IMG/VR virus record: IMGVR_UViG_3300023223_000157
Coordinates: 1 to 40,393 of that record
Direction: 5' to 3' (one strand)
DNA length: 40,393 nt
Origin: a virus
Shown: positions 1 through 40,393 of the stretch, piece by piece
How positions within the stretch are numbered: the first letter of the stretch is position 1
How the letters are laid out: every line of letters starts with the position of its first letter
The notes under the pieces: model-generated
Told to the model about the DNA's origin: nothing
Seen by the model: the letters and a program-made list of their open reading frames with translations, nothing else
Database searches by the model: none
Position numbers and translations under genes: made by a program

Positions 1-144
1 GAAATCACGGTAGGAGCTGAGACTAGAACTACTCGCATATCCCCACGGCCTACAGATGGCCAAGGCGAGTTTGATCTGAGTAGACACCTACAGGATTTTT
101 TGGATCTGGATGTCAGCGTTCCAACCACCGCGTCCATATTCCAA
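1..144. repeat. Exact terminal overlap, identical to 40250-40393. This is a circularisation or terminal-redundancy signature; unique length is 40249 bp.
   Basis: Read directly: the first 144 bases (GAAATCACGGTAGGAGCTGAG...GCGTCCATATTCCAA) repeat exactly as the last 144 bases. Confidence 0.95.
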
Positions 145-1071
145 GCTGCACCCATAGTAGACTACACATTGAAGATAACGGAGGACTGGACAGGCTCGGG
201 GGGATCGGGGGCGATAGTCAACCACGTTTTGAAACATGCTAGTAATATAGTCCTGACTAGAAATTCTCTATTAAACTACTCGGAGGACATCTACACATTG
301 GACGCTGACGGCATCGCACCGATCAACGCAAAACTCCTATTCAACGCCACTTCATTCTCCACCATACAACCGGATGACATTATGTTCATACACGTAGTCG
401 GCCAAACTGATAATGATTTTATGATGGTACAGGTCACCCAGTACAATTCATCCGGTGGAGTGCAGGGCAGCACGAATCTATCGGCTGGAGCTGCCACTCA
501 AAACGATTGGGCCGTATTAGCCAAGGTAGATATGAGTCTAATTGCAATTAACCCACTCACAGTTACTATAGGCATACAGGTCCAAGACGGTGCGGCCGCT
601 ATAGTGGTGCAGGAAAAGCTATTCCGTATTGGAGAGCTGCGGCCATGTCTTCCTTATGTACGTTGGAAATTGGTATACATGGATTCGCTCGGTAGTTACA
701 ACTCAATCGATCTAGATTATAAACACACTCACACCATTACCGGCTCACCAAAGACATACCGAAAACGGATCGACCCATTCACCGACAACGCAACCCGGAG
801 AGGGATTACCCGATACACTCAGAATAGCGATGAAGTATTTAACCTAAACACCGGGAACCTCGGTTTACTCGATGTAACCAAGCTAAAGGATCTACTAGAA
901 TCTACCCGGGTGTTTCTGGATGTACGAAACCGGGATGACTGGGATAATCAAGAATTTGTACCTATTGAAGTTCTGACCAAATCTGTGGATCTAACGCTCT
1001 ACGGTGACCAAGAGCTACCACAATACAGCATACAAGTACGTTACGCTTTTGAAAACGCAGTAAGAAGATAA
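1..1071 (+). CDS. 3' part of the junction-spanning virion protein. The TTG start at 100 in the ORF track is an artefact of linearisation.
   Basis: The frame is open from base 1 (EITVGAETRTTRISPRP...), identical to the translation of 40250 onward. It lies at the head of the tail/fibre gene run. Confidence 0.7.
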   Translation, partial: EITVGAETRTTRISPRPTDGQGEFDLSRHLQDFLDLDVSVPTTASIFQAAPIVDYTLKITEDWTGSGGSGAIVNHVLKHASNIVLTRNSLLNYSEDIYTLDADGIAPINAKLLFNATSFSTIQPDDIMFIHVVGQTDNDFMMVQVTQYNSSGGVQGSTNLSAGAATQNDWAVLAKVDMSLIAINPLTVTIGIQVQDGAAAIVVQEKLFRIGELRPCLPYVRWKLVYMDSLGSYNSIDLDYKHTHTITGSPKTYRKRIDPFTDNATRRGITRYTQNSDEVFNLNTGNLGLLDVTKLKDLLESTRVFLDVRNRDDWDNQEFVPIEVLTKSVDLTLYGDQELPQYSIQVRYAFENAVRR

Positions 1072-3911
1072 TGGACAAGCTCGTAGTATACTCATTAACA
1101 ACCGGAGCGCCACTAGTCGAACTAGATCTAGGTGGGGATACCAGCGTGCCTTTAACTTACAAAGTCGCAGACGTTAGAGATCCGGGCAAAAAATCCGGTG
1201 GGTTCTCCAAAACTGTAGAGCTGCCCGGAACCGAGGTGAACAATGTATTCTTTGGGGGGCATTATGATGTTAACGTGGATACCGGAGTGTTCAACCCGAA
1301 TGTCAAAACACTGATTGTATATACCACAGCAAACGAGGAGGTCATCGATGGCCACATGCAGCTCAAGACTGTAAAGAAGGATGACCAAGGCGACATTTCA
1401 TATGGGGTAGTACTCTACGATAAAGCGGTCGACTTCTGGCAAAACCTAAAGGACAAAACCGTAGTTGGTAATGACGACCCGGTAGATGACTTGGACTTCT
1501 CGGACATGGATCACGTCTGGGACAAAACACAAATGGAGTTAAGCTGGGACACGGATCACGATTTATTGGGCTACTACTATGGCTTGTATAACAGCGGTTC
1601 AAAGCATAAAGTGGAATTCGAGGAAATGCGCCCGGGGATTTTTCATAAACGACTGTTAACCAAGATATTAGACAAACATGGGTTCACCGGTAGCGGATCT
1701 CTGTTTACTGACACGACCTACGAACGTGAGATAATTCCATACACTGGAGAGCTGCCCGAGATCTCACTGGCCGATGCACAGGCGAAGACCTTCAAAGCTG
1801 GCCGGATATCAGACGAGATTATACATTTCGATGCCACGTCCAGTTTTATAAAGCAGGGTCAGCTCGGGATTACCTTAGACAATGAAACAGATACCGGTTT
1901 CGGATTCGATGACAGCAACGGGCTATGGAACCAGATCGATGAGTTTACGGCACCGGTTACTGGACTTTACAAGCTCAGCCATCTATTCAAATTCAGGACC
2001 ACTTTAGAGTGGCAGAAGACCAGCAACACTTTAGGTATCCTTAAGCATAGTACCAAGTTCGAAGTGTTCGCCCGGGTGTTCGATGGTGCCAACGTACTAC
2101 AGTTTGAGACACTACCACAACCAGCGGGACAGACAGATATACCTTTTAGCCTAGGTCCAAGTGGTGACCCCATAGCCGCACCGATATTTGACTCATTCGA
2201 GACGGCCGTCCTACAGTCTACGCAACATACAGTATTTCGGAACGGAGTTACTAAACCATTCTTTTCACTTAATGCGGGTTGGACCGTTCGGTTTTTCGTA
2301 ATAGCCTCATCTCAGGGCGTGTTAAATTCAATAACCAATGCGCCAAGCACATTCACTCAATTCCAGTTTACAGATATTACTCTAGAGTTGGTGGCAGGAT
2401 CGTACGTGGAGAGTGTTCTATATCCATACTCGGTGGGCGAGCACTCACTCATTCCTTATTCACAGTGGATGTCTCCAGATCTGAAACAAAAGGACGCTAT
2501 CGATGACATCATTAAAAGATACCATTGTTATGTATTCCCGAACCCAGACGACCCAAACGACATCGTATTTGAAACAGGACAGACTTTTTTTACCGGTGGG
2601 ATCGTTGTCGACTGGTCAGCTAAAAAGGATCACAACACCCGAGATCAAATCGAGCAAATTGGTGTCCTACAGTCTAAGCAGCTTTTACTTTCCTACACAC
2701 CCGCCAAAGATGAACTCAACGAAGACTATAAAACCAATACTGGTGAGATCTGGGGACAGTTCGAGCACACCTTCGGAAATGAATTTGTAAAGGGAATTAA
2801 GAAAGTACAAACCCCATTCGAGCCTACACCTTTGGTTCACAGGGATGGACTCATCGTATCTGACATAAACACCAACAGCCAGAACATTGGAACCCGCGTT
2901 CTCTACGCACCTAAAGGATTAACATTCTCGGGCTGGTTCGCTGGAAATGATGACGACTACTTCCAAGTTGTCGGCCATAACTTCCTTACCAATGCCGAGG
3001 AGCTGACCATCTACGACAATAGTTTCACGGGTGCCGGTACTCAGATCCTATACCCATACGCTGGTCATCTAAATAGTCCTACATACTTCACTAGCACTCA
3101 GGCAGTTATAGATATTAATTTCGGGCAGGTGCAACAGTACTACTACGAAATGCAGGACATTGCACTTCCACAGCCCACGGTAAACATGCACTCGGTATAC
3201 TGGAAAGATTACGTAGATCAGTTAACGAATGGAAAGCTCCAGAAATCTAAGTTTGACCTGAGTAGCTTCGACATGGCGCTCTTTAGACGCAACCCAAATA
3301 TGCGGGTGTGGGTGGATAATGCTTATTGGTTAATCAATAAAATCACATTCGAGGGGAACGACAACCTGCGCGGCTTGACCTCTGTGGAGCTTGTCACCCT
3401 CGATAATGTAACGGTGGCCACAAAGCCCATAAAACCAATCCGGCCTATAGTTGGAATCATTGGCGAGATCCTCCCCTTCAAAGATCGCAACAAGGTGTAC
3501 ACCACTAGCCCTACATGGACAATAGCCGGAGAGGGAAACATTATTGAGGCTGGAGCTACCAATGTGAACATAAACGGAAATGGTAATACAGTCGGCCCGG
3601 ATGCACGGTTTGTATCCATTATGGGCGGATCGGGTAATACAGTTCGCGGATCTAATGTTACTATAATCAATAGCGACAACCTAGTGGTAACCAGTGACGA
3701 CCTAACGATTATTGAAAACGTGATCGTATCCGGTGGAGCCAACACTCCGCTGTTTAACCTTATCGATGGTGGCGAGAACGAGCTACGCAACCCATTTCCC
3801 AGATTCTCGATGCTTCATGTAGAGGGCGGTCTGAATACATTAATGAACCCGTTTGCAGTCTCTCCAGTAAAGAGCATTGATACAACCAACGGAATAAATG
3901 AATTTTTATAA
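1071..3911 (+). CDS. Large tail/baseplate protein (946 aa) with a beta-helix-like C-terminal repeat region. Candidate central fibre or tail-associated protein.
   Basis: TAATG overlap with the upstream stop. The C-terminus has repeated GNTV / NVxI units (NINGNGNTVGPDARFVSIMGGSGNTVRGSNVTIINSDNLVV). Size and position fit a tail module. Confidence 0.55.
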   Translation: MDKLVVYSLTTGAPLVELDLGGDTSVPLTYKVADVRDPGKKSGGFSKTVELPGTEVNNVFFGGHYDVNVDTGVFNPNVKTLIVYTTANEEVIDGHMQLKTVKKDDQGDISYGVVLYDKAVDFWQNLKDKTVVGNDDPVDDLDFSDMDHVWDKTQMELSWDTDHDLLGYYYGLYNSGSKHKVEFEEMRPGIFHKRLLTKILDKHGFTGSGSLFTDTTYEREIIPYTGELPEISLADAQAKTFKAGRISDEIIHFDATSSFIKQGQLGITLDNETDTGFGFDDSNGLWNQIDEFTAPVTGLYKLSHLFKFRTTLEWQKTSNTLGILKHSTKFEVFARVFDGANVLQFETLPQPAGQTDIPFSLGPSGDPIAAPIFDSFETAVLQSTQHTVFRNGVTKPFFSLNAGWTVRFFVIASSQGVLNSITNAPSTFTQFQFTDITLELVAGSYVESVLYPYSVGEHSLIPYSQWMSPDLKQKDAIDDIIKRYHCYVFPNPDDPNDIVFETGQTFFTGGIVVDWSAKKDHNTRDQIEQIGVLQSKQLLLSYTPAKDELNEDYKTNTGEIWGQFEHTFGNEFVKGIKKVQTPFEPTPLVHRDGLIVSDINTNSQNIGTRVLYAPKGLTFSGWFAGNDDDYFQVVGHNFLTNAEELTIYDNSFTGAGTQILYPYAGHLNSPTYFTSTQAVIDINFGQVQQYYYEMQDIALPQPTVNMHSVYWKDYVDQLTNGKLQKSKFDLSSFDMALFRRNPNMRVWVDNAYWLINKITFEGNDNLRGLTSVELVTLDNVTVATKPIKPIRPIVGIIGEILPFKDRNKVYTTSPTWTIAGEGNIIEAGATNVNINGNGNTVGPDARFVSIMGGSGNTVRGSNVTIINSDNLVVTSDDLTIIENVIVSGGANTPLFNLIDGGENELRNPFPRFSMLHVEGGLNTLMNPFAVSPVKSIDTTNGINEFL

Positions 3912-3914
3912 GCT

Positions 3915-5279
3915 ATGTCTATCCTCCAACTTGATGCCAAATCCAAGATAAAAAGAAGCACCGTAACACTTGAAATACCTACAATCGGACCGAGTGCGGA
4001 CCACACCGATGGAACATGGGGCGACCTAGATATTTACTCCGGGGAGTTCTTTGTAAACGTACCAGACCAACGCGTTTGGATCGGAACAGGTTTGACAGTA
4101 TTGGAGCTTACCGGTGGAGGTGGATCCGCGTTTGATCTTGTTAACGACTGGGCGCCAGTTACTATTTACGTGCTGAATGAGGAAGTGACATTTATCTCAC
4201 CTACCACATTAGTGCAGACACTCTACCGTAGAACTATAGCTGGAACCTCTGGAGCCGCATTCGATGCAACAGAGGAGTTGGACTGGACTGTGATTGCAGC
4301 GGATACTTTAAATATGTACACCGCTGACGGGACCATTACGACCGCTGTAAGAACGGTAAAACTAAACGGGGATGCGGCCACTGACTTGCTACATTTCGAA
4401 AGCCTGTTAGCGAACAAAGCGCTTACCATTCAGGGGGATGCTAAAACCATATTTAACGGCACTGCAACCACTACTGGAGATGTACAGATCGTTGGGGCAA
4501 CAGAACCTAATCTATTCTATGCAGATGTATCTACGGATAATGTTGGAATCGCAATAGCTCTACCTTTAGAGAAACTCCACCTAGATGGCAGCTTTAGGCT
4601 CACTGGCCAGATAATCGCTGATAATATTACGAGCGGTAACCAGTTAGATCTAGTACCGATACAAGCTGGTTACCAAAACATATCGTTCAAGTTCCCACCA
4701 ACGACCGCGCTATTTGCTGAAATGAATACGCTAGGAGCTGGTTTTTGCTTTCAGACTGGCGGAGGTAGATTGAGGCTTCAACATGCTGTGGCGGGTACGT
4801 GGTTATTTCAAACAGGACTAAGCACAACAGGATTTGGATTTTCTAATGACGCTGGACAAATTCAACACCTCTTTACAGTAAAAGGTGCGGCCGCTGGTTT
4901 TACATGGCTCAATCCACAACAACAGGCTGGAGGTGATTTTAGATACAGTGGAGACAATAATCCTTATTTAATATTTGGGGATGCTAGTGTAGATAGTGTA
5001 GGTATCAATCAACTTACTCCAACCGCGAAACTACACGTAACAGGGGCCGATCTATTGGCTGCAACACTAGGATTCTTAGTGGAAGATAGTGCAGGAACCG
5101 ATTCGTTCAAGGTGCAAAATGACGGTGTAACTGTTTTTCGAAGTTTCACATTGGCTACCCTCCCGGCTGTGGTGGTGGACGGTGTAATCATTGTAACAGA
5201 TGCAACACCAAACGTAACTACCTGCGTTGGCGTGGGAGCTGCGTGGATCGATACGAACACCGGTGTCGCAGTTGTTTAA
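3915..5279 (+). CDS. Tail fibre-like protein (454 aa).
   Basis: Gly/Thr/Ala-rich composition. An N-terminal W..Y..V..Y..G..W segment (NDWAPVTIYVLNEEVTF...LYRRTIAGTSGAAFDATEELDWTVI) resembles CBM5/12-like fibre motifs. It directly follows the 946-aa protein. Confidence 0.5.
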   Translation: MSILQLDAKSKIKRSTVTLEIPTIGPSADHTDGTWGDLDIYSGEFFVNVPDQRVWIGTGLTVLELTGGGGSAFDLVNDWAPVTIYVLNEEVTFISPTTLVQTLYRRTIAGTSGAAFDATEELDWTVIAADTLNMYTADGTITTAVRTVKLNGDAATDLLHFESLLANKALTIQGDAKTIFNGTATTTGDVQIVGATEPNLFYADVSTDNVGIAIALPLEKLHLDGSFRLTGQIIADNITSGNQLDLVPIQAGYQNISFKFPPTTALFAEMNTLGAGFCFQTGGGRLRLQHAVAGTWLFQTGLSTTGFGFSNDAGQIQHLFTVKGAAAGFTWLNPQQQAGGDFRYSGDNNPYLIFGDASVDSVGINQLTPTAKLHVTGADLLAATLGFLVEDSAGTDSFKVQNDGVTVFRSFTLATLPAVVVDGVIIVTDATPNVTTCVGVGAAWIDTNTGVAVV

Positions 5280-5300
5280 CCAATCGATCTCCAAATTCGT

Positions 5301-5328
5301 CTATAGCCACTTCTAAAGTGTAACATGC
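5301..5328 (+). promoter_or_regulatory. Copy 1 of the bipartite motif CTAYMGCCACTTC-N6-GTARYATGC.
   Basis: CTATAGCCACTTC (5301-5313), 6 nt, GTAACATGC (5320-5328). The 3' half lies within the hairpin ATGCGGTT/AACCGCAT (5325-5348). The motif is upstream of ORF 5353. Confidence 0.45.
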
Positions 5329-5352
5329 GGTTCTAACTAAAACCGCATTCAA

Positions 5353-5691
5353 ATGCCAAAATTAGCAAGGCCGATTGACGTGTCTTTGGGAGACGCGAGA
5401 TACATTATCACAACGAGCAGAAACGGCTCGGGGGCTATGGCCTCAGTGGAGATTATCAGTGATGGAACATTCAACGGAACTACTACAACAGCGAGACTTT
5501 TACAATCCAATGATTTAGAACTACCCGAGGCCGACTGGAATTTCCTTCCTGAGGTTCCGCTCGTGCTTGTAAGTGGAGCCAGTCTATTACAGACGTTCTC
5601 ACATACCTGCCAATTCTTAATGGTAGAAATCATTCAAGGGGATGCCACAGCCGGACTCCTCACAGTAGAGAACAACTTCGGAAACATGTAA
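5353..5691 (+). CDS. Hypothetical protein (112 aa) in the tail-fibre module.
   Basis: ATG-initiated ORF in the co-directional gene run, just upstream of the 861-aa fibre gene. No recognisable motif. Confidence 0.45.
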   Translation: MPKLARPIDVSLGDARYIITTSRNGSGAMASVEIISDGTFNGTTTTARLLQSNDLELPEADWNFLPEVPLVLVSGASLLQTFSHTCQFLMVEIIQGDATAGLLTVENNFGNM

Positions 5692-5694
5692 GTT

Positions 5695-8280
5695 ATGGCA
5701 CGGACAGAACAAGATTTAGTATCTCCATTAGACGGTGGAGGCGGTGGTCCAGTAGTTGACCAACCGGCAAGAGACAGATTAACGATATTAGAAAACGCGG
5801 TAGACTTTGAGAACCCTTGGGACAATGCAATTATATACGCCCCGGGAACACCCAATGGAGCAACTGTATTTCACAACGGGCTTAAATGGACTTCAGAAGT
5901 ACCAACCATCGCAGGAGAAGAACCCGGTGTAAGTCCAAAATGGGAGATCGTAGGCCTAGAGGCTTCCTACCAAGTTTCAGGTATTACAAATGATACCGTA
6001 ACTAATGCAGCCATAAATAGTTTCGCAAACATAACGGTAGATATTCCGGCATTCGATGGGTACTTTTTGAGTAAGAGCATTGTAAATTTCGGAGCACAAG
6101 TAAATTTCGCTTTACCAACAACCATCCCATTGGCTATAGGGGATTCAAGGCTTTATTACTGGGGCATAGATAGCACAGGAACGGTCGTACAGCTATTGGA
6201 TGCTGCCAACGATTCGAATACCATTACGATGTTCAACGGAGTTCTGTTTAACAACGGTGGAACATTAGAGTTTTCCGCTGGTATCTCACTCACTCAACAA
6301 TGGCAGTTTGCCCAGACATCTAGAACAGAGAGAAACGACTTTGTAAACAACAACTTCACGTTCGATCCTGTTGTTTACGATGGTGACGTAGGATTTAGAA
6401 CCATTACACAAACTAATATTGCCATTAGGGACGAAGGGATTAATCCTAGCGACCTCGGCACACGAAATGTAACGGTATTCCCTGCTGGAAACGTAGGACT
6501 TTTCCTTACTTTCTTCCATACAGCTCCGGCCATAGTAGTGGCTCAAACCACCGGACTACCTGACCCCTTCCAATGGGAGAACGCAGGTACACCAACTGGT
6601 ATGACCAACAACAGATGGTACTATACCGACATATTTTTATCCGATACGGGAATTAGTATCTGGAGACACCCATTAGTTGAGTATACAGATGAGGCAAGCG
6701 CACTAAATGCGGCTGAAAACGACCCAGTTACACCTATTTTGATCCCTAACAATGTAAAGTTTGCAGGCCGGTTCGTATTACGTGGCCAGCTCGGGAATGG
6801 CGCTGAAGATTTCACAGCAAGTAACCACCACTTTGTTAGTCGTGAAACCAGAAGTGTATCCAGTGTGCCAATTATCGACAATGATTTGAGCACAGATCCT
6901 TTAGCGGCATGGTCAGCCAACAGGGGTAGACAAATAAGAACAGATTTAGAGGCTCACGGTATAGATAGCGTACTAGCTATTGGAGAACCGTTGACCACAG
7001 ACAGGGTTATTACCCTTGACGGGCACGGGTTATTTGTGACAGGTGACGGGGCATTGGATGTAGATGTAACTTTAGGGCTTACTCATACATTATTGAATGT
7101 AAACGGAACACTAGCCTCCATTGGAGCGAACGATGCTGTCAATACTTCTATCGTGGATGTTAGACCCGGGATAATCGAATTGGATAATACAGCCGGTGTT
7201 TATAGCATAACCACAACACCTAGTCTAAACTCCGATTTGACTACTGGTGAACTAGTGATGCGTGATACTGTTAACGGAAATATTACCCTTAGCAGTCTTG
7301 CGGCTTTTAGATCCCTTTCAAGTGGGGCAAACCCCGCTGACGGAATTACAACCGCATGGTACATAGGTCAACAACACATTAATACGGCTACCGGGGACAC
7401 GTTTGTAGCCACTGCAAAATCTACAGATCCAGACGCGGCCGCTACCGGTAGTGTATGGTCTGGAATAACCGCAGCGGATACTCATTTGTTTACCGTTGGT
7501 GGACTTACAAACACTGCAAATGTTGTACATACTGATGATTTTGGTTGGGCAATTACTGGTACAGGAGATAAGACTTTAATTAATACAAATGGATCAGGGA
7601 ATTCAAGAGTATTTACTGCTGTTTCTAGTGCTTTTATAGATGCCAATGACGGGGTTAACAGCTCTTTTATAGCTTCTGATAGAGATGGTAGAGTAAGATT
7701 AAATTCTTCTGGTGGGAATTACGCTTTAGTACAAGCCCCTCTTTTAAACTCTGATCTTATTACTAATCAGATTTTAGTTAGAGATACTGCAAGTAATGAA
7801 TTAAGGGTAGTAAACAATCGTAGATATGAAACTCTTACAGATACTACTGCTCCAGTGGATGGCACTACGGCTGCGTTTTACGTTGGTCAACAATATATAA
7901 ATACCACTACCGGGAAAACATTCCTAGCCACTACTAAATCAACAGATCCAGATTCAGCCGGAACAGGCTCGATATGGACACAATTGGAGCCACAGGTCAT
8001 CAGCATTGCAGCTAGTCAGGCTATAAGCGCAGCTTTCAATGACACTATTATCTACGCTAACGATGCTTCGGACATCACACTAACAATAGATGACGTTCTG
8101 CCTACTGGTGGATCTATTACTGTTATCCAAAAAGGAGCTGGACAGATCATTTTTACCGCTGGTGGAGGTGTAACAATCAACTCTTTAGCTGGAGCGGATA
8201 GAACCGTGGCTCAATGGGCCGCAGCCACCATTACCAAGGAGGGAACAGGGCAATATACACTCATCGGAACAATAACGTAA
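5695..8280 (+). CDS. Tail fibre / receptor-binding protein (861 aa) with an internal tandem duplication of about 173 aa.
   Basis: N-terminal Gly run (LDGGGGGP) and a CBM5/12-like segment (WDNAIIYAPGTPNGATVFHNGLKWTSE...SPKWEIV). Two copies of LNSDL..G/QxLVxRDT...AWYIGQQHINTATGDTFVATAKSTDPD / AFYVGQQYINTTTGKTFLATTKSTDPD lie 519 nt apart. Confidence 0.6.
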   Translation: MARTEQDLVSPLDGGGGGPVVDQPARDRLTILENAVDFENPWDNAIIYAPGTPNGATVFHNGLKWTSEVPTIAGEEPGVSPKWEIVGLEASYQVSGITNDTVTNAAINSFANITVDIPAFDGYFLSKSIVNFGAQVNFALPTTIPLAIGDSRLYYWGIDSTGTVVQLLDAANDSNTITMFNGVLFNNGGTLEFSAGISLTQQWQFAQTSRTERNDFVNNNFTFDPVVYDGDVGFRTITQTNIAIRDEGINPSDLGTRNVTVFPAGNVGLFLTFFHTAPAIVVAQTTGLPDPFQWENAGTPTGMTNNRWYYTDIFLSDTGISIWRHPLVEYTDEASALNAAENDPVTPILIPNNVKFAGRFVLRGQLGNGAEDFTASNHHFVSRETRSVSSVPIIDNDLSTDPLAAWSANRGRQIRTDLEAHGIDSVLAIGEPLTTDRVITLDGHGLFVTGDGALDVDVTLGLTHTLLNVNGTLASIGANDAVNTSIVDVRPGIIELDNTAGVYSITTTPSLNSDLTTGELVMRDTVNGNITLSSLAAFRSLSSGANPADGITTAWYIGQQHINTATGDTFVATAKSTDPDAAATGSVWSGITAADTHLFTVGGLTNTANVVHTDDFGWAITGTGDKTLINTNGSGNSRVFTAVSSAFIDANDGVNSSFIASDRDGRVRLNSSGGNYALVQAPLLNSDLITNQILVRDTASNELRVVNNRRYETLTDTTAPVDGTTAAFYVGQQYINTTTGKTFLATTKSTDPDSAGTGSIWTQLEPQVISIAASQAISAAFNDTIIYANDASDITLTIDDVLPTGGSITVIQKGAGQIIFTAGGGVTINSLAGADRTVAQWAAATITKEGTGQYTLIGTIT

Positions 8281-8281
8281 T

Positions 8282-9226
8282 ATGTTAAACAAACACTTTG
8301 TATTTCGACATGGTACGGTTTCGGGTGGAGGAGCAGCTCTGGCCTTTATCGATGGATCAGGAGATTTAAAGCTAAATGCTGCCGGGCCTTTGTTTGATGT
8401 TGCAGACGCTTTGATTTATGATTGGAGACTAAACGGAACTTCTATCGCACAGTTAAACGCTCCATTGCAAGATGCAGCGGCAGCGGATTTCAGCACGTAT
8501 AACAGAAGTGGTGCGGGGATACAAGGCGCACCCGTTCACAACCAATCTGGTGGGGGATTTGGAGGCATAGGGTTTATGGCTCTTGATGGTATAAATGATT
8601 TCATTGATTACGGGAATTGGAATTGGGCTAGCGGTGCAGGAGCAGACAATGAGCTAACTATTATATCTTATGTTTCGTCTTTTGATGTTGACACGGGAGT
8701 GATATTGGGGCAAGCTGTAGCCGATCCGGTGGCCGTTCCATTTTATACGTGGACTCAGTTTTTTGTAGGTTCTAGTGATTTACCGCATAGCAGAATAGGA
8801 AACCTAACTGTAAATGGCCCCATTGGAAGTATGAACAATGATGGTACTTGGTATAACCTAACTTCTACATACACCGGAACCATTACCACTGTATCAATAG
8901 ATAACGCAGCGGATACCAATAGCTTGGTACAAGCAGATACCGACATAGCAAACTCAGCGGTTAATGTTACGATAGGGGCTAGAAACACTCCTATAAGCGG
9001 AATTGCTGAGATATTTGACGGTGATGTAGCCTATGTTACGGCATACGACCGTGTATTATCCACACAACAGCGCACAATGATCTGGAATGCTGGTGGTTCA
9101 CCAGACTTTTCTAGGATAGCACAACAAGAATTTAACTCTCTTGAGTCGTGGACCTGTGAAGTATCCATAATTAAAGGCGGTGTGGTGGTCGGAAAGGTGC
9201 TTTCTAACGCTGTAATAATCCCATAG
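8282..9226 (+). CDS. LamG-like (concanavalin-type jelly-roll) domain protein, probably a fibre accessory or adhesin.
   Basis: Motifs typical of Laminin_G_3 domains: LDGINDFIDYG near the start of the domain and FDGDVAYVTAYDRVLSTQQ near its end. Confidence 0.5.
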   Translation: MLNKHFVFRHGTVSGGGAALAFIDGSGDLKLNAAGPLFDVADALIYDWRLNGTSIAQLNAPLQDAAAADFSTYNRSGAGIQGAPVHNQSGGGFGGIGFMALDGINDFIDYGNWNWASGAGADNELTIISYVSSFDVDTGVILGQAVADPVAVPFYTWTQFFVGSSDLPHSRIGNLTVNGPIGSMNNDGTWYNLTSTYTGTITTVSIDNAADTNSLVQADTDIANSAVNVTIGARNTPISGIAEIFDGDVAYVTAYDRVLSTQQRTMIWNAGGSPDFSRIAQQEFNSLESWTCEVSIIKGGVVVGKVLSNAVIIP

Positions 9227-9228
9227 GC

Positions 9229-9504
9229 ATGTCAGAATTAACAGAAACCTTAATGCAATACGGTATTGGCGGGATATTCCTAATCGTATGTATTTACGCA
9301 GTGGTGGCACTATTTAAACGACTGGATCGCAAAGATGACCAACACAAGGTTGAACGAAAAGACTGGTACGAACAGCGGGGCAGAGATACCGATAAGATCG
9401 GGGTGGCTCTGGACAAGATCACAGAGGCTACCCAATCCAACACAGAGGCATTTAAGGAGCTTAAAATAATAATGCAAATAGGAAAGGGAAAAAACCATGA
9501 TTGA
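9229..9504 (+). CDS. Single-pass membrane protein (91 aa), holin- or antiholin-like architecture.
   Basis: N-terminal hydrophobic helix GIGGIFLIVCIYAVVALF followed by a charged coiled tail. Confidence 0.4.
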   Translation: MSELTETLMQYGIGGIFLIVCIYAVVALFKRLDRKDDQHKVERKDWYEQRGRDTDKIGVALDKITEATQSNTEAFKELKIIMQIGKGKNHD

Positions 9505-9790
9505 CTTCATACATAACTACGATATGTTAATGCCGATGTTTCTAATGGCTGCATGTACTCAGTACCTCTTTATTGTTTGGTACATGCGAAAACTAAAAGA
9601 ACCATTAGCGGCTAGGTTTCGCTGGTATTTCGTGGCGGCTGCGTGGGCTTGTCTGTATTACTCGCTAGTGGGGTTCACCGGTGGGGATATGGTTTGCGGA
9701 ACACATGCGGCAATCGCAGCGGCTCCCTTTACAGCCACTCTATTTGCTATAGTAATCTATTTACGAAAATCCAACAAGAATGAAAAGTAA
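9497..9790 (+). CDS. Three-TM small membrane protein (97 aa), class-I-holin-like.
   Basis: Three hydrophobic segments (PMFLMAACTQYLFIVWY, WYFVAAAWACLYYSLVGF, AAIAAAPFTATLFAIVIYL) and a basic C-terminus. Confidence 0.4.
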   Translation: MIDFIHNYDMLMPMFLMAACTQYLFIVWYMRKLKEPLAARFRWYFVAAAWACLYYSLVGFTGGDMVCGTHAAIAAAPFTATLFAIVIYLRKSNKNEK

Positions 9791-10151
9791 ACTAAAAGGC
9801 TTAAACGATGGGGATAAATGCCCCAGCCTGTTCGATGACATCTATAACGATCCCAGAGTAACATCCAACCTCTTAAAAACGCTCTACGGGCTTGTAGGAG
9901 AGGGCTACACCTTCAATCTAAAGGCAAAAGTAGGCGACTTGGTGTTCTATAAAATGATGCGTAGAGGTATGCCCACGGGATACGGCTACCATGGCATTGT
10001 TACCAAGGCAGGGAAAAAGGATTTCAGCTTTGTTCGGCTAGTACATGACAACGTACAGAACGTGGAAGGCGCGATATACAATTTCGGAGCCATGAACGGG
10101 TCTACACTCGAGGGCTTTATCAGCTTAGAAACACCAAAAGCTAAGGACTAA
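9780..10151 (+). CDS. Hypothetical protein (123 aa), possibly a small NlpC/P60-like peptidase.
   Basis: GDLVFY...GYHGIV resembles the NlpC/P60 His motif, with an upstream Cys (DKCPSLF). This is a weak by-eye call. Confidence 0.3.
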   Translation: MKSKLKGLNDGDKCPSLFDDIYNDPRVTSNLLKTLYGLVGEGYTFNLKAKVGDLVFYKMMRRGMPTGYGYHGIVTKAGKKDFSFVRLVHDNVQNVEGAIYNFGAMNGSTLEGFISLETPKAKD

Positions 10152-10157
10152 AACCGT

Positions 10158-12953
10158 ATGGCCACCGAGGTACAGATCATAGCGACCCTAGAGGCGAAGG
10201 ATACCGTCAAGGGCTTAATGGAAATAGAAGATCAATCCATTGAGAGTGCTAAAGGCGTCCAACAGTTAGAGGATCAGTATAAGGATCTCGTTAAACAGAT
10301 CGATAAAGTAGATCCGGGCACCGAGCAGTGGAAGCAACTCAGCGATCAGCTCCAAAAAGTCGACAAAGATCTCCAAACCGCTACGGCTGACCTCGAGGAA
10401 GTGGCCGAGGCTACAGAACTCAGCGAAGATGCCGTTGGGGGCGTTACCGATGCGTATAAGGAGCTACAGGAATCGGTTGCAAGCTCAATGCTCGGGGGGG
10501 ACTTTACCAAGTTCACAGATGAGATAATAAACACAAACGAAGAATTAGATAAAACTGGGGAGGCGCTCGAGCCGTTGACCTCAGAAGATGCCCAAAAAGA
10601 CATTGGTCGACTTGCCGAAGGGATCTCTGGAGTGGCCGCTAGTGCTGTACTCATTGGTGACGAGAACTCCACCCTCGGCAAGTTTTTTGGGGGCATTAAA
10701 ACTGGTGCGGATGCTGTTCGTGGTGCTAAAAAGGATCTAGATAGCTTCGTTAAAGCAAAGACATTAGTAACGGAGGCGGCAGCCAAGGCCACTTTGTTAC
10801 AAAAGGCAGACACAACGGCAACGGTGGCTAACACCGGGGCAACAGTAGGCCAAACCGTGGCTACCGAGGGCGCTACTGTTGCCCAATTCTCGCTAAACGC
10901 TGCAATGCTGGCAAACCCTGTTGTACTTATTATAGCAGCGGTCGCAGCACTAGCGGCTGGTATCTTCTTTTTAGGTACTGCACTAACAGAGGCCAGCGAG
11001 GAACAGAAGTTAAACAACGAGCTGACCAATGAAGCCATCGATAACAACATTGAGGAGCTTTCAGCACTGGAAAGCCTATCGACAACATTAGAATCTAACA
11101 CAGGAGACCGAGAAGCCCAGAATCAAGCCATTAAGGACTTCCAAAAAGACCATCCAGAACTGTTAAAGGGGCTGAGTGCTGAAGCGGGACTGAATAATAA
11201 TGTCACAATAGCGATTAACTCAGCCACAAAAGCGCTCATAGCCAAAGGTAAAGCTGAAGCAGCCGCCACAAGGGTATCCGATAAGTACGCTGAGATACTA
11301 AAAGAGCAAGCAGCCATACAGGATGAAACCAATAACGGGTTTGTAAATTGGGTTGCCGCTCTAACCATTGGAATTGAGTCTCAAGAATTAGCGAACCTCG
11401 GTTCACAGGCTACTATTATCACACGTCAAAAGGAAATCGACACTCTAAACGAGCTTATCCGGGTAGAAGAAAGACGAGCGGCCATAGCTGAGGCAGTGGC
11501 CAATGCTGGAGACCCAACGGCACAAGCAGACTTATTGGCCAACGAGCTTAGATTAGAGGCTTTAGACGAATTTACCAGACGTACAGAGCTAGAGAATGAG
11601 CGGTTAAATGACCGGTTAATAGCCATTAACACCCAACGAGCTTTGGCGGCTGAAAGTCAGGAATTCGATAGCTTTCAAGAGAGACTAACGTTCCTTAAAC
11701 AGTTCGATGACGCGGTGCTAATTGAGACAAGCAACCACAATGACATCATTAACCAGATTGAATCAGACCAAGCGGACAAACAACTGGAGTTAGACAAGAA
11801 AAGCCATAAGGACCGGCTGGAAGAACAGCGGAAATTCAACCAAGACCGCCTAGATGCCTCACGTCAAATAGAAGATTTAGAGATTCGGCTCCTAGATAGT
11901 GACCTGAAACGCTCATTAGAAGCCAACCGGGTGAAGTTTGAGCGCCTAATTGAGGACGTTCGGGTGAATAAGGATCTGGAACTGGAGGAGCGTATCCGAT
12001 TAGAGGAGCTTTTTGACCTTAGACTCATTCAAAGTGAGCGTGAAATAGAAGCCAAGGCCGTTAAAAGGGCCGAGGATCGGGCAACCCGGGAGAAGGATCG
12101 CAGAGACAAAGAAGCTAATCAAGAGGTACAGGACGCATTCGACACGGAGCAACGCATTGATGAGGCGAAAATTGCAGCCAGAGAGGCACGTGGGGATGTT
12201 GTAGGTGAATTTGAGGAGGATAGGCTACTCTCTTTAGAAGATGCTCGCTTTGAGGAGGATCTAGAGAACCTTAGATTTCAATTAGAACAGGGGCAAATAG
12301 TCGAAGCTGAGTTTAACGCACTGGAGGAACAGGCCACAGCGGAACATGAAGCCGCTAAAACTGCCATCGAGAAGGAAGCACTGGAGAAAAGACTAGCCAA
12401 TGAAAAGGCTATACAGGCGGCAAAGGTCGGATTAGCTCAGGATGCGTTCCAGCTCGTTTCAGATATAGCCTCGTTGTTTGCAGGTCAAAGTGAGGCCGCA
12501 GCTAAACGTGCGTTTGAGATAGATAAGGCGGCTAAAATAGCCAGTGCAGTACTGGCCACCATTACAGGGGCACAAAACGCGTTCGCTAGTGCCAGCGCCT
12601 CACCAATTACCATAGGCTTTCCAGCTTATCCATTCTTACAGGCTGCGAGTGCGGCTGCGTTTGGAGCTGTGAACATAGCCAAAATTGCACAAACTCAATT
12701 TGAGGGCGGTGGAGGTGGTGGATCTGTGAGCAGTAGCGCCCCATCCATTCCCGAAACAGGGGCTACCACAGCACAGCCCACAACGAGCTTTGGGGATACT
12801 GGAGGAGCGGACACTCAAGAACCAGGATCTAACCAAACAGGGGGCACAGTGGCCACCCAGCCGATCATTATACAGAATAACATACTGGAATCCGACATAA
12901 CCGATACACAGGCCAACGTTGCCCAGATTGAACAGGCCGCAGAATTTGACTAA
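10158..12953 (+). CDS. Tape-measure-like protein (931 aa).
   Basis: Long Ala/Glu/Lys-rich coiled-coil protein with internal hydrophobic segments (NPVVLIIAAVAALAAGIFFLGTAL; ITIGFPAYPFLQAASAAAFGAVNIAKI) and a Gly run near the C-terminus. This is typical TMP composition. Confidence 0.55.
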   Translation: MATEVQIIATLEAKDTVKGLMEIEDQSIESAKGVQQLEDQYKDLVKQIDKVDPGTEQWKQLSDQLQKVDKDLQTATADLEEVAEATELSEDAVGGVTDAYKELQESVASSMLGGDFTKFTDEIINTNEELDKTGEALEPLTSEDAQKDIGRLAEGISGVAASAVLIGDENSTLGKFFGGIKTGADAVRGAKKDLDSFVKAKTLVTEAAAKATLLQKADTTATVANTGATVGQTVATEGATVAQFSLNAAMLANPVVLIIAAVAALAAGIFFLGTALTEASEEQKLNNELTNEAIDNNIEELSALESLSTTLESNTGDREAQNQAIKDFQKDHPELLKGLSAEAGLNNNVTIAINSATKALIAKGKAEAAATRVSDKYAEILKEQAAIQDETNNGFVNWVAALTIGIESQELANLGSQATIITRQKEIDTLNELIRVEERRAAIAEAVANAGDPTAQADLLANELRLEALDEFTRRTELENERLNDRLIAINTQRALAAESQEFDSFQERLTFLKQFDDAVLIETSNHNDIINQIESDQADKQLELDKKSHKDRLEEQRKFNQDRLDASRQIEDLEIRLLDSDLKRSLEANRVKFERLIEDVRVNKDLELEERIRLEELFDLRLIQSEREIEAKAVKRAEDRATREKDRRDKEANQEVQDAFDTEQRIDEAKIAAREARGDVVGEFEEDRLLSLEDARFEEDLENLRFQLEQGQIVEAEFNALEEQATAEHEAAKTAIEKEALEKRLANEKAIQAAKVGLAQDAFQLVSDIASLFAGQSEAAAKRAFEIDKAAKIASAVLATITGAQNAFASASASPITIGFPAYPFLQAASAAAFGAVNIAKIAQTQFEGGGGGGSVSSSAPSIPETGATTAQPTTSFGDTGGADTQEPGSNQTGGTVATQPIIIQNNILESDITDTQANVAQIEQAAEFD

Positions 12954-12965
12954 AACCCAGAAACC

Positions 12966-13634
12966 ATGAAAACGCACCTAGGACTACCTTTAGTAAACGC
13001 AGTATTTGACCCAGAACAGGATGAATCCGGCATGGGAAAAATCTCGCTAGTCAATGCCCCGGCTAATAAACAGGTGGCGCTCAAGTTCTCAGCCCAGCCA
13101 ATCATTAAAAAGCTCATGTTTAGTGAAGATCGGAGACTGGTTACGGCCGTTGTGATGCTTCCTGACTTTCCAATGTTCCGGGATATGGAGGGACAACAGT
13201 TTTATATCCAATTCCCAAAGGAGACCATCGAGCAAATGCGCGATAAGTACCACGAAGATCTCAACCTACACGAAGTGAACACGGAACACGGTATCGATGT
13301 TGACGGGGTGAAGATGGTAGAGAGCTGGATCGTAGATGCAAGCCGGAAAATATCAGCTCCGGGAGATATGGACGTGCCCGATGGGACGTGGATCGTAACC
13401 TTCAGAGTACATAATGATAAAGTTTGGGAATCCGTTAAGGACGGTACGTTTCAGGGCGTTTCACTGGAGGGAATCTTCGGTTTAGTCCATGCTTTCAGCC
13501 AACAAAATGATACCGTGGACACTCTACCGCCATTTCTAAAAACAATCTTGGACCCGCAAGCTACATTCATTGATAAAGTGAATGCGCTGAACAGCTTGAA
13601 AAGTCAAGATGTGCAAAAGCGAGAAAGTATTTAG
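12966..13634 (+). CDS. XkdF-like putative prohead serine protease.
   Basis: N-terminal pattern DESGMGKISLVNAPANKQVALKF and overall size are reminiscent of the PBSX XkdF family. It sits directly upstream of the head genes. Confidence 0.45.
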   Translation: MKTHLGLPLVNAVFDPEQDESGMGKISLVNAPANKQVALKFSAQPIIKKLMFSEDRRLVTAVVMLPDFPMFRDMEGQQFYIQFPKETIEQMRDKYHEDLNLHEVNTEHGIDVDGVKMVESWIVDASRKISAPGDMDVPDGTWIVTFRVHNDKVWESVKDGTFQGVSLEGIFGLVHAFSQQNDTVDTLPPFLKTILDPQATFIDKVNALNSLKSQDVQKRESI

Positions 13635-14787
13635 TGAGTCAGAAAAGAAAGCTCTACTCCTAACACTAGCCCGAACAGGTCACACCAAACCTAAACACTG
13701 GAAACTGATCCATAAAGAGATCTGTAAAGAGGATGAATTAGAATTTAACACTAAATCCCTCCTAAAGAAGCTCTCGAGGAAATTCCAGTTCGTTGTGGAT
13801 GTGGTGTCTAACCCGAATCAGACTAGCCGATTAGACAGAGGAGTACTCAAAGTAAGATACCGCTATGTCCTGCACCCGCGCATCGTTGGCCTGCCGGTTT
13901 TAATACCGACTAGCAGGGAGTTTTGTGTGGTTCTCATTAACCAGAACAAGATATACCGCCTCGAAGACATCGACCAGATGAGCTTTAGAGGAAGCAACCC
14001 GGATTTCAACGCGCCTAATTACTCAATATTCCGCTACAAGGGATCTTTTGGATGTAGGCATGCGTGGCAAAGGGAGGTGTATCTGATCGAAAGGGACAAT
14101 GAGAATGTCGAAAACAACCAGATAGTCGAAAGAAGAATCCTACGGGGCAACACCCGGGAATTTTCCCAAACCAAAAGAAAAAACAACTCAACCATGAGTA
14201 ATAAAAAAACACTGGCAATGAAGTTTAAAGACCTCATTACCGGGAACAAAGAGAAGCTTTCGCAAGCCGAAAAGGTGGAGCTAACCGAATTGCTAGTCAA
14301 GGCGGATGAACACAACTCTATCGATGTTAAAAGCGGTGAAAGAACCATAAGAATTGAGGGCGAAATGGCTGTAGGGTCAATGGTCGCATGGCTCAACGAA
14401 GATGGCACACTCGATCCTATTGAGGACGGGGAGTACGAAGTTGACGGCCAGATCCTAGTGATCGCTAACAACACCATTTCGGACATCCTAACCAAAGAAG
14501 ATCCGAACGCCGAGGAGGCGTCAGAATTCAACGCAGAGGAGCAATACAACTCCCTCGCGAAGGACATCAAAAGCATTAAAGAAATGTTTGCGGAACTCTC
14601 TGAAACCAACGAAGCCAAATCTAAGGAGACGGCAACGGAGCTAAAGGAACTAATCGAGACTAAGCTGGCCGAGGTGAAAACCGAGATCGATAAGATCCCA
14701 GCACTCGAGAAAACCACAAAACAAAACTTTTCACATGACAAGCCTAAGCCTGTGAACCGCTACGCAATGGAGCGCAGCAAACGATAA
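13609..14787 (+). CDS. Head morphogenesis (MuF / SPP1 gp7-like) N-terminal domain fused to an acidic coiled, scaffold-like C-terminal half.
   Basis: The segment ...PTSREFC...FRGSNPDFNAPNYSIFRYKGSFGCRHAW resembles the MuF C-terminal Cys/His motif. The C-terminal 180 aa are Glu/Lys-rich and coiled. It lies immediately upstream of the capsid gene. Confidence 0.4.
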   Translation: MCKSEKVFSESEKKALLLTLARTGHTKPKHWKLIHKEICKEDELEFNTKSLLKKLSRKFQFVVDVVSNPNQTSRLDRGVLKVRYRYVLHPRIVGLPVLIPTSREFCVVLINQNKIYRLEDIDQMSFRGSNPDFNAPNYSIFRYKGSFGCRHAWQREVYLIERDNENVENNQIVERRILRGNTREFSQTKRKNNSTMSNKKTLAMKFKDLITGNKEKLSQAEKVELTELLVKADEHNSIDVKSGERTIRIEGEMAVGSMVAWLNEDGTLDPIEDGEYEVDGQILVIANNTISDILTKEDPNAEEASEFNAEEQYNSLAKDIKSIKEMFAELSETNEAKSKETATELKELIETKLAEVKTEIDKIPALEKTTKQNFSHDKPKPVNRYAMERSKR

Positions 14788-14815
14788 CCATTAACTAACC
14801 TAAAACCTAAGACAA

Positions 14816-15697
14816 ATGTCATACGATTTAACCGCGTTACCCGACTTCGTAAAGGAGAACGCAAAAAACATAGTAACCGAGGCTATTCTCGGATTTGAAA
14901 GCAAACCATTTGTAACCATTCAACCGGGAATCCTTTCAAGTGAGAACATTTCTAAGCTGGTAACAGACGCAGTGTTTCAAGCTGGAGGCTGTGGATGGTC
15001 ACCGAACGGACTTACGACTCTTACCCAGCGTAACCTAGCGGTAACTACCTACAAGGTGCAAGAGGCTCACTGTAGCGAAATCTTTAACAGAACCTTCTTA
15101 CAGGTTTTGGCGAACGCTGGAGCAATGAGCGAGGACATTCCATTAGAGAGAATCTACGTGGATAGAAAGATCCTCGAAATCAACAACACACTGGAGAGTA
15201 AGATCTGGAACGAGACAGCCTTAACGGGTGACTTTGACGGGTTCCTGTCCATCTTCGATTTGGATACCCCGGGAGGCAACAAGATTGCTCGTACTGGGTC
15301 CATCATTGACGATTTGGATGCACTTATTGCGTTGTTCCCAGATGGTGCTTTAAGCGCCTCGGGTCTGAACTTCTACATGAGCCGAAGTAACTACATGAAG
15401 CTTATGAACGAGGTACGGGATAAGAACTGGTTTCACATTATGACTGGGAATACTCAGGCGATGCGATTCACATTCCCGGGAACGAACATTACTGTACTTG
15501 GAATCTCAGGATTCGGAGCGAGTAATACGATCCTTTTGGCCAACAAAGCCAACCTGTTTATGGGGACGGATTTGGAGAGTGACTTCGACAACTTCAAATA
15601 TGAATTCAAGGACTGGGAGGATGAGCACAGGTTCAACTTCAAGTGCCGAATTGGAACTCAAATCGCTATCCCTGAAGAGGTGGTAGGTGCTGAGTAA
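14816..15697 (+). CDS. Putative major capsid protein (293 aa).
   Basis: It follows the protease and scaffold-like genes and is followed by a strong GC hairpin terminator, as expected for a highly expressed gene. No motif-level proof. Confidence 0.5.
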   Translation: MSYDLTALPDFVKENAKNIVTEAILGFESKPFVTIQPGILSSENISKLVTDAVFQAGGCGWSPNGLTTLTQRNLAVTTYKVQEAHCSEIFNRTFLQVLANAGAMSEDIPLERIYVDRKILEINNTLESKIWNETALTGDFDGFLSIFDLDTPGGNKIARTGSIIDDLDALIALFPDGALSASGLNFYMSRSNYMKLMNEVRDKNWFHIMTGNTQAMRFTFPGTNITVLGISGFGASNTILLANKANLFMGTDLESDFDNFKYEFKDWEDEHRFNFKCRIGTQIAIPEEVVGAE

Positions 15698-15721
15698 GTC
15701 AACTAAAATCTAACCAGTAAT

Positions 15722-15752
15722 AGCCCCCGATTTACCCCCGGGGGCTTTACAA
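15722..15752 (+). terminator. Rho-independent terminator after the capsid gene.
   Basis: AGCCCCCG / CGGGGGCT 8-bp GC stem (15722-15746) followed by TTT. Confidence 0.65.
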
Positions 15753-15765
15753 AAACCTTATTAAA

Positions 15766-16353
15766 ATGGGATGTACTTTAACAGGATATTCATTGGCTGG
15801 AGTTTGCCCTCCGGGAGTTGGCGGTGTTCGCGCACTGTTCATGGATCTCCACAATAAAAATGCAGTTTATGACGCTGAGACCCTCGAGGTAAACAACAAC
15901 GTTATTTCCGCATTCGCTAACCTTGAGATTGACGGTGTTACCGCTTTCACATTGGCACTTAAAACAATCGAACAGGATATTGAAATCGCTTCATCTTCTG
16001 AGAGCGTGGTAATTGATAGAGCAAATGGAACTCGGTTTTTCGAGCAATCCGTTTCTATGACAATCCACTACTCCAGCGATCAAGTGCGTAACGATGAACT
16101 GATTGAGTTCGTGGATGCTATTACCGGACAGAACGTACTTTTAATCGTAGAGGACAACGCACTACAAAAGCGTTTCTACGGGCTTAAAAACGGTCTGAAG
16201 GTAACCGAGTCAACCGGTGGATCTGGTCAGGCTTTCGGAGATCTAAACGGAATCACTCTAACCTTCACAGGTAAAGAGCCAAACCAAGCGCCACTCGTGG
16301 TATTTGGAGCAACTCCAGTGGATGCTGTGAACAACACAGGCTATACCGCATAA
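15766..16353 (+). CDS. Virion structural protein (195 aa), possibly a major tail/tube or decoration protein.
   Basis: Position between the capsid and portal genes. Function is not recognisable by eye. Confidence 0.3.
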   Translation: MGCTLTGYSLAGVCPPGVGGVRALFMDLHNKNAVYDAETLEVNNNVISAFANLEIDGVTAFTLALKTIEQDIEIASSSESVVIDRANGTRFFEQSVSMTIHYSSDQVRNDELIEFVDAITGQNVLLIVEDNALQKRFYGLKNGLKVTESTGGSGQAFGDLNGITLTFTGKEPNQAPLVVFGATPVDAVNNTGYTA

Positions 16354-16354
16354 C

Positions 16355-16747
16355 GTGGTTAACATATCACTAGGAATAAATCAGGTATTTGTCACTCTGT
16401 CCGAAAGGGTAGAGCTGGCGAGTCCTGTTTTTTTGGTTAGGATCACCTCACAGAGTAATTCTAAGGACTCCAAAATAGCACGACTGATAGACTTGAGCAT
16501 CGATTCCGACCGTGTGAACAGCATGACTCTAACTGTAGTCGACAGTGCTGGGGCTGAGGACCTCGATAACGGCATTATACACCTCACAGACTCCGATTAT
16601 ATCTACGAATTTTTTGAGAGCACTACAGCGGTTTTAAACGTTGACGGGTTGCACCTATTAGAAATGGGATTCATCCGCTACGACACCGATCATATTAGTA
16701 CAGAATATACACCACCGACCACTAACGAAATTACATACAATGGCTAG
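16355..16747 (+). CDS. Hypothetical structural-module protein (130 aa, GTG start).
   Basis: The GTG lies 1 nt after the upstream TAA, and the ORF overlaps the portal ATG by 8 nt. Confidence 0.4.
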   Translation: MVNISLGINQVFVTLSERVELASPVFLVRITSQSNSKDSKIARLIDLSIDSDRVNSMTLTVVDSAGAEDLDNGIIHLTDSDYIYEFFESTTAVLNVDGLHLLEMGFIRYDTDHISTEYTPPTTNEITYNG

Positions 16748-18134
16748 TAAGAAAGCAGTAATAACGACCAAAGAAAACACCAAAAGCGTACCCGTGACCT
16801 CATTTATGGAGGTTGTGGGTATGAAGATGGCCGAGGACGTGCAAGCGCCCAAATTCCCAGAGGACAAACGTATCGGCATCATTCGGTATGGCAAAGACAA
16901 CCTATACCCGGACTTTCTTCTGGATCTATTCATAAACAAATCCAACAAGCATAACAGTATTATAACTCGTAAGGTGGCCATGACCACCGGTAACGGATTT
17001 GAGGAGACAAGTGACTCCAACCTAAACGCGTTCATTGACAACACCCGTGGATCTCACCCACTGGAGGACATGGTACAGCTCTTAGATACTGATTATCGCG
17101 TGTTCAATGCCTTTGCTTTTTTAGTTAGGTGGAACGCGGATAAGACAAGCCCCGCAGCCATCGACTATGTGCCCGTACATAAAGTTCGTAAAGGCCTAAT
17201 AGACAATACTTTTTGGGTTAGCGATGACTGGCAGCACTACCGTAAACCAGAATCCAATACCGTTATGTACCGCGCTTTGGATGACGAGCCGGTAGCAGCG
17301 GAGTCTAGCGATGACCAGCGTAGACTAGGACTCGTACAAATGGTGTATTTCGGAGAGCTTACAATCGGTGCAGACTTTTACCCACACGTTCCTTATCAGT
17401 CAGCTATTAATTACATACTCGCGGATTTTGCTATCTCCAGATTTACCATTAACAACATACATAACAATTTCGTTGGAGGTTATCACATCGCATTTAGAGG
17501 AGCCATCCCGGAACCAGACGAGCGCAGGAAGATTAAAGCCGCTTTCAAAAAGGAGTACACCGGTGAGGAAGCCGAAAGTATCGTAATGACTTGGAACGAA
17601 GAGGAAGGCGAAGGGACTAAGATCACAGCGCTACCAACGGCCGGAAACGAAAACGCGTTCTTACAGGTTGAAGATCAAGTAAGACAAAATATTTTCATAG
17701 CCCACGGGGTAACTAACCCTCTACTATTTGGCGTGATGGTCCCGGGATCACTTGGAGGCCGTGACGAGCTACAGGAATCCCTCGAGATCTTCCAGATAAC
17801 CAACATTACACCACACCAAGTAAACTTAGAAAACGCGCTTAACCGTGTTGCTGAGCTGGCCGGGATTTCAAGCCCATTGGTATTAGAAAAGTACACATTC
17901 GTTGATCGAACAGAAACAGCGGACGGAGTACTCGGAGAAGATGCGGAGAACGTTGCCGATACCGCAATGAACGGGGCGCAAGTTGCCGCACTGATACAGA
18001 TTATAGAATCTATCCAAACCGGTGCGCTTTCCCCAGAGTCAGCCATACAGGTTATAATGGTAGCCTTCCCTACGATCAGCATCGAACAGGCCCAGAAGAT
18101 AGTTGGCAACGCAGAACCTACACAAACTATATAA
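16740..18134 (+). CDS. Portal protein (464 aa).
   Basis: Size, an acidic C-terminus, and placement in the head module. This is the only portal-sized ORF. By-eye call. Confidence 0.55.
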   Translation: MASKKAVITTKENTKSVPVTSFMEVVGMKMAEDVQAPKFPEDKRIGIIRYGKDNLYPDFLLDLFINKSNKHNSIITRKVAMTTGNGFEETSDSNLNAFIDNTRGSHPLEDMVQLLDTDYRVFNAFAFLVRWNADKTSPAAIDYVPVHKVRKGLIDNTFWVSDDWQHYRKPESNTVMYRALDDEPVAAESSDDQRRLGLVQMVYFGELTIGADFYPHVPYQSAINYILADFAISRFTINNIHNNFVGGYHIAFRGAIPEPDERRKIKAAFKKEYTGEEAESIVMTWNEEEGEGTKITALPTAGNENAFLQVEDQVRQNIFIAHGVTNPLLFGVMVPGSLGGRDELQESLEIFQITNITPHQVNLENALNRVAELAGISSPLVLEKYTFVDRTETADGVLGEDAENVADTAMNGAQVAALIQIIESIQTGALSPESAIQVIMVAFPTISIEQAQKIVGNAEPTQTI

Positions 18135-18135
18135 C

Positions 18136-18699
18136 ATGGCAGACATCGTACACTTACACAAGGTCGAAGACTTCAAAGACCAGTTCCCGCTCAACGTAGA
18201 TGTGGACGCTAAGATCCTAAAGAACGTTCTACAGATCGCACAGGAAATCAAGATCCAAGGGTTTTTAGGAACTGCCTTGTATAAAAAGGTACTCGCGCTG
18301 GTCCTATCCGGTGAGATCTCAGACCTTGGAAACGAGGTTTATAAGGAACTACTAGATGACCACATAATTAAGACTCTCGGATACTTCGGATATGTCGAGG
18401 CACTACTCCATATCTCACGTGAATTCACGGACAAAGGCGCTCAGACCAAAAAAGGAGAATGGAGTGATCCTGTGGACACCGCAGAGTTGAAGTTTCTAAG
18501 ACAGGAAGCCTTAAACAAAGCGGAGTTTATGAGCACCCTAATGGTAGACTTCCTATGCACCAACCAAAACGATTTGCCGGAATACATAGACCCTGACAAG
18601 GAGGGAATTACACCCAACAAGGAAGCCTATTTCAGCGGAATGGAATTGGATCATTTAGCCCACCATAGACACCGCAGAGATGAGGATGATTGTTGTTAA
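18136..18699 (+). CDS. Hypothetical head-tail connector-like protein (187 aa from the ATG at 18136).
   Basis: The ATG lies 1 nt after the portal stop. The track's TTG start at 18103 would overlap the portal gene. Function is inferred from position only. Confidence 0.35.
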   Translation: MADIVHLHKVEDFKDQFPLNVDVDAKILKNVLQIAQEIKIQGFLGTALYKKVLALVLSGEISDLGNEVYKELLDDHIIKTLGYFGYVEALLHISREFTDKGAQTKKGEWSDPVDTAELKFLRQEALNKAEFMSTLMVDFLCTNQNDLPEYIDPDKEGITPNKEAYFSGMELDHLAHHRHRRDEDDCC

Positions 18700-18709
18700 A
18701 ATTTAGACC

Positions 18710-19249
18710 ATGAAATACGGATTAGTGGCCAGCATGATAGCGAAACAGGCCAGACAGTACATAGGCTATCGGGAGAAGCCGGGCAACCGGGGATTTTTAA
18801 GAGCAGCATTTCAGGAAGCGATGTATGCGGTCGGCTGGAGAGATACCCATCCGTGGTGTGTTTACTTCTGTGAACTGGTCTGGACTGAGTTCTATACTAA
18901 GAACGATGACCGCAAACTACCAGACATTAAACGCCTATTCACCGGTGGAGCTGTACGCACATGGAAACGGTTTGTAAAAGATCCTAATTGGACGACCAGT
19001 TACGAGCCGGTTGTGGGTGGTGTTCTCATCTTCCAAACCTACAAGAATGGAAAGCCACAGACTACCGGACATGCTGCCATAAGCACCTCCAGCTCCAGCG
19101 AGAACCTCAAGTCAATCGATGGCAACACAAACGACAAGGGAGGCCGCGAGGGTTACATAGTAGCGGTGAAATACCGGCCACACAATCAAGGCAAACAAAA
19201 TGGACTTATTTACCTAGGGTGTATTCACCCGCAACACATAAAACAATGA
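18710..19249 (+). CDS. CHAP-domain peptidoglycan hydrolase (endolysin).
   Basis: Catalytic Cys context THPWCVYFCELVW and His context GHAAIS, preceded by GGVLIFQ. This is the classic CHAP layout. Confidence 0.75.
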   Translation: MKYGLVASMIAKQARQYIGYREKPGNRGFLRAAFQEAMYAVGWRDTHPWCVYFCELVWTEFYTKNDDRKLPDIKRLFTGGAVRTWKRFVKDPNWTTSYEPVVGGVLIFQTYKNGKPQTTGHAAISTSSSSENLKSIDGNTNDKGGREGYIVAVKYRPHNQGKQNGLIYLGCIHPQHIKQ

Positions 19250-19749
19250 AATACTTTTTCCTATTATTGGGGCTTATGGTGTTCACTGGATGCAACCCCA
19301 CCAAGCACGCCCAGAAGAAAATAGCACGCATAGTCAAAAGACATCCCGAGGTGTTGGTTAAGGATACCGTTATGGTTACAGGCTTCGTGGAAGTTGAAAA
19401 AGTCCGAGTCGATACTGTTCTCGCTGTAGAACGATTTGAGACCATGGTACACGATACCATCGAAATAGTAAATGATCGCGTTAGCGTTAGGATCTACACC
19501 AATACGGAGCACGACTCGATCTTTATTGAGGCTCAATGTGACACTCTTAGAGTTCCGTTTGCAGTCCCCTACGCTGTTGAGCGCATAGTAGTTAAAGAAC
19601 TGAGCTGGTATGGTCGAAATGGCTGGTGGTTTTTGCCTCTACTGCTTTTGATTATTGCCGGCATAGTGTACAGATGGAAGTCGGGAACGACCGTAAAAAT
19701 AACATTAGACATTCCAGAGGAGGAAGATCCAGAAGATTTACTACCTTAG
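19246..19749 (+). CDS. Lipoprotein with a C-terminal TM anchor (167 aa); unimolecular-spanin-like.
   Basis: The ATG overlaps the endolysin stop (ATGA). Signal peptide plus lipobox MKYFFLLLGLMVFTGC. C-terminal helix WWFLPLLLLIIAGIVYRW followed by an acidic tail. The track's longer ORF (18988) is an out-of-frame extension into the CHAP gene. Confidence 0.55.
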   Translation: MKYFFLLLGLMVFTGCNPTKHAQKKIARIVKRHPEVLVKDTVMVTGFVEVEKVRVDTVLAVERFETMVHDTIEIVNDRVSVRIYTNTEHDSIFIEAQCDTLRVPFAVPYAVERIVVKELSWYGRNGWWFLPLLLLIIAGIVYRWKSGTTVKITLDIPEEEDPEDLLP

Positions 19750-19792
19750 CTAGGTATTCATGTATTTGAATTTGTTATAATTTTCCTAAAGG

Positions 19793-19822
19793 AGCCTCAC
19801 TTTTCCCAGTGGGGCTTTTTTG
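19793..19822 (+). terminator. Rho-independent terminator ending the late (structural/lysis) transcription unit.
   Basis: 9-bp stem AGCCTCACT / AGTGGGGCT (one G-U), 6-nt loop, then TTTTTT. Confidence 0.75.
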
Positions 19823-19832
19823 TGTTCTAAAG

Positions 19833-19861
19833 TTTGAGAGGTTTCTAGTATTCTAATATTG
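19833..19861 (+). promoter_or_regulatory. Candidate Bacteroidota-type early promoter.
   Basis: TTTG (19833-36), then 17 nt, then TAATATTG (19854-61), a near match to TAnnTTTG. It contains TTCTAGTAT. Confidence 0.4.
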
Positions 19862-19894
19862 TTATATCTTAGTTCCAAATTAAAACAAATATAT

Positions 19895-20710
19895 ATGAGT
19901 GCAGTAAGCAAAATTAAAACAGAGTTGCGTTTAATAACGCCGGCTATAGCAAAGGATATGCTGAAACGAAATTTCGGAAATAGGAGGTTAAACCTACGTA
20001 ACGTAGGCTTCCTATGTAAAGAAATGAAAATTGGAAATTGGAAGTTTGACGGACAGCCGTTGAGATTTACAGCGAGTCACCAACTATTAGACGGCCAACA
20101 TCGACTAGAGGCGTTAATAGAGGCTGATATGTCTTTAGAATTTTTAGTAATTACCGGGGTTAACCCAGATGCATTCACTGTAATGGACACCGGTAAAAAT
20201 AGAAACTCATCAGATATATTTTCTATTGAGGGAATCGAAAACTATTCTAACGTAGCCGCAGCAACACGTATGATTTGTATGACTCAAAACGGGAAACACG
20301 CAGACACATACGGGGCTTACAAGCCATCGAACACGGACCTGTTGGATTTCTATAGTGAGAATAAGAGTATATCGAAATATGTTGAGAATGCAGACTTTCT
20401 TTACAGGTCATTTAATCGAGTAATATCTACGTCTCACATAGCAGCATACGGCTTTCTTATGGCTGAATTAAACGTGCAAGAATCCGAGGAGTTTTGGAAG
20501 AAAGTTTGTACCGGTGTAGGGATTGACGAAGGCTGCCCTACTGGGGCGCTAAGAAGCAAGTTAATAGCCGACAAGATGAGCCTGAAAAAGATCCCTAGAA
20601 ATGATAAGAAGGGGCTTATTTTTAAGGCTTGGAACTTCTACAGGAAAGGTGCAGACGTTAAGTTCTTGAGATATAACGCTCAAACTGAAGGTGTGCCAGA
20701 ACTAATTTAA
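19895..20710 (+). CDS. ParB-like nuclease domain protein (ATG at 19895).
   Basis: N-terminal pattern ...GNRRLNLRNVGFLCKEMKIGNWKFDGQPLRF...LLDGQHRLEAL is typical of phage ParB/Srx-fold proteins. Confidence 0.65.
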   Translation: MSAVSKIKTELRLITPAIAKDMLKRNFGNRRLNLRNVGFLCKEMKIGNWKFDGQPLRFTASHQLLDGQHRLEALIEADMSLEFLVITGVNPDAFTVMDTGKNRNSSDIFSIEGIENYSNVAAATRMICMTQNGKHADTYGAYKPSNTDLLDFYSENKSISKYVENADFLYRSFNRVISTSHIAAYGFLMAELNVQESEEFWKKVCTGVGIDEGCPTGALRSKLIADKMSLKKIPRNDKKGLIFKAWNFYRKGADVKFLRYNAQTEGVPELI

Positions 20711-20712
20711 AT

Positions 20713-20964
20713 ATGAGTATAGAAAAATTCTACGTCCCCAAAGAAAAGCAAGCCGTAACACGAGATTTTGTTTCCATGTGTAGAGATATGGGGTTGAACT
20801 ACAGCAACTTACTCCTATCTTTCATGGAGCGGTTTGTCGATGAAAACACGTGTGGAAATTGTAATGGAACTGGGGAGGTAGAATTTAGAGAGGAGTGTGG
20901 GCGTACAGCTTCGTACTGTTGCGGGGGTTGCTATGAGAGCGGCTCCTGCCCCGAATGTAATTAA
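20713..20964 (+). CDS. Small Cys-rich zinc-finger protein (DnaJ-type CxxCxGxG).
   Basis: CGNCNGTGEVE ... CCGGCYESGSCPEC. Confidence 0.45.
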   Translation: MSIEKFYVPKEKQAVTRDFVSMCRDMGLNYSNLLLSFMERFVDENTCGNCNGTGEVEFREECGRTASYCCGGCYESGSCPECN

Positions 20965-20987
20965 CAACATCACTAAAAATAAAACAC

Positions 20988-21188
20988 ATGACCCAAACAC
21001 AAGTAACTTGGACAGCCCGAGACCAAGACCGATACGATAAATTGATTAACTTACAGGACTCTGCAACTATCCAACAAGTTGAGGAGCGCAAGGAATTAGC
21101 ACTAATACTCCTAGCACTAGAAGATAAAATCCAACATAATGACCTCAAAACAGACCCCCAAAAAACTAACGCTAGTAGCTGCGTTTGA
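20988..21188 (+). CDS. Hypothetical protein (66 aa).
   Basis: Preceded by the AAAAATAAAACACATG start context. Its 3' end overlaps recT by 50 nt, so its extent is uncertain. Confidence 0.3.
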   Translation: MTQTQVTWTARDQDRYDKLINLQDSATIQQVEERKELALILLALEDKIQHNDLKTDPQKTNASSCV

Positions 21189-21915
21189 TCAAAACAATGT
21201 AAAAAAACGCTTTGAAGACATGCTCGGTAAACGAGCAGCCGGGTTTACAAGCTCCGTACTACAAGCAGTCAACAATAACAAGCTACTCAAGACTGCCAGC
21301 ATTGAAAGTATAATGGGTGCAGCGGCCACAGCGGCCAGTTTAAACCTGCCAATTAACCCCAATCTAGGCTTTGCATATCTGGTTCCATATGGGAGCGAGT
21401 GCCAGTTTCAAATAGGCTGGAAAGGGTTTGTACAATTAGCACTTAGAACTAACCAGTATAAGAACATTAATGTAGTGCTGGTTTACGAAAATCAGTTCAA
21501 ATCTTGGAACGCCTTAACGGAGGAGCTTGACGCAGATTTTCATATCGAGGGCGAAGGTAAGGTAGTAGGTTACGCGGCTTACTTTAGGCTGACATCAGGC
21601 TTTGAAAAGACCGTTTACTGGACTCGAGAGAAGACGGAGGCGCACGCAAAGAAGTATTCCAAATCATACGCCAAAGGCTTCGGAGTTTGGGCAGACGGTG
21701 AGGACGGGTTCAACGCTATGGGATTAAAGACAGTCCTTAAAAACACCATTTCCAAATGGGGTATTATGTCCGTGGATATGGAACACGCTGTGCAGGCCGA
21801 CCAGTCCGTACAACTTACTGAAGGTGAGCACACCTACCCAGATAATGACTATGACGAGCACGAGGTTGTCGAGGAGAAGAAAGCGGCTATGAAGAAAGCT
21901 GTTAAGCTTCCATGA
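21139..21915 (+). CDS. recT: RecT-family single-strand annealing recombinase.
   Basis: Characteristic stretch GAAATAASLNLPINPNLGFAYLVPYG...QFQIGWKGFVQLALRTNQYKNI. Confidence 0.8.
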   Translation: MTSKQTPKKLTLVAAFDQNNVKKRFEDMLGKRAAGFTSSVLQAVNNNKLLKTASIESIMGAAATAASLNLPINPNLGFAYLVPYGSECQFQIGWKGFVQLALRTNQYKNINVVLVYENQFKSWNALTEELDADFHIEGEGKVVGYAAYFRLTSGFEKTVYWTREKTEAHAKKYSKSYAKGFGVWADGEDGFNAMGLKTVLKNTISKWGIMSVDMEHAVQADQSVQLTEGEHTYPDNDYDEHEVVEEKKAAMKKAVKLP

Positions 21916-24014
21916 TCGGCCACGTACACGCCTGTAAGGGCATGACAAAGGACGAATTCGAAGACCATTTTAGCCAGTTCATAATCAACTCATGGTCCTA
22001 TTCTAAAGTAAATTCATTCGCCAGAAACGAGAAGGCGTTTGAAATGAATTACATCTATCGAAATCCGTTTAAGAATTCAGCCTCAAGCGTAGCAGGAAAC
22101 GCATACCATGAAGCTCTCCGTAATTTTTTTACAGCAAAGCAAGAGAGCACTCCCCTACCCGATCTTGTTGAGCTTCAATACGTTGCATTCGAGTACATAG
22201 ACGCAGTAGAACCCAAAGACTGGAAGATCCAGAAGACCACCCCAACCGTGGAGCAGTGTATAGTTAAGTCCACTAAGATCAGTACGGTGATCCTAGAGAA
22301 CTTTATGGCTGAGCTGAGCCTGTACACTGAGAACATGGGCGAGATAATGGGAATCGAGATGAAGTTACGGGAGTTTGTAGCGGTCAACGGCGTGGACGTT
22401 CCCCTACCCTGCCACGCTATTATAGATCTGGTATTCAAGACCTTAGACGGCAAAGTGGTTATCTTAGATCACAAGTCTAAAGCCAGCTTTACAGATGAGA
22501 AAGCCCTGAAATTCACAATGGGTAAGCAAGCCATGACCTACGTACTGGCCTATGAGTCTTACACCGGGATTCAGGTTGACGAGGTATGGTTCGTAGAGAA
22601 CAAAACATCTAAGAACCGGGACGGATCTCCACAGCTTAATTGCTTCAAGGTGGTACTGGATGACAACACTCGGAGACTATACGAAGCCATGCTGTACGAA
22701 CCCCTCAAAAAAATGATCGAGGCCGTATCAGATCCCGACTATACATACATGATTAATGATGCGGACAGTTTTACGGACACCGCAGAAATGTATGAGTTCT
22801 GGACCCGTACAATGATAGCAGAGGTAGAAGATTTCGACATCCCGGAGGACAAAAAGGATATGATCCAGAAGCGGTTAAAGAAGATCCGGGACGTGACTAT
22901 TGCAACGGTTGACCCGAAGACCATTAAGAAGTTCCAAGAGCACGCAGCCGAGTTTATACAGTACGATTTAAGTAATAAAAATATGACCAATCAACAAAAG
23001 ATCCAGCACGTACTCCGTGCATTCTCAATACTCGTTAAGATCCCATACAAGTTTGACGGCTATAGCTCCGATACATTCCTGTTAGAAGTCTCTGCGGGTA
23101 CAAGCATAGCAACCATACACCGGCACCGGTTAGATATAGCCTCTGCCCTATCCGTTCCATCGGTTCGCATAATGAAAAACCTATACGTCCACGAGGGTAA
23201 ATCATACGTGGCCATCGAGGCGGCAAAGACCCGGGAGAAGGATCTCATTTACCACGAGTCGTATCTGGAGGACATGAAGATCCCTATAGGTATAGACAAC
23301 TTCGGTAATACCATTGTATGGGATCTAGATAACCAATCTACGCCCCATGCCTTAGTCTGTGGTGCAACCGGTAGCGGTAAATCCGTATGCGTTGAGTCCG
23401 TAATCAATTACGCCCTACTGGCAGGTGTTAAGGACATTATAATATTCGATCCTAAGCACGAGTTTAGAACCGCTGATTTCGCTACGCATAGATATGTGAA
23501 GATCTACAGTGATATTGAAATTATTGAGGTGGTAATGGCCGAGCTTGTCGAGGACATGAACGACCGGATAAAGAGAAACAGGTCACACAAAACCCTAGTG
23601 ATATTCGATGAGTTCGCTACGGCTTTTGCCAACTCAAAGAAAGGTAAATCATTAGAGATCAGGGAACTGCGAGAGGTTGGAACCTACAAAGATGGTTCAC
23701 CTAAAATGAAGGAACACGTAGTGAGTGTACTAAAATCACTTGAGGAGAATTTAACACTCTTACTACAGTTGGGCCGCTCGTCTGGTTTTAGAGTCATGGC
23801 TGCCACTCAAAGGGCTTCAGCTAAGGTAATAACCGGAGACGCGAAGGTGAATCTTCCGGTACTAATTTGTTTCAGGGTTAATAAGGCAATCGACTCAAAA
23901 GTGGTGCTGGATGAAGACGGAGCAGAGAACCTATCAGGCAAAGGTGACGGCCTCATGAATAGCCCGGAGTACATGGGTCTGGTCCGCTTCCAGTCGTTCT
24001 ACAAGCCTAGCTAA
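21912..24014 (+). CDS. Fusion protein (700 aa): N-terminal PD-(D/E)XK (Cas4/RecB-like) nuclease and C-terminal FtsK/SpoIIIE-type ATPase.
   Basis: Nuclease core ...HAIIDLVF...VVILDHKSK. Walker A ALVCGATGSGKSV, Walker B TLVIFDEFA, followed by ...ATQRAS. ATGA overlap with recT. Confidence 0.65.
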   Translation: MIGHVHACKGMTKDEFEDHFSQFIINSWSYSKVNSFARNEKAFEMNYIYRNPFKNSASSVAGNAYHEALRNFFTAKQESTPLPDLVELQYVAFEYIDAVEPKDWKIQKTTPTVEQCIVKSTKISTVILENFMAELSLYTENMGEIMGIEMKLREFVAVNGVDVPLPCHAIIDLVFKTLDGKVVILDHKSKASFTDEKALKFTMGKQAMTYVLAYESYTGIQVDEVWFVENKTSKNRDGSPQLNCFKVVLDDNTRRLYEAMLYEPLKKMIEAVSDPDYTYMINDADSFTDTAEMYEFWTRTMIAEVEDFDIPEDKKDMIQKRLKKIRDVTIATVDPKTIKKFQEHAAEFIQYDLSNKNMTNQQKIQHVLRAFSILVKIPYKFDGYSSDTFLLEVSAGTSIATIHRHRLDIASALSVPSVRIMKNLYVHEGKSYVAIEAAKTREKDLIYHESYLEDMKIPIGIDNFGNTIVWDLDNQSTPHALVCGATGSGKSVCVESVINYALLAGVKDIIIFDPKHEFRTADFATHRYVKIYSDIEIIEVVMAELVEDMNDRIKRNRSHKTLVIFDEFATAFANSKKGKSLEIRELREVGTYKDGSPKMKEHVVSVLKSLEENLTLLLQLGRSSGFRVMAATQRASAKVITGDAKVNLPVLICFRVNKAIDSKVVLDEDGAENLSGKGDGLMNSPEYMGLVRFQSFYKPS

Positions 24015-24127
24015 ATAACCAACGAGTTAACCCACATAATAACCAACGTAAACACAACAACAGTAATCGATACAAGCACCTAGCAACCATCGAAACAACC
24101 ATCGATATAACCATCAAAACAACCAAG
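24015..24127 (+). repeat. Intergenic iteron array (AACCAWC units phased at 12 bp).
   Basis: ATAACCAACG at 24015 and 24039. AACCATC at 24085, 24097 and 24109, and AACCAAG at 24121, giving exact 12-bp spacing. Confidence 0.55.
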
Positions 24128-24147
24128 TAACTTACACCGATAATTTT

Positions 24148-24175
24148 CTACCGCCACTTCTCTATTGTAGTATGC
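24148..24175 (+). promoter_or_regulatory. Copy 2 of the bipartite motif CTAYMGCCACTTC-N6-GTARYATGC.
   Basis: CTACCGCCACTTC (24148-60), 6 nt, GTAGTATGC (24167-75), then 4 nt to the GTG start at 24180. Confidence 0.45.
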
Positions 24176-24179
24176 GTCT

Positions 24180-24533
24180 GTGAAAGATCACAGGATTTAT
24201 TATGGTAGAGAGTCTGGCTTCCAAGAGAGCGCAGCACGTTACTTAGATTCGTTGGGTGTCCTATGGTTCCATTGTCCAAACGGTGGAGCACGTACCATCA
24301 AGGCAGGGGCTAACCTGAAGCGTCAAGGCATGAAAGCAGGTTTCCCGGACATTTGTATACTGGAGCCTAGGGGCAGCCATCACGGGCTTATGATTGAGCT
24401 GAAGGTAGATAAGAACCAACCACTACCCCATCAAATTAAATGGCTTAATTGTCTGAATGCCAGAGGGTATAAGGCTGTATGGACTAATAGCCTAGATCAT
24501 TTTATAGAAATAGTAGACGAGTATCTGAAATAA
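24180..24533 (+). CDS. VRR-NUC domain nuclease (GTG start).
   Basis: GFPDICILEP...GLMIELKV...HQIKWLNCLNARGY matches the VRR-NUC D..ExK..Q layout. Confidence 0.7.
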   Translation: MKDHRIYYGRESGFQESAARYLDSLGVLWFHCPNGGARTIKAGANLKRQGMKAGFPDICILEPRGSHHGLMIELKVDKNQPLPHQIKWLNCLNARGYKAVWTNSLDHFIEIVDEYLK

Positions 24534-24537
24534 ATAT

Positions 24538-24545
24538 TACATTTG
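24538..24545 (+). promoter_or_regulatory. TAnnTTTG box (TACATTTG).
   Basis: Exact match to the Bacteroidota -7 consensus, 5 nt after the VRR-NUC stop. It may be coincidental. Confidence 0.3.
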
Positions 24546-24549
24546 TACC

Positions 24550-24632
24550 GGTAGGAATTTGTGGTGAATTCATCTACCAATGTGTAAACATCCCTCAGCT
24601 CGAATTGGACTCGATGAGGGGTTTTTTATTTT
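24550..24632 (+). ncRNA. Structured unit A: hairpin 24550-24578 plus a terminator hairpin with a T-run at 24592-24632.
   Basis: GGTAG-GAATT / AATTC-(AT)-CTACC hairpin, then CCCTCA..TCGA / TCGA..TGAGGG followed by GTTTTTT. This may simply be the operon terminator. Confidence 0.35.
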
Positions 24633-24666
24633 CCCCCATAGTTAATCCTGTGGGGGTTTTTTATTT
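24633..24666 (+). terminator. Second tandem terminator hairpin.
   Basis: CCCCCAT / GTGGGGG stem, 10-nt loop, then TTTTTT. Confidence 0.6.
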
Positions 24667-24678
24667 AATAGAATGTTC

Positions 24679-24686
24679 TATATTTG
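24679..24686 (+). promoter_or_regulatory. TAnnTTTG box (TATATTTG) driving structured element B.
   Basis: Exact consensus match, 10 nt upstream of the element B closing stem. Confidence 0.45.
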
Positions 24687-24695
24687 TATCCATTC

Positions 24696-24781
24696 CCGGA
24701 TCTGACTGTATGGAATAACGAAAGTGAAAGCCTTCGTACAATTACCAAGTCAGATCTGGTATGAAGTACGGGGGTTTTTTT
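24696..24781 (+). ncRNA. Structured RNA element B (candidate sRNA).
   Basis: 12-bp closing stem CCGGATCTGACT (24696-707) / AGTCAGATCTGG (24748-759). Inner hairpin ACGAA/TTCGT. Tail ends TACGGGGGTTTTTTT. No ORF. Confidence 0.45.
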
Positions 24782-24808
24782 GTTGGATTAAAACCCCTTG
24801 TATATAGT

Positions 24809-24845
24809 GGCCGGGGGAGAGGGGTCTGCCCCGGCTTTATTTTTA
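24809..24845 (+). terminator. Strong GC terminator downstream of element B.
   Basis: GCCGGGG / CCCCGGC stem (24810-16 / 24829-35) followed by TTTATTTTT. Confidence 0.7.
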
Positions 24846-24875
24846 TCCTATTCTAGTTTATTAGAAAAAAAGTAT

Positions 24876-24883
24876 TATATTTG
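24876..24883 (+). promoter_or_regulatory. TAnnTTTG box (TATATTTG) driving element C and probably the replication genes.
   Basis: Exact consensus match, 12 nt upstream of the element C closing stem. TTCTAGTTT lies upstream. Confidence 0.45.
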
Positions 24884-24894
24884 TAGCACGTTTC

Positions 24895-24981
24895 CTTCCT
24901 ACATTACGAAACAAAGACATTAAAAACTAACCTCTGTATGAGGGTTGACGTAGGAAGCAGCCGGATTACAGGGGTTTTTTT
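24895..24981 (+). ncRNA. Structured RNA element C, a paralogue of B; candidate sRNA or 5' leader of the initiator mRNA.
   Basis: 8-bp closing stem CTTCCTAC (24895-902) / GTAGGAAG (24950-957). Inner hairpin CCTC/GAGG. Tail ends TACAGGGGTTTTTTT. Same architecture and length as B but with a different stem sequence. Confidence 0.45.
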
Positions 24982-25075
24982 GTACCCTAAATTTGGTAAA
25001 CCATATTCGAAAAAAAGATTACTTTTATAAGCTGCGGCCGATGCACTTGCGACCGCTAGACCCCAATTCTCTCAA

Positions 25076-26077
25076 GTGCTTGACCAATACCGTAATCCAA
25101 CAATGCAACTAGGTTTCATAACCCTACACCGGCAAATCCAAGATCATTGGATATCCCAAAAACCAGAATATTTCCATGCGTGGTGCCTTATATTAATGAA
25201 TGTAAACCACTCGGATAAGAGCGTATTAATCGGAAACACCACCTATAAAATGAGCCGGGGCGAGTCTTGTAGGTCTATAGATTCGTGGATAAAACTATGG
25301 GGAGGTAAGTGGACTAGACAGAAGGCGAGGGGGTTTTTTAAGCTTTTGGAAAGTGATCAAATGTTAACCATCGAAACAACCAACCAAACAACCATCGTAA
25401 AGGTCTGTAACTATGACAGTTACCAACATCCGCAACCATCAAAAAAACCAACGGAACAACCATCAAATAACCATCAAATAACCACTAACAACAATGTAAA
25501 CAATGATAATAAGAAAGTAAAAAAGAAAGAGAGTAAAGAAAAAAGCTCTCTCTCTCGTGAAGTTGAAAAAGGATCTTTCCATCCGCCGGGTACGATAAGC
25601 AAAAACAAAATGATCCTGCCACAGGATGAACCCGAACCGCCACCGGTAGGAAAGTGGAACCCAACCCATACCGGGTACGTGGTCATCGAGGACAGGGAGG
25701 ACATGCACCCACCGCCAAACAACAAAAGATTTTTACAATCGTGTTTCTATGCCTATGACTCTGTGATGGCTCTGCTACCCAAAACATTCAAACCTAGCGA
25801 TAGGGGCAAAGCGGAATGGTTCAACGCTATCGATCAGCTCCTACACGTTCTGAAGTATGGAGACAATCATTTCACCACCGAGCAAATAGTTTTGGCTGTA
25901 CACTTAGCCCGTGATAGCAAAGGGTACTGGAAGAAAAGAATTAAAACCGTGATCGACTTAACCGATGAGATGAAAGGCATGTTGAACATAATCCACATAC
26001 TTGACGAGTTGAAAGATGACCCGAAGCTAGACAAAAACAAAGCGGTAATGATGAAAGTAAAACCATACCCACAGTAA
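25076..26077 (+). CDS. Replication initiator / helicase-loader-like protein (GTG at 25076, or ATG at 25103).
   Basis: The N-terminal winged-helix-like segment (GFITLHRQIQDHW...YKMSRGESCRSIDSWIKLWGGKWTRQKARGFFKLLE) resembles phage O/DnaD-type initiators. It has a low-complexity Pro/Asn/Lys linker and lies directly upstream of dnaB. Confidence 0.5.
   Translation: MLDQYRNPTMQLGFITLHRQIQDHWISQKPEYFHAWCLILMNVNHSDKSVLIGNTTYKMSRGESCRSIDSWIKLWGGKWTRQKARGFFKLLESDQMLTIETTNQTTIVKVCNYDSYQHPQPSKKPTEQPSNNHQITTNNNVNNDNKKVKKKESKEKSSLSREVEKGSFHPPGTISKNKMILPQDEPEPPPVGKWNPTHTGYVVIEDREDMHPPPNNKRFLQSCFYAYDSVMALLPKTFKPSDRGKAEWFNAIDQLLHVLKYGDNHFTTEQIVLAVHLARDSKGYWKKRIKTVIDLTDEMKGMLNIIHILDELKDDPKLDKNKAVMMKVKPYPQ
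25366..25486 (+). repeat. In-gene iteron clusters (AACCATC family, 11-12-bp phasing) inside the initiator gene.
   Basis: AACCATC at 25366, AACCAAC at 25378, AACCATC at 25390. Then AACCATC 25434, AACCAAC 25446, AACCATC 25458, AACCATC 25469 and AACCACT 25480. Confidence 0.55.
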
Positions 26078-26090
26078 AAAAATAAGACAC

Positions 26091-27395
26091 ATGGACAAAC
26101 AAATAGAAACCGAGCGGGCTTTACTCTCCGCATTAGCAGAAAGGCCAGACGGGTTGGTGCAATATGGAGACTTAATTTGCGAGGAATCATTCGTAAACAT
26201 CGCCAGCAAAGCAGTCTACAACGCCCTCCAGTCTTTACTCGCAAAGGGGGATAAAATAGATCTGGTAACCATTGCAAACGAGGTTCGGGATCTCGAAGCC
26301 CACGAAGTTGTGGAAGTGCTTAACGGCGTGTACCAGACCGGGGCAACAAAGCAGTATTGTTTAATTCTGCTAGAGGCTAGGATTGCCAGAGGCCAGCGCA
26401 AACTCGCTGTGGAAATTATCAAGAGGGTAGAGGCCAACGCAGATGCGTTGGACACAAACCAGTTTCTAGTCGACGAGGTGTACGACCTAGCCAACATCGA
26501 GAACATCGCACAGGAACCAACTACCTCAGAAATAGTGCAAGAGCTAAACGACAAAATGGAGAGCGCAAAAAACAAGCAGCTCACCGGTGTAGGTATCGGT
26601 TTGGTCGAGGTCGACCGGATCTTCGGAGGTTACCAAGATGGGGATTTAATCATACTGGCAGCTCGCCCAGCTATGGGTAAAACAGCCCTAGCACTTAGGC
26701 AAGCTCTACACGCTGCAATGGATGGAAAGCACGTGCCTTTCTTCTCTCTGGAAATGTCAGCTGTACAGTTAATGATGCGGCTAGTTTCAATTCATTCAGG
26801 TATTCCACTGGAGAACCTAAAGAAGAACGACCTAACGGATGAGCAGTGCCACCAGTACAACGAATCTACGGCCGCTATAATTGCCAGCGGGATAAAGATA
26901 ATAGACAACTGTTTTACCCTCTCAAGTATTACGCTAAAGGCTAGGAAGCTTGCAGCAAAAGGGGAACTGGATATGATCGTTATCGACTACCTCCAGCTCA
27001 TCCACGGTAAAAAAGGAGCTGTCCGAGAACAAGAAATTTCACACATAAGCCGAACTATTAAGCAAACCGGTATGGAGCTTAAGGTGCCGGTGGTTGCATT
27101 GTCTCAGCTCAGCCGAGCAGTAGAGTCCAGAACAGACAGGCGACCGATCCTGTCAGACCTTAGGGAGTCTGGAGCGATTGAGCAGGACGCTGATATAGTT
27201 CAATTCCTGTACAGACCAGAGTACTACGGGCTAACCCAAAACGAGGATGGCCAAAGCACAGAGGGGCTAGCCTACAACATTGTAGCTAAGCACCGTAACG
27301 GTAGCACCGGGGACATACCTCTACGGTTCATCGCAGAGCAAACCCGATTCGAGGACTACATAGTACAGCCATTCTCCCCAGCGAACTTTAATTAA
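26091..27395 (+). CDS. dnaB: Replicative DNA helicase, DnaB family.
   Basis: GDLIILAARPAMGKTALAL (Walker A), MIVIDYLQL (Walker B), and SQLSRAVESRTDRRPILSDLRESGAIEQDAD. Confidence 0.9.
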   Translation: MDKQIETERALLSALAERPDGLVQYGDLICEESFVNIASKAVYNALQSLLAKGDKIDLVTIANEVRDLEAHEVVEVLNGVYQTGATKQYCLILLEARIARGQRKLAVEIIKRVEANADALDTNQFLVDEVYDLANIENIAQEPTTSEIVQELNDKMESAKNKQLTGVGIGLVEVDRIFGGYQDGDLIILAARPAMGKTALALRQALHAAMDGKHVPFFSLEMSAVQLMMRLVSIHSGIPLENLKKNDLTDEQCHQYNESTAAIIASGIKIIDNCFTLSSITLKARKLAAKGELDMIVIDYLQLIHGKKGAVREQEISHISRTIKQTGMELKVPVVALSQLSRAVESRTDRRPILSDLRESGAIEQDADIVQFLYRPEYYGLTQNEDGQSTEGLAYNIVAKHRNGSTGDIPLRFIAEQTRFEDYIVQPFSPANFN

Positions 27396-27478
27396 ACGTA
27401 ACCTTTACGTAAGTTCTGCGTATACTATAGTAGAGAGGCACCACAAAGATACCTCCAGAACTAAAAAAAATAGAACAC

Positions 27479-27838
27479 ATGAAACAGACACCACAAGAAT
27501 TTTTACAAGGATTAAGAACGGACATAGACGTAGCGTACCACGTAAACCTCGAAGACCTAGATTTCGAAGATCCTTATCAGGGTGTTTGCGACCAACTGGA
27601 TAACCAAGGCGCTTTCAATATAGAAGTTATTTACTACTCCAGAGCAATGGAGTACCTAATGGAAAATGATGCCTCACTGAATCAGAGTTTAGAGATCGCA
27701 CACGAGTTAGGATACACCACCGAGAATCTAAACAGTGAACTGTTGGCCAGCTTATTGGCCTCTCAAAATGCGAGAATAGAATTCGCAGAGCTGGAGGACG
27801 AGATCAATGATTTCTTCAGCGAATTAGTAACAGAGTAA
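27479..27838 (+). CDS. Strongly acidic small protein (119 aa).
   Basis: About 26 Asp/Glu against 4 Lys/Arg, counted by eye. Preceded by AAAAAAAATAGAACACATG. Confidence 0.5.
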   Translation: MKQTPQEFLQGLRTDIDVAYHVNLEDLDFEDPYQGVCDQLDNQGAFNIEVIYYSRAMEYLMENDASLNQSLEIAHELGYTTENLNSELLASLLASQNARIEFAELEDEINDFFSELVTE

Positions 27839-27857
27839 TAACAAAAAAATAAAACAC

Positions 27858-28091
27858 ATGAACACCACAAAACCAGAGGCATTTCCGCTGACCTTAAGGG
27901 GACTAGAATTAGCCAAAGAATACATGAACACAATTCCAACGGGCGAAATGATCGCTTGTTACAATTCACGACAGATCTACGTAGAGCACAAAACCGGTAA
28001 CATGATCCGTAACTTTGAAATCTGTATGTTTACAAAGCACGGTGACAACTGGAAGGTAGTACACGTAATAGAAAATTTAGTAGCGGCATGA
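27858..28091 (+). CDS. Hypothetical protein (77 aa).
   Basis: Preceded by AAAAAAATAAAACACATG. ATGA overlap with the next ORF. Confidence 0.5.
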   Translation: MNTTKPEAFPLTLRGLELAKEYMNTIPTGEMIACYNSRQIYVEHKTGNMIRNFEICMFTKHGDNWKVVHVIENLVAA

Positions 28092-28225
28092 AAAAGCGTA
28101 GAGAGTATTGGCTCGACCCCGAGGAGGACAAAGCGATAATAGCTGAAGCCAAAAAGCAGGGGAGGAGCGTTAAGAATTTAGCAGAGAAGATAATGCGAGA
28201 TTACCTTCAGAACTTAAAAAAATAA
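28088..28225 (+). CDS. Small ORF (45 aa, below the track cutoff), possibly a ribbon-helix-helix protein.
   Basis: Translates as MKKRREYWLDPEEDKAIIAEAKKQGRSVKNLAEKIMRDYLQNLKK. It fills an otherwise unexplained gap and overlaps upstream as ATGA. Confidence 0.4.
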   Translation: MKKRREYWLDPEEDKAIIAEAKKQGRSVKNLAEKIMRDYLQNLKK

Positions 28226-28231
28226 AACACA

Positions 28232-28423
28232 ATGACCAAAGTATACGCAGTCGATTACGACAACATGATAATAACACTGATCGACCCAGAGGATTACAAC
28301 TGGGATGGTTACGATACATTCGATACGTTCAAGCAAGCAAAAATGGAACTGGTTAAATATTGGGTCGACATGAAAGCAGGTGCGACAGTGAACATTAGGA
28401 TATGTAAAAGCAGAACCCAATGA
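28232..28423 (+). CDS. Hypothetical protein (63 aa).
   Basis: Preceded by AAAAAAATAAAACACAATG. Confidence 0.45.
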   Translation: MTKVYAVDYDNMIITLIDPEDYNWDGYDTFDTFKQAKMELVKYWVDMKAGATVNIRICKSRTQ

Positions 28424-28536
28424 AACTAATCCAAGTCACCCAGCACGAAATACAACAAGCTACCAGACCTAACGTGTACCGTAACAAAAAGAAGTACCGG
28501 AGAAAAGAGAAGCACATCAAAAAAGCAAATCAATAA
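28420..28536 (+). CDS. Small basic ORF (38 aa).
   Basis: ATGA overlap with the upstream ORF. Lys/Arg-rich tail. Below the track cutoff. Confidence 0.3.
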   Translation: MKLIQVTQHEIQQATRPNVYRNKKKYRRKEKHIKKANQ

Positions 28537-28552
28537 CAAATCAATAAAACAC

Positions 28553-28816
28553 ATGAAAAAGTTAATACTAATGACCATAGCTCTAACGGTGAGCCTCGCA
28601 TTCACATCCTGCGCTGGGGACAGCCGAACCCCAGAGGAAAAGAAACTAGCAAATGATCTCTACGAATTGATAATGAAGGAACGGGAACGGGTCATTCACT
28701 GGCAGGAAATTGTAGATATTAATGACGCTAAAATGAACGTTAGATTCCTAAATAACCATAAAGAAAAACTGGACTCGTTAAAAAAGGAGCACGACAAAGT
28801 TAAACTCAAGTTGTAA
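28553..28816 (+). CDS. Early-region lipoprotein (87 aa).
   Basis: MKKLILMTIALTVSLAFTSC is a signal peptide with a lipobox Cys. Confidence 0.6.
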   Translation: MKKLILMTIALTVSLAFTSCAGDSRTPEEKKLANDLYELIMKERERVIHWQEIVDINDAKMNVRFLNNHKEKLDSLKKEHDKVKLKL

Positions 28817-28838
28817 TAACCACACACCACTATAATTC

Positions 28839-28873
28839 ATAGCAGGGGGAGCAGTCTTCCTGCTATTTGTTTT
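28839..28873 (+). terminator. Rho-independent terminator.
   Basis: ATAGCAGG / CCTGCTAT 8-bp stem, 12-nt loop, then TTGTTTT. Confidence 0.65.
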
Positions 28874-28894
28874 GGGTGCTAAACCATTCTAGTA

Positions 28895-28902
28895 TAATTT
28901 TG
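28895..28902 (+). promoter_or_regulatory. TAnnTTTG box (TAATTTTG) with an upstream TTTG (28871-74).
   Basis: Consensus match preceded by TTCTAGTAT. TTGGGTGCT (28872-80) overlaps the -33 region. Confidence 0.45.
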
Positions 28903-28995
28903 TATATTGCCATTCCAAACTAAAACGGACCCCATTCGAATGACCCCTAATCCACCTAAAAGTACACTCGTACAATTCACCACAAATCTATAACC

Positions 28996-29322
28996 ATGAG
29001 CAGAACACTGAAGCTACAGAACGGTAGAGTAATTAGAAAGGGTGACTACCTAACCCCTGTTGAGAATCAAGTATTTAAGCTGTTATGTGTGGGTTATAAT
29101 GCTATACAGGTCGGTGAAATAATAGGCAGCAAGCGTAAGACAATCGACCACCATAGGCGGAACATATACGTTAAGGCCGGAGTAGTAAACAGTATAGAGT
29201 TAGTGTGGTTCGCTATCGAGCACGGAGTCATTGACATAGAGAAGCGCCAGAAGATATTGAACTACCGAGGCAAGGTCAAGAACGAAGGCCATCGAAAACA
29301 AATGAAATCACACAAAGCTTAA
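28996..29322 (+). CDS. LuxR/GerE-type HTH transcriptional regulator (108 aa).
   Basis: LTPVENQVFKLLCVGYNAIQVGEIIGSKRKTIDHHRRNIYVKAGVVNSIELV is the classic GerE HTH pattern. Confidence 0.7.
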   Translation: MSRTLKLQNGRVIRKGDYLTPVENQVFKLLCVGYNAIQVGEIIGSKRKTIDHHRRNIYVKAGVVNSIELVWFAIEHGVIDIEKRQKILNYRGKVKNEGHRKQMKSHKA

Positions 29323-29416
29323 ATAAACTGGACGGCCGAGCGGAACGCGTGAACATGATTGGGTGATGGTGTTTTAACACGTAAGTACCCGGCCGTCCTT
29401 TCTAATTACAATCATT

Positions 29417-29593
29417 ATGGAGTGTCCAATATGTAACGGCTCTGGAGAGATCCCAGACAACAAGAAGGTAAGGCGAGAGAAAAATGTACCGATTGCCAAA
29501 GCCTTGAGAGGTGAGGGCCATACCATCCGAGAGATAATGAGGTTATTGGGATACAAATCTCCTCGATGTATCCAAAGACTTTTAGAGGAATAA
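29417..29593 (+). CDS. Small CxxC plus HTH protein (58 aa, below the track cutoff).
   Basis: Translates as MECPICNGSGEIPDNKK...GHTIREIMRLLGYKSPRCIQRLLEE. It explains the region better than the two minus-strand shadow ORFs. Confidence 0.45.
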   Translation: MECPICNGSGEIPDNKKVRREKNVPIAKALRGEGHTIREIMRLLGYKSPRCIQRLLEE

Positions 29594-29609
29594 AACTAAA
29601 CCCAAACAC

Positions 29610-30017
29610 ATGGAATACAAACGATACTATTTAATGATGACCGATACTGGCATAGGAATCGGTGAGATATGCAGCAATAACGAAATTGACATTGAGAAAG
29701 GGGAGAGGGACGTTAGAGCTAAGGAGCCTTACGCTACAGAGGTTATACACATACCGAAGACGGTAGCCCATGCGCTGAAGCATGTAATGGAGAGCAGCGG
29801 ATACAAAACAGAACCGACTAGCTCCAAACCAAAAGTGTTTACTACCCACTTCGCGGTGCTATTGCCAACCGGGGAAACGGTACACGGTACATCGCAGAGC
29901 AATGTAGATCTGGAACCAGAAAATACAATACCGATTATCAAAGCACAGTTCCCGGAAGCCAAGGAGATAACACACGTTACCGAGCTGGAAGCAATAGCGT
30001 TAGGACTAATCAAATAA
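29610..30017 (+). CDS. Hypothetical protein (135 aa).
   Basis: ATG-initiated ORF preceded by AAACCCAAACACATG. Confidence 0.5.
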   Translation: MEYKRYYLMMTDTGIGIGEICSNNEIDIEKGERDVRAKEPYATEVIHIPKTVAHALKHVMESSGYKTEPTSSKPKVFTTHFAVLLPTGETVHGTSQSNVDLEPENTIPIIKAQFPEAKEITHVTELEAIALGLIK

Positions 30018-30021
30018 AGAT

Positions 30022-30201
30022 ATGACTGAGAAACTACAACAATTAGTATTACATGATCGGGAGACCTGCATTGCTGCACTTCAAGTCGTTAGAACTCAAC
30101 TGCTTTTAGGAGAGCCAAACAAAGAAATTATGAATCACGTAATCGAATCCACTCTAAAAATAATGAGTTTGAGCGATGCCCTAATGAAGAAATATGAGTG
30201 A
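30022..30201 (+). CDS. Small ORF (59 aa, below the track cutoff).
   Basis: Translates as MTEKLQQLVLHDRETCIAALQVV...DALMKKYE. It overlaps the next ATG by 8 nt. Confidence 0.35.
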   Translation: MTEKLQQLVLHDRETCIAALQVVRTQLLLGEPNKEIMNHVIESTLKIMSLSDALMKKYE

Positions 30202-30469
30202 ATTTGATTTAGATAAACTCTACACCCGATACCTAGGGATGGGAGGGGTCACCGAGGAACAGATGCACCCAGCACAAAGGCTGGAAATGAAGCGGGCTTT
30301 CATGGCAGGATGTGCAAGCATGTTAGAAGCGTTTACCATAGAGATTCCACAACTACCTAGGCATTTGGCAGTTTCAACGGTTACTAACATGAGACTACAG
30401 GCTCGAAAATATTGGACGGAAGAATCAAAACGCCACCCATCTCCACCTAAGCCATTTACAGAGGCATAG
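30194..30469 (+). CDS. Hypothetical protein (91 aa).
   Basis: Co-directional ORF. Confidence 0.45.
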   Translation: MSEFDLDKLYTRYLGMGGVTEEQMHPAQRLEMKRAFMAGCASMLEAFTIEIPQLPRHLAVSTVTNMRLQARKYWTEESKRHPSPPKPFTEA

Positions 30470-30471
30470 TA

Positions 30472-30495
30472 CTCTAGTATATTCTCTAGTATATT
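30472..30495 (+). repeat. Perfect 12-bp tandem repeat CTCTAGTATATT, two copies.
   Basis: 30472-83 and 30484-95 are identical. The repeat contains the recurring TCTAGTAT motif. Confidence 0.8.
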
Positions 30496-30500
30496 GATTC

Positions 30501-30535
30501 ACAGAACTTTACGATGTAGGGTTCTGTTTTTTTTT
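30501..30535 (+). terminator. Rho-independent terminator.
   Basis: ACAGAAC / GTTCTGT stem followed by a run of 9 T. Confidence 0.7.
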
Positions 30536-30548
30536 ATACATTTGATCC

Positions 30549-30746
30549 ATGAATCAGACCCCTATTCAGAATCAACAAATCCAACACGTCCAGCTTTCTT
30601 TTCCGGTTGACACAGTTAACCTAATTCTCAAAGGTGTTTCAATGCTGCCCTATCACGAGGCTATTGCGATTGTACAGTCCATACAGCAACAGGCAGTACC
30701 ACAGATCCAAGAGGAAGAAAAGAAAGTAGGCAAGGCCAAAAAGTAA
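30549..30746 (+). CDS. Hypothetical protein (65 aa).
   Basis: Co-directional ORF. TACATTTG box at 30537-44, just upstream. Confidence 0.4.
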   Translation: MNQTPIQNQQIQHVQLSFPVDTVNLILKGVSMLPYHEAIAIVQSIQQQAVPQIQEEEKKVGKAKK

Positions 30747-30758
30747 TTAACAGCACAC

Positions 30759-30989
30759 ATGCTAATTACGATCAAACCCTACGCGGAGCTATTGCTCCAT
30801 GACTCCCTGACCCCTTTACAGGAGGTTATGCTGCACGTGGTTAACACTACGGATAGCACTATCGAATCCCTTTCCAACAGGCTCGATATCGGCGAAAGGT
30901 ATGTTCGTGAGAATGTAAGCTTTATGATTACCCTAGGCTTTATGAAGAACAGGCGGGGGGGTGCTCTCTATAGTCGATGGCTCGATTAG
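30759..30989 (+). CDS. Hypothetical protein (76 aa), possibly winged-helix DNA-binding.
   Basis: TIESLSNRLDIGERYVRENVSFMITLGFM looks like a wHTH recognition segment. Weak call. Confidence 0.35.
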   Translation: MLITIKPYAELLLHDSLTPLQEVMLHVVNTTDSTIESLSNRLDIGERYVRENVSFMITLGFMKNRRGGALYSRWLD

Positions 30990-31239
30990 AAAGGTCACCA
31001 TCCCTACCCAGTTCGTAGCTGACAAGGAAATGACAACAAACATGAAGTGCGCGTTAATCTCGCTGTACAAAGATTGTTTGTTCGTACAATGTATCAATCC
31101 ATTACTGGTTATATATTCCTACGCCCAAAAACATACCCTCGAAGCTTTAGAACACATTTCAGATATTGGATACTGGATTTTAGGGGAGAGTATAGATTTC
31201 GAGAGAGTCTTCTCACTTAAAAGCCGGTACGATGACTGA
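30961..31239 (+). CDS. Hypothetical protein (92 aa or fewer; start uncertain, GTG in the track).
   Basis: Open frame in the co-directional run. Confidence 0.3.
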   Translation: MLSIVDGSIRKVTIPTQFVADKEMTTNMKCALISLYKDCLFVQCINPLLVIYSYAQKHTLEALEHISDIGYWILGESIDFERVFSLKSRYDD

Positions 31240-31477
31240 GGCGGTAGAATGGTTCGGCCTATGCTGGTACGTGAACAGCATGATCACAGAGCTTACTGTA
31301 GGTAGCTGGAGGCGCTTCTATAACTACCGCTACTACCTGAACGTTATTCAGTGTAACAAGTGCCGAAGCTTCTGGATTACACTAGCCTTTACACAAAACA
31401 TCTTCACCGCTGCACTGGTAGCCTCGGCCATTAACCTATACCAACATCTAACCCCTGCTCAACATGCGAAAATTTAA
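31232..31477 (+). CDS. Small membrane protein (81 aa) with a CxxC motif.
   Basis: QCNKCRSFWITLAFTQNIFTAALVASAINL is a Cys pair followed by a TM helix, a DUF1360-like pattern. By-eye call. Confidence 0.4.
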   Translation: MTEAVEWFGLCWYVNSMITELTVGSWRRFYNYRYYLNVIQCNKCRSFWITLAFTQNIFTAALVASAINLYQHLTPAQHAKI

Positions 31478-31916
31478 GTTCGAACACAAGGACATACTGA
31501 TCCTGCGCGACATCAAACTCAAGGGAGGTATGAAAGTGCCATCCGATGACACGTTAGATGTGGAGCGGATCTGGCTAACCATCGATCCTAAGTTTGTCAT
31601 GTGCCACACCTGTGTAGATATAGCAGGAAAGAAAGCAGCCCAGCTCATTAACCTAGTGGAACTAACCATCGGCAAACCTATACTGGAGTATGAAGCAGAG
31701 GCACCTAAGCCACGCGATGAGCAATTAGAGACCGTTCCGTTCGAAAATGACAGCAAGCCTGTTAGATCAAATACCAACTATACCCACGCGGCGTTGAACG
31801 TAATGAAAAGCATTGACATCATGGCGCTGGTATATAAAGAAACCGGCGAAACGATAAAACTACCAAAGAACAAACGCCAGCTCATAATCAAAAGAGCACT
31901 AAAGCTATTAGAGTGA
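31464..31916 (+). CDS. Hypothetical protein (150 aa).
   Basis: Co-directional ORF ending the early block. Confidence 0.45.
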   Translation: MRKFKFEHKDILILRDIKLKGGMKVPSDDTLDVERIWLTIDPKFVMCHTCVDIAGKKAAQLINLVELTIGKPILEYEAEAPKPRDEQLETVPFENDSKPVRSNTNYTHAALNVMKSIDIMALVYKETGETIKLPKNKRQLIIKRALKLLE

Positions 31917-32015
31917 ACCCTACTTGAAAGGTAGGCCACGTCTCGGGGCTTTGGTTGTCATAGGCCTTGTTTTACTCCGGGGCGTGTTACTCACTGCTAC
32001 ATTAATCCAACAACA

Positions 32016-32477
32016 ATGAAACCTCTAACAAACAAACAGAAAGCCTTCGCACTCGAGATCCTTAAGGGCACCTCCCAACGTGAATCTTACAAGATCGCAT
32101 ACAACGCTGAGAACATGACCAAGGAATCCATAGACGTAAATGCCGTTAGATTGGTTCAAACTCAAAACGTTGCAGACTTCATACAAGCCAAACGTGCGAA
32201 GCTGGAGCTAATAGAAGACAACGGCCGCGCTAAAGCAGTAAAAACTCTATGGGAACGCTACCACAGGATATGTGCTACAGAGGTAGAAGCTGGTAACCTC
32301 AAGAATAAGAACGATCTAACCAGAACCAATCTCTATGCAATGGCTCAGATGACTAAAAGTTCTGATGCCACGGCAATCTTTGGCCAGATAATGAAGCTCA
32401 TGGGCTGGGATAAGCCAAAACCAGAGGAGGGAGACCACAACGTTACCATCGTTATAGTGAAACCAGATGGAGCTTAA
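32016..32477 (+). CDS. terS: Terminase small subunit.
   Basis: The N-terminus LTNKQKAFALEILKGTSQRESYKIAY matches the Terminase_2 (P27-type) pattern. It overlaps terL. Confidence 0.65.
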   Translation: MKPLTNKQKAFALEILKGTSQRESYKIAYNAENMTKESIDVNAVRLVQTQNVADFIQAKRAKLELIEDNGRAKAVKTLWERYHRICATEVEAGNLKNKNDLTRTNLYAMAQMTKSSDATAIFGQIMKLMGWDKPKPEEGDHNVTIVIVKPDGA

Positions 32478-33783
32478 GTTTGAGCCGCTACCTAAGCAGT
32501 GGCAAATGTTCGAAGCTTTTGACGACCCCACAACCTTGCAGTGCTTGTATGGGGGATCAGTAGGTAGCGCAAAGTCATATGGCTTATGTGCTATGGCCAT
32601 CATTAAAGCCTACAAGTACAAACAGATCCGTATCCTCCTAGGCAGGAACCAACTAAAGAACCTGAAACAAACCACGCTCGTGTCATTCTTTGAGGTGTGC
32701 CATGACTTCGGATTGAAACCGGATGTACATTACCGGTACAACCAAGCAACCAGCGAAATCACATTTACAAACGGATCAGTTATCATACTGAAGGAACTCC
32801 AGTACATACCAAGCGATCCCGAGTACCAACGTATAGGGGGGTTACTCCTAACCTTTGCCTGTATCGATGAGGCCAGCGAAGTGAACATAAAAGCCCTTGA
32901 AATAGTCAGCTCAAGATGTGGAAGGTGGAAGAATAACGTCCACGGTATCAAGGGAATAACCTTTATGACCTGTAACCCGAGTAGAGGTCACGTATACGAG
33001 AACTTCTACAAACCATGGAGCAACGGAACACTACCACCACACCGTAAATTCATCCAAGCACTCCCGGGAGATAATAAGTATCTCGCAGCATCATATCTGG
33101 AGAGCCTGAAGCTTACCCTATCCCGGAATGAATATAGTAGACTGGTACTAGGTAACTGGGAGGGGCATCACGACCCGGACTGTCTAACCACCTACGACCA
33201 GATAATGGAAATGTACGACTACAAGAAGCCGGAGAAGTGGAAAGGCAAATGGTTCATTACCGCAGACATCGCTTTTGAATCGGATAAGTGTATAGTGATA
33301 CTATGGAACGGGTTAGATGTTGTACAGATCCTCGAAGTGAATAAACAGAACAAACCCGAGGACATCATACTCAAGCTACAGGAAGAATACCGAGTTAGAC
33401 GTAGAAACGTATGCTGGGATGGAATAGGAGCAGGGAACTACCTAAAGAACTACTTCAAAGGAGGGTATGCGTTCATAGCTGGAGCAAAACCAATCAAAGA
33501 AAAGACCGAATTCGTTCACTTAAAGGACCAATGTTACTACAGGCTAGCTGAAGGCATAAACACCGGTAAGATCCGAATATTCGACACATCATTAAAAGAC
33601 GAGGTTGTAGATGAGCTACTACAGATTAAAACAGTACCCAAAGAGAAGATCGACAATAAGATCAAGCTCATTAAGAAGAAAGACATTAAACAGTTCATCG
33701 GGCGCAGCCCAGACATATTGGACGCTTTATCTATGCGGATGGTATACGAACTGAAAGCCAATACAGACTACTATAGATTTTAG
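32467..33783 (+). CDS. terL: Terminase large subunit.
   Basis: Walker A YGGSVGSAKSYG, Walker B LLTFACIDEASEV, and a nuclease-domain-sized C-terminus. Confidence 0.85.
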   Translation: MELKFEPLPKQWQMFEAFDDPTTLQCLYGGSVGSAKSYGLCAMAIIKAYKYKQIRILLGRNQLKNLKQTTLVSFFEVCHDFGLKPDVHYRYNQATSEITFTNGSVIILKELQYIPSDPEYQRIGGLLLTFACIDEASEVNIKALEIVSSRCGRWKNNVHGIKGITFMTCNPSRGHVYENFYKPWSNGTLPPHRKFIQALPGDNKYLAASYLESLKLTLSRNEYSRLVLGNWEGHHDPDCLTTYDQIMEMYDYKKPEKWKGKWFITADIAFESDKCIVILWNGLDVVQILEVNKQNKPEDIILKLQEEYRVRRRNVCWDGIGAGNYLKNYFKGGYAFIAGAKPIKEKTEFVHLKDQCYYRLAEGINTGKIRIFDTSLKDEVVDELLQIKTVPKEKIDNKIKLIKKKDIKQFIGRSPDILDALSMRMVYELKANTDYYRF

Positions 33784-33795
33784 TAGCTTTACCCT

Positions 33796-34098
33796 ATGGA
33801 CAAGAAAGACGAATTACAAAAAGCTCTACGCGACAAACACGCAAACGAAGGATACACAGTAAGCAACGAAATCAGAATCACATTACTGGATACATGCTTT
33901 GAAATACTAAAGGATGAATCTAAGAATGGCTTTAGCTACGAGCTGGCTATGAAATGGTTTAACTACCAAAAGGATGAGCAAGGAATCTTGCACCTACAGC
34001 TAAACATTCGTGGTGAAATGGGATTCGAAGAACACATGGACGTAGAAGCATTCGAACCCTACCTGAAGGAATACCTAAAGCGAACAGAATACAATTAG
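33796..34098 (+). CDS. Hypothetical protein (100 aa), paralogue of ORF 34882.
   Basis: SYELAMKWFNYQKDEQGILHLQLNIRGEM aligns with SYNSAMDWYNENENPKEGYVTLTFHVEGHL. Confidence 0.5.
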   Translation: MDKKDELQKALRDKHANEGYTVSNEIRITLLDTCFEILKDESKNGFSYELAMKWFNYQKDEQGILHLQLNIRGEMGFEEHMDVEAFEPYLKEYLKRTEYN

Positions 34099-34101
34099 GG
34101 G

Positions 34102-34278
34102 ATGGCCAAAACAAGAATACCAAGAAAGCTAAAGAAGCAACTCAAAAAAGAAGGAATTTACGAAGAGGGTATTAGCTGGGCGCATTGTCTAATCTGTCAG
34201 AAGCGAGCGAATGGATACGGATATGATATGTACGAGTGCAAAAGTTGCTCGGGAGAAATGACAAAAGTAACACTATGA
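34102..34278 (+). CDS. Zinc-ribbon micro-protein (58 aa, below the track cutoff).
   Basis: MAKTRIPRKLKK...CLICQKRANGYGYDMYECKSCSGEM contains two CxxC pairs. ATGA overlap with the next ORF. Confidence 0.45.
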   Translation: MAKTRIPRKLKKQLKKEGIYEEGISWAHCLICQKRANGYGYDMYECKSCSGEMTKVTL

Positions 34279-34490
34279 AAATAAAACTAACAGGACAAGA
34301 GCTAGGGACTATAATAACGTCAGTTAAAGCACAAATGATCTATGCAGTTACAAGCTATCTTGATAAGTGCCCGGAGGTAGAAGGGGATAATCCATTAAAA
34401 GGCCATATTATCGTTAATGAAAAGGAGTTGGTAGAAACCGTAGAAGAAACTGATCTAACCCATGACGTCATTACAAATTTAGATTGGTAG
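34275..34490 (+). CDS. Hypothetical protein (71 aa from the ATG at 34275).
   Basis: The ATG overlaps the upstream TGA. The track's longer version starts inside the zinc-ribbon ORF. Confidence 0.45.
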   Translation: MKIKLTGQELGTIITSVKAQMIYAVTSYLDKCPEVEGDNPLKGHIIVNEKELVETVEETDLTHDVITNLDW

Positions 34491-34493
34491 ACT

Positions 34494-34550
34494 ATGGTAC
34501 ATTCACTATTAGATATAGTATTCACAGTAAAGCTAAAGCGGAAAACGTAG
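34494..34550 (+). pseudogene. Truncated 5' copy (18 codons) of the ORF 34882 family.
   Basis: TAGACTATGGTACATTCACTATTAGATATAGTATTCACAGTAAAG closely matches TAGACTATGGTTCACTCACTAATAGATATTGTATTCACGCTAAAG at 34876. The frame stops at TAG 34548. Confidence 0.55.
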
Positions 34551-34636
34551 CGACCGCTAAGCAACCGCCAAGCGAAAATGTAGCGGACGCTAAGCGAGTG
34601 TCTAGCGAAAACCTAGCCAATAAGAGAAGAAAAGAG
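34537..34636 (+). repeat. Three tandem 33/34-bp repeats; two carry the palindrome TAGCGnnCGCTA.
   Basis: Units start at 34537, 34571 and 34604. Palindromes lie at 34548-59 and 34581-92, with a degenerate third at 34614. A 31-nt polypurine tract follows (34622-34652). Confidence 0.7.
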
Positions 34637-34659
34637 AAGAGAAGAAAAAGAACAATAGC

Positions 34660-34878
34660 ATGGCCAAACCGAAAAGGAAGATAATGATCTGGATAGATGA
34701 AGTCACCGAAACACCTATGAGCTGGCATGGTGTAATTCGTCACTACTGGCCAGATGCCTCAGATGAACATTGCGAGTTTGTCCTATGGGAGTGTACCTGT
34801 TATCCATTTGACACAAAGACAGCACTCAAACAGCTATTCGATCTTTATAAGGAGGAACAGGAAGCAAACCAAAAATAG
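34660..34878 (+). CDS. Hypothetical protein (72 aa).
   Basis: Co-directional ORF. Cys/His-containing segment (HCEFVLWECTCYPF). Confidence 0.45.
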   Translation: MAKPKRKIMIWIDEVTETPMSWHGVIRHYWPDASDEHCEFVLWECTCYPFDTKTALKQLFDLYKEEQEANQK

Positions 34879-34881
34879 ACT

Positions 34882-35136
34882 ATGGTTCACTCACTAATAG
34901 ATATTGTATTCACGCTAAAGGCTCAACAAAACGATATGAGCTATAACTCAGCTATGGACTGGTACAATGAGAATGAGAACCCGAAGGAGGGATATGTTAC
35001 ACTTACATTCCATGTTGAGGGCCACCTTGTAGTGAAGGAACGATATGGTAGACGAGACTTTGAAAGGTATATTATTGTATGGTTAGAACGGTACGCAAAG
35101 AGCAAAAATGAAACAACGAAAATGAGATTATGGTAG
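34882..35136 (+). CDS. Hypothetical protein (84 aa), paralogue of ORF 33796.
   Basis: See ORF 33796. It is the intact copy of the sequence truncated at 34494. Confidence 0.5.
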   Translation: MVHSLIDIVFTLKAQQNDMSYNSAMDWYNENENPKEGYVTLTFHVEGHLVVKERYGRRDFERYIIVWLERYAKSKNETTKMRLW

Positions 35137-35321
35137 ACATGAGCGTAGCGAAAGTAGGGGACACGTTGGAGCCTTCAGATAATAGTCCGCTAAGAGGAGG
35201 TAGATACGAACCTTCTGTGTATGTGATAATAGGATTCAATGGTCCGTACATTATAATTCTACGTAATGGGATACATAAGTTTCGATCAGAACCATGTTAC
35301 TTTAAGCTAAAAGAGAAGTGA
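35130..35321 (+). CDS. Hypothetical protein (63 aa).
   Basis: Co-directional ORF. Confidence 0.4.
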   Translation: MVDMSVAKVGDTLEPSDNSPLRGGRYEPSVYVIIGFNGPYIIILRNGIHKFRSEPCYFKLKEK

Positions 35322-35382
35322 GAAACTACCGAAAAAGAGAGCGTTACGTAAACACCAAGCCCGTTACGCGTGATAAGCATGA

Positions 35383-35459
35383 GAATTGGGTGCTTTTGGA
35401 ATTGGGTGCTTTTAAATCTGTGGAGTAAAATAATACAGGCTATTTATTGGGTGCTATTT
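35383..35459 (+). repeat. Three copies of ATTGGGTGCTWTT upstream of the recombinase gene; the first two form a 16-bp tandem repeat.
   Basis: GAATTGGGTGCTTTTG (35383-98), GAATTGGGTGCTTTTA (35399-414), ATTGGGTGCTATTT (35446-59). Confidence 0.75.
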
Positions 35460-35507
35460 AATATTTCATTTATTTGCACACGTTAAATGGAATGAGTATA
35501 CTAGAAC

Positions 35508-36122
35508 ATGGAAAATGCAATTATACTGGCTAGGTGTTCAACCACTGAGGCCAAACAAGACGTAACAAGACAGACCACACAGCTAAGGAAAAAGTACAAG
35601 AATCAGTACAACATCGTTAAAGAGGTGGCATATTATCAATCTGGACTAAAGAATCAGGACAAGAATAGCGAGGTGCTCATGTATGTAGTAAATCACGATG
35701 TACAGCATATTATTGTGAGTGAGCTATCACGTATAAGTAGGCGTACAATAACTACCCTACAGTTTATAGAGACCTGTACAGAGGCTAAGGTGAATGTGAT
35801 TATAGATAACTATGGCCTGAATTCACTAACCGCTGAGAAGACCGTTAACGAGGTAACTCACATGATGCTAACCATCGGGGCCAGCTTTGCACAAATGGAG
35901 CTTAGAACAACTCTGGAGCGCCTACAGAGTGGTCGTAGGAAGTATATAGAAGATGGTGGAACGCTAGGTAGAAAGATCGGCAGCACTATCAGCGATTCGG
36001 ACTATTTAGAGAAGCATAAAGACGTACTGAAGGAACTAAAACTAGGCACCTCTATACGTAAGACAATGAAGATAACCGGTAAGTCTAGCACTACCGTAAA
36101 GAAGATCAAACGATTAATGTAG
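35508..36122 (+). CDS. Small serine recombinase (resolvase/invertase type, 204 aa) with a C-terminal HTH.
   Basis: Catalytic-Ser context AIILARCSTTEAKQD, SELSRISRR, E-helix FAQMELRTTLERLQSGRRK, and C-terminal IRKTMKITGKSSTTVKKI. Confidence 0.85.
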   Translation: MENAIILARCSTTEAKQDVTRQTTQLRKKYKNQYNIVKEVAYYQSGLKNQDKNSEVLMYVVNHDVQHIIVSELSRISRRTITTLQFIETCTEAKVNVIIDNYGLNSLTAEKTVNEVTHMMLTIGASFAQMELRTTLERLQSGRRKYIEDGGTLGRKIGSTISDSDYLEKHKDVLKELKLGTSIRKTMKITGKSSTTVKKIKRLM

Positions 36123-36126
36123 TACT

Positions 36127-36354
36127 ATGAATGTAACAATAAGACACACTGAGTGCGAGTCTACCTCAGAGCAGCATGAAGTGCTAATGACTGTAAATAG
36201 GAGGGAACTGTCAATGAGAGTCAATGTAATTGACGGCCTGTTCGATAGCTGTATAGAGTATCATACGGATGTTTGGAATTCCCTGACCCTTAAAGAAAAG
36301 GATGCTGTTAGGGTGTCACTGTCAATGAGGTTTAGCGAACCCACCCGTAAATAA
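36127..36354 (+). CDS. Hypothetical protein (75 aa).
   Basis: Co-directional ORF directly after the recombinase. Confidence 0.45.
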   Translation: MNVTIRHTECESTSEQHEVLMTVNRRELSMRVNVIDGLFDSCIEYHTDVWNSLTLKEKDAVRVSLSMRFSEPTRK

Positions 36355-36365
36355 GTAAACATGTA

Positions 36366-36397
36366 ATCCAACACAATGAAGATCCAACACAATGACC
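36366..36397 (+). repeat. 16-bp tandem repeat ATCCAACACAATGA(NN), two copies, spanning the start codon of ORF 36376.
   Basis: ATCCAACACAATGA at 36366-79 and 36382-95. Confidence 0.75.
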
Positions 36398-36612
36398 CAC
36401 CACCCAAAAGCAACCCCGGCAGAAAACGTGTACACCCTTGGTACGAAATGAAGGTGGGAGATAGCTGCCTAGTAGGCACAGAGTACAATCCTAAGCGTAT
36501 GGCTCGACTTTCTGCTATGGCTATCAGTGCAATGCGACAAAAGAGCTTAGACTGGAAGTTCTCATTTAGGAAGACTGAGGAGGGAGGCATACGGTGCTAC
36601 AGAATAAAATGA
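36376..36612 (+). CDS. Hypothetical protein (78 aa).
   Basis: Co-directional ORF. Confidence 0.45.
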   Translation: MKIQHNDPPPKSNPGRKRVHPWYEMKVGDSCLVGTEYNPKRMARLSAMAISAMRQKSLDWKFSFRKTEEGGIRCYRIK

Positions 36613-36613
36613 C

Positions 36614-36730
36614 ATGTTAGAGATCCTCCAGTACATGACTAGCAGCTTTGCTCATTTCATAGGCACCATCATAATTCTGTATGTCATTCAGGACGTGGTG
36701 TGTGACATCGTGAGAAGCTTTCGGGACTAA
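36614..36730 (+). CDS. Micro membrane protein (38 aa, below the track cutoff).
   Basis: Translates as MLEILQYMTSSFAHFIGTIIILYVIQDVVCDIVRSFRD. TAATG overlap with the next ORF. Confidence 0.35.
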   Translation: MLEILQYMTSSFAHFIGTIIILYVIQDVVCDIVRSFRD

Positions 36731-37023
36731 TGGAACTGCGCTACATCCATAACTGGCAGGTAACAGGCTCTAAGCTGCACAAAAAGCAGTTCCTCAGCTT
36801 GTTAATGCGTAACGGCATGAAGTCCTTTAATGGCCGTACTACTGTTAAGTATCTATTACTGGAAGGATCTGTAATACGTGGCATTGATCACAACCGTAAA
36901 CAGGTGAAGGGTAGCTATTTCATACACTCGGATAGTCTAGATGCAACCATGTTGCACTTCGATTTGGACACTATGGACGTGTTCTGGGTTCTCCAGTTCA
37001 TACTTACACCTAAAATTTCTTAG
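36730..37023 (+). CDS. Hypothetical protein (97 aa).
   Basis: Co-directional ORF. Confidence 0.45.
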   Translation: MELRYIHNWQVTGSKLHKKQFLSLLMRNGMKSFNGRTTVKYLLLEGSVIRGIDHNRKQVKGSYFIHSDSLDATMLHFDLDTMDVFWVLQFILTPKIS

Positions 37024-37032
37024 ATTAGTAGA

Positions 37033-37380
37033 ATGGAATTACGATTGTATAAGGGTAACTGGCTGATGGGTAACAAGCCATTTCAATGCGACATGAGCAC
37101 AGTGGCACTAGCACATTACCACTTTTGCGCTTATAAAGAAAACAGGTGGGCACCAATACCACTAACCAAGGAGTGGCTCATTAAGTTTCGGTTTGGTCTC
37201 AGAATGGATATGCCGCTTTTTGTTAAAGTGAGAGAACAGACATCCGAGCACATATTTTTCGAGAATGATCGTTATAAATATCGTTTAGCCGGAAATCGAT
37301 TCGTTGTAGTAAAACACGTCCACGATCTCCAGAACTTATACCATGCCCTAACCGGGGAGGAATTAACTATAACAAAATGA
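37033..37380 (+). CDS. Hypothetical protein (115 aa).
   Basis: Co-directional ORF with a C-terminal HVHDLQNLYHALTGEELTI motif. Confidence 0.45.
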   Translation: MELRLYKGNWLMGNKPFQCDMSTVALAHYHFCAYKENRWAPIPLTKEWLIKFRFGLRMDMPLFVKVREQTSEHIFFENDRYKYRLAGNRFVVVKHVHDLQNLYHALTGEELTITK

Positions 37381-37469
37381 ACGAAACAGTCTGGTATGTG
37401 CTATGGATAGCAGCTTGGTTAGGGCTAGGATACACCGCTGGTAGACGTAGAGACCGAAAAAAACCATGA
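37377..37469 (+). CDS. Micro membrane protein (30 aa).
   Basis: Translates as MNETVWYVLWIAAWLGLGYTAGRRRDRKKP. ATGA overlaps on both sides. Confidence 0.35.
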   Translation: MNETVWYVLWIAAWLGLGYTAGRRRDRKKP

Positions 37470-37633
37470 GTAACGAAACTATAATTTGGGTAATGGCTAT
37501 AGCGATTATCATACAGTCTACTATAATCTGGAGACTACAAAAACGTAAATTCAAAGAAGAACACCCAACTTTTGAAGAGCGACTCGAAGCCAAACTACAA
37601 GAAATCAAAGACCTAAAAGACAAATACCAATGA
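37466..37633 (+). CDS. Small membrane protein (55 aa); its N-terminus is paralogous to ORF 37377.
   Basis: Translates as MSNETIIWVMAIAIIIQSTIIW followed by a charged helix. ATGA overlaps on both sides. It replaces the spurious minus-strand ORF 37363-37641. Confidence 0.4.
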   Translation: MSNETIIWVMAIAIIIQSTIIWRLQKRKFKEEHPTFEERLEAKLQEIKDLKDKYQ

Positions 37634-37887
37634 CACCACAAAACATTAACAACATTACGGATCTCGTGCAGGGTATCGCTATCCTAATAATCATTTATCG
37701 GCAGTACAAGATCCTAAAGCAACTTAACAAGACAACGGATACAGTCATAAAGCTGATGGAGGTGCAAATCGATCATTTCGGAAAAGAGAATGAAGTCGTA
37801 GCACATGCGACTAAGATGATGAAAGAGGCAAATGGTCGGCTAAAAGCTGAGCAACTAAAAAGCGAACATGACAAGAGAACAGTTTAA
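37630..37887 (+). CDS. Single-pass membrane protein (85 aa).
   Basis: TM helix LVQGIAILIIIYRQY followed by a Lys/Glu-rich helix. Confidence 0.45.
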   Translation: MTPQNINNITDLVQGIAILIIIYRQYKILKQLNKTTDTVIKLMEVQIDHFGKENEVVAHATKMMKEANGRLKAEQLKSEHDKRTV

Positions 37888-38056
37888 CAACCTCGAAAAG
37901 GGGGATACCATTGTTTGGAATGATGGATCGCACCGGTTAGTATTGGAGGACCGTGAAGGCGTGTATATCAAAATGGAATCTAAATACGGTGACAAGATCC
38001 TGCCCTATAGCTATTACAGCATTAAGGACTTTGTAACCAAGGTAATCAAGTACTAG
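37868..38056 (+). CDS. Hypothetical protein (62 aa), tandem paralogue of ORF 38058.
   Basis: MTREQFNNLEKGDTIVWNDGSHRLVL aligns with MLTKDQFQKLKRGDVLKFDSGVNRIVL. Confidence 0.5.
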   Translation: MTREQFNNLEKGDTIVWNDGSHRLVLEDREGVYIKMESKYGDKILPYSYYSIKDFVTKVIKY

Positions 38057-38057
38057 C

Positions 38058-38273
38058 ATGCTCACAAAAGACCAATTCCAAAAGCTAAAGCGGGGTGATG
38101 TGCTAAAGTTCGATTCCGGGGTAAACCGTATAGTACTGTACCCACCCACCGCCCAGTATGTTATACTCAACAGGCTCCAGCGTCTAGGCGTTAACGGTCA
38201 AATGGGTGTGGTCTATGAATGGTCCGACATCAAAAACAAGTGTAGCCTACCGGATTCGGTAAGAGCTTACTAA
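38058..38273 (+). CDS. Hypothetical protein (71 aa), tandem paralogue of ORF 37868.
   Basis: See ORF 37868. Confidence 0.5.
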   Translation: MLTKDQFQKLKRGDVLKFDSGVNRIVLYPPTAQYVILNRLQRLGVNGQMGVVYEWSDIKNKCSLPDSVRAY

Positions 38274-38289
38274 ATACACACCAAATTTT

Positions 38290-38317
38290 CTATAGCCACT
38301 TCAGCGGGGTAGTATGC
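38290..38317 (+). promoter_or_regulatory. Copy 3 of the bipartite motif CTAYMGCCACTTC-N6-GTARYATGC.
   Basis: CTATAGCCACTTC (38290-302), 6 nt, GTAGTATGC (38309-17), then 4 nt to the ATG at 38322. Confidence 0.45.
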
Positions 38318-38321
38318 CCCT

Positions 38322-38843
38322 ATGAAAGTACAGGTAAAAGACAAATGGGACCACGTAACACTCCGGGAGTTCTGTGATTTACTGGCTGTTGACCGCGACC
38401 AGAGCCTAGCCAATCGGCCACAGGCAAAGAAATTCAAGTACATATCGATCTTATCCGGTAATTCAGAAAAGGATTGCCAACAACTATCCCACGACCAATT
38501 CGAAACATTAAAAAAGGCTGTCTCATTCGTAGAGACCAAGCCACCCACTAAAGAGCTTTCAGAAGTAGAGATCGAAGGGCGTATTTACAAAGCTTGCGAC
38601 CATAAAGCTCTTACAGCCGGTGAAATGATTTCATTCGAGCAGTATCTAATCGAGGGCGCTAACACTGGGCGCAACACATTACCAGACCAGCTCGGGATTC
38701 TACTCAGACCACTAGGCGTGAACGGCAAACCATTACCATTCGATACGGATACACTAGCAGCGCGTACAGAGCTGTTTTTAGATCACTTGACTGTCCCTTT
38801 TTTCTTTGGGTTGTTGATGACTTCCTCGCATTTAGAGAATTAA
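38322..38843 (+). CDS. Tail-assembly-chaperone-like protein (173 aa), the upstream partner of a -1 frameshift pair.
   Basis: The ORF contains a slippery run near its 3' end. The -1 frame is open from 38663 to 39100. Confidence 0.5.
   Translation: MKVQVKDKWDHVTLREFCDLLAVDRDQSLANRPQAKKFKYISILSGNSEKDCQQLSHDQFETLKKAVSFVETKPPTKELSEVEIEGRIYKACDHKALTAGEMISFEQYLIEGANTGRNTLPDQLGILLRPLGVNGKPLPFDTDTLAARTELFLDHLTVPFFFGLLMTSSHLEN
38795..38804 (+). other. Candidate -1 programmed ribosomal frameshift site.
   Basis: In the zero frame, GT[C CCT TTT] TTC gives two overlapping X_XXY_YYZ heptamers: C_CCT_TTT (38795-801) and T_TTT_TTC (38798-804). A 10-bp stem (38807-16 / 38851-60, two G-U pairs) starts 5-6 nt downstream. 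Confidence 0.5.
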
Positions 38844-39100
38844 TAAAGACCAGCAACCCGCATTTGTTCCCTAAACCTAAGTACGATAAGGAAGGGGAGC
38901 CAAAAGAGAAAGTAAAAACAGTAATCGACATCTACCTATGGATGGGATTTGTTGACAATGCAGCCGGAGGGAGGATACTTGACTATGCAGGGATCTATGA
39001 ACTCAATTGGGGCTACCTGTGCAGCATTCTAAACATGAAGATTAAACGAACAAAGGAGGAGAAACTAAAACGAGGCCATGGAAAAAAGAAGTCTAAATAA
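38801..39100 (+). CDS. -1 frame extension. The predicted fusion product is about 259 aa (38322-38801 joined to 38801-39100).
   Basis: The downstream ORF has no ATG start (the track uses TTG at 38864). It lies in the -1 frame relative to 38322 and overlaps it by 180 nt of open frame. Confidence 0.45.
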   Translation, partial: FLWVVDDFLAFRELIKTSNPHLFPKPKYDKEGEPKEKVKTVIDIYLWMGFVDNAAGGRILDYAGIYELNWGYLCSILNMKIKRTKEEKLKRGHGKKKSK

Positions 39101-39557
39101 TGTCACCGATGCGCTCATGGACTTTGCGGATAAGCACCGAATGATAAATGATTCATCACTCGGGCATGTGGCCAACCGTGGAACTAAGAACCAAGACGGT
39201 AGGCAACTGCTTTACCCGTACATGTGGATTGATTACTCCACGGTGACCTACGACATAGTACGCACCAAGGGGATCGGCTTTAAACTATACTCTATGCAAA
39301 TTTGCGTACTGGACAAGCATACGCCTAATGTTCGAAATAGCCCAGAGGTTATGAGCGACACCGAGGCAATACTGGCGGATGCGGTGCAGTTCTTTATGAC
39401 TTCTCAGGCCATTAAGGATTTCAGACTGGATCTAACCAACATAGTGGCCCAACCGGTTCGAGATGAGGATAAGGATGGAGTAGAGGGATGGTGTGCTACA
39501 CTCAATTTCAAAATACCGTATGCGTTCTGCGTGACGAGTTTACCTATAGCACCATGA
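39078..39557 (+). CDS. Virion structural-module protein (159 aa).
   Basis: Co-directional ORF in the tail module. Function not recognisable. Confidence 0.45.
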   Translation: MEKRSLNNVTDALMDFADKHRMINDSSLGHVANRGTKNQDGRQLLYPYMWIDYSTVTYDIVRTKGIGFKLYSMQICVLDKHTPNVRNSPEVMSDTEAILADAVQFFMTSQAIKDFRLDLTNIVAQPVRDEDKDGVEGWCATLNFKIPYAFCVTSLPIAP

Positions 39558-39667
39558 TGGACACACAAACAATATTGATTTTCATATTAACGTCAGTCGT
39601 GGGGTTCATATTGTTGAATTACTTAAACAACAGGGGAGGAAATAATGGCACTGGTCACGCGTGTTAA
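39554..39667 (+). CDS. Possible micro membrane protein (37 aa).
   Basis: Translates as MMDTQTILIFILTSVVGFILLNYLNN.... ATGA overlap upstream, but it overlaps ORF 39645 by 23 nt. Confidence 0.2.
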   Translation: MMDTQTILIFILTSVVGFILLNYLNNRGGNNGTGHAC

Positions 39668-40136
39668 TCGCTCCATAGAATCATTTGCGGATGAGTACGG
39701 TGAAGTGCTTAGCCAAATCCTGCGTAAGAATCTGGCCGATCAGAACAGCTTTGCTACCGGGGATCTGGTGGACTCGATATTCCATGATGTGAAAGCTTCT
39801 GACGGTAGAGCGGTGGTAGAAATTACCGCTAACTCATACCTACGTTGGATCGATCAGGGTAGAGATGAGGGAACATTACCAAACCTCACGGCCATATCTA
39901 AGTGGCTGAGTGTCAAGCTATTGCCACAAAGACTACTGTGGCCTATAGCGATGAACATAAAAAACGAGGGTATAGATGCAAAGCCAGTGATCGCTAGATC
40001 TGTGGAGGCAGCTACCCAGCAATTTCTACCAAGATACGAGGCCCAACTGGCTGAGCTAGTAGGGGTTGTATTGGTCAACGATATTTTTAATCGAACAACC
40101 ACAAAAGGGAAAATTGTGGCTAAAGAACTACTATAA
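39645..40136 (+). CDS. Virion structural-module protein (163 aa).
   Basis: Co-directional ORF. It is unusual here in being preceded by a GGAGG-like sequence (GGGGAGGAAATAATG). Confidence 0.45.
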   Translation: MALVTRVNRSIESFADEYGEVLSQILRKNLADQNSFATGDLVDSIFHDVKASDGRAVVEITANSYLRWIDQGRDEGTLPNLTAISKWLSVKLLPQRLLWPIAMNIKNEGIDAKPVIARSVEAATQQFLPRYEAQLAELVGVVLVNDIFNRTTTKGKIVAKELL

Positions 40137-40393
40137 TGGGAATACTAACAACACTACAGGAACCAGATGTGTTCCAACCGATACACAACCCCATGATGGT
40201 TTTGATGACTTCCAACGTGAGCACCAACCCGGGGTTTAAATACGTTTTTGAAATCACGGTAGGAGCTGAGACTAGAACTACTCGCATATCCCCACGGCCT
40301 ACAGATGGCCAAGGCGAGTTTGATCTGAGTAGACACCTACAGGATTTTTTGGATCTGGATGTCAGCGTTCCAACCACCGCGTCCATATTCCAA
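40136..40393 (+). CDS. 5' part of a junction-spanning virion (tail/baseplate module) protein. The full ORF is 40136-40249 joined to 1-1071, 394 aa.
   Basis: ATG at 40136 overlaps the TAA of the upstream ORF (TAATG). The frame stays open to the window end and matches the frame of the ORF ending at 1071 (the 40249 offset preserves frame). Confidence 0.7.
   Translation, partial: MGILTTLQEPDVFQPIHNPMMVLMTSNVSTNPGFKYVFEITVGAETRTTRISPRPTDGQGEFDLSRHLQDFLDLDVSVPTTASIFQ
40250..40393. repeat. Second copy of the 144-bp terminal overlap.
   Basis: Identical to 1-144. Confidence 0.95.

Follow-up and report, generated by a model that had tools for sequence, protein, structure and literature searches.

The window analysed here (the whole 40,393-nt stretch of IMG/VR virus record IMGVR_UViG_3300023223_000157) has, between its VRR-NUC gene and the gene of a DnaD-like helicase loader, a 570-bp gap crowded with promoter-like boxes and hairpins, and the question that this locus raises is whether the gap encodes structured RNAs and, if so, what they would do ahead of the replication genes. 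An initial annotation of the sequence had proposed two paralogous structured RNAs, elements B and C, each behind its own Bacteroidota-type promoter box. Gene regulation in the phages of Bacteroidota is nearly unexplored.

Organization of the gap between the VRR-NUC and loader genes

Four TAnnTTTG boxes, four GGGGTTTTTT runs, three plain terminators and the elements B and C were located in the gap, in the following order:

24538..24545, + strand: TACATTTG box of unit A, adjoining the VRR-NUC stop codon; outside the RNA family
24592..24662, + strand: tandem plain intrinsic terminators of unit A (24592-24627 and 24633-24662)
24679..24686, + strand: TATATTTG promoter box of B; found, with equal spacing, in 84/88 family members listed
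24689..24781, + strand: element B (divergent member of the family; 36.2 bits, E 1.3e-5, model without window sequences)
24810..24845, + strand: GC-rich hairpin (24810-24835) plus T-rich run, a strong terminator that separates B from C
24876..24883, + strand: TATATTTG promoter box of element C, an exact TAnnTTTG
24885..24981, + strand: element C, a typical family member (47.5 bits, E 3.5e-8, model without window sequences)
24988..24995, + strand: fourth TAnnTTTG box, TAAATTTG, 7 nt 3' of the U-run of C
25103-26077, + strand: DnaD-like helicase loader gene, first gene of the replication operon 3' of C
26091-27395, + strand: DnaB helicase gene, second gene of the replication operon (25103..27395)

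The open reading frames of the gap are of 30-41 amino acids only, most of them with TTG starts and overlapping hairpins, in agreement with the earlier statement that no credible gene is present, and ARAGORN returned 0 tRNA/tmRNA genes for the window. The boxes at 24538, 24679 and 24876 had been annotated correctly, the one at 24988 having been overlooked; the four G/T runs were found where they had been placed, as GGGGTTTTTT, and the expectation of at least three terminator hairpins was borne out at 24592-24627, 24633-24662 and 24810-24845. Over the whole window and both strands TAnnTTTG occurs at the chance level (30 observed vs 31.2 expected), whereas four + strand boxes fall inside 460 bp, for which about 0.18 are expected, indicating that the non-randomness lies in the clustering of the motif and not in its window-wide count. 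The GGGGTTTTTT run is present five times in the window (0.11 expected), always on the + strand and between 24618 and 25339, and four of these copies are inside the gap.

The terminators of unit A consist of two stems (24592-24621 and 24633-24656), each followed by T6, with a folding z of -4.4 for the terminator at 24633-24662. As the initial annotation had suspected, they most likely end the RecT/exonuclease/VRR-NUC operon. The box at 24988, the TTG of which doubles as the start of a 39-aa ORF (24993-25112), is either a separate promoter of the loader gene or a chance occurrence.

Recovery of the RNA family

A pattern scan revealed the architecture of B and C in other viral contigs, and at least 88 distinct members were recovered from viral and metagenome contigs (counts out of 88 are among the matches listed). 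A covariance model, R2, was trained on the other members, with no window sequences in it. On both strands of the 40-kb window it found exactly B and C, with the scores given above, and the next match reached 15.1 bits; unit A, at 15.1 bits against the family model, was ruled out as a third copy. Plain terminators with a family-like 3' arm scored at most 28 bits against R2, so that B exceeds the best of them by only ~8 bits, a modest margin. The recovery of both elements by a window-free model upheld the proposal of paralogous structured RNAs behind their own Bacteroidota-type boxes: B and C are true copies of a folded RNA family of ~95 nt. Many phages carry it, and their hosts are probably Bacteroidota. 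One copy only was seen at each locus outside the window; the window has two.

The family has no match in Rfam 15 and was previously uncatalogued. At gathering thresholds Rfam 15 gave no match in the window, against the alternative, named with the initial proposal, of an already known element; the region 24400-25200 yielded only weak terminator-driven matches far under threshold, four loci with strong members gave nothing at E <= 1, and none of the Flavo-1, Bacteroides-1, Bacteroidales-1, Bacteroid-trp, riboswitch and ribozyme families came near its gathering threshold. Among GenBank phages, no match was obtained by blastn with the region or with a strong member, and tblastn with the loader of a relative produced distant matches only; since all of these were below 60% identity, no cultured host was assigned to the family. 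The relatives of the window's own loader and DnaB are all <=49% identical, and the element was found in none of them. In 185,579 species-representative cellular genomes, scanning with a strict pattern gave one chance match, and a description of the element was not found in the literature searched.

Fold and covariation

The family folds into two hairpins. The 5' one is b:b'; after a conserved, A-rich linker comes the long terminator hairpin, built from t:t', a 4x4 internal loop (UGAA/GGAU) and c:c', and a U-run ends the RNA. The apical loops of the two hairpins pair with each other over 8 bp (a:a'), resulting in a compact pseudoknot. The initial annotation had described a closing stem around a small inner hairpin. 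The pairings on which it relied were found, both the 12 bp of B (24696-24707 with 24748-24759) and the 8 bp of C, but its "closing stem" is the loop-loop helix a:a' that joins two hairpins, and the tail TAC(G/A)GGGG, taken as single-stranded, pairs inside the "enclosed" region as the 3' arm of the terminator, t'. The ACGAAA regarded as shared is not homologous, being part of b' in C and lying in the linker in B. Two 5-bp helices had been overlooked, b:b' flanking the 5' arm and c:c' flanking the 3' arm.

In alignment A4, 93.9% of the cells were paired vs 72.7% in shuffles, and a:a', left out of the model, still displayed double changes in 7/8 of its pairs. Alignment A7, an independent set ascertained via unpaired motifs, had 97.3% of its cells paired vs 68.4%, with double compensatory changes in 25/27 pairs, including 9/10 of those of t:t', and the four helices covary. 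The pairing that had been called covarying does covary, although the proof comes from the ~88 relatives and not from the argument on two sequences by which the claim was first made. Within one molecule the Watson-Crick run between the loops is exactly 8 nt long in 44/50 sequences, as compared with a mean of 4.3 between different molecules, indicating that each molecule has a loop-loop complementarity of its own. Conserved U.G wobbles point to an RNA of the + strand. RNAalifold recovered the terminator hairpin from an unfitted MAFFT alignment, and in 27 members found via loader-protein homology alone acAnnATA, aAAGGaAtTaTT, atGAA and gGAtt were conserved and unpaired. The consensus of the unpaired nucleotides is ACAYYAUA in loop 1, AAAGGAAUUAUU in the linker and UGAA/GGAU in the internal loop. 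The RNA is widespread, and its distinct sequences, at least 88 of them, give it strong support by covariation.

A conserved alternative pairing (anti-terminator, mutually exclusive) was not found among the family members. One candidate, between linker and t (AAGG:CCTT), was ruled out by its lack of covariation with changes in t. A leader peptide was also rejected, as the internal loop has no conserved AUG and the frames opened have 2-17 codons.

The two copies in the window

The sequences of B and C are very different, yet b:b', a:a', c:c' and t:t' are common to both:

24692-24696 with 24712-24716, + strand: helix b:b' of B (ATTCC/GGAAT, 5 bp)
24699-24707 with 24748-24756, + strand: loop-loop helix a:a' of B (9 bp)
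24717-24729, + strand: linker of B
24730-24739 with 24766-24775, + strand: t:t' of B (10-bp stem, 3 G.U pairs)
24743-24747 with 24757-24761, + strand: c:c' of B (TACCA/TGGTA)
24775-24781, + strand: U-run of B (U7)
24890-24894 with 24908-24912, + strand: b:b' of C (GTTTC/GAAAC, 5 bp; segment a directly after b)
24895-24902 with 24950-24957, + strand: a:a' of C (8 bp)
24913-24929, + strand: linker of C
24930-24938 with 24967-24975, + strand: t:t' of C (9-10 bp stem)
24939-24942 (UGAG) and 24963-24966 (GGAU), + strand: internal loop of C
24943-24947 with 24958-24962, + strand: c:c' of C (GGTTG/CAGCC)
24975-24981, + strand: U-run of C (U7)

The family-conserved nucleotides are mostly present in the unpaired segments of C (ACAUUAC, AAAGACAUU and UGAG/GGAU); its 8-bp stem taken alone is within chance expectation, the significance resting on the family. 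In B they are mostly missing from the unpaired segments (CUGUAU, AACGAAAGU and AAU/UGAA), the consensus internal loop and linker are lacking, and 2 nt separate b from a. The a:a' helix of B can be extended to 12 bp (11 Watson-Crick pairs and one G.U) at the cost of b and c'.

All four helices of B are kept. No gene lies behind it and a second strong terminator follows 30 nt downstream, suggesting that B probably accumulates as a free RNA, of ~90 nt. The 3' flank of B was discarded as a possible antisense to the loader start, the duplex energy of an 11-nt match not being above background. The distance from C to the loader ATG at 25103 is 122 nt, an unusually long spacer with the box at 24988 in between, so the loader may not need read-through in the window's phage. 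The assignment of C as leader of the loader/DnaB operon and of B as a free RNA, suggested in the initial annotation, fits the layout.

Genomic context in relatives

An exact TAnnTTTG box stands at a fixed distance upstream of 84/88 elements listed, and an ATG lies 15-24 nt 3' of the U-run in essentially all members listed outside the window, a spacing that leaves no room for a further promoter and implies that the replication genes of the relatives would be transcribed only by read-through. In the window, neither B nor C has a replication-gene start codon 15-24 nt after its U-run; both copies are atypical here, in a trait that belongs to their surroundings and not to the RNA. The gene that begins at this ATG opens a DNA-replication or nucleotide-metabolism module; DnaD-like loaders, DUF6291 proteins, P-loop helicases and a BT4734-like primase are encoded downstream, together with genes that, judged by eye from their translations, look ThyA- and MazG-like. 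Among the loci encoding relatives of the loader, the element was found upstream and on the same strand in 51/80. The link to replication drawn by the initial annotation holds in the form of this strict synteny with the replication module, and the place of the element is one fixed control point, the entry to that module; a host-directed or defence role, also put forward, is without support.

A gene for a DnaA_C-like HTH protein lies upstream in 33/49 loci and is missing from the window, and no universal phage-protein partner emerged. A minus-strand TAnnTTTG (in the element or the next 60 nt) was seen in 12/88 members listed, at positions that are not conserved, which speaks against a conserved antisense promoter.

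Proposed function and alternative explanations

We propose, with a probability of about 0.5, that the family is a cis-acting attenuator leader that gates the replication genes, C being such a leader and B an extra copy. The features seen directly are the family, its fold, the promoter box, the terminator and the synteny, and from these we infer transcription, termination and regulation of the RNA and the action of an effector on it. A host-type TAnnTTTG promoter would start the RNA at the 5' hairpin b:b', and the pairing of a with a' would pre-organise the floppy 26-28-nt top of the terminator, which would let t:t' close soon enough to stop RNA polymerase. A putative effector, which may be a host factor, some metabolite or an early protein of the phage, would recognise the conserved unpaired nucleotides and shift the balance between termination and read-through, which would set the timing and level of replication-gene expression. 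If such an effector exists, the element would be a handle on the timing or throttling of phage replication, and the layout predicts a simple test, the integrity of the 8-bp loop-loop helix against termination. A purely cis-acting role does not explain the four intact helices of the gene-less, insulated B; B is an insulated orphan copy, and its free RNA may perhaps titrate the same putative effector as C. The two copies of the window, one of them uncoupled from a gene, offer a natural cis vs trans test.

The terminated RNA of ~90 nt may itself be the product, a stable trans-acting small RNA that would, for example, bind or sequester a host or phage protein or take part in replication initiation, read-through being exploited leakage; we regard this as a possible explanation, though an unlikely one. 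It would suit B, a complete promoter-RNA-terminator unit that has no gene and keeps its four helices, as well as the 122 nt and the possible promoter box between C and the loader ATG, the 5' hairpin, strong 3' terminator and compact fold typical of stable small RNAs, and the conservation of many unpaired nucleotides. However, the members outside the window are all 15-24 nt before the start codon that heads the same module, a fixed spacing that a free-standing RNA gene would not need; one copy only was seen at each of their loci, and the 11-nt complementarity between the 3' flank of B and the loader start is at background. It is rather doubtful that the family is an orphan phage-borne riboswitch class, in which a terminator-embedded aptamer (two hairpins, loop-loop helix, A-rich linker and UGAA/GGAU internal loop) would respond to a metabolite or alarmone of the host (a nucleotide, PRPP or (p)ppGpp, for instance) and thereby couple the expression of the phage's genes for replication and nucleotide metabolism to the physiology of the host, with B as a second, diverged sensor or a decoy. 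The leader position, the terminator and conserved junction nucleotides were seen, and a mutually exclusive structure was not found; a small-molecule effector would make the family a new riboswitch class carried by phages.

Improbable, in our judgement, are origin-associated transcripts, that is, RNAs of the host polymerase that would prime the leading strand or activate a nearby origin by transcription, as do ColE1 RNA II, the T7 phi1.1A/B promoters and the T4 R-loop origins. Lactococcal phage c2, with an early transcript that is non-coding, reportedly gives another precedent (a 2004 J Bacteriol title listed in PMC7150918). The element always heads the replication module, whatever type of initiator follows, its G-run is followed by the U-run and then by an AT-rich stretch, two promoter units stand in tandem in the window, iteron-like repeats are found ~400 nt downstream, and the gene just upstream often codes for a DnaA_C-like DNA-binding protein. 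Nevertheless, a primer or R-loop role has no obvious need for a covarying self-folded pseudoknot, the AT-rich stretch is just 15-24 nt long and gives way at once to a start codon, as expected of a translation initiation region, and a coarse profile displayed no GC-skew switch at the site. For the replication origin that the initial annotation had assumed next to the RNAs no evidence was found in the gap; the iteron-like repeats lie inside the loader gene. Finally, a mere row of ordinary promoters and terminators separating two operons, plus inverted repeats arisen by chance, would account for unit A and the GC hairpin, both ordinary terminators, and agree with a TAnnTTTG count not enriched window-wide and with a stem in C that alone is within chance. 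This explanation is hardly credible and is already contradicted, since four helices covary over at least 88 distinct relatives (double changes in 25/27 pairs), the loop-loop complementarity is molecule-specific, and the window-free model picks exactly these two elements from both strands of the 40 kb.

Comparison with known systems

The attenuator leader proposed here can be set beside several known systems. In the HMP-PP (thiS motif) riboswitch the aptamer is embedded in a terminator, the upper part of which takes part in a pseudoknot (PMC6478431). As in our family, a conserved intrinsic terminator with a pseudoknotted upper part is found in the 5' leader, and sensing structure and terminator form one compact unit directly before the gene. 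In contrast, the family shows no sequence or structural homology to it and no Rfam match, adds a 5' hairpin and the 8-bp loop-loop helix, and is phage-borne and tied to replication genes, an alternative ON-state pairing not having been found in it.

In lambda, a promoter-proximal terminator gates replication or late genes: N/nutR-tR1 lies ahead of O and P, and the 6S RNA of pR'-tR' is associated with Q; a short terminated transcript is the default, the replication genes stand behind a terminator gate, and N or Q with nut or qut are needed. The family likewise has a terminator that separates a promoter recognised by the host from a functional block of genes, and a short terminated transcript would be its default product too, although no antiterminator protein was identified for it, its RNA is a covarying pseudoknot and not a boxB hairpin, and the host phylum differs. 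In the immunity system of satellite phage P4 (CI RNA), premature termination in the replication (alpha) operon is governed by the pairing of seqA, seqB and seqC in its leader; the leader RNA accumulates, pairs in trans after processing and confers lysogenic immunity. Both are replication-operon leaders with mutually complementary segments, and control of termination by RNA pairing and accumulation of the leader RNA would be common to them, but the complementary loops of the family are within one 95-nt RNA, with a spacing that suggests a single fold, and there is no homology. Kissing loops and attenuation control the replication initiators of ColE1 (RNA I/II), pT181 and pIP501, for which an antisense RNA from the opposite strand is needed. 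Loop-loop helices and transcription attenuation near replication initiators are shared with these plasmids, whereas the kissing of the family is intramolecular, and the minus-strand boxes described above (12/88 listed) are not conserved in position.

The main text of the IMG/VR survey of Fremin, Bhatt and Kyrpides (2023) reports 879 candidate structured RNAs no more than 25 nt upstream of a gene, as well as 1241 candidates with Rho-independent terminators (PMC10690425). That main text does not describe the family and does not mention helicase, DnaD or any word beginning with Bacteroid or Flavobacter (PMC10690425). The family comes from the same IMG/VR source and, going by the main text, fits both candidate classes, and it may be among the unnamed candidates of that survey (PMC10690425). 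It is a ready candidate for Rfam.

Organization of the gap upstream of the helicase-loader gene

The interval between the VRR-NUC and DnaD-like helicase-loader genes was non-coding, and both genes, as well as the DnaB helicase gene, were on the + strand. The features of the region were as follows:

24180-24533, +: VRR-NUC gene
24592-24627: ordinary terminator
24633-24662: ordinary terminator
24689-24781, +: element B
24810-24845: ordinary GC terminator, which insulates B
24885-24981, +: element C
24988-24995: fourth TAnnTTTG box (TAAATTTG), 7 nt 3' of the U-run of C
25103 (ATG) to 26077, +: DnaD-like helicase-loader gene
26091-27395, +: DnaB helicase gene, after the loader gene

TAnnTTTG boxes were found at 24538, 24679, 24876 and 24988; the motif was at chance level in the whole window (30 seen vs 31 expected), whereas about 0.18 cases would be expected of four boxes on one strand within 460 bp. 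The GGGGTTTTTT run occurred five times (0.11 expected), always on the + strand, from 24618 to 25339; the fifth, at 25330-25339, fell within the loader ORF and was not preceded by an obvious hairpin. The boxes, GGGGTTTTTT runs, terminators and both stems of the initial annotation were accurately placed, although the box at 24988 had been missed; the role it gave to unit A, the segment after the VRR-NUC gene (24550-24666), was wrong. The B stem had 12 bp (11 Watson-Crick and one G.U) and the C stem 8 bp. An Rfam identity, which would have made B and C a known element, was not obtained, with no match in Rfam 15 for the window, the gap region or four strong relatives; ARAGORN found nothing over the window.

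In the public gene call (P0001, 293 aa) the loader begins 31 codons 3' of the ATG at 25103, at about 25196. Because the alignment with relatives starts at residues 1-4 of the longer form, the ATG at 25103 is the more likely start. In relatives a small ORF lies between element and loader; a 39-aa ORF in the window (24993-25112), which starts at the TTG of the 24988 box and overlaps the loader ATG at its end, may be its decayed counterpart.

Fold of the elements

When B and C were folded, the TAC(G/A)GGGG "tail" of each paired with a segment inside the region thought to be enclosed by the closing stem, forming a 9-10-bp terminator stem immediately 5' of the U-run. The closing stem and the terminator, of which the tail is one arm, are therefore interleaved, and the topology first proposed was incorrect. 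Four helices were distinguished: b:b' (5' hairpin), a:a' (loop-loop helix), t:t' (terminator stem) and c:c' (upper terminator stem). From 5' to 3', the order is TAnnTTTG box, about 5-8 nt, b (5 nt), a (8 nt), about 6 nt (AYYAUA), b', the A-rich linker AAAGGAAUUAUU, t (about 10 nt), UGAA, c (4-5 nt), 2 nt, a' (8 nt), c', GGAU, t' and U6-7. The fold thus consists of two hairpins, the second being an intrinsic terminator with a 4x4 internal loop, in which 8 nt of one apical loop are complementary to 8 nt of the other, and B and C fit it residue by residue. The "ACGAAA" shared by B and C was discarded as a homologous feature, since it is part of b' in C and of the linker in B, a coincidence.

The constant 8-bp length of the loop-loop helix, the absence of nucleotides at the b-to-a and a'-to-c' junctions and the constant 6-nt and 2-nt spacers point to one defined three-dimensional fold and not to competing structures. 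Conserved U.G wobbles argue for an RNA on the + strand over a DNA cruciform.

Covariation in the RNA family

The shared tail had 15 matches in IMG/VR, among them two viral loci (L057 and L066) in which a TATATTTG box preceded the same interleaved layout, and a terminator-arm pattern search yielded about 18 further loci. The first covariance model, R1, comprised the nested helices only, so that a:a', omitted from it, could be tested without bias. In the R1 alignment 93.9% of cells were paired, whereas the figure was 72.7% for shuffles and did not exceed 50% after partners had been slid; double compensatory changes were present at 7/8 a:a' pairs, 5/5 b:b' pairs and all c:c' pairs. In 44 of 50 sequences the intramolecular loop-loop Watson-Crick run measured exactly 8 nt, and it was never shorter than 6 nt, against a mean of 4.3 between different molecules.

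Because these members had been found through their terminator arms, two additional sets were gathered. Of the loci recovered only by homology to the loader protein of a relative, 51/80 had a same-strand copy of the element upstream, and the 27 distinct members among them still conserved the unpaired segments acAnnATA, aAAGGaAtTaTT, atGAA and gGAtt. A search with the unpaired linker and internal-loop motifs gave members in 53 of the 78 matches listed; among these, paired cells reached 97.3% (68.4% in shuffles) and double changes occurred at 25/27 pairs, including 9/10 of the terminator stem, bearing out the covariation originally suggested from B and C. A strict-pattern scan of 185,579 species-representative genomes detected no member.

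An unfiltered search of both strands of the entire 40 kb used the model R2, which was built with no window sequence. C scored 47.5 bits (E = 3.5e-8) and B 36.2 bits (E = 1.3e-5), above the next-best match in the window (15.1 bits) and plain terminators with the same 3' arm (≤28 bits), which upholds the proposed paralogy. C is a typical member; B is a divergent one, lacking the consensus linker and internal loop and keeping all four helices and the promoter spacing. It is nearly certain that both are members of a genuine structured RNA family.

Genomic context and host

An exact TAnnTTTG box was present at a fixed distance in 84 of the 88 distinct elements among the matches listed. Outside the window a single copy per locus was seen, with an ATG 15-24 nt 3' of the U-run in essentially every case; direct reading of the apparent exceptions showed an ATG there too. 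The element preceded a replication or nucleotide-metabolism module, in agreement with the link to replication proposed earlier: small ORFs with DnaD-like "MSGWIKLHR" loaders, DUF6291 proteins, P-loop helicases, a NUMOD4 protein with a BT4734-like primase, and apparent ThyA- and MazG-like genes recognized by eye from translations. The upstream genes varied; some loci had, by eye, a VRR-NUC gene as in the window, and 33/49 member loci had a gene of about 135 aa for a DnaA_C-like HTH protein (e.g. L066:429-839), ending 13-16 nt before the promoter box of the element in most relatives and absent from the window. This protein could have a regulatory role or bind the origin. The Bacteroidota-type -7 box, the ATGs without Shine-Dalgarno sequences and a Bacteroidota-labelled loader homologue suggest a host in the phylum Bacteroidota.

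Proposed function and alternatives

Sequence comparison places a conserved, pseudoknotted RNA fold with an intrinsic-terminator hairpin after a host-type promoter box and ahead of the opening gene of the replication module. Too little sequence separates the element from that gene to hold another promoter, and the downstream genes would be reached by read-through only, so the element is proposed to be an attenuator leader, with a probability of about 0.5. The upper terminator stem c:c' (4-5 bp, 10-nt loop) would be marginally stable alone; the 8-bp loop-loop helix would clamp it, allowing t:t' to close fast, and a:a' is thus predicted to promote termination. The conserved unpaired nucleotides are a likely recognition surface for a candidate effector, somewhat more likely a host factor or metabolite than a phage protein, since no phage protein was a universal neighbor. 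Neither a conserved anti-terminator pairing nor a conserved antisense promoter was found among the members. C would serve the loader/DnaB operon as its leader; the spacer, 122 nt long, includes the fourth promoter-like box and the 39-aa TTG ORF. B is followed by the GC terminator and no gene, and probably yields a free RNA.

This orphan status of B would suit a stable small RNA acting in trans, a possible but distinctly less favored role given the invariant placement 15-24 nt before a start codon in other loci. Position, and precedent from other replicons, would fit a primer or activating transcript at an origin; such a role is improbable, as the structure is elaborate and self-folded. The iteron-like repeats (25366-25476) are within the loader gene, outside the gap; the closeness to an origin initially claimed was unsupported. 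That only ordinary promoters and terminators are present is contradicted by the covariation and hardly credible.

The repeats, three direct copies of about 31 nt rich in AACCATC/AACCAAC, look like iterons, and a similar CAACCAAC-rich stretch was seen in the loader gene of L066 (about 1441-1500). Since they are within the loader ORF, the origin may be inside the organizer gene. In lambda O and SPP1 gene 38, the origin is within the organizer gene.

Relation to known systems

In P4, leader-RNA pairing occurs ahead of the replication operon; this arrangement and the lambda tR1 or tR' gates appear similar in logic to the element, and plasmid kissing-loop control similar in motif, all without homology. 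The closest analogue in kind was the HMP-PP riboswitch, in which the aptamer sits inside a pseudoknot-containing terminator (PMC6478431). The Bacteroidetes motifs reported by Weinberg et al. 2010 have Rfam accessions, and none of these motifs scored. We regard the elements as a new family of leader RNA that contains a terminator and has an unusual loop-loop pseudoknot within one molecule; it may already be among the 10,006 unnamed candidate RNAs from IMG/VR listed by Fremin et al. 2023, which include gene-upstream and terminator-containing classes (PMC10690425).

Other observations

The segment TTGTTGGATTA (24780-24790), just 3' of the U-run of B, was perfectly complementary to TAATCCAACAA (25093-25103), whose last nucleotide is the A of the loader ATG; the match is probably due to chance, because the duplex energy (-13.9 kcal/mol) was unexceptional compared with other windows. 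At 21912-24014, adjoining RecT (21139-21915), a 700-aa protein had a PD-(D/E)XK nuclease domain fused to an FtsK/HerA-type ATPase, an unusual fusion in a recombination module.
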